Source of the DNA: Okeanomitos corallinicola TIOX110
Lineage (GTDB): Bacteria; Cyanobacteriota; Cyanobacteriia; Cyanobacteriales; Nostocaceae
Length of the DNA: 32,000 nucleotides
Direction of reading: 5' to 3'
Assembly (NCBI RefSeq): GCF_038050375.1
Contig: NZ_CP150886.1
Coordinates: 1,063,318-1,095,317, forward strand
Numbering within the stretch: the stretch's first letter is position 1; the number at the start of each line of letters is the position of its first letter. A program made the position numbers and the translations under genes. Of the stretch, positions 1 to 32,000 are shown in pieces. Under the pieces are notes generated by a model. That model was not told where the DNA came from. It did no database searches and saw only the letters and a program-made list of their open reading frames with translations.

Positions 1-148
1 CACCACCAGTAGCAGGAGGAATAAAGTAGTTAACGACAGGATACAATGCACCAGCAGCTACTCCGGTAACAGTCCCAAAAGTAAGCAGGTTCATGAATTG
101 GCGACGACCCATATCGGGTACATCCATTGATTCAGAAAATTGAGCCAT
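1..148 (-). CDS. petC: Cytochrome b6-f complex Rieske iron-sulfur subunit, N-terminal part (the gene continues past the left edge)
   Basis: The reverse complement from ATG (complement of 146-148) reads [49 protein letters not shown]. This is the characteristic RR-containing N-terminal membrane anchor of cyanobacterial PetC. It is missing from the ORF track because the window edge truncates it. Confidence 0.85.
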
Positions 149-440
149 AATCTACGCGCTCTGTGTGTAATTTGTTAAGCATTTTGACAAGAGTTGTAAC
201 ACTATATCAACCCTTGTCTGAGGTGAAATACTAACGCCCCAATGATGTCATTCTTCTTAATGAGAAGACCCATCTGGCACCATTGTCTGTTAGCATTACA
301 TTTCTTTATATCCTTATCATACTGGAGTTACGGAACTTAACATCATAACTAAATGTAAAATCTAAATGAGAAAACCCATGATCCCTTGGGGCTTGGGCTA
401 CGTTTTCCCCAAAATCCTCTATCTTAAACCTTGAATTACT

Positions 441-749
441 ATGACTGGAAAGGACTTACGTCAACTTTTAATTGATAAATGGGGATTTTCCTATGATCTC
501 CAGTTCCGTAGAACCCAAGGAAAAGTATTTCTCCAAGTCATGTGGAGATATGCCGAACAAGCTTCATTCCCTTTAAGCGAAACTGATTATCAAGAACATA
601 TTGATAGTATTGCTAATTATCTCCATGCTTTAGGCGGAGCAGTACAAGTACAAACTTTTATTACAGAAACTAAAGAACGTCCCCGATTAGGTAAAGCTGT
701 TAGTATTCCTCTTGATTTAGGCGATCGCGCTTCTGAATGGATAGTTTAA
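441..749 (+). CDS. Conserved cyanobacterial/plastid-lineage protein, DUF3067-like
   Basis: 102-aa ORF. The stretch LIDKWGFSYDLQFRR...VFLQVMWRYAEQASFPL matches my recollection of the DUF3067 family. A HIP1 site lies at the 3' end. Confidence 0.65.
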   Translation: MTGKDLRQLLIDKWGFSYDLQFRRTQGKVFLQVMWRYAEQASFPLSETDYQEHIDSIANYLHALGGAVQVQTFITETKERPRLGKAVSIPLDLGDRASEWIV

Positions 750-751
750 GA

Positions 752-799
752 GGTAATTGGTAATTGGTAATTGGTAATTGATGATTGGTAATTGGTAAA
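752..799. repeat. STRR-type tandem heptamer block (GGTAATT, about 6-7 units)
   Basis: Direct reading: ggtaatt ggtaatt ggtaatt ggtaatt gatgatt ggtaatt ggtaaa, immediately after the stop codon of the 441-749 gene. Confidence 0.9.
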
Positions 800-861
800 A
801 GATTTATATGGATGAGATCAATTTTTTTTGATCAATCTACAAATATTTACAACAGAATATC

Positions 862-1902
862 ATGAGCAAAAATTCTCACAGAAGTAGATTTAAACTCCAA
901 CTTATTAATAAATCTGCCCTGATTCGTCTGACTTTCTTAATAACTATTCTTCTAGCTCTAATTTTTTGGGGTTGGAGTATGATGTTTTGGATGCCAAAAA
1001 TTAGCTATCAAGGCAAACTTCCTCCCCTAAAACCCGCAGAAATTACCCTCAAAAAATTACTGGAACAAGACTTACAAACCCTGTCTGTTGAAATTGGTAG
1101 TCGCAACAATAATCAATATCAAAAACTCAACCAAGCTAAAGACTTTTTTATTAATTCTTTTAGTCAAGCAGGTTACAAAGTCCAAATTCAAGAATATCAA
1201 ATAGACAACCAATCTTACTACAACCTAGAAGTTGAAAAAACAGGAATTACAAAACCAGAAGAAATCATTGTCATTGGTGGTCATTACGATTCAGCTTATA
1301 CCAGTCCAGGCGCAAATGATAATGGCACTGGTGCAGCAGCAACCTTAGAACTAGCGAGAATTTTTGCTAATCAAAATACCAATCGCACCATTAAATTTGT
1401 CGCATTCACCAACGAAGAACCGCCATTTTTCTGGACAGAAAATATGGGGAGTTTAGTATATGCTAAAAACTTAAAACAACAAGGTAAAAATATAGTTGCC
1501 ATGCTCAGTTTAGAAACAATGGGATATTTTGATGATCAACCAGGAAGTCAAGAATATCCATATCCTATAAATTTAATTTATCCAAATCAAGGTAACTTTA
1601 TCAGTTTTATTGGTAATCTCAAATCTAGTAATTTAGTAAAAACAGCAATATCATCTTTTCGTAATCATGTAAAATTCCCATCTCAAGGAACAGCATTACC
1701 TGCTTCTATTCCTGGGGTTGGTTGGTCAGATCAATGGTCTTTTTGGCAGCAAGATTATCAAGGAATTATGGTGACAGATACAGCACCTTATCGTTATAAA
1801 TATTATCACACTGGAGATGATACCATAGATAAAATTGATTTTGATAAATTTACCAGAGTCGTCAATGGTTTAGTCGCTGTAATATCTGATTTATCCCAAT
1901 GA
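862..1902 (+). CDS. M28 family zinc aminopeptidase with an N-terminal membrane anchor
   Basis: 346 aa. GGHYDSAYTSPGANDNGTGAAATLELARIF and FTNEEPPF are M28 metal-ligand motifs. A hydrophobic N-terminal segment is present (LIRLTFLITILLALIFWGW). Confidence 0.85.
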   Translation: MSKNSHRSRFKLQLINKSALIRLTFLITILLALIFWGWSMMFWMPKISYQGKLPPLKPAEITLKKLLEQDLQTLSVEIGSRNNNQYQKLNQAKDFFINSFSQAGYKVQIQEYQIDNQSYYNLEVEKTGITKPEEIIVIGGHYDSAYTSPGANDNGTGAAATLELARIFANQNTNRTIKFVAFTNEEPPFFWTENMGSLVYAKNLKQQGKNIVAMLSLETMGYFDDQPGSQEYPYPINLIYPNQGNFISFIGNLKSSNLVKTAISSFRNHVKFPSQGTALPASIPGVGWSDQWSFWQQDYQGIMVTDTAPYRYKYYHTGDDTIDKIDFDKFTRVVNGLVAVISDLSQ

Positions 1903-2777
1903 TTAAATATCTCAAAACTTCCCGTCTAAATATTGCTTATCACAGCTATGGTGATAATCATAAAACCACCATCATTTTATTACATGGTTGGCCAGATGAT
2001 CCCTTAACATGGAGTCAAGTTATTCCCGCTTTAGTTAATGCTAATTATCATTGTATTACACCTTATTTGCGTGGTTGTGGATTTACAGAATTTTTAGATT
2101 TACAAACTCCTAGAAGTGGACAATTAGCAGCTTTGTCACAGGATATAATTGAATTTATTGAAGGTTTTAATATTGGTAAAGTACATTTAGTTGGACATGA
2201 TTGGGGTGCAAGAATTGCTTATAATATCGCCGCTTTACGTCCAGATTTATTACATACTTTAACAGCATTATCTGTAGGTTATGGAACTAACAACCCAAAG
2301 CAAAATATATCATTTTCCCAAATCCAACAATATTGGTATCAATGGTTTTTTGGGACAGAAAGAGGAAGGGAAACTTTAATGGCAGAACGACGTGATTTAA
2401 TTAAATATATGTGGAAATTATGGTGTCCTAATTGGCATTTTAGTGATGCTGAATTTGAAGAAACAGCAAAATCTTTTGATCATCCAGACTGGGTAGATAT
2501 TACCATAGATTCCTACCGCAATCGTTGGGGATTTTCTGATAATGATCCTGAATATGAACTGATTCATCAAAAATTAATGACATCACCAAAAATAGATGTG
2601 CCAACTACAGTATTACATGGTAGTGCAGATGGGGCAACTTTACCGGAAACTAGCGATAATAAAGAAGAGTTTTTTTTAAAAGATTATCAAAGATTTGTCA
2701 TTCCAGAAGTTGGTCATTTTATCCAAAGAGAAGCACCTCAGTCAGTAATTGAAGCTGTTTTAAATCGAGTGAAATAA
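1899..2777 (+). CDS. Alpha/beta-fold hydrolase (epoxide hydrolase/haloalkane dehalogenase-like)
   Basis: 292 aa. HGWPDD oxyanion motif, GHDWGA nucleophile elbow and a C-terminal GHF histidine motif. Its start overlaps the upstream stop by 4 nt (ATGA). Confidence 0.85.
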   Translation: MIKYLKTSRLNIAYHSYGDNHKTTIILLHGWPDDPLTWSQVIPALVNANYHCITPYLRGCGFTEFLDLQTPRSGQLAALSQDIIEFIEGFNIGKVHLVGHDWGARIAYNIAALRPDLLHTLTALSVGYGTNNPKQNISFSQIQQYWYQWFFGTERGRETLMAERRDLIKYMWKLWCPNWHFSDAEFEETAKSFDHPDWVDITIDSYRNRWGFSDNDPEYELIHQKLMTSPKIDVPTTVLHGSADGATLPETSDNKEEFFLKDYQRFVIPEVGHFIQREAPQSVIEAVLNRVK

Positions 2778-2784
2778 TAATTCC

Positions 2785-3288
2785 ATGAATCAATATTCCC
2801 ACATTGTTAAATTCTATGAAGGAAAAGCTACTGATACTCGCGGTAGGTTATTTGAAATTTGGCAGCAAAATTATGAATGGTTGGAAAAAACCCATGATTA
2901 TATTCAGTGGTTGTTTCCCTTAACAGAAGGGAGTCGGTTTAATCCTCATGCACCGATTTTAACAGATGCAGATATTCAAGTTTTTCAAGAACAAGCAGCT
3001 TTTAAAAAGAATTTACTTAAATCGTTAAAATTGATGTTGGGTTTTTATGGTTTATCATGTCAAGAAAGTGAAGATGGACAAATAGAGATTAAAATTCATG
3101 AGTCATTTTCAGAACGTAAAAAAAATTGGGTACGTTCTTCCAATTATAACTATTTGCGAATTACTAGAATTTTGAAAAGTTTGTGTTTATTAGGTTTAGA
3201 AATGTATGCTCAGGCTTTTTTAAAATGTTTGGAAGAACTATATAATCTGGAAAAGGGAGAAATTACTAAACTTACTCTTTCTTATTAG
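2785..3288 (+). CDS. Opioid growth factor receptor (OGFr) conserved-region-like protein
   Basis: 167 aa. HDYIQWLFPL and NYLRITRILKSLCLLG closely resemble the conserved OGFr N-terminal region (HSYIQWLFPL, NFLRITRILKSLGELG). It starts 8 nt after the hydrolase gene. Confidence 0.8.
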   Translation: MNQYSHIVKFYEGKATDTRGRLFEIWQQNYEWLEKTHDYIQWLFPLTEGSRFNPHAPILTDADIQVFQEQAAFKKNLLKSLKLMLGFYGLSCQESEDGQIEIKIHESFSERKKNWVRSSNYNYLRITRILKSLCLLGLEMYAQAFLKCLEELYNLEKGEITKLTLSY

Positions 3289-3413
3289 CAGGATGCACTA
3301 ATAGATTAAGAATATTTGTAGATAGTAATTACTGGAATTTTTTAAACTAATCTACATATCTATTGTTTTTGAAGTAAAATTAAGTAAACACAATTCTAAC
3401 AAGAGATTTTCAA

Positions 3414-3863
3414 GTGGAAACTTCTAAACATCATCTGCCTCTTGTTTTTTTAGATACAAATGTTATCGCTGCTTACTTGCGTGGAGAGTCACCTAGTTCT
3501 GAACTATTCTCTCCAGCAGTGATGAAACAAGTACGGTTAGCAATTAATTCAGTAGTATTACAGGAACTTTTTTTCTTAGCAGAGTCTAGTAAAAACCCAG
3601 AAATTCTGGATGAAATTCAAGAAGAAGTTAATGTCATACCTGTAAATTTACAGAAAGCTGAAGAATATCTCAAGTATGCGGCAAACCTTCGTAACCGTAT
3701 AGCCCATTCTAATGATGTTTTAATTCTTAGCAGTGCTGCTGAATGTGACTATTTAGTTACTTATGATAAAGCATTAAGTAAAGCATTAGGTTCTTTATCA
3801 ACGAGTAAGCCTCAAGTAGTTACACCTGAACAATTATTATCTGAATTGGGAACTAAGGTGTGA
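3414..3863 (+). CDS. PIN domain protein (VapC-like ribonuclease fold)
   Basis: 149 aa with a GTG start. The acidic quartet sits in PIN context: FLDTNV, LQELFF, SNDVLILSSA, YLVTYDKAL. Confidence 0.7.
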   Translation: METSKHHLPLVFLDTNVIAAYLRGESPSSELFSPAVMKQVRLAINSVVLQELFFLAESSKNPEILDEIQEEVNVIPVNLQKAEEYLKYAANLRNRIAHSNDVLILSSAAECDYLVTYDKALSKALGSLSTSKPQVVTPEQLLSELGTKV

Positions 3864-4411
3864 AGGTTTATATTGATACGGGTGTTTTTATTGACTATCT
3901 CAGTCCGCAAGCTATAGCTGGATCAACTCTCAGAGCTACATCACGTCGTGGACGTGATCCAAAAAAATTATTTGAAGATGCAGAAGAGGTTTTGAAATTA
4001 GTTGCTGCAAAACACACAGGTGCTACATCAAGTTTTACCTATTATGAGGTGGAAGAAGCTTTATTTAAGCAACTGACATCTGTTGCTAAGGGTATGACTA
4101 ATGCTAGTACATTGAGAGTTCTTGCAGCCCGTTCTATTGTACCCCAAACAGTAACTGCCGTTAGGTTTTTTGGAATTAGTGTACTGGATTTAACGGCTGG
4201 AATTGTGGAAGCACAGTTAAACAACATGGAACTTTATATTAGGGGAATACGTGCGGCTGATGCACTTCATGTTGCTAGTGCAATTCAGTTTGATGCAGAA
4301 GTTGTCATTTCTGTAGATGAGGATATGCTGAAATTAGATGGTGTGATAGTTAACAGCAGTGGTATTCCAATAAAATTCTGTGATACTGATTTAGCATTGA
4401 ATGTATTGTAA
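3860..4411 (+). CDS. PIN domain protein with a long internal insertion
   Basis: 183 aa with a GTG start that overlaps the upstream stop (GTGA). PIN-like acidic positions: YIDTGVFIDYL, YYEVEEAL, AADALHVASA, ISVDEDMLKL. Confidence 0.6.
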   Translation: MKVYIDTGVFIDYLSPQAIAGSTLRATSRRGRDPKKLFEDAEEVLKLVAAKHTGATSSFTYYEVEEALFKQLTSVAKGMTNASTLRVLAARSIVPQTVTAVRFFGISVLDLTAGIVEAQLNNMELYIRGIRAADALHVASAIQFDAEVVISVDEDMLKLDGVIVNSSGIPIKFCDTDLALNVL

Positions 4412-4832
4412 AATACATACTATTTTAGATATAGGTAAAATAGCAAGTAAGCGATCACCCCCAAATCACCCAACATCAGACAATATTACCTTATGATAAT
4501 GATAAGAATTTTCAATAAACTTTAGAATATTTTCAGAATTGTCCCTACAGTTGTTTATAGTCAAAAACCTTGAATTTCCAGGCTTTAGGATTATTGTAGC
4601 CTCAAGAATTCTGGGAACTTGACTAATTGATCAGGTTAAGAGAAACTAAGAATTGACGGAAGTAACTGCTAATCCCATTAATAATTTTCGTAAAGAATTT
4701 GAGCTATATATATTGAAAGATGGAACATTATGAACAAACGGCAAGTTTGTTTTTGAGTTCCTTTAGTTATGAAAAATTAAATACGCTAAAGCAGTTAAAT
4801 TCAAGGGAAACATCGAGGTTGGCGTTTAAAGA

Positions 4833-5045
4833 ATGGAAACATTAGAATTCATAATCTATCCAGATGGTCGGGTACAAGAGAAAGTCACCGGTATTGTCGG
4901 TGCTTCCTGTGCTGAAGTAACAGCAGCGATAGAAGCGCAGCTGGGACAAGTGGTAAATCAGCAACCAACCTCAGAATTTTTTGCTAACCACGCTACCCAA
5001 GAAACTGGTGTAGCAAACACCCAAACTGCTTTTAGCGACTGGTAA
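4833..5045 (+). CDS. DUF2997-like small protein
   Basis: 70 aa. MExxEFIIYPDGRVxEKVTGIxGxSCxxVT matches the family that typically precedes DUF1257 genes. Confidence 0.65.
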   Translation: METLEFIIYPDGRVQEKVTGIVGASCAEVTAAIEAQLGQVVNQQPTSEFFANHATQETGVANTQTAFSDW

Positions 5046-5084
5046 ATTTTCCCCAATCCTTATTTTCACTGATTACAAACCGCC

Positions 5085-5471
5085 ATGTCACACTTTAGCC
5101 AAATTAAAACCCAAATCCGTAACCTAGAATCCTTACAGGATGCACTGTCCGACTTAGGAATAGACTGGAAACCAGGACCTCGTGAAGTACGTGGTTATCG
5201 TGGACAAACCCACCCTGCCGAAGTTACCATTGAGCAAGAAAATGGGTATGACATCGGTTTTCGATGGAATGGTAAAGAATACGAATTGGTAGCAGACTTG
5301 CAATATTGGCAGCAGAATTTATCCGTAGATGGATTTTTGCGTCAAGTAACCCAACGCTATGCTTACCAAACAGTAATGAAAGAAACCACAAAAGTAGGGT
5401 TTCAAGTTGCTGAAGAACAGAAAAATGCAGATGGTTCAATCCGTTTAGTAGTGCAACGCTGGAGCGCATAA
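5085..5471 (+). CDS. ycf35: DUF1257 (Ycf35-type) protein
   Basis: 128 aa. The N-terminus MSHFSQIKTQIRNLESLQDALSDLGIDWK is characteristic of DUF1257/Ycf35. Confidence 0.7.
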   Translation: MSHFSQIKTQIRNLESLQDALSDLGIDWKPGPREVRGYRGQTHPAEVTIEQENGYDIGFRWNGKEYELVADLQYWQQNLSVDGFLRQVTQRYAYQTVMKETTKVGFQVAEEQKNADGSIRLVVQRWSA

Positions 5472-5938
5472 TGTCTCAAATGCAGCCTTTCCCAGAAGAT
5501 TTAGATCATAATCTAGAGAATAGTCCTTCCGGTTTAGAACCAGAATTAGGCGGTTTTTTGCGAGATGAACCAGAACACTCTGGTTTAGAACCGGAACTGG
5601 GGGGAGTGCTGCGACAGAGAGGTGTTTATGTGGATGAGATTACTTGCATAGGTTGTAAACACTGCGCTCATGTTGCTAGAAATACCTTTTATATTGAACC
5701 AGATTATGGGCGATCGCGTGTAGTTCGTCAAGATGGGGATTCAGAAGAGGTAATTCAAGAAGCTATAGAGACCTGTCCTGTAGATTGTATTCACTGGGTT
5801 GATTATACCGAATTAAAAAACCTAGAAGAAGATCGCAAATATCAGGTAATTCCTGTAGCTGGTTATCCGGTAGACCATGCTGTAGCTACCACAGAAAAAC
5901 GCCGTAAAAAGCGCAAATTAAAAAACAAACAATCTTAG
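5471..5938 (+). CDS. 4Fe-4S ferredoxin-domain protein with a lysine-rich tail
   Basis: 155 aa. CIGCKHCAHV ... CPVDCIHW is a cysteine pattern of the ferredoxin type. The N-terminus has an internal duplication (SGLEPELGGFLR / SGLEPELGGVLR). The start overlaps the upstream stop (TAATG). The gene contains a HIP1 site. Confidence 0.8.
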   Translation: MSQMQPFPEDLDHNLENSPSGLEPELGGFLRDEPEHSGLEPELGGVLRQRGVYVDEITCIGCKHCAHVARNTFYIEPDYGRSRVVRQDGDSEEVIQEAIETCPVDCIHWVDYTELKNLEEDRKYQVIPVAGYPVDHAVATTEKRRKKRKLKNKQS

Positions 5939-5978
5939 AAATTTAACAACTTCAATATTCAACAATTAACATTTTTAC

Positions 5979-6010
5979 AGGCTGGTGGGTAACTCCAGCC
6001 TTATTTTTTA
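5979..6010 (+). terminator. Rho-independent terminator after the ferredoxin gene
   Basis: The stem AGGCTGG (5979-5985) pairs with CCAGCCT (5995-6001) around a 9-nt loop, followed by TATTTTTTA. Confidence 0.6.
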
Positions 6011-6030
6011 TATCTGGTAATGGGTAATCA

Positions 6031-6175
6031 TTCAGGGGGCGACAAGCAAAGAGTGTCAAAAATTGGTTTTGGAAATGATGGCTTCCCTTGGCAATAAGCT
6101 GCCATTTTATCAACAGGGTATGAGGGCTATGATGCTTATCCAGCAACCTCTCTAGCTTCTTTGTCGCCCCCTGAA
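6031..6175. mobile_element. MITE-like element or long hairpin bounded by a perfect 15-bp inverted repeat
   Basis: TTCAGGGGGCGACAA (6031-6045) is the exact reverse complement of TTGTCGCCCCCTGAA (6161-6175). The pairing can be extended inward by about 10 more positions if a bulge and a mismatch are allowed. Total length is 145 bp. I could not see a clear target-site duplication. Confidence 0.4.
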
Positions 6176-6439
6176 AGGATAATGTTGAGTATGCAGATTT
6201 GTTCTTAATTTCCGTACTACTTCCCCAAACTTAGGGATAATTGAGATAGTAGAAATAACAGATTGTGTAAAACTACAACATAAAATCATCTCAAAATTGA
6301 TATTCTTAGCTATTTTTAAAGCATCATCTATATCTGCAATGGACAGCACGGAATAATTATGAGAACTTAATAAATTGGCAATATCTAGATAATCAGTATC
6401 ACCAATATTCGCGTTATCAATGGTTAGAATTAAAATCAA
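6152..6439 (-). CDS. Hypothetical protein, a degenerate or truncated CheY-like receiver fragment (possibly a pseudogene)
   Basis: 95-aa ORF with a TTG start. It shows a beta-alpha alternation like a receiver N-terminal half (ILILTIDN ... DDALKIAKNINFEMILCC) but has no phospho-acceptor Asp. The last roughly 8 codons and the stop lie inside the right inverted repeat of the 6031-6175 element. Confidence 0.3.
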   Translation of the reverse strand: MILILTIDNANIGDTDYLDIANLLSSHNYSVLSIADIDDALKIAKNINFEMILCCSFTQSVISTISIIPKFGEVVRKLRTNLHTQHYPFRGRQRS

Positions 6440-6445
6440 TGTCTA

Positions 6446-6473
6446 GGAATTGGTAATTGGTAATTGGTAATAG
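6446..6473. repeat. STRR heptamer block (GGTAATT family, 4 units)
   Basis: ggaatt g gtaatt g gtaatt g gtaata, located between two minus-strand genes. Confidence 0.85.
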
Positions 6474-6503
6474 ATGATTACAAATTACCAGTTGATAGAA
6501 TAT

Positions 6504-8093
6504 TTACTGTTTCTCCGCAAAGGTTTTCACCTTACCGTCGGGAGTAAAAACTACCCGCAGTCTAAGATTTTGACCAGCTTTATTAGTAGATACAAATGGT
6601 TTACCAATTTCAGGCATACCAGTATTATCTATATATTCTCTTGCAGCTTTATTTAATGGTAAAATTCGTTCAATAGTACCATCAATACCTAAAATCAAAC
6701 TATATTCTAAGGTTGCTGAAAATCCAGATGGAGGTTGCCAATTACTCTGTAAAAATGATCTAGCTTCTGCGATTTGAGGACTATCAAATAATTTATTTTC
6801 TTCAGCAGCTATCTTATTAGGTATTGCAGTCTGTTTAGCATTTCGCAACCTAGCAACTAAATCATCACTACTTTTGAAATTGGTAGTTGTACTTGCGGTA
6901 CTATTACCTCTATTTGATTCCTGTAAATCTGATTGAGCAGATAATTTTTCTGAAGTAAGCGTTTCTAGATTGTTAGGGAAATTCGCTGTAGATTCAGGTA
7001 TTCTTGATATGTTAGGAGAGTTTGGTATATATGGCTTTGTAGCTTCTGTTCCTGTAGGAATTCGACTAGGTTTAATCAATTCCGAAGAATTTTTTGGTAT
7101 TGATAATGGGAAATTTTCTGGAGTGATTGGCTGAGTTATGCGTGGTATTGACTGTGTATTTTGTGGTGGAATTTTGATGGCGGGTGCAACTGTGGAATTA
7201 GGAAAAGAAAGAGGAGTGGGAATTGTATTCAACTCAGGTAGTGGCGTTACGGAATCTAAATTAGGCAGCTTAATAATCTCACTATTGTCAGGAGGAGTTG
7301 GTAAATTTCCAGGAGCATTTAAACCAGCAAATGGTGAAGGTTCAAGAGCAACTTTTTCTGGGGATGATGTAGTATTTGTAGCTGTCTGCTGTTGATTGTT
7401 TTTAATATTGTTAGCATATTGCCAAGTTAAGGGAGTTAAACCTATTGCCAATAGCACCATGGCAGCAACAGGTGTCCAAACTGGAAAGCGAAAAACTGGA
7501 CTTGAATGTGAAGTTTCACTTTTAAGATTTGGTAAAGTTATCACATCAGTAGCATATTCATCTAAAGCAGTTGCTAAATCAAATAATTGTAATAACGTAA
7601 GTTTAATTGTAGGGCCTGATGTTTGGTTAGCTAAAGAACCTAAATATAATTTATGAGTTAAATCTTCACTAGCTTCTAAGTAAATTGTCGCTTCTAATAT
7701 TCCCATTCCAGAAGTGTTTACACTTTTAGATGATAATGGAGTGGGGTTGGGTTCTGATGATTCTGATTGTTCTGATAATTCTGGTTGATGAGAAGTTGTC
7801 GTTGATGGTTGGGACTCTAAAGAAGTTAAACAAAAGCTATCTGCTGATTTTTGCAGCAGTTCTTGCACATAATTAGTAACAGCATTACATACAGCTTCGA
7901 TTTGATCGCGATCGCCCTGAATGGTAATTTTACTTTCTTCGGGTAATGTTGGATCATCAAAGTGTAGTTCAAAGCGGAGTTGATTGAGGACAGTTTGTCC
8001 CATCCAACGAGATAAAGGTGAGCTTTGCGCCAAGATTTCTAATGTACAAGTGGGGGGAGTGTAGCGACGAATGACAGAATTTGATCCAGGCAT
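6504..8093 (-). CDS. DUF4335 domain protein with a proline/serine/threonine-rich linker
   Basis: 529 aa. The N-terminus VIRRYTPPTCTLEILAQSSPLSRW matches the cyanobacterial DUF4335 family. One TM-like segment (VAAMVLLAIGLTPL) and a long low-complexity P/S/T/N region. One HIP1 site. Confidence 0.7.
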   Translation of the reverse strand: MPGSNSVIRRYTPPTCTLEILAQSSPLSRWMGQTVLNQLRFELHFDDPTLPEESKITIQGDRDQIEAVCNAVTNYVQELLQKSADSFCLTSLESQPSTTTSHQPELSEQSESSEPNPTPLSSKSVNTSGMGILEATIYLEASEDLTHKLYLGSLANQTSGPTIKLTLLQLFDLATALDEYATDVITLPNLKSETSHSSPVFRFPVWTPVAAMVLLAIGLTPLTWQYANNIKNNQQQTATNTTSSPEKVALEPSPFAGLNAPGNLPTPPDNSEIIKLPNLDSVTPLPELNTIPTPLSFPNSTVAPAIKIPPQNTQSIPRITQPITPENFPLSIPKNSSELIKPSRIPTGTEATKPYIPNSPNISRIPESTANFPNNLETLTSEKLSAQSDLQESNRGNSTASTTTNFKSSDDLVARLRNAKQTAIPNKIAAEENKLFDSPQIAEARSFLQSNWQPPSGFSATLEYSLILGIDGTIERILPLNKAAREYIDNTGMPEIGKPFVSTNKAGQNLRLRVVFTPDGKVKTFAEKQ

Positions 8094-8166
8094 AGCAAGA
8101 ATGGGAATGGGGACAAAAGAAATTTTCGGATTTTGAATGAGTAATTAAAAATCTCAAATCGTCAAT

Positions 8167-8775
8167 CTAAAATTGTTTTGTAGAACGATCTAGCAAAGTT
8201 AACCACAGTCGGCGATGTCCGGTAGGGGCGCTGTAAAACAGCAAATCTACCAGCAATTTTATCGCTAAATTAGTCAGTAAATCTGTGGAGATTGTTTCAT
8301 CTTCTTCCATCCTTTCCTGATAGGTATTGCAAAAAGCATCTATATAGTCTCCTAGTAAAGCATTCTGGTGTGGTTCTTGATTTTTGGCGGCTATTTTTTC
8401 TAATAACCCAATTGCACGGCGAATTAACTCTTGATGTTGTTTAGCTAAATAGCAGGTAATTAAAACTAGCGATCGCGCCTCATCTACATCCAGCTTTTTC
8501 CGCCCTCCTTGTCCTTTACGAATCGGGTTAGATTGGCGCAGTCGCCACAATGCAACTCGATCTGGTAATTTTGACTCTAGATGAAGATTTATAGCCGCAG
8601 ACAACATAGAATCTGAACCAAGACCAGTTAAAGTTTCCAGTGCCAAAAGGATCAAATCTAATTGGGTTTTAATATTGTCCCATGCACCTGAGTTTGGTGT
8701 CGGAAATTGGCTTAACTCTTCCCACTGGGAGTTGGATGTGGCTGAATTGGTGGCCGATTGCATAACTTTTAGCAT
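8167..8775 (-). CDS. DUF3038 domain protein
   Basis: 202 aa. Its position upstream of the DUF4335 gene and downstream of mutS2 is a recurring cyanobacterial arrangement as I recall it. Contains a HIP1 site. Confidence 0.65.
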   Translation of the reverse strand: MLKVMQSATNSATSNSQWEELSQFPTPNSGAWDNIKTQLDLILLALETLTGLGSDSMLSAAINLHLESKLPDRVALWRLRQSNPIRKGQGGRKKLDVDEARSLVLITCYLAKQHQELIRRAIGLLEKIAAKNQEPHQNALLGDYIDAFCNTYQERMEEDETISTDLLTNLAIKLLVDLLFYSAPTGHRRLWLTLLDRSTKQF

Positions 8776-8965
8776 AGGATATCAGGCGAATAATGGCTAT
8801 TGCTGTTACCTTTTTTGAAACAGACCATTAAGTATGAAAATATTTTACTTTCCATATAGCCTTAAATCAGTTTAGTCAACAGCGGGTATCTTGGTTTTAC
8901 TTTAGATGAAAATTTCTTGTTGCAATATGAGAAATTCGTGATGTTTTGGTAAAGACTGGGGAAGA

Positions 8966-8993
8966 GGTGATTGGTGATTAGTGATTAGTAATA
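8966..8993. repeat. STRR heptamer block (GGTGATT/AGTGATT, 4 units)
   Basis: ggtgatt ggtgatt agtgatt agtaata, directly downstream of the mutS2 stop on the minus strand. Confidence 0.85.
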
Positions 8994-9010
8994 ATTTATT
9001 CTCCTGACTC

Positions 9011-11449
9011 CTATCCTACATGAGCAATAGTGACACCTGTACCACCATCGGCTTGTTCTGCGCTTTCATAGTGGCTGACTCTGGGGTGTTGTTGCAAAAA
9101 GGTTTGAACTCCCTGCTTTAGTTTACCAGTACCGTGTCCATGAATAATCCAAAGTGGTCCTGCGGCTTCTGAAACTGCTTTATCTAAGATATATTCGGCA
9201 TCAGCTACCCGTTTTCCGCGTAAATCAATGGTATTTTTCGAGGTACGAATGGTTAAGGTTGGCGTTGGTGCTGGTGTGGCTGGGGCTGGTTTTGGTTTAT
9301 TGATGGGTTCTGCTTTTTGTCCGTCTAAAGACTCTACGTCTTGTAGTTGCACTGTCATTTTCATGATGCCAAAACGCACTGTTAATTCCCCATCGGCATT
9401 GGGAGCGGTAATCACTTCGGCTGTTTGTCCTAATTTGGGTATTCGTAAGCGATCGCCTATTTTGGGTATAAACCCTGGTTTGGGTTTGGGTGGCGGTGCT
9501 GGTTGATATTTATCAGCAATTTCACTTAATAATTTTGTTGCTTTTTGTGCGTCTTGGGCTGTAGATTTACCTTTTTGTAATTGGCGAATTACTTGGGCAA
9601 TTTCTCCCTTTGCTTCCTGAATTGCTTTTTGTACCGCTACTTCCTGGGAAGCTCGCAAGTCTTTTTCTCGCTCTTGTAAAACTGTGGCTTTGTGAGAAAC
9701 TTCTTTGTATAATTTCTCGGCTTGCTTTAATAATTCTTGGGCTTCGGCAGCTTTGGTTTCTTGACTTTTTCTTTGGGCTTCTAATCCAGCAATTACCTGG
9801 TTTACCTCATCGGTGCTTTCTCCGACTTGGGTTTTAGCCGCTTCAATCACTTCTGGTTTCAACCCCAAGCGCAAAGCAATGGTTAAGGCGTTGGAACGTC
9901 CGGGAATACCCCACAATAAGCGATAGGTAGGTGAAAGGGTAGCTTCGTTAAATTCTACTGAGGCATTTTCAAAGCGAATATCATCATACTTTAAAGCCTT
10001 CAATTCCCCAAAGTGAGTGGTAGCAATGGTTAACTGGGCATGATCAGCAAGATATTTAAGTAGGGCGATCGCCAAAGCACTACCTTCTACCGGATCTGTA
10101 CCTGCTCCCACTTCGTCTAGTAATACTAGGCTTTGGGGTATGGGATGAGGGGGAGAAATATCTTCTTCCTCTGTTTCCTGTTCCCTGTTGCCTGTTCCCT
10201 CGCTCAGAGCATTTAAAATCCGACTAATGCGGCGAATATGCCCGGAAAAGGTGGATAAACTTTGTTGTAAAGACTGCTCATCACCAATATCAGCCAAAAT
10301 CTGACCAAACCAAGGCATTTCCACTGGTTCACGGGCAGGAATAAATAAACCCACCTTAGCCATGACAGCTGCCAAACCCAAGGTTTTTAAAGTTACAGTT
10401 TTTCCCCCAGTATTCGGCCCGGTAATTGTGACAACTTTAATATGGGGACTAATCAACAAATCTACGGGAATGACTGGATGTCCCTGTTCATGTTGCTGTT
10501 GCCAAACTAACAAAGGATGCCGTAATTGCCGTAAGGTAATAATTTCCTGTGCTTGCGGATCAATAAACCGGGGAGGATTTGCACCAATCCAAAAACTATA
10601 CCTAGCCTTAGCTGTAGCTAAATCCAAAGTAGTAATTATTGCTAATAACTTTTCTAAATCTGGTTTAACAGCGGCGACTTGTTCAGTTAATTTTCTACGT
10701 ACAATCTCTTCTTCCGCCTGTTCTCTTTTCACAGCTTGGCGTAATTGGTTGCCCATTTGCACAATGCTGTTAGGCTCAATATATAAAGTTGCGCCACTGG
10801 TGGAGGTGTCATGAACAATACCAGGAATTGCGTCTTTTTGCGGAGCTTTGACTGCCAGAACATAGCGATCGCCCCGTTGAGTAATAATCTGTTCTTGTAA
10901 AGCGCCGGATTTTACCTGAATGATATTTTGCAGTTTCCGAGTAATTTGGCTGCGTAAACTCCGCAAACTATCCCGAATTTCCCCTAATTTCTGACTTGCG
11001 CGATCTGTAACTTGCGCTCTTTCATCAATGCAGCGATGAATTTCTTGTTCTAACTCAGGATAAGTCCGTAACTCTGCTACTAACTCAGTTAAAATAGGTA
11101 CATCTTGCTGGTTGTCAATTAACCGCCGTAAATTTCGCGCTCCATAAAGAGTCGTGGCGATCGCCAACAATTCCTCCCCAGATAAAATACCTTGTAGTTC
11201 GGCTCTTTCCAGGGAGTCACCAATATCTTGAATGCCATCAAAGGATAACCCTGGTGTCAGTCGGCTTTCTAATTGATAGACTTCTTTAGTTTGTGCTAAC
11301 AACTCCTTGCTTTCCTCTAGAGTTGTGGGGATAGGTAAGGCACGGGCAACTATTGCCCCTAGCTTAGTGGCCGCAAAGGTGGAAAGGTGCTGGCAAAGGC
11401 GATGCCATTCTAGTAGTTCTAAGGTTTCGGACTGGATCAAGGCTCTCAC
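9011..11449 (-). CDS. mutS2: Endonuclease MutS2 (MutS ATPase domain plus C-terminal Smr domain)
   Basis: 812 aa. Walker A ITGPNTGGKT, Walker B LVLLDEVGAGTDP, and a C-terminal Smr domain (IDLRGKRVADAEYILDKAV...WIIHGHGTGKLK). At least four HIP1 sites. Confidence 0.95.
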   Translation of the reverse strand: MRALIQSETLELLEWHRLCQHLSTFAATKLGAIVARALPIPTTLEESKELLAQTKEVYQLESRLTPGLSFDGIQDIGDSLERAELQGILSGEELLAIATTLYGARNLRRLIDNQQDVPILTELVAELRTYPELEQEIHRCIDERAQVTDRASQKLGEIRDSLRSLRSQITRKLQNIIQVKSGALQEQIITQRGDRYVLAVKAPQKDAIPGIVHDTSTSGATLYIEPNSIVQMGNQLRQAVKREQAEEEIVRRKLTEQVAAVKPDLEKLLAIITTLDLATAKARYSFWIGANPPRFIDPQAQEIITLRQLRHPLLVWQQQHEQGHPVIPVDLLISPHIKVVTITGPNTGGKTVTLKTLGLAAVMAKVGLFIPAREPVEMPWFGQILADIGDEQSLQQSLSTFSGHIRRISRILNALSEGTGNREQETEEEDISPPHPIPQSLVLLDEVGAGTDPVEGSALAIALLKYLADHAQLTIATTHFGELKALKYDDIRFENASVEFNEATLSPTYRLLWGIPGRSNALTIALRLGLKPEVIEAAKTQVGESTDEVNQVIAGLEAQRKSQETKAAEAQELLKQAEKLYKEVSHKATVLQEREKDLRASQEVAVQKAIQEAKGEIAQVIRQLQKGKSTAQDAQKATKLLSEIADKYQPAPPPKPKPGFIPKIGDRLRIPKLGQTAEVITAPNADGELTVRFGIMKMTVQLQDVESLDGQKAEPINKPKPAPATPAPTPTLTIRTSKNTIDLRGKRVADAEYILDKAVSEAAGPLWIIHGHGTGKLKQGVQTFLQQHPRVSHYESAEQADGGTGVTIAHVG

Positions 11450-11617
11450 ATCTAATCTTAAATTATGTTAACAATTATTGACCCTCTGATGATAGTCAGC
11501 TAGGTTTTTATATTTCACGGAAAGGCAGAAAGTAAGGAAAAAAGGAGTAGCATTGTGTAATAATACGTAAAAAATGCTATTGTTTTAAATTCTTATTAAC
11601 TGCGGTTTTTAATTAAA

Positions 11618-12628
11618 ATGACCCAAAATATCAAAAAATCTCTGAAATTTCTAGACTTATTTTGTGGAATGGGTGGATTCCGCATTGCTACAGAAATAGT
11701 ATGTCAAGAGTTTAATATTCAACCATTATGTGTTTTTTCCAGTGATATAGATCCTCATGTTCAAAAAATCTATGCAGCAAATTTTGGTGAACAACCCACA
11801 GGAGACATTACCAAAATAGACACTCAAGATATTCCTGAACATGATATTTTATTTGCTGGTTTTCCCTGTCAACCTTTTAGTATCTGTGGAGATATGAAAG
11901 GTTTTGATGATATTCGTGGTACTTTGTTTTTTGATATAGTTCGGATTTTAGAAGCTAAAAAACCTACTGCTTTTGTATTAGAAAATGTCAAACAATTAAA
12001 AGGACATAATCAGGGAAAAACTCTACAAAGGATTATGGAAGCTATCAAAGATTTAGGATATCATGCTGATTATCGGGTTTTGAATGCTCTGAATTTTGGT
12101 GTACCACAAAAGCGGGAAAGAATTTTTATTGTGGGTTTTCAGGAAGAAGTTAATTTTGTTTGGACAGAGGGTGGTTTAAAAATGAAACCCTTAACCGAAG
12201 TTTTAGAAAATAACGTTGATGAATTTTATTATGCTTCTGAGAAAATTAGAAATAATCGGTTAGCCAAACGTCAGGGAAAATCTCATGATTATAAAATGAG
12301 TATTTGGCATGAAAATAAAGGTGGAAATATTAGTGTTTATCCCTATTCCTGTGCTTTGAGGGCGGGAGCTTCTTATAATTATTTATTGGTGAATGGGGAA
12401 AGAAGATTAACGGAAAGGGAGATGTTAAGGTTACAAGGTTTCCCTGAAGATTATCAAATCATTGGTAGTTATCAAGGGATGAGAAAATTAGCGGGTAATT
12501 CTGTTGCTGTTCCTTGTGTTGCTGCTGTTGTGCGTGGGGTTTTGAGTGTGATGTTAGGGAAAGAAATTAATACAAATGCCAATCAAATCTGTAGTCCAAA
12601 ACAATTAAGTTTGTCCTTGGATATCTGA
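11618..12628 (+). CDS. DNA (cytosine-5)-methyltransferase of a type II restriction-modification system
   Basis: 336 aa with the canonical m5C motifs: I DLFCGMGGF, IV GFPCQPFS, VI ENV, VIII QKRERIFIVG, IX RRLTEREMLRLQGFP, X GNSVAVP. Confidence 0.95.
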   Translation: MTQNIKKSLKFLDLFCGMGGFRIATEIVCQEFNIQPLCVFSSDIDPHVQKIYAANFGEQPTGDITKIDTQDIPEHDILFAGFPCQPFSICGDMKGFDDIRGTLFFDIVRILEAKKPTAFVLENVKQLKGHNQGKTLQRIMEAIKDLGYHADYRVLNALNFGVPQKRERIFIVGFQEEVNFVWTEGGLKMKPLTEVLENNVDEFYYASEKIRNNRLAKRQGKSHDYKMSIWHENKGGNISVYPYSCALRAGASYNYLLVNGERRLTEREMLRLQGFPEDYQIIGSYQGMRKLAGNSVAVPCVAAVVRGVLSVMLGKEINTNANQICSPKQLSLSLDI

Positions 12629-12656
12629 ATATATACATTAATAATATGAGAGAGAT

Positions 12657-13736
12657 ATGTCTACCGTTAAAATTGCAAAAGAAAGATTAGATAGTATTAT
12701 CAAAAAAGCAAGAGTAGACTTTTACAAGCCTATTCAAATTGCAGAGGTTTTGAGGTATTTACGCCTGATTGGTGATATTGATATTACAAATATTAATACA
12801 TACCAAAATCCCTCAATTCATTGGCGTAATACAGTTACAAAACGTTTATTAGGAAAAATTTCGACATCTTCAGCAAGATACCAGCATGATGTGTGGAATT
12901 TGAGTGCAATGTACCCAGAATTACTTTCTATTCTAGACAATGAAAACAAACGCACTAATGGATGTGTTGAGCGTTATATTTATTTAAAGTTCAATGAAAG
13001 ACAAGAAACTGTTGGAAGTATTATTTCTTTTATAGAAAACGTGTCACCACAAGATTTTAAATTGAGTGTTTTACTAGACAAATTTATCAAAGATATTCAA
13101 GTAAGACGCAGCATTGACAAAACTTATGAAATCATTACCTACAGCCTTTTTGAAACAATTGTCGTGGCTCTTGGTGCAACAATTAAAGTTAGTATTCCTT
13201 CAAGCAGCAAAGAGTTACTTGCAGAATTTTCAGATTTGGTATGTGTTTTGCTGGGCTTAGAAATAGGAAAAGAAAGCTGGGAATTTCCTGCTCATATATA
13301 TCGTGTAGGTGTTACAAATGCAGCTGATAGAGGCTTGGATATGTGGACTAACTTCGGTCCGGCAATTCAAGTTAAACACATGACACTGAATAAAAATTTA
13401 GCTGAAAAAATTGTTGATCAAGTAGAAAGTGATAATATTGTGATTGTATGTTGTGATGCAGATGCAGAAGTTATAGAAGTTATCACTAAACAAATTAGTT
13501 GGGGACAAAGAGTTCGTGGTATTGTACGTGAGTCTGAATTAATTAACTGGTATGAGCGTTGCTTGCGCGGTAAGTTTTCCAGTCAAACAGCACAACCTCT
13601 TATGAATCGTTTAGTAAATAGTTTTAAAGCAGAGTTTCCACAAGCTAGTGCTATGATAGATTTTTTAGAAGAGCATGAATATCTTTCAATGTCTGTAGAC
13701 AAGGTTTGGGTGACAGACATTGATATAAATTTTTAG
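12657..13736 (+). CDS. Putative type II restriction endonuclease, cognate of the upstream methyltransferase (family not assignable by eye; a HaeII-like assignment is only a guess)
   Basis: 359-aa ORF, 28 nt downstream of the MTase and co-oriented with it. A possible PD-(D/E)xK-like element is GLDMWTNFGPAIQVK (D-x9-QVK). No HIP1 sites and AT-rich coding sequence. Confidence 0.55.
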   Translation: MSTVKIAKERLDSIIKKARVDFYKPIQIAEVLRYLRLIGDIDITNINTYQNPSIHWRNTVTKRLLGKISTSSARYQHDVWNLSAMYPELLSILDNENKRTNGCVERYIYLKFNERQETVGSIISFIENVSPQDFKLSVLLDKFIKDIQVRRSIDKTYEIITYSLFETIVVALGATIKVSIPSSSKELLAEFSDLVCVLLGLEIGKESWEFPAHIYRVGVTNAADRGLDMWTNFGPAIQVKHMTLNKNLAEKIVDQVESDNIVIVCCDADAEVIEVITKQISWGQRVRGIVRESELINWYERCLRGKFSSQTAQPLMNRLVNSFKAEFPQASAMIDFLEEHEYLSMSVDKVWVTDIDINF

Positions 13737-13761
13737 TCAAAAAATATAGCAGATTCTTGAT

Positions 13762-14391
13762 TTAATCATTCACCAATTGCGTTAAATGCTTGAGAATACC
13801 CAGCACATCATATAATTCATTTCCAGGATTACGCATTAAAAAACCTTTTGATAAAGCATAACGAGGTGGATTTCCTTTGACTAATTTCACAAAAATGAAC
13901 TCGCTACCTGTAGCAATCATCCCAAAACTCGGTTTATCAGGATAGGGATTACCTAACATATAAGAAAGAATTTGTGCAAGTCCTTCTTCAATAGAAAAAG
14001 AGGATTTTTTTGATTCAATAATCATCACCCAAAATTGATCTTTCAAAACTAAAATATCCATTCTACCTTTGATGATTACGTCTTCATTTGGTACAGCAAT
14101 ATCTATAGATTCTTCTGATTTTACATAAAAAGGAGATAAGTAAAAATCACCAATAAAAAGGATTGGATCTACAATTGCCATCCGAACAACATCTTCTAGC
14201 AATGGGGGATAATTGAGCAGATTCAAATAACCAGCTTTCACTTTGTCTAAAAGTTGTTTATCTAAATCCGTAATTTCTGGTAATTCCTCTTGCCATTCTG
14301 GAAAGAATTTTTCATCTAAAACTAATTCAATCCCAAAGTTATCAATTAAGTACCGTAAATCAATATCTCTTGATTGGAGTGTCTTTGCCAT
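13762..14391 (-). CDS. PD-(D/E)xK nuclease-fold protein (type I HsdR N-terminal-domain-like, multi-copy cyanobacterial family)
   Basis: 209 aa. GRMDILVLKDQFWVMIIESKK gives a D-x13-ESK motif. The overall pattern matches the family often annotated as restriction endonuclease subunit R-like in cyanobacteria. Confidence 0.65.
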   Translation of the reverse strand: MAKTLQSRDIDLRYLIDNFGIELVLDEKFFPEWQEELPEITDLDKQLLDKVKAGYLNLLNYPPLLEDVVRMAIVDPILFIGDFYLSPFYVKSEESIDIAVPNEDVIIKGRMDILVLKDQFWVMIIESKKSSFSIEEGLAQILSYMLGNPYPDKPSFGMIATGSEFIFVKLVKGNPPRYALSKGFLMRNPGNELYDVLGILKHLTQLVND

Positions 14392-14441
14392 AATTTGGAA
14401 ATAGATAATGGGTAGTTTTTCGTTTAGTATAATTATATGCT

Positions 14442-14612
14442 AAGAAGATTAACGGAAAGGGAGATGCTAAGATTACAAGGTTTCCCTGAAGATTATCAGA
14501 TTATTGGTAGTTATCAAGCTATGAGGAAATTAGCGGGTAATTCTGTAGCTATTCCTTGTGTTATGGCTGTTGTACGTGAGGTTTTAAATGCAATGCTGGG
14601 AAAAGTATTATA
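14442..14612 (+). pseudogene. 3' remnant of a second m5C DNA methyltransferase gene (motifs IX-X only)
   Basis: 14442-14607 aligns without gaps to 12400-12565 of the intact MTase, with about 20 mismatches by eye. It translates as RRLTEREMLRLQGFPEDYQIIGSYQAMRKLAGNSVAIPCVMAVVREVLNAMLGKVL*. No 5' part of the gene is present. Confidence 0.85.
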
Positions 14613-14655
14613 GGGTGTGTGAGAACAAAGTTTACAACCCACCCTATATATAAAT

Positions 14656-15621
14656 CTAATCGGCCTTAAACCTAGCCAACAATTCCTGACGAGAAAGATT
14701 AGATAAATTCAGTAACAATTGCGTTCTCTCAGTTAAAGAAAGTTCCATCATTTGATTGACAACAGTAGATAATTCCTCATCTAAATTACCAAAACGTACT
14801 GCTAACAAACTCTCTACCATTAAACGCTGTCCATCTACTTGTCCTTCCTGTCTTCCTTCCTGTCTTCCTTCCTGTCTTCCTTCCTGTCTTCCTTCCTGTC
14901 TTCCTTCTTCTATTCCTTCTTGTTTCCATGCTTCCCGTTGTTTGATATACGCTGGTGATAAACTCATAATTAACTCCTTAACTTCTTCATCGTTGACACT
15001 ACTATTCAATTCTAAGTTTTTACGCCAAGATGCAAACATTTCTACTAATTTATCCCATTTTTCATCTCCATTCGAGAGTTGAACTACTGTGCTGATAGCT
15101 TCTGTTTGAGTTCTACCTTTTCCTAGTACCCTTAACCATAGTGTATCTTCTGTGATGGGTAACTGATTAATAGCAACTATAGCCGCTTTTAATAATTTTG
15201 GCAGAAAATAAACTCCTTTTTCCCATCCTTCTTTTGCAGTCGCTCCAAAACCTTCAAGGATTCTTTCTGAACAGGTTGGTGTTAAAATCCATAAATATGG
15301 TGATTCTGCTGCTGATAAAGAACGTTTTTCTCTTTTTGCTTCTCGCAATAAATCACTCTGTACACTATACAATTTTAACAAACAACTTCTAATTTCTACT
15401 TCATTAGGAGCATTACGGTAAGGTTCAAATAAACAGCTTGTAACTGCCATTTTTCCTAATATTCCTAATTCTGAATTGATAGATGTACTTGTCGGTACAA
15501 ACCAAACATCTATTTCTTGTACTTCGCTTTTGACATCTTTGCTAGCTGTCACACTACCTAGTGGTGTTAATATTTCCTCTAGATATTCTTTTGCTAGTTG
15601 ATCATGGAGTTGTCTGGTCAT
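14656..15621 (-). CDS. DUF4351-type protein (multi-copy cyanobacterial family with a putative nuclease-like N-terminus)
   Basis: 321 aa. The N-terminus HDQLAKEYLEEIL...SEVQEIDVWFVP and C-terminus LLAVRFGNLDEEL...LSNLSRQELLARF are typical of this family. The centre carries an (EGRQ) repeat expansion. Confidence 0.65.
   Translation of the reverse strand: MTRQLHDQLAKEYLEEILTPLGSVTASKDVKSEVQEIDVWFVPTSTSINSELGILGKMAVTSCLFEPYRNAPNEVEIRSCLLKLYSVQSDLLREAKREKRSLSAAESPYLWILTPTCSERILEGFGATAKEGWEKGVYFLPKLLKAAIVAINQLPITEDTLWLRVLGKGRTQTEAISTVVQLSNGDEKWDKLVEMFASWRKNLELNSSVNDEEVKELIMSLSPAYIKQREAWKQEGIEEGRQEGRQEGRQEGRQEGRQEGQVDGQRLMVESLLAVRFGNLDEELSTVVNQMMELSLTERTQLLLNLSNLSRQELLARFKAD
14843..14914. repeat. 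In-frame 12-bp tandem repeat (CCTTCCTGTCTT: 5 perfect units plus 1 degenerate unit) encoding (EGRQ)n
   Basis: Direct reading of 14843-14902 shows five identical 12-mers, followed by ccttcttctatt. Confidence 0.9.
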
Positions 15622-15922
15622 AAAATTAAGTCAAAGTCTGATATTTATTCAATTTATTATTTAATATCTATTCTAACTGAAGATGACTAATAAATAATTT
15701 ATCAATTATTCAAGTAGTAACTGATGACCTTGTTATCATGCTATAAAATTAAATTTATCTATTTTGTTAATATTCTTAATATTTTTTATATCAAGTATCT
15801 AAAATTGTTAATTAATCCTAAAAAAATAGATATTTAATATTGACATTTATTGATAAACAGGCATAGGATAAATACAGATGCTCATAAAAATACCTGCTAA
15901 AGAATATCTTGCAGGAGAAAAT

Positions 15923-16591
15923 ATGCTGTTTAGTCCAGCTAACTTACCTTATTGGATTTTCCTGGCTACGGGAATAATACTTTTCCTATTGATGATTTTA
16001 ATAGGAGGAGATTCAGAATTAGATACTGATGCAGATTTAGATATAGAAGCTAACATTGATTTAGGGTTTGGAGAACTTCTAGCATGGGCTGGTATTGGCA
16101 AAGCTCCATTAATATTAATGTTGGCAACTGATTTAAGTTTGTGGGGTGTGATTGGTTGGATGTTAAATGTTTGGTGGGGAGGAAGTAATCAAAATCAACC
16201 ATTTTCATTAATAGCGATCGCCATTTTTTTGATATCTTTAATTATCAGTTTATTTCTAGGTAAATTGATAGCTAAACCCATCAGTAAAATGTTTGCTGAA
16301 TTTAGTGAAGATGCGAGTAGCGATCGCCTAATTGGTTGCATTGGTACTGTGAGTTCTGTTTATATTCCCGCAGAAAATATCAATAAAATTGGTCAAGTTG
16401 ATATTTTCGATTCAAAAGGTAATTTTTTAACTCTTAATGCTGTTATTCCAGAATGGGCAACTATCGCTCCACAACGAGGAGAAAAAGTCATTGTCCTTGA
16501 AATTAAACAGCAGAATTATCTAGTGATCGCCAAGGATAGTGTAGATGAAGAACATTGGTTAAATAACTCAGAATCTAAATATCAAAATTAA
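15923..16591 (+). CDS. YqiJ/NfeD-like inner membrane protein (flotillin partner)
   Basis: The N-terminus MLFSPANLPYWIFLATGIILFLL resembles E. coli YqiJ. It has multiple TM helices and a C-terminal OB-like soluble part. I prefer the ATG at 15923, which follows AGGAG, over the track start at 15878. Two HIP1 sites. Confidence 0.75.
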   Translation: MLFSPANLPYWIFLATGIILFLLMILIGGDSELDTDADLDIEANIDLGFGELLAWAGIGKAPLILMLATDLSLWGVIGWMLNVWWGGSNQNQPFSLIAIAIFLISLIISLFLGKLIAKPISKMFAEFSEDASSDRLIGCIGTVSSVYIPAENINKIGQVDIFDSKGNFLTLNAVIPEWATIAPQRGEKVIVLEIKQQNYLVIAKDSVDEEHWLNNSESKYQN

Positions 16592-16607
16592 TTTAAGGAC
16601 AAGAAAA

Positions 16608-18524
16608 ATGCTTTTTTGGTTAACATTTATTCAGGCTCTACCAACTGTTGATACTCAACAAATATCATCATTACAGTTACAATCAGAAACAGAATATTCA
16701 ACCACAATTCATCCTAAATTTCCCATTTCTACTCAACCGACTTTAGCCCAAATTAACGGGGGAATTGTATTTCCGGGTGTGATAGTTTTTTTGGTGATCT
16801 TACTGTTATTAAGTCTGTTTGCTTACACCAGAGTTTATGTAGTCACACCCAATAACGAAGCATTTGTGAGAACTGGAGGATTATTTACTAAGAAGAAATC
16901 GGTAATTCTCTATGGTGGTTGTATTGTTTTACCAGGTTTTCATCAATTAACTCGTGTACCTTTACGAGAAATGTCTATTGATGTAGAACGCACTGGAAAA
17001 CTAGCAGTGAGAACCAAAGATTACCTGAGAGCAGATATTAGAGTTACATTTTATGTATGTATCAATGCCTCAGAAGATGATGTCTTAACCGCAGCGGCAA
17101 GACTATCTCAAAATGGGACAAAAATCACACCTAATGATATCAAAGATGCCTTAGAAAAAAGGGCTGATGATGCCATTAGAGCGGCTGCGAAAACAAAAGA
17201 TTTAGCAGAAATTGATTCCGATAAATTAGGTTTTGCACAGGAAGTTTTGAATTTAGTAGGAACAGATTTAAAGAAAGTAGGATTAACTTTAAATAACATT
17301 GCCATTTCGGAAATCTTAGAAAGTGTTACCTACGATCCTGATAACTTTTTTGATGCTCAAGGTGTGCGGTTACGAACGGAAATTATCCAACGTTCTATTC
17401 AACAAAAAAGAGAAGTAGAATTAGCTACCCAAGTAGCAATAGAACAAAAAGAACTAGATGCTCAAAAGCGATCGCTACAAATTGCCCAAGAACAAGAAAG
17501 TGCAAAATTAGCTCAAAAATTGCAAGTTGAAGCCATGAAAGCACAACGAGAAAGGGAAATTCAAGAAGCGAAAGATCGAGAAGCTGCGACAGTACAAAGA
17601 ACCAAAATCTTGCAAGAAAAATCCGTGGAAGAGGAAGAAATTCGCAGAAAATTAGGTTTACAACAAAGTCAAATTGAAGCGGATATTGCTTTAGAAGAAC
17701 GGAATAAACAACTCAAAGTAGCCCAAGCATTACAAAAACAAGAAGCAGAAATAGCCGAAATTTCCCGTCAACAAAGTGTGGAATCTGGTAAACTGAAAGC
17801 ACAAGTACAAATAGTAGAATCAGAAAGATTAGCGAGAATAGCGCAGGAAGATGTAGCTATAGCAATTGCTAATAAAAAACGGGAAAGTTTTGTAGCCCAA
17901 GCGGAACAAGCACAAGCGGAAGAGTCGGTAAAAACTGCCAGTGAAGTTGAAAAAGCGGAACGGGAGAAACGCCTATCTATTATTGTTGCCGAAAGAGAAG
18001 CACAGGAACGGAGTATTGGCGATCGCAACGTTGTGGAAATTGACGCTTTCCGTCGTCGTCGTCAAGCAGAAATTGCCCAGGAAGCAGCGGAATTAGAAGC
18101 AGAAGCAATTCGTATTCTTGCCGATGCAAATCGTGATAAAGACTTAGCAGAAGCTGAAGGTATTCAAGCTAAAATTACAGCGGAAAATAGCATTAGTAAT
18201 GCTAATTTAAGTGCCAAAATACTCACCACGATTTGGCCAGAATTAGCAGAAAAACTCCCAGAAATCATGACCGCTTTAGCACCACAACCAGGAGTTTTAG
18301 GAGATACTCGCATTTATTCTTTCCCCGGTGCAAACGGTAATAACGGCAGTCAAGATATAAACAAGTTGTTATTATCAACTAGCGGACTTTCTTTAATTAA
18401 CACCCTCTTGGAAGATGGGAAATTAGGTGATTTAATTGGGCAAGTTAGTCAAGCAGTAAATAATCAAAATAATCACTCAGTTACAACATCTAGTTTAAAT
18501 AATCAGGATCAACAAGTTAATTGA
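16608..18524 (+). CDS. Flotillin-like SPFH/band-7 protein (YqiK-like)
   Basis: 638 aa. A TM anchor, then an SPFH core (AFVRTGG ... VLPGFHQL ... LRADIRVTFYV), then a long E/A/Q/R-rich coiled coil, as in YqiK. It starts 17 nt after the yqiJ-like gene. Confidence 0.9.
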   Translation: MLFWLTFIQALPTVDTQQISSLQLQSETEYSTTIHPKFPISTQPTLAQINGGIVFPGVIVFLVILLLLSLFAYTRVYVVTPNNEAFVRTGGLFTKKKSVILYGGCIVLPGFHQLTRVPLREMSIDVERTGKLAVRTKDYLRADIRVTFYVCINASEDDVLTAAARLSQNGTKITPNDIKDALEKRADDAIRAAAKTKDLAEIDSDKLGFAQEVLNLVGTDLKKVGLTLNNIAISEILESVTYDPDNFFDAQGVRLRTEIIQRSIQQKREVELATQVAIEQKELDAQKRSLQIAQEQESAKLAQKLQVEAMKAQREREIQEAKDREAATVQRTKILQEKSVEEEEIRRKLGLQQSQIEADIALEERNKQLKVAQALQKQEAEIAEISRQQSVESGKLKAQVQIVESERLARIAQEDVAIAIANKKRESFVAQAEQAQAEESVKTASEVEKAEREKRLSIIVAEREAQERSIGDRNVVEIDAFRRRRQAEIAQEAAELEAEAIRILADANRDKDLAEAEGIQAKITAENSISNANLSAKILTTIWPELAEKLPEIMTALAPQPGVLGDTRIYSFPGANGNNGSQDINKLLLSTSGLSLINTLLEDGKLGDLIGQVSQAVNNQNNHSVTTSSLNNQDQQVN

Positions 18525-18541
18525 TATTTCAATTAATACCC

Positions 18542-18574
18542 AGATCCCTGACTTCTTCCAAAAGTTAGGGATCT
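18542..18574. terminator. Hairpin between convergent genes (possible bidirectional terminator)
   Basis: AGATCCCTGAC (18542-18552) pairs with GTTAGGGATCT (18564-18574) with one G-T position. There is no clean U-tract. Confidence 0.35.
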
Positions 18575-18594
18575 ACTCAATGTTAAAATATTGA

Positions 18595-18891
18595 TTAACT
18601 AGCAGTTTTTTCTTGAATTAAAACATAGGGTTCAACAATTAAAGCATTAAATCTTTTAGCGCGATCGCTGTTCCAATTTCCTAACTGTTCTGGTGTGGGT
18701 TTAGTTAGCAATTGTTCATCAATCCAATTTTGTACAGCAGGAAGATTATCACTAGCGATCGCTTCTCCCACATCCAATATATCTAAACCATCTGTGACAA
18801 CAATTATTGCATCCCTTTGAGCGTGGGGAACTAACCAATCCCATTCTGCTTCATCTAAGTTTGCTTTTAATTGTTCTTTCAAATCCGACAT
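18595..18891 (-). CDS. DUF2288-like conserved protein
   Basis: 98 aa. AEWDWLVPHAQRDAIIVV...VGEAIASDN...VQNWIDEQL fits my recollection of DUF2288. Two HIP1 sites. Confidence 0.55.
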   Translation of the reverse strand: MSDLKEQLKANLDEAEWDWLVPHAQRDAIIVVTDGLDILDVGEAIASDNLPAVQNWIDEQLLTKPTPEQLGNWNSDRAKRFNALIVEPYVLIQEKTAS

Positions 18892-18986
18892 AATTTTTCA
18901 CAATTTTTTTATTATTATAATATTGATTATACATAAAGTTGTGAACTTTTAGTCATTAATTGTTAGTCATTTTCACGCCAACTTAC

Positions 18987-19625
18987 TTATCTTCCTAAGT
19001 CGTGCATTTGATTAATTACATCTGCACATTTGTTAGTAACACTTTCTAATTCATCCTTTCTTGTGGAAGTTGGTGCATCAATTAATTCACCAATTCTAAT
19101 AGTCATCGGAACTTTACGAGGAATAGGCGAACCTTTTTGAAGCACCTTTTCACTTCCCCATAAACTCACCGGTAATAAAGGTGCTTTTGCTTTTGCTGCT
19201 AACAATGCAGCACCTCTTTTAGGGTCATGAATACGACCATCTTCTGTCCGAGTTCCTTCTAAGAACACACCCACAGCCCAACCGTTTTCTAAATATTCCA
19301 AAGCGGCTCGAATAGCCCCACGGTCAGCACTACCACGACTAACAGGATAAGCACCGTATAATTTAATTGCTTGGGCTAAAACAGGCACTTTAAATAATTC
19401 TTCCTTAGCCATGTATGCAACTGGCCGACGGATGCAATTAGCAACTATGGGAGGATCAAAGTAACTTGCATGGTTACTGACTACCACCACAGAACCAGTT
19501 TTGGGGACATTTTCCACCCCATAGATTTTCCCCCCAAAGTAAGCGTGTAGCATGGGGCTAACTACTGACCACTTGAAAGCGTGGTAAAGTGCCAAACTAA
19601 TAAAGGGTTCGCGTTCTCTGGTCAC
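18987..19625 (-). CDS. plsC: 1-acyl-sn-glycerol-3-phosphate acyltransferase
   Basis: 212 aa with a GTG start. HX4D motif NHASYFD, and FLEGTR and PLLPV blocks typical of the PlsC family. Confidence 0.9.
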   Translation of the reverse strand: MTREREPFISLALYHAFKWSVVSPMLHAYFGGKIYGVENVPKTGSVVVVSNHASYFDPPIVANCIRRPVAYMAKEELFKVPVLAQAIKLYGAYPVSRGSADRGAIRAALEYLENGWAVGVFLEGTRTEDGRIHDPKRGAALLAAKAKAPLLPVSLWGSEKVLQKGSPIPRKVPMTIRIGELIDAPTSTRKDELESVTNKCADVINQMHDLGR

Positions 19626-19687
19626 GGATAATAATTTGAATAGGACTATGGTCTAGGATAAGCTATGGCGATCACTTTGCGTTAGTC
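19552..19687. repeat. Direct repeat copy A (plsC codons 1-25 plus about 62 bp upstream)
   Basis: Aligns colinearly with 21093-21228, with about 12-13 mismatches over about 137 bp by eye. Confidence 0.9.
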
Positions 19688-19793
19688 AAACCCATCATTT
19701 AGAAACACCAAAGTACATTTCAGGTACATAAATTACAAAGTATTCAGAAGAAAGCCTCATGCTCAGAAACTTTCAACCTTCTGTTCCTACTAC

Positions 19794-20912
19794 CTAATTC
19801 TCTGCTGCATTCTTAATCGCAGAGTCTTGATCTGGAATCAGACAGTTTACGGACTTGTTTCCAGACCAATCTGTAAAAGTATGATCATCTTTGTAATGTC
19901 GGGGTGTGGTTAGCATCAATTGCCATGCCTGACCAGCACTCAATAAATTGAAACGCTCAGGATAATATGTTTTTAGCAAATCTTGTACCATTGGCGCATA
20001 ATCTGAATTTAATCCAGGGAAAATATGATGCTCGGTATGGTAAGAAAAGTTAAAATGTAATAGATCAAATAGTGGATGAACCCGTATAGAAAGACTATTG
20101 ATCAACACATCATTTACCTTGGTCATGGGGCATAACAAATGATTCGTATAGATATAAAAAATTACACCTGCATAACCTATCCAAATTGGTAAAAAGTAAC
20201 TGAGGAGAAGTTTGAGAGGATGAAATTCCAGACAAGTTAAAATGCTGGCATGAATGCCAATAATGATTAATAACTCTAGAGCAATTGTCCGTCTTTCCTT
20301 CTCAGTTACAGTAAAAGCCACTACCGGGTATTGGGTTTTGCCATTATTAAAAAATAACACTGAGGTCAAATTACGAAATGCGTGAACTCCCCAAGCATGA
20401 CCCATACCAATTACTAATAAGATGGAATTAACTTCAGCCGAAGGAACAAAAGCATTCTGAATCCATTTCCCCCAAGTTTTAGGTTGACTATCTAAATAAT
20501 TGCGATCAGGATCTTGCAAAGAATTGGTTTTATTGTGATGTTCTCGGTTATGTACTGCTTTCCATAAAGTTGGTGGCATCCATAACATTGTTAGTCCCAA
20601 TAAACTAATTACTTTCTTCAACCAAGGATTTCTAATTGTGCGGCTGTGTAATAAATCATGGGTGCTAAAAAGAAGGACAATCACACTATTACCCATCACT
20701 AATGACAGTGGTAAATAAAGCCAAATAAAATACCACTTCCAATCATCCAGATGATTGGCAATTCCCCAACCCATGATCAAAATTGCTAGATTAATTAACA
20801 AAATAAATACTTTATTTTTGTCAGGTAAAAATGCCTCTGTTGGTAGTAAAGGACGCAACTTTTTAGCATAGTCAGCTTGCGTCATCCAAATTGTTTGATT
20901 GACAGTATTCAT
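19794..20912 (-). CDS. Membrane fatty-acid desaturase family protein (regiospecificity unknown)
   Basis: 372 aa. Three histidine boxes (HDLLH, HNREHH, HTEHH) and multiple TM helices. Confidence 0.9.
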   Translation of the reverse strand: MNTVNQTIWMTQADYAKKLRPLLPTEAFLPDKNKVFILLINLAILIMGWGIANHLDDWKWYFIWLYLPLSLVMGNSVIVLLFSTHDLLHSRTIRNPWLKKVISLLGLTMLWMPPTLWKAVHNREHHNKTNSLQDPDRNYLDSQPKTWGKWIQNAFVPSAEVNSILLVIGMGHAWGVHAFRNLTSVLFFNNGKTQYPVVAFTVTEKERRTIALELLIIIGIHASILTCLEFHPLKLLLSYFLPIWIGYAGVIFYIYTNHLLCPMTKVNDVLINSLSIRVHPLFDLLHFNFSYHTEHHIFPGLNSDYAPMVQDLLKTYYPERFNLLSAGQAWQLMLTTPRHYKDDHTFTDWSGNKSVNCLIPDQDSAIKNAAEN

Positions 20913-21092
20913 GAAGATTGTTTTTTTGAAAGGGATATTATGCTGGATTTTCAGTAATGTTCAGGAAGTGTAAGCTTGATTTTTATAAATTACATGGCTT
21001 TAATTCACAGCTAAACAGCAAAGTAAGAGAACCTTGTTCGGGAAATACCCACGCAGTTTTTGTTATTTGTCCTTATTCGTCAGTAGTTAGTT

Positions 21093-21228
21093 ATGGGGCT
21101 AACCACCAAACACTTAAAAGCGTGGTAAAGTGCCAAACTAATCAAGAGTTCGCGTTCTCTGGTCACGGATAATAATTTGAATAGGACTATGGTCTAGAAT
21201 AAGCTATGGCGATCGCTTTTTGTTAGTT
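21093..21228. repeat. Direct repeat copy B (a decayed copy of the plsC 5' end plus upstream region)
   Basis: It contains GTG-TRERELLISLALYHAFKCLVVSPITNY-stop on the minus strand (21080-21166), a 28-codon relic of the plsC N-terminus. It carries an intact HIP1 site where copy A has GCGATCAC. Confidence 0.9.
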
Positions 21229-21459
21229 AATTGGGGTAAATTTAAGACTTGAACGGGTTAAATGATATATAAATTGTTAATATCTTCTGTTTACAGTAGT
21301 CTGTGACAAGCCAGAGCTTTATTTATAAAATAGACATTTCCGAGAATTAAATGCGCGTGAATTAAAACTCTTGTAGAGGCGTTTTATTGATGTACTTTTA
21401 TTTTATAGTAGAAGTTAGGACTCAAAAGAATAATAAATATTAGCAATAACTAATTACCG

Positions 21460-23514
21460 ATGACAAATGACAAACCTATTCAACGTTTACCTCTTCAACG
21501 TTGGCAAATTGCCCCAGCAAATATTGAATTAGCCGAAAAACTAGCGAATGTAAGTAATATATCCCCCATTATCAGCCAGTTGTTAATTAATCGGGGTATG
21601 GAAACACCAGAAACAGCAGCAAAATTTATCAATCCTGAATCTTTAAATTTACCTTCTCCTTGGGAAGATTTCCCAGATTTAGCTATCAGTGTAGAATTAT
21701 TAGAAACTGCTATTACTAATCAAGAAAAAATCGCTATTTGTGGTGATTATGATGCCGATGGTATGACTAGCACGGCTTTATTATTACGCAGTCTCCGCGC
21801 TTTAGGTGCAAATGTTGATTATGCTATTCCCAGTCGGATGCACGAAGGTTATGGTATTAATCAACGAATTGTGGAAGAATTCAAAAGTGAAGGTGTAGGT
21901 TTAATTCTCACGGTAGATAATGGTATTGCTGCTTTTGAACCGATTGCTAGAGCTAAAGAATTAGGCTTAAAAGTTATTATTACAGATCATCATGATCTTC
22001 CCCAAAATTTACCTCCTGCTGATGCAATTCTCAACCCGAAATTAATCGCCGAATCTTCCCCTTACCGTGGTGTAGCTGGTGTAGGAGTTGCCTATATTTT
22101 AGCTGTCTCTTTAGCCCAACAAATGGGAGAGTTAAAAGGTTTAGTTAAACCCATGTTGGCTTTATTTACATTAGGAACTATTGCTGATTTAGCTCCTTTA
22201 ACTGGTGTAAATCGGCGGTGGGTAAAACGGGGTTTAAAGTTATTACCTAAATCTACTGTACCCGGAGTAGAAGCTTTAATTCAAGTTGCTGGAGTCCAAG
22301 CAAGTGAAGGGGAAAACCATCAAAATCCTAAAAATTCTAAATCTTTAAAACCTGATGATATTGGTTTTCGCTTGGGTCCCAGAATCAATGCTATTGGTAG
22401 AATTGGCAACCCGCAAACTGTGATAGAATTGCTAACTACCGATGATATAGGAATTGCTCTAGAAAGAGCAATGCAGTGTGAACAAATCAACTCTGAACGT
22501 CAAAAAATGTGCGGAGAAATCGAACAGGAAGCGATCGCACTGGTGGAAGATTTATATGTAGAAAATTTACACAAAGACAGGATTTTAGTTGTTATCAAAG
22601 ATAATTGGCATCATGGAGTAATTGGTATTGTCGCTTCTCGACTATTAGAACGTTATGGAGTTCCAGTTTTTATTGGTACTTTTGAAAATGACAATATGAT
22701 TCGTGGTTCCGCGCGAGGAATACCGGAATTTAATGTATTTGATGCTTTAGAATATAGTCATGATTTGTTAGGTAAATATGGAGGACATAAAGCCGCGGGA
22801 GGATTTTCTTTACCAGTAGATAATTTACCAGCTTTGCGATCGCGTTTATCGGAATTTGCTAATCAATGTTTAGAAATTCAACACCTCAAACCTTTACTAA
22901 AAATAGATGCTCAAGCAAATTTTAATCAAATTAATCAAGATTTATTCCAACAATTAAATATTCTCCATCCTTGCGGGATTGAAAACCCAGATCCTGTATT
23001 TTGGACTCCTGATGTTCAAGTAATTCAACAGCAAACTGTGGGTAAAAGTAGAGATCACCTGAAAGTAATCTTAGCTCAAACTATAGATAATCAAAGATAT
23101 GAAATTAAAGGGATAGCTTGGCGTTGGGGTGATTATTTTCCCCTACCAACAAGATTAGATGTTGCTTATAAACTACGGGAAAATAACTTTAATGGTAACA
23201 ATAATATTGAAATGGAATTAGTTGGTGTCAGACTTCCCCAACAGGTGGAAAAATTATTTACTACACCAAAATTTTCTCAACCGACAAAATTTGCATATAA
23301 ACAACGTGAATACACCTGTGGAATTTATCAAAACGGTGCGGATTCAGAATTAAGAATTAAAAATAGCGCAGGTAAGGTATTAGTTATGCAGCCAGAAAAT
23401 AAACTAGGTTTGTTAGGTGTCAATCGTGACAATGCCAAAGCAGTAGATTTATCTTTACCTCAATATGATGGTATTATTCAAGCTGCTATTCAGGCTTTAT
23501 CCGGGAATAGGTGA
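21460..23514 (+). CDS. recJ: Single-stranded-DNA-specific exonuclease RecJ
   Basis: 684 aa. DHH motifs (CGDYDADGMTS, VDNG, ITDHH) and the DHHA1 GGH motif (GGHKAAGG). Confidence 0.95.
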   Translation: MTNDKPIQRLPLQRWQIAPANIELAEKLANVSNISPIISQLLINRGMETPETAAKFINPESLNLPSPWEDFPDLAISVELLETAITNQEKIAICGDYDADGMTSTALLLRSLRALGANVDYAIPSRMHEGYGINQRIVEEFKSEGVGLILTVDNGIAAFEPIARAKELGLKVIITDHHDLPQNLPPADAILNPKLIAESSPYRGVAGVGVAYILAVSLAQQMGELKGLVKPMLALFTLGTIADLAPLTGVNRRWVKRGLKLLPKSTVPGVEALIQVAGVQASEGENHQNPKNSKSLKPDDIGFRLGPRINAIGRIGNPQTVIELLTTDDIGIALERAMQCEQINSERQKMCGEIEQEAIALVEDLYVENLHKDRILVVIKDNWHHGVIGIVASRLLERYGVPVFIGTFENDNMIRGSARGIPEFNVFDALEYSHDLLGKYGGHKAAGGFSLPVDNLPALRSRLSEFANQCLEIQHLKPLLKIDAQANFNQINQDLFQQLNILHPCGIENPDPVFWTPDVQVIQQQTVGKSRDHLKVILAQTIDNQRYEIKGIAWRWGDYFPLPTRLDVAYKLRENNFNGNNNIEMELVGVRLPQQVEKLFTTPKFSQPTKFAYKQREYTCGIYQNGADSELRIKNSAGKVLVMQPENKLGLLGVNRDNAKAVDLSLPQYDGIIQAAIQALSGNR

Positions 23515-23561
23515 TAGGTGGCAGTAAAGAAGTTTTTACCAATTACCCATCACCCACTACC
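23503..23561. repeat. Two short STRR heptamer blocks in inverted orientation between convergent recJ and psb30
   Basis: gggaata ggtgata ggtggca (23503-23523, overlapping the recJ stop) and ttacc aattacc catcacc cactacc (23536-23561). GGTGATAGG can pair with CCCATCACC with one mismatch. Confidence 0.7.
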
Positions 23562-23565
23562 TAAT

Positions 23566-23685
23566 TTACAGGTTGCCTTTACGAAACGCGAGAACAAAAA
23601 TTACAGCAGGTCCTGCAATTACAATCAATCCTACACAGGTTAATTGAAACACTACTTCCCAATTAACATTAGCTAAAGCTTCCAT
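23566..23685 (-). CDS. psb30: Photosystem II reaction centre protein Psb30 (Ycf12)
   Basis: 39-aa ORF missing from the supplied track: [39 protein letters not shown]. The C-terminal AGPxVIxxLAxRxGNL signature is the Ycf12 hallmark. GGAGG lies 5 nt upstream of the ATG. Confidence 0.85.
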
Positions 23686-23880
23686 TTTTCCTCCAAGCTG
23701 TTTTAAAAAATTTAATAACTCAAGTGCAAAGCCCGCCATAGATCATATCTGGATCGGGGCAGCTATTTTTAAGTTACTTAACAAAATTATAGGAAAATAC
23801 ATGAATATGTAAACTAGGTCATTGGGTTATTCATTTCCCCCTTGTCCCTGACTGAATTCTTGAACTCTCAGAGGTAAATT

Positions 23881-24231
23881 ATGGCTACTTGGCAATGTGT
23901 AAAACAGTGTGGTGCTTGCTGTCATCTTGACCCGACAGAGCGCCCAGAATTGGAAGAATATCTCACTCCAGAGGAACTAGGACTTTATTTGAGTATGGTG
24001 GGTGAAGATGGCTGGTGTGTGAACTTTGACCAAGAAACGAGAGAATGTACCATTTATGCAGATCGTCCTCGTTTCTGTCGGGTGCAGGTAGAGACATTTG
24101 AAGATATGTTTGGCATTGAAGCGGAAGAACTGAACGATTTTGCTATTGACTGCTGTCATCAACACATTGAAAGTATTTATGGCGATCGCAGTTTAGAGCA
24201 AATCCGGTTTAATCAAGCGGTTGGGTTTTAA
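23881..24231 (+). CDS. YkgJ family cysteine-cluster protein (UPF0153)
   Basis: 116 aa. CxxCGACC at the N-terminus plus a second cluster (WCVNF...ECTIYADRPRFCR). Confidence 0.8.
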   Translation: MATWQCVKQCGACCHLDPTERPELEEYLTPEELGLYLSMVGEDGWCVNFDQETRECTIYADRPRFCRVQVETFEDMFGIEAEELNDFAIDCCHQHIESIYGDRSLEQIRFNQAVGF

Positions 24232-24289
24232 TTTAAATTTGAATTTAAATTTGAACTAGAATTTAAATTTTAAATTTTTACCTGTAAAA
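24229..24289. repeat. AT-only phased repeat (AATTTAAATTTG-like units)
   Basis: taatttaaatttg aatttaaatttg aactag aatttaaatttt aaattttt, directly after the ykgJ-like stop. Confidence 0.7.
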
Positions 24290-24343
24290 GTTGCAATTTA
24301 TAACAATATTATGAGAAAATGAGAACAATATGAAAATAACTTA

Positions 24344-24736
24344 GTGACAGGACTAACACCTGTGAAACTTGACTCTAAAACTGTGAGTATTACTGAAATT
24401 GAAACCCAGTCCCCAACAAAAGAAAATACTGATCATCCTCAACACAAAAAGCAGGAATCAGTCTGGATGGTGTTGGGAACAACCTTTATTACAATATTTT
24501 TAGCGGAAATTGGTGATAAAACTCAACTATCCACCCTATTAATGAGTGCGGAATCCCATGCACCTTGGGTAGTTTTCCTGGGTTCAGCAGTTGCTCTCAT
24601 CACTACCAGTTTACTAGGTGTTTTACTTGGTGGTTTTATTGCCAGTAAACTCAGTCCTAAAACTGTAGAAAAATCAGCAGGGGTAATCTTGCTATTGATT
24701 TCCCTGATGTTGGTGTGGGATGTAATTCAAGGTTAA
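24344..24736 (+). CDS. UPF0016 (GDT1/TMEM165/Mnx) family half-size membrane protein, first of a pair
   Basis: 130 aa. The signature EIGDKTQL lies in the first TM helix. The track start is GTG at 24344; an in-frame ATG at 24467 (MVLGTTFITIFLAEIGDKTQ) is a plausible alternative start. Confidence 0.8.
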   Translation: MTGLTPVKLDSKTVSITEIETQSPTKENTDHPQHKKQESVWMVLGTTFITIFLAEIGDKTQLSTLLMSAESHAPWVVFLGSAVALITTSLLGVLLGGFIASKLSPKTVEKSAGVILLLISLMLVWDVIQG

Positions 24737-24833
24737 ATATTCAAATCTCAAACTCATACTCTCTGCGCCTCTGCGTGAAATAATCAATTCACACCTTCAC
24801 TCACCAACACTCAAAATTTTATCAATCAAACCT

Positions 24834-25121
24834 ATGGAATGGAATCTTTTAGGACTAAGCTTTATTACGGTTTTTCTCTCAGAATTAGGAGATAAAAGCC
24901 AGTTAGCAGCGATCGCATTATCTGGCCAAGGTCAATCTCGTAAAGCTATATTTTTTGGGACAGCAGGTGCTTTAGTATTAACCAGTTTACTAGGAGCATT
25001 AGCGGGGGGAGCAGTTGCAGAATTCCTTCCTACCAGGATTTTAAAAGCGATCGCTGCTTTAGGATTTGCAATTTTAGCCATTCGTCTACTGTTACCCGGT
25101 AAGGAAGAAGAAACCGAATGA
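24834..25121 (+). CDS. UPF0016 (GDT1/TMEM165/Mnx) family half-size membrane protein, second of a pair
   Basis: 95 aa. Signature ELGDKSQLA, three TM helices and two HIP1 sites. Confidence 0.8.
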   Translation: MEWNLLGLSFITVFLSELGDKSQLAAIALSGQGQSRKAIFFGTAGALVLTSLLGALAGGAVAEFLPTRILKAIAALGFAILAIRLLLPGKEEETE

Positions 25122-25301
25122 AGGATTGAGAACGCATTTACGAGAATTTGGTTTTATAATGCTTGTGCTGCTTAATCAACATGAATTAGTTTTTTTGTCA
25201 ATGCGTAACTCCTATGTATCTATATTTGTAACTTGCAGCCATAAAGACTACATTTTTTCTTTAAAACTACCACTATTGAGCATTTTATAGTTCCAAAAAA
25301 C

Positions 25302-26717
25302 ATAGACAAATATCTCATGCCTTTCATTTGTCGGGAATAACCCCGACAGGGCGAACTACAACGCCCTCTATCCCTAGACTAAATGCTGTCGGGACTACTT
25401 TACGTAAAATATTCAAACTACCATTGACATCAGCATGAATCAATAAACCATTACCTGCTCTATAAAGTTTAGTTTTGATTCTGCGACCACTAAATTTCAC
25501 TTCTTTCGAGTCAACTTTGCCATAAGTAGGAATCACATCTTGGTCTAAAAAAGAAGCTACAGAAGTGTAGGACTCCTCAGAAACCAATACATTTATTCCC
25601 ACTAATTTCGCTTTATAACTCAACTGCTGTACAAATCGGCTATGAGGAATACAAACAAAGTTTTGATTATTTCTACTGCCCAAATTCCCATTCTGTTTCC
25701 ACAAGGAATTTTGACCTATTACTAAAGTCCCAATCCCACACTTGACTAAATGGTTAATAATTAAGCGACTGGCTTTATGCAGATAATCATCTACTCGAAA
25801 ATTCCGTTTTTTAGTTAAACTTTGTAGTCGTTTAGAGGTCTTTTGATGTGCAGGTAGTAAAGATTGTAAATTGGCTTTTCTTTGATTATAATAACGATTA
25901 ATTGATTTGATAATCCGCCCGGAAACCAGAACTGGTATAAATCCCGGCTGGTTTGATGTTAAGGTTGCTAGATTATCTATTCCTAAATCAATCGCTGCTA
26001 TGGAATTAGGGTCTAAACCATAATCTGTTTCCTCTTTTTCATAGACAACTTCTACTACATAATGGTCAATCTTGGGGACAATTCTTACTTGATTGAGATA
26101 ACAATAGTCTACTTTTGTAGGAATGTGAATCTGTGTTTGTGACAGATGAATCAACCCAGATTTCATTTTGGGTTTACTCACTGCTTGGGCTGTATAAACT
26201 AATAAATGTCTACCTTTTTCTTTGTGTTTATATTTAGGTAATTTCGGTCTACCTAAAAATTTGGATTTATCTTCTGCATAAGCTTTAATTGCTGCAAAAA
26301 AACTTAACCAGTTGCGATGTAGTCCTAATAATACTTGTTGGGCAACTTTGGCTGGTAAGACTCGGTATGGTTCTGTCGCTTTTAACTGTTTTGCTAAACA
26401 ATTGTAATCGAGGTATTTTTGAGTAAAGATGAAACTTTGGCGAATATGGAAGTTAGCATAATTGTAGAGGTTTTTGGCAGCAAAACATAATTTATCAATC
26501 TCCTGATAATGGGGATGATTTCTTTGAATGATATGCCGCTCGACTACTTGCATACACTAACTGGTTTCTATGAATATTCGCCCATATATACTAACATATC
26601 TTAGATCTGATAATGCACAAAATTCTTGCTCAGTTCTCTTTGCACAAGAAAGTCTATATGAGTTATTTTAGCTGACTTCTGTGTGATTAATGACTATAGA
26701 TGACTATATTTGTCTAT
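25302..26717 (-). mobile_element. Solo-tnpB insertion element (IS200/IS605 family, IS1341-like group); boundaries are tentative
   Basis: The tnpB ORF is flanked by a 12-bp inverted repeat: ATAGACAAATAT (25302-25313) and ATATTTGTCTAT (26706-26717). No tnpA is present. The right boundary coincides with the point where smc-like coding sequence begins. Confidence 0.45.
25324..26553 (-). CDS. tnpB: TnpB (OrfB) RNA-guided endonuclease-type transposon protein
   Basis: 409 aa. RuvC-like triad contexts AIDLGIDNLATL, VSEESYTS and IHADVNGSLNILRK. It belongs to the subgroup with SFLD in place of the CxxC zinc finger. Confidence 0.9.
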   Translation of the reverse strand: MQVVERHIIQRNHPHYQEIDKLCFAAKNLYNYANFHIRQSFIFTQKYLDYNCLAKQLKATEPYRVLPAKVAQQVLLGLHRNWLSFFAAIKAYAEDKSKFLGRPKLPKYKHKEKGRHLLVYTAQAVSKPKMKSGLIHLSQTQIHIPTKVDYCYLNQVRIVPKIDHYVVEVVYEKEETDYGLDPNSIAAIDLGIDNLATLTSNQPGFIPVLVSGRIIKSINRYYNQRKANLQSLLPAHQKTSKRLQSLTKKRNFRVDDYLHKASRLIINHLVKCGIGTLVIGQNSLWKQNGNLGSRNNQNFVCIPHSRFVQQLSYKAKLVGINVLVSEESYTSVASFLDQDVIPTYGKVDSKEVKFSGRRIKTKLYRAGNGLLIHADVNGSLNILRKVVPTAFSLGIEGVVVRPVGVIPDK

Positions 26718-26950
26718 AAATTCGGCGAAGTTTACCAATACTTTCGATGAAGTAGATATATTTTTAGATGGGGCAAACGTGGAAAGATTTAGCTAAAATG
26801 ATTAAACAACAAGAACAAGCACAACAGGCACAGTTTATTGTTGTCAGTTTGCGTCGTCCGATGATAGAATCAGCCGAACGCACAATTGGCGTAACTCAAG
26901 CTAGAGGTGCTTATACTCAGGTTTTGGGTATTAAGTTAAGTGACAGGTGA
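26704..26950 (+). pseudogene. smc: 3' remnant of chromosome segregation protein SMC, frameshifted
   Basis: One frame reads ...[17 protein letters not shown] (26743-26796). Shifting the frame by one nucleotide continues with [50 protein letters not shown], which is the Walker B/D-loop region and C-terminus of SMC. One extra T at about 26788 explains the shift. More than 1000 upstream codons are absent. Confidence 0.8.
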
Positions 26951-27010
26951 CAGGGAACAGGTAATAAATTGATTAATTACCCAATACCCAATACCAAATT
27001 ACCAATCACC
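26940..27010. repeat. Two STRR heptamer blocks (GTGACAG family, then AATTACC family)
   Basis: gtgacag gtgacag ggaacag gtaataa (26940-26967, covering the smc stop), then attaccc aataccc aatacca aattacc aatcacc (26976-27010). Confidence 0.85.
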
Positions 27011-27095
27011 TTAATTTTCTGTTAAAAATAGTTTATAGATAAACAGGATTCGAGATTGCCTACGGCACGCTAAGCGAACAGGACGACCTACTATA

Positions 27096-28094
27096 ATGAC
27101 CTCCGAGCAAATAATTAGACGTTCCGATATATTAAACACCCAAGTAATCACCCGCGATAATGGCAAAAGGCTAGGTATCGTGAGTCAAGTGTGGGTTGAC
27201 ATTGATCAAAGAGAGGTTGTGGCGCTTGGTTTGCGAGACAGCCTCATCTCTATCTCTGGTCTACCTCGTCAAATGTATCTTAACAGTATCAATCAAATCG
27301 GTGATGTGATTTTGGTTGATAATGAGGATGTGATTGAAGATATTGAAGTTGAAAGCCTTAGTAATTTGATGAACTGGGAAGTCATCACCGAAACTGGCGA
27401 AGTGTTAGGTAAGGTGAGGGGCTTTAAGTTTGATGGTGAAAGCGGTAAAATTTACTCTATAGTCATAGCCTCTTTGGGAGTTCCCCAAATACCCGACCAA
27501 TTTTTGAGTACCTACGAAATCTCAATAGATGAAGTTGTTAGTACCGGACCTAGTAGGTTAATTGTCTTTGAAGGTTCGGAAGAAAGGGTAAATCAACTAA
27601 CAGTAGGCGTTTTAGAACGTTTAGGTATTGGTAGAGCGCCTTGGGAAAGAGACTTAGAAGAAGAATATGGTTATTCTGCACCACGGACAGTTTCCCCAGC
27701 TAACCAACTACCCAGTGGAGTACCATTAGAACCCCCCCGGCCTAGAGTCCGCACTCCTGAACCTGTAGTACAGGAAGAAGAATGGACAGAAGACTATATA
27801 GAAGAAGAAAGACCCCAGCGTAGAACAATGGAAGCCCGTTATTACGAATCCATACAATACGAAGAGGAACAGGAAGAAGAAGATAACTGGAGTGAAGCGA
27901 CATATAAAGATAGATATCAAGAACCTCCAAAAAGATATGAACCTCAGCCTATCAACAACACATACTCTGACGAATATGATGAATATGATGATGATGTAGA
28001 AGGTGATGCTTGGGAAGATGCACCCAAACCTGTGAATATTCCTAAAAAGGTGAAGGAAAGACAAGTGGAATACGAAACAGAAGACGGATATTAA
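27096..28094 (+). CDS. PRC-barrel domain protein with a long acidic C-terminal tail
   Basis: 332 aa. Two PRC-barrel-like segments (ILNTQVITRDNGKRLGIVSQVWVD; NWEVITETGEVLGKVRGFKFD) and a C-terminal half rich in E, D, Y and P. Confidence 0.8.
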   Translation: MTSEQIIRRSDILNTQVITRDNGKRLGIVSQVWVDIDQREVVALGLRDSLISISGLPRQMYLNSINQIGDVILVDNEDVIEDIEVESLSNLMNWEVITETGEVLGKVRGFKFDGESGKIYSIVIASLGVPQIPDQFLSTYEISIDEVVSTGPSRLIVFEGSEERVNQLTVGVLERLGIGRAPWERDLEEEYGYSAPRTVSPANQLPSGVPLEPPRPRVRTPEPVVQEEEWTEDYIEEERPQRRTMEARYYESIQYEEEQEEEDNWSEATYKDRYQEPPKRYEPQPINNTYSDEYDEYDDDVEGDAWEDAPKPVNIPKKVKERQVEYETEDGY

Positions 28095-28103
28095 GTTTTT
28101 TGC

Positions 28104-28140
28104 ACCCCCTCTACTACTATTCAGAGGGGGTTAATTATTC
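28104..28140 (+). terminator. GC-rich hairpin terminator after the PRC-barrel gene
   Basis: CCCCCTCT (28104-28111) pairs with AGAGGGGG (28122-28129), followed by a T-rich stretch TTAATTATT. Confidence 0.5.
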
Positions 28141-28146
28141 AAATTT

Positions 28147-28194
28147 GATGTGGTTTGAGTGGGACAAAGCGAAGAATTTAATCAATATCTGTTA
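28147..28194 (+). pseudogene. Possible N-terminal relic of a BrnT-type toxin gene
   Basis: A 15-codon ORF, MWFEWDKAKNLINIC*, resembles the conserved BrnT start M-x-FEWDxxKNxxN. The rest of the gene is missing. Confidence 0.35.
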
Positions 28195-28270
28195 ATATTT
28201 GAAATCACGATTTTTATATTTTTAAAAACTTTACTTATTTACCTTTTTATATCATTAACAAACTGATGAC

Positions 28271-28494
28271 TAATTAGGGTTTGCTGATAAAGTCTTGTCG
28301 TGGAGACAGGTGACAGGTGACAGGTGACAGGTGACAGTTTCAAGAGTTGGATGGGAACTATTTTTCCTTGAAGCAGGAATTAAATGCAAGGTTTTTCAGT
28401 TCTCACCTCATCAAAGCTTGCATTTTTTGAAAGTCAAAATCGCTAAAATCGTTTACCTGTAATGTTTTGAGATTTATTCAGCAAGCCCTAATTA
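28271..28494. mobile_element. MITE-like segment bounded by about 21-bp imperfect inverted repeats and carrying an STRR block
   Basis: TAATTAGGGTTTGCTGATAAA (28271-28291) versus TTTATTCAGCAAGCCCTAATTA (28473-28494): reverse complements apart from one mismatch and one 1-nt indel. The internal STRR is ggagaca (ggtgaca)x4 at 28302-28337. The right arm covers the last two codons and the stop of the ROCO gene. Confidence 0.4.
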
Positions 28495-31121
28495 ACTGGT
28501 TTTAATGTAGAAGTTGGTTGTGGTGAAATTTCTGAAGCAGGAACACCCATGAAGAAAATTAGCAATACTAAAACAAATGCTGCAAATGCTCCTGTTGCTT
28601 TCACCTGAGTTTTATTCAAAGGGATTTTTGCTTCTAAACCAAGTTCACCTGAAAATAAATAACCTGCTATCCCAGCAAATGTTGCTGCTAAAAATCTCAC
28701 AATAGCTAGAGTACCACCTGTCATTAGTCTAGGATTGAGAACTAAGACAATAAAAGTAGTTAATACTCCTAAAGCCATAGCTAAAGCAATACCACGTTCA
28801 GCAGAAGAAATAGTTTGTTTTGGTTGTTTTTGTGGTTCTGGTGTTTCTGGTGGTGTCATGTCATTTCGCTTTGGTTGTGGTGATGTAGTTCTATTATATT
28901 CTCCAAGTCTGTAGTTTTCTTTTTTAGATTCAACACCATTTAACAAATCCCGTGCATCAAAAGTTTCTGTAAGTCCTTCAGGAATAAAGGGTAAACTCTT
29001 CTCTGCATAAATAAGTAAGTTTTGATAATCTGCAAAAAGATGAGGATGTCCGGGAATTGGTACTTTTTCCTTTGCTTGCAAACCTTTGAAAGTTTTATGA
29101 ATAGCATCAAATTGAGAACGAATTATTGCTAATAGTTCTTTGCGTGTGGAAATATTACCACTAATAGAAATAAAGATTTTCCGGTCTTCCTGGTCACTTT
29201 TGATTAATGCTCGACTATCTCTTTCTCTTAACACAATACCACTCCTCCACCAAGTTTGCTTCTCGGCTTTGTGGTGCATTCTCACAATAAAACGAGAGAT
29301 AATACTACCAGGTAAAACATTATAATGATATTGAAAACCTAAAACATTTTCCCATTCCCCAGTTGCAGGTTCTTCTTTCGGTAACAAATCAGGAATTAGA
29401 TATCTATCCCTATCATCTAATAGAAAACAAAGTTCAAACTTCTGCATCATTTCAATAATGAATTGTTTTTTATTGTCGGGATATTTAGAATTATCTAAAA
29501 TTCTTTGTAGTTGTTGATATTGTAAAATCCCCCGAAATTGAGTCATGAGCAGATTGTCATTGAGAATTTTGTACACACCATTTGTTACCCATTCTGGATT
29601 GAGAACAGAAGTATCTTGTACGCGGGGGTCTTCACGGAAATTGAGAACTATTCCTAAGCGATGCAGTAATTCAATTAGAGTAGATTGTTTAATTTCTTCG
29701 GTAATTTTTTCTTGCAGACAAATACTTTCATATTCATGATAAGCAATGTAATCCTTTTTCATTTCTTCCAGTTCTTGTTTCACCAGAAACCAACTGAGGG
29801 GTAATAAATCATAAATATCTTCTAATTTATCAATTTCGCGTTTAATGATTGATAATAATTTTTCTACACCATCTCCGGTTTTACTGGATATAGGTACTAT
29901 TTCTTTAATATTTTTGTATTTATTAAGTAAACCCTTTTGGTCAATATCCAATGGATGCTCATCAGTTTTATTCCCCACTAGGATAATTGGAGAATTACCA
30001 CCAAAGCTTTGAATCATTTTCAGCCAGTATTCCAGTCTATTTTGGTTTTCATCTTCACGAGCATTAATTACTAGCAAATAAAGACTGCGTTTGGTGAGAA
30101 AAAACTGGTGCGTAGCGTGCATGATTTCCTGTCCACCAAAGTCCCATACATTCAAGCGGATGGTTTGCTGATTAACTTCTAGATACCAATTTTGAATATT
30201 GATACCTTCAGTTTTACTTTCATTGGCATCAAACTTATTTTCAATCAGACGTTTCACCAGAGAAGTTTTCCCCACAGTTCCTTGACCGACCAGCAATACC
30301 TTAGCTTCGTTGAGTGGCTTTTTCTCCTCAGTTTGGAGAGAGAAATAGTAGCTAAAAATCTTCGCGGGGTCACCCAAATCATCCCCACTGCTACCTAAAA
30401 TTTCTGCGGGAATATTTAGCCGATTTTCACGCAAATCTAACCTTTTCAGGTTAGATAATTGTTGAATTTCTGCTGGCAAGGTCGTCAGTTGATTGTGACT
30501 GAGGTCAAGCTGAGTAAGTTTTGAGAGTTGACCTATTTCTGCTGGCAAGGTCGTCAGTTGATTGTTTCTGAGGTCAAGCCCACTGAGATTGGAGAGTTGA
30601 CCTATTACTGCTGGCAAGGTCATCAGTTGATTGTTACTGAGGTGAAACCATCTGAGGTGGGAGAGTTGACCTATTACTGCTGGCAAGGTCATCAGTTGAT
30701 TGTTACTGAGGTGAAACCATCTGAGGTGGGAGAGTTGACCTATTACTGCTGGCAAGGTCGTCAGTTGATTGTTACTGAGGTCAAGCCAGCTGAGGTGGGA
30801 GAGTTGACCTATTTCTGCTGGCAAGGTCGTCAGTTGATTGTCACTGAGGTAAAGCTGGTTGAGGTGGGAGAGTTGACCTATTACTGCTGGCAAGGTCGTC
30901 AGTTGATTGTTACTGAGGTCAAGCCAGCTGAGATTGGAGAGTTGACCTATTACTGCTGGCAAAGTCGTCAGTTGATTGTTACTGAGGTCAAGCTCGTTGA
31001 GGTTAGAGAGTTGACCTATTTCTGCTGGCAAAGTTCTTAACCGTTGACCAGAAAGGTTTAATGTTGTTGCTTGGTTTTTGGCAGCTTTTTGAATAATTTG
31101 CAGCAGTTGTTCATTAGTCAT
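28488..31121 (-). CDS. ROCO family protein: LRR (about 10 repeats), Roc GTPase, COR, and a C-terminal three-helix membrane domain
   Basis: 877 aa. 23-aa LRRs (LDLSNNQLTTLPAVIGQLSxLxx). Roc G1 GQGTVGKTS, G3 WDFGGQE, G4 GNKTD. A COR-like region of about 350 aa. The C-terminus has three hydrophobic helices (GIALAMALGVLTTFIVLVL, LAIVRFLAATFAGIAGYLF, GAFAAFVLVLLIFFMGV). Confidence 0.9.
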   Translation of the reverse strand: MTNEQLLQIIQKAAKNQATTLNLSGQRLRTLPAEIGQLSNLNELDLSNNQLTTLPAVIGQLSNLSWLDLSNNQLTTLPAVIGQLSHLNQLYLSDNQLTTLPAEIGQLSHLSWLDLSNNQLTTLPAVIGQLSHLRWFHLSNNQLMTLPAVIGQLSHLRWFHLSNNQLMTLPAVIGQLSNLSGLDLRNNQLTTLPAEIGQLSKLTQLDLSHNQLTTLPAEIQQLSNLKRLDLRENRLNIPAEILGSSGDDLGDPAKIFSYYFSLQTEEKKPLNEAKVLLVGQGTVGKTSLVKRLIENKFDANESKTEGINIQNWYLEVNQQTIRLNVWDFGGQEIMHATHQFFLTKRSLYLLVINAREDENQNRLEYWLKMIQSFGGNSPIILVGNKTDEHPLDIDQKGLLNKYKNIKEIVPISSKTGDGVEKLLSIIKREIDKLEDIYDLLPLSWFLVKQELEEMKKDYIAYHEYESICLQEKITEEIKQSTLIELLHRLGIVLNFREDPRVQDTSVLNPEWVTNGVYKILNDNLLMTQFRGILQYQQLQRILDNSKYPDNKKQFIIEMMQKFELCFLLDDRDRYLIPDLLPKEEPATGEWENVLGFQYHYNVLPGSIISRFIVRMHHKAEKQTWWRSGIVLRERDSRALIKSDQEDRKIFISISGNISTRKELLAIIRSQFDAIHKTFKGLQAKEKVPIPGHPHLFADYQNLLIYAEKSLPFIPEGLTETFDARDLLNGVESKKENYRLGEYNRTTSPQPKRNDMTPPETPEPQKQPKQTISSAERGIALAMALGVLTTFIVLVLNPRLMTGGTLAIVRFLAATFAGIAGYLFSGELGLEAKIPLNKTQVKATGAFAAFVLVLLIFFMGVPASEISPQPTSTLKPVN
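30470..31021. repeat. 69-bp tandem array (8 full units) encoding the LRRs; units 30608-30676 and 30677-30745 are identical
   Basis: The motif CTGCTGGCAAGGTC recurs at 30470, 30539, 30608, 30677, 30746, 30815, 30884 and 30953, exactly 69 bp apart. Two neighbouring units match at 69 of 69 positions. Confidence 0.95.
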
Positions 31122-31417
31122 GGGTAGGTCAACCGTTTCGCGGAAGTCAAAAATAAAAATTATTATTACCCCATTGGTGAATCAAGGGGTTTGTATGTTT
31201 ATTTGATTTAGTAACCACAGGAAAAACAGTTATTCGTTCTATTTTTTCACATTTGTAGCCATCCACATAATCATTGTTTTGTTATAGACATTATTAAATC
31301 TACTACCAGTTGCTGATACCAAGAATTGGTAGCACTTCACAAGCACTTGAAGTGTGAAGGTTGAGGAACTAAATAGTAAGCTGTTACGCAGCTAAATTTT
31401 ATAATCTTAATATTGTT

Positions 31418-31453
31418 AAGTCTTGTGGTGCGGGCATCTTGCCCGCTAGACTT
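31418..31453. repeat. GC-rich composite hairpin in an AT-rich spacer (probably a member of a dispersed small-repeat family)
   Basis: AAGTCT tgtggt GCGGGCA tct TGCCCGC t AGACTT. A related half-site, AAGTCTTGTCGTGG, occurs at 28290-28303. Confidence 0.5.
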
Positions 31454-31525
31454 ATACAAATTAAATGCACAACATCTTATAGGTTTTTATCAAGATTGGA
31501 TAGATTTGTATAAAATAATTGCCTA

Positions 31526-31554
31526 TTGACATAATATGCTAGTTTTAGCATACT
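31526..31554 (+). promoter_or_regulatory. Putative promoter of the toxin-antitoxin operon with an overlapping palindromic operator
   Basis: TTGACA (31526-31531), a 17-nt spacer, then CATACT (31549-31554). The palindrome TATGCTA-gttt-TAGCATA (31535-31552) spans the spacer and the -10 element. The start codon is at 31563. Confidence 0.4.
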
Positions 31555-31562
31555 AAAATTAC

Positions 31563-31949
31563 ATGACTGAAAAACAAGAAAAACCTCTCAAATGGATTGC
31601 AAGTGCGTTAGACGACTTGAAAAATTTCCCTGAAGATGTAAAAGACGTAATGGGTTATGCTCTTGACCTAGCACAGCATGGTCAAAAACACCCTGATGCA
31701 AAACCTTTACACGGTTTCTCAGGAGCAGGTGTTTTAGAAATTGTAGACGATTTTGATGGAGATACATATAGAGCAATTTATACTGTTAAATTTGAGGGTG
31801 TTGTTTATTTACTACATTCTTTTCAGAAAAAATCAAAAACAGGCATTGCTACACCAAAGCAAGATATAGAGCTAATAAAAAATAGGCTGAAAGAAGCTCA
31901 AAAAGATTATCAAAAAGAAATAGCTAGGAAAAACGGAGTCAAAAAATGA
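31563..31949 (+). CDS. RelE/ParE-superfamily toxin, HigB/Gp49-like (DUF891 type)
   Basis: 128 aa. KPLKWIASALDDLKNFPEDVK ... YRAIYTVKFEGVVYLLHSFQKKSK is typical of Gp49-like HigB toxins. It is followed by an overlapping HTH gene. Confidence 0.8.
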   Translation: MTEKQEKPLKWIASALDDLKNFPEDVKDVMGYALDLAQHGQKHPDAKPLHGFSGAGVLEIVDDFDGDTYRAIYTVKFEGVVYLLHSFQKKSKTGIATPKQDIELIKNRLKEAQKDYQKEIARKNGVKK

Positions 31950-32000
31950 ACAAAGAAAATGAAATTATTGCTAGTAGCGGAAATGTGTTCGCTGATTTAG
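31946..32000 (+). CDS. HigA-like XRE-family HTH antitoxin, N-terminal part (runs off the right edge)
   Basis: The ATG at 31946 overlaps the toxin stop (ATGA). It reads MNKENEIIASSGNVFADL; the SSGNVFADLG motif is typical of the partner antitoxin of Gp49-like toxins. Confidence 0.7.
   Translation, partial: MNKENEIIASSGNVFADL

Follow-up and report, generated by a model that had tools for sequence, protein, structure and literature searches.

Judged by its sequence, an 877-aa protein of the cyanobacterium Okeanomitos corallinicola TIOX110 is a ROCO (Roc-COR) GTPase, and its C-terminal tail is a conserved, previously undescribed cyanobacterial three-helix membrane module (3TM module), which resembles a reusable membrane connector more than a pore dedicated to killing. 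The gene was found in a window of 32,000 nucleotides, i.e. the whole stretch of DNA that was analysed. Its complete coding sequence lies on the minus strand at 28488-31121 (ORF list; ATG start, 877 codons plus stop), and the product is 100% identical to the COR domain-containing protein of O. corallinicola TIOX110.

Prokaryotic ROCO proteins are structural models for LRRK2. No experiment on the function of any bacterial ROCO protein was found in the literature searched, and the published claim of a counter-invader role is computational. The sequence-only reading had described leucine-rich repeats (LRRs), a Roc domain, a COR region and three hydrophobic helices, and this anatomy proved correct. 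All Pfam matches score well over the gathering cut-offs, with LRR_8 and further LRR models at aa ~24-240, Roc at aa 274-387, COR-A at aa 441-580 and COR-B at aa 592-729. The Roc (Ras of complex) GTPase domain covers aa ~270-435 (29817-30314, on the minus strand like all parts of the gene; Pfam Roc 8.3e-34, Ras 9.6e-22). COR-A (29382-29801; PF16095, 1.7e-41) and COR-B (28935-29348; PF25497, 5.3e-35) are full-length matches. The motifs GQGTVGKTS (G1, P-loop G279-S287 including K285), DFGGQE (G3, D327-Q331) and NKTD (G4, N384-D387) are all intact, and they are invariant or almost so across 28 orthologues. With these motifs, with COR-A and COR-B directly after Roc and with homology to solved Roco structures, the protein belongs to the ROCO class; GTP binding and hydrolysis as well as dimerisation by COR are predicted from motif conservation.

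The LRR-Roc-COR-A-COR-B order and the intact G motifs are common to this protein and Chlorobium tepidum Roco (CtRoco; PDB 3DPU, 6HLU, 8R4B-D). The alignment to the CtRoco structures 6HLU/8R4B spans aa 35-737 (E ~1e-101), and that to Methanosarcina barkeri Roco2 (4WNR) reaches E 7e-91. In CtRoco, COR-B is the dimerisation device, GTP binding drives monomerisation, and steric clashes between COR-B and a binder in the concave face of the LRRs rule out the closed dimer (PMC5714945, PMC11052575). The GTP-driven dimer-monomer cycle is presumably the same in the window protein. Similarity to CtRoco ends, however, at COR-B (~aa 737), beyond which the window protein adds a 40-aa linker and the conserved 3TM module, so that it is expected to be integral to the membrane. 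Likeness to NLR/STAND proteins, suggested by the sequence-only reading, and to bacterial Avs/bNACHT extends to a common logic of repeat sensor, NTPase switch and variable output, by analogy at most. Membership of the NLR/STAND family was rejected: every Pfam match in aa 262-438 is to a GTPase model of the Ras superfamily, none to NACHT or NB-ARC, and the NTPase is a GTPase of Ras type combined with COR.

The predicted ligand-binding sensor is the LRR array at aa 24-240 (30402-31052; Pfam LRR_8/LRR_4/LRR_14, pLDDT >93), which consists of nine perfect 23-aa repeats and a degenerate tenth. At the DNA level it forms a 69-bp tandem repeat of 8.2 copies with 91% matches (TRF). Variation from repeat to repeat is concentrated at the x positions of LxxLxLxxN, i.e. 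at the predicted ligand-binding face. At the five positions of this motif that were defined as exposed a priori (codons 19, 20, 22, 1, 2), non-synonymous and synonymous codon-pair differences stand at 109:14 as compared to 102:91 elsewhere, these totals being hand sums from the per-codon table; a codon set chosen post hoc (17, 19, 20, 22) gives 104:11 vs 107:94. The copy number of LRRs differs among orthologues, which range from 638 to 997 aa in length.

Between COR-B and the membrane module lies a P/Q-rich flexible linker (aa 730-769; 28815-28934), which is disordered in the structure model (pLDDT <50) and poorly conserved. Such a disordered stretch of 40 aa could decouple the state of COR-B from the membrane helices. 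The 3TM module itself (aa 770-863, ~94 aa; 28533-28814), delimited by hydropathy, AlphaFold2 (AF2) helices and conservation, is 61-85% identical in orthologues vs 12-35% for the linker. Hydropathy and AF2 place TM1 at 28737-28805, TM2 at 28650-28718 and TM3 at 28545-28613. Three strongly hydrophobic segments, as claimed before, are evident: the Kyte-Doolittle maxima over 19 residues are 2.55, 1.83 and 2.49, while aa 1-740 never exceed 1.07. AF2 gives three helices (773-795, 802-824, 837-859), at moderate confidence for the module modelled alone (pLDDT 72.8, pTM 0.47) and at low confidence in the full-length model. Invariant residues in the 28 orthologues are R809 in TM2, which also carries a small-residue ladder, A812, F815-A816-G817, G820-Y821 and GAFAAF. 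The profile of the module reads ..AERGIAL..(TM1)..NPR.M..GTLAIVRFLAA.FAGI.GY(TM2)..LGLEAK.P..KTQ.KATGAFAAF(TM3)..G.P, and the tail of the window protein, which is the reference sequence of the module, obtains a local HMM score of 158 bits. Concerning topology, counts of K+R are 1.94 in the N-flank and 2.47 in loop 2, vs 0.64 in loop 1 and 1.08 in the C-flank; by the positive-inside rule and together with hydropathy, AF2 helices and domain order this fits an N-in/C-out arrangement. The short P/S/T-rich C-terminal tail (aa 864-877 and stop; 28488-28532; 21-57% identity) is predicted to be extracytoplasmic by the positive-inside analysis.

No relative of the 3TM module was found in Pfam, NCBIfam, PADLOC or PDB. 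Among 1.84 billion proteins, the family comprises 147 representative clusters at E<=1e-3, and its matches are confined to cyanobacteria. Identity of the module is 60-85% across unrelated architectures; a second ROCO lineage, only 30-42% identical in Roc and COR, is nevertheless 69-82% identical in the module. In most members the module stands at the N-terminus of a small protein without any NTPase, and 141 of the 152 members have no further TM-like segment outside it. In each of ~20 genomes a single gene with the module was detectable. Domain order follows a rule. TIR (4 proteins), caspase and Roc-COR are always N-terminal to the module; LGFP, TPR and GUN4, the binding-type partners with checked positions, are C-terminal to it. 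Proteins with B-lectin, PA14 or COP23 start with the module, and these domains must therefore follow it. Periplasmic-binding (PBP) domains, too, probably follow the module. GUN4 domains C-terminal to the full module would be extracytoplasmic under an N-in/C-out topology, which is awkward for the model. In a receptor-like TIR-3TM-LGFP protein (P0221, Leptothoe sp. LEGE 181152) and in P0190, P0197, P0199 and P0215, the same module follows an N-terminal TIR or caspase. These proteins continue for 200-550 aa after the module (putative ectodomains), whereas the ROCO protein continues for only ~14 residues.

Among the 120 closest ROCO relatives, the slot after COR-B holds the 3TM module in 29, TIR in 22 and CHAT in 1, and tails with 1-2 TM segments in several. 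The layout of sensor, NTPase switch and variable output put forward by the sequence-only reading thus stands, 3TM, TIR and CHAT being interchanged after COR-B. The LRR-Roc-COR-TIR paralogues of Nostocales (P0035, P0041, P0044, P0063; Npun_F6039) are 57-67% identical over LRR-Roc-COR at 81-87% query cover, but carry a soluble TIR tail of ~214 aa in place of the membrane module. Kaur, Iyer, Burroughs and Aravind (2021) predicted LRR+AP-GTPase+COR proteins to be counter-invader switches, for whose C-terminal domain they count at least 24 alternatives; they name TIR, DRHyd, caspase, trypsin, FGS, GT4 and EADs (PMC8195603). The window protein shows the same order as their class, i.e. a fast-evolving N-terminal LRR, AP-GTPase (Roc), COR and a variable C-terminal domain (PMC8195603, Fig. 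6D); here, in contrast, the last is a three-helix tail of a distinct family that is common to non-GTPase proteins. Sequence comparison reveals two features of this class, rapidly evolving N-terminal LRRs joined to AP-GTPase and COR, and a variable domain in the effector position among paralogues. Their source table also shows paralogues with different C-terminal domains, including TIR, in one genome (Nostoc minutum NIES-26), and their source data list an orthologue of the window gene as "COR+TM+TM" (PMC8195603). Soluble domains are not the usual end of described architectures, as had been believed: that census has roughly 147 COR+TM+TM proteins, a string count in source data in which each protein is apparently listed about twice. 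The counter-invader idea is not new, because it is already the in-silico AP-GTPase model of Kaur et al.; both the architecture and its reading as an immune receptor are in that published in-silico catalogue (PMC8195603). What is new here is the tail as a conserved family: in the passages of the main text of PMC8195603 on AP-GTPase and TM terms, neither a TM tail nor such a family is discussed.

We tentatively favour a membrane-tethered ROCO GTPase of the AP-GTPase conflict type, a reading that we regard as plausible rather than probable, with the 3TM module as a portable TM connector or oligomerisation domain and not a dedicated pore toxin. The cytoplasmic LRR horseshoe would bind a ligand by its concave face, the only rapidly varying part. 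As in CtRoco, ligand on this face together with GTP may open a closed, COR-B-mediated dimer into monomers. The flexible linker of ~40 aa would join COR-B to an N-in/C-out module; COR-B being linked to the module, the monomer-dimer cycle would therefore change the pairing of two modules in the membrane. The output at the membrane might be altered membrane integrity or engagement of a conserved membrane partner. Cyanobacteria would thereby reuse the module as a link from cytoplasmic Roc-COR, TIR or caspase either to the membrane or to binding domains outside the cytoplasm. Linking Roc-COR/TIR/caspase to lectin/PA14/LGFP/PBP across the membrane, the module suggests a family of one-protein TM receptors in multicellular cyanobacteria. 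Besides its switch, this ROCO protein has only a conserved membrane module, and membrane state or localisation therefore offers itself as a simple read-out of the Roc-COR cycle. Most orthologue neighbourhoods are housekeeping, so that an immune role is tentative.

A non-immune function in housekeeping signalling is unlikely. Here a membrane-localised ROCO would regulate an envelope, thylakoid or filament process in Nostocales, with the module as an anchor docking on a conserved membrane component. ROCO-3TM orthologues are widely retained among the genera of Nostocales; their catalytic domains are 60-87% identical and their GTPase motifs are intact. The gene is single-copy per genome, its neighbours are mostly housekeeping genes (DnaJ, cysteine synthase, ClpB, PsaAB, heme enzymes), and the module partners GUN4, COP23 and periplasmic-binding domains are not toxins. 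Yet the distribution is patchy: the gene occurs in only 14 species-representative genomes despite a pattern sensitivity of 29/29 for ROCO-fused forms. Moreover, there is no synteny of the loci between genera and no conserved operon partner; recognition receptors typically show such variation and changes of copy number in their LRRs, and close paralogues carry TIR or CHAT.

The sequence-only reading had proposed one-protein abortive infection, in which the activated ROCO switch oligomerises its C-terminal helices into a lethal depolarising pore. Abortive infection is a possible candidate function of the protein; as a mechanism, such a pore appears improbable. Effectors of the TM kind are frequent among known defence systems. 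The 3TM module stands where close paralogues have TIR or CHAT, the LRR surface is diversifying, the patchy single-copy occurrence in 14 species genomes comes with loss of synteny between genera, 2 of the 14 orthologues have a frameshift in the LRR array, and some copies have toxin-antitoxin (TA), restriction-modification (R-M) or NsnABC genes nearby. Against the pore, the module is portable, found in ~150 protein clusters, and mostly N-terminal in small lectin/PA14/TPR/GUN4/COP23 proteins without an NTPase; in some proteins it even adjoins bona fide effectors, TIR and caspase, on the same polypeptide. Read from the sequence, the helices are hydrophobic throughout, have packing motifs of small residues and are not amphipathic. 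TM effectors of defence systems such as SLATT 2TM and CBASS TM are alike in having short TM helices tied to or controlled by a signalling module, but no PADLOC model for them matches here, and the 3TM module is found mostly outside NTPase or nucleotide-signalling contexts. In PADLOC-DB v2 the protein has no significant match to any defence model, the sole hit being a LeoA P-loop fragment (E 0.031), and no relatives were found on viral contigs. A related idea, likewise improbable, is that the ~94-aa tail represents an overlooked type of cyanobacterial domain for signalling within the membrane, which has a conserved partner or assembles into a defined oligomer, and that the monomer-dimer cycle of COR-B, controlled by GTP and ligand, gates a conducting or membrane-perturbing assembly of the helices. 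If true, a physiological output would for the first time be defined for a prokaryotic ROCO protein, and the COR-B-gated tail would be a GTPase-gated membrane effector in cyanobacterial immunity or programmed cell death.

Very unlikely is a membrane adaptor, a TM analogue of effector-associated domains (EADs), in which the ROCO module would pair homotypically with separate TIR-3TM or caspase-3TM proteins and recruit these effectors: the module is common to NTPase and TIR/caspase proteins, which is the EAD-defining pattern (PMC7159879, PMC8195603), and its conservation from one architecture to another is very high, but no locus has two module genes within +/-10 kb, TIR-3TM and caspase-3TM genes are solitary in housekeeping surroundings, and no scanned genome has both a ROCO-3TM gene and a second module gene, vs roughly 4-5 co-occurrences expected in the 14 genomes if partners were obligatory, at a sensitivity of ~33% for non-ROCO members.

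Concerning genomic context, association with defence islands appears weak and inconsistent. Among the neighbourhoods in 12 genomes, that in Nostoc sp. MS1 has NsnABC at a distance of 3-6 kb and that in Cylindrospermum a type II R-M system at 5-7 kb; TA genes are near 3 loci, the other loci being housekeeping (raw counts, uncorrected for background). The accessory context claimed earlier is weakly supported, with synteny lost between genera and such neighbours at some copies but mostly housekeeping genes around them. Its flanking elements were confirmed in part. One MITE-like element with 25-nt terminal inverted repeats (28271-28494, unstranded; inverted-repeat search, arm search with 2 matches vs 0 expected) and, inside it, one STRR-like heptamer array (GACAGGT x4.7, 28305-28337; TRF) both lie at the 3' end of the gene, the right arm overlapping its last two codons and stop, and there is no repeat element in 31122-31562. 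The brnT-like relic (28148-28189, plus strand) amounts to 14 codons (MWFEWDKAKNLINI; frame translation) recognised by eye; an intact BrnT/BrnA pair is found 210 bp downstream of the Cylindrospermum orthologue. As to the higBA-like module, a higB-like toxin gene of the Gp49/DUF891 family (31563-31949, plus strand; Pfam PF05973, 1.6e-25) is divergent from the ROCO gene, and the next ORF (31946-32000, plus strand; MNKENEIIASSGNVFADL...; frame translation), which we take to be higA-like from typical HigA N-termini, runs off the window so that only its start is included. A TnpB (IS200/IS605 OrfB) gene lies ~2 kb beyond the ROCO 3' end (25324-26553, minus strand; Pfam OrfB_IS605 and Cas12f1-like_TNB). 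HIP1 sites are indeed absent from the ROCO gene, which is not significant by itself because only ~1.6 are expected at the density of the window; across 14 orthologous loci HIP1 is mildly depleted (0.50 vs 0.79 sites per kb, P ~0.02).

The ROCO gene lies at 28488..31121 on the minus strand, exactly where the sequence-only reading had placed it, and encodes from an ATG start an 877-aa protein that is 100% identical to the 'COR domain-containing protein' of Okeanomitos corallinicola TIOX110 (Nostocales, Aphanizomenonaceae). A Pfam profile scan assigns LRR (aa ~24-240), Roc (aa 274-387), COR-A (aa 441-580) and COR-B (aa 592-729), all far above gathering thresholds and in agreement with the LRR-Roc-COR content first claimed. 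The soluble part aligns end-to-end with structures 6HLU and 8R4B of the Chlorobium tepidum Roco protein, CtRoco (aa 35-737, E ~1e-101). The G1, G3 and G4 motifs that had been quoted are all present, and G279-S287, D327-Q331, N384 and D387 do not vary across 28 aligned orthologues. COR-B is followed by a poorly conserved P/Q-rich stretch (aa 730-769; 12-35% identity), disordered in the structure model, and then by the claimed three C-terminal hydrophobic segments. Kyte-Doolittle 19-residue maxima of the three tail segments are 2.55, 1.83 and 2.49, and no value in aa 1-740 exceeds 1.07; AlphaFold2, run on a 20-sequence alignment, predicts helices of ~23 residues each at aa 773-795, 802-824 and 837-859 (pLDDT 72.8, pTM 0.47). 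A PADLOC run on the ROCO protein gave no match. A promoter and terminator scan was uninformative, the predicted 'terminators' being LRR-repeat artefacts.

The "about ten" 23-aa LRRs are nine perfect repeats and a degenerate tenth, encoded by a 69-bp tandem unit (8.2 copies, 91% matches). Within the array the repeats are near-identical except at a few codons. At codons 19, 20, 22, 1 and 2 of the 23-aa register, the positions solvent-exposed a priori in LxxLxLxxN, non-synonymous and synonymous codon-pair differences stand at 109:14, compared with 102:91 elsewhere (totals summed by hand from the per-codon table); the comparison is descriptive, since repeat pairs are not independent. The post-hoc codons 17, 19, 20 and 22 give 104:11 against 107:94 for the others. 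A permutation test on this post-hoc set is circular, because the codons were picked after viewing the data, and was set aside in favour of the a-priori positions. Orthologues range from 638 to 997 aa, a spread that is probably largely LRR copy number. The array is frameshifted in 2 of 14 genomes, namely Cylindrospermum NIES-4074 (locus L004, 7408-10285; frames 1>3>2) and Fischerella muscicola (locus L016, 7474-10330; frames 1>2), for which repeat instability, pseudogenisation or assembly error could be the cause. An antisense ORF of 170 aa within the array (30528-31040, +) is not a real gene: conservation of the LRR repeat is the sole reason why this artefact turns up at orthologous loci, and the seemingly conserved neighbour 'C1' is this ORF.

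The last 150 aa of the protein have no family in Pfam, NCBIfam or PADLOC. Two weak NCBIfam matches in the tail, SPW_0924 (20 bits versus a cut-off of 33) and MmpA (E 0.044), were put down to chance resemblance to small hydrophobic proteins and rejected, and Foldseek found no relative of the module model in the PDB (best E 2.2). A search with these 150 aa alone retrieved 19 proteins, mostly small (85-256 aa), all of which contain a block of ~94 aa with 60-80% identity to the tail of the window protein (aa 770-863, helices TM1-TM3; hereafter the 3TM module). The block is N-terminal in most of them and followed by B-lectin, PA14, COP23 or GUN4; in others it comes after a disordered or coiled-coil region. 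Searching 1.84 billion representative proteins with a module profile yielded only 147 clusters at E<=1e-3, 103 of them at E<=1e-10, and a further large homology search with the profile gave 19 matches, mostly fragments. All members with names are cyanobacterial, and no relatives were found in the viral contigs searched. Of 152 members scanned locally, 100 have the module at the N-terminus, 17 at the C-terminus and 13 internally, and 15 consist of essentially nothing else; TM-like segments are confined to it in 141.

Pfam partners among 100 members are GUN4 (6), TPR (5), TIR (4), COP23, Peripla_BP_6, pentapeptide, LGFP and B-lectin (2 each), and ricin-B, vWA, caspase and COR (1 each). TIR (proteins P0190, P0197, P0199, P0221), caspase (P0215) and Roc-COR always precede the module. 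A check of positions placed LGFP, TPR and GUN4 on its C-terminal side, and B-lectin, PA14 and COP23 follow it as well, since their proteins begin with the module; the individual checks covered these partners and not the periplasmic-binding members. The addition to what was known is that the tail represents a separate 3TM domain family, strongly conserved and specific to cyanobacteria, whose members keep to a strict domain-order grammar. The K+R count (n=53) is 1.94 in the N-flank and 2.47 in loop 2 versus 0.64 in loop 1 and 1.08 in the C-flank, a bias that follows the positive-inside rule and suggests three spans with N-in/C-out topology. GUN4 after a full module would then be extracytoplasmic, which is awkward for this topology. 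Receptor-like layouts occur in P0221, P0190, P0197, P0199 and P0215, as TIR-3TM followed by LGFP or ~200 unassigned aa, or as caspase-3TM followed by ~550 aa. P0221, from Leptothoe sp. LEGE 181152 (locus L026, 8001-9368), is a receptor-like single protein, TIR(17-133)-3TM(176-261)-LGFP(361-405). The TIR-3TM and caspase-3TM genes are solitary, with housekeeping surroundings.

Orthologues of the window protein (lineage A) come from Anabaena, Dolichospermum, Cuspidothrix, Cronbergia, Nostoc, Dendronalium, Cylindrospermum and Fischerella. Relative to the window protein, their identity is 61-85% in the 3TM module, 68-87% in Roc, 59-81% in COR-A and COR-B, 12-35% in the linker and 21-57% at the C-terminal end. 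In a second ROCO lineage (loci L005, L006, L011 and L013) Roc, COR-A and COR-B are only 30-42% identical, whereas the same module is 69-82% identical. Two divergent ROCO lineages share the 3TM module, likewise an addition to what was known, and the module is more conserved than any chassis attached to it, which speaks against a passive hydrophobic anchor. Its conservation points to a specific interaction within the membrane, or else to recent shuffling. Among the module's invariant residues are R809, close to the outer end of TM2, a ladder of small residues (A812, A816-G817 and G820) and GAFAAF in TM3; these look like helix-packing features, not like an amphipathic pore-lining pattern. At L006, another ROCO paralogue lies directly upstream.

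Among the 120 best full-length matches to the ROCO protein, 29 end in the module, 22 in TIR (~214-aa tail), one in CHAT and several in other tails with one or two TM segments; the slot after COR-B is therefore variable. The window protein belongs to the architecture class described by Kaur, Iyer, Burroughs & Aravind (eLife 2021, PMC8195603). Their Figure 6 source data hold ~295 'COR+TM+TM' and ~581 'COR+TIR' strings, each protein apparently entered about twice. The Nostoc minutum orthologue P0045 (RCJ41185.1, A6770_08860) contains the module, and its genome also has TIR-bearing paralogues (PMC8195603 source data). Term searches of the main text of that paper returned no discussion of the TM tail, and according to a 2019 Roco-field review prokaryotic Roco proteins are all plain LRR-Roc-COR. 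Our literature search found no experimental paper tying Roco proteins to phage defence. An immune reading of the window gene largely restates a published computational hypothesis, in which an orthologue is already catalogued (PMC8195603).

A pattern scan of ~185,000 species-representative genomes returned 21 loci, all cyanobacterial, 14 of them ROCO-fused; the pattern detects 29/29 ROCO-fused forms and 42/128 other module forms. ROCO-3TM synteny is limited to narrow clades, and the window gene's neighbours are shared with no orthologous locus. The neighbourhoods are mostly housekeeping, with mobile or defence genes close by at some loci. Near the ROCO gene lie higBA, TnpB, a MITE-like element and a brnT relic in the window; type II R-M, HicB, DUF433/DUF5615 and BrnT/BrnA in Cylindrospermum; RelB/ParE in Anabaena cylindrica; and, in Nostoc sp. 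MS1 (locus L002, 13682-16932), complete NsnA/NsnB/NsnC 3-6 kb downstream of the orthologue (PADLOC E 1e-130, 1e-127 and 1e-100). Other neighbour PADLOC matches were discarded: PDC-M37B, DolB, TRIP13 and IetA are housekeeping ClpB, and the Cas12f matches are most likely two TnpB ORFs (Pfam Cas12f1-like_TNB, at the level of the set, not per ORF). The ROCO-3TM gene is solitary, patchily distributed and positionally unstable; in purely descriptive terms, it is often at the edges of variable regions and not a consistent defence-island member. Non-immune membrane signalling by the ROCO-3TM protein is a rival reading that we think rather unlikely.

The nucleotide-free CtRoco dimer is compact and held by COR-B; with GTP it opens to a monomer with a 135-degree LRR swing, and a nanobody bound in the concave LRR face clashes with COR-B and in this way sterically prevents dimer closure (PMC5714945, PMC11052575). 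If this cycle is carried over to the window's ROCO protein, the COR-B dimer would come apart when GTP and a ligand at the variable concave face of the LRR act jointly; since each COR-B is tethered to its 3TM module by ~40 flexible residues, dissociation would alter module pairing in the membrane. The downstream output might be a perturbed membrane, or a conserved membrane partner might be engaged or released. We consider the module more likely a connector and oligomerisation domain than a dedicated pore, because it serves proteins that lack an NTPase and others that already have an effector. The sequence-only observation is confirmed, and its interpretation is partly supported; the reading in which the three C-terminal helices would form a membrane-disrupting effector of abortive infection is improbable, given these module contexts and the apparent helix-packing character of the invariant residues. 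That the module is a homotypic membrane adaptor is very doubtful indeed, since module genes are neither adjacent nor co-occurring, with one per locus and one per genome among the pattern-scan loci.

Of the flanking features claimed, higB (Gp49 family, Pfam-confirmed) and one MITE-like plus STRR element were confirmed, but the brnT relic is just 14 codons (28148-28189, +), lying just past the 3' end of the ROCO gene. In Cylindrospermum sp. NIES-4074 (locus L029, 12127-12640) an intact BrnT/BrnA pair is found 210 bp downstream of the orthologue, but oriented the other way relative to it. A higA-like ORF begins at 31946 and runs past the window end. The MITE-like element (28271-28494), single copy in the window, has 25-nt terminal inverted repeats (TAATTAGGG...) and encloses an STRR-like array (GACAGGT x4.7). 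The final two codons of the ROCO gene and its TAG stop lie within the right arm of the element; the present C-terminus (..KPVN*) therefore appears to stem from the insertion, whereas orthologues end in ..PQPTPTP. STRR-like GACAGGT heptamer arrays at 28305-28337 and 26940-26962 flank a PRC-barrel gene (27096-28094, +), whose product is strongly acidic and E/D/Y/P-rich throughout a long C-terminal half and whose stop codon is directly followed by a GC-rich hairpin.

The claimed lack of HIP1 sites (GCGATCGC) in the ROCO gene is correct, but only ~1.6 would be expected, and for this reason we rejected their absence from the gene alone as a sign of foreign origin. Across the 14 orthologous loci depletion is mild and uneven (0.50 vs 0.79 sites per kb). 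The window has 20 HIP1 sites, all at positions below 25048; none occurs in 25048-32000, where ~4-6 would be expected (a post hoc comparison). TnpB, the PRC-barrel gene, the ROCO gene and higB are all in this HIP1-free segment of ~7 kb. Elsewhere in the window, two adjacent, half-size ORFs of the GDT1 family (divalent cation/proton antiporter; 24344-24736 and 24834-25121) carry one GDT1 repeat each. Dispersed repeat pairs are found at 12400-12563 / 14442-14605 (164 nt, 87% identity) and 19552-19689 / 21093-21230 (138 nt, 91% identity), and a 12-nt tandem array (TCCTTCCTGTCT, ~7 copies) lies at 14830-14937 inside the ORF 14656-15621(-).
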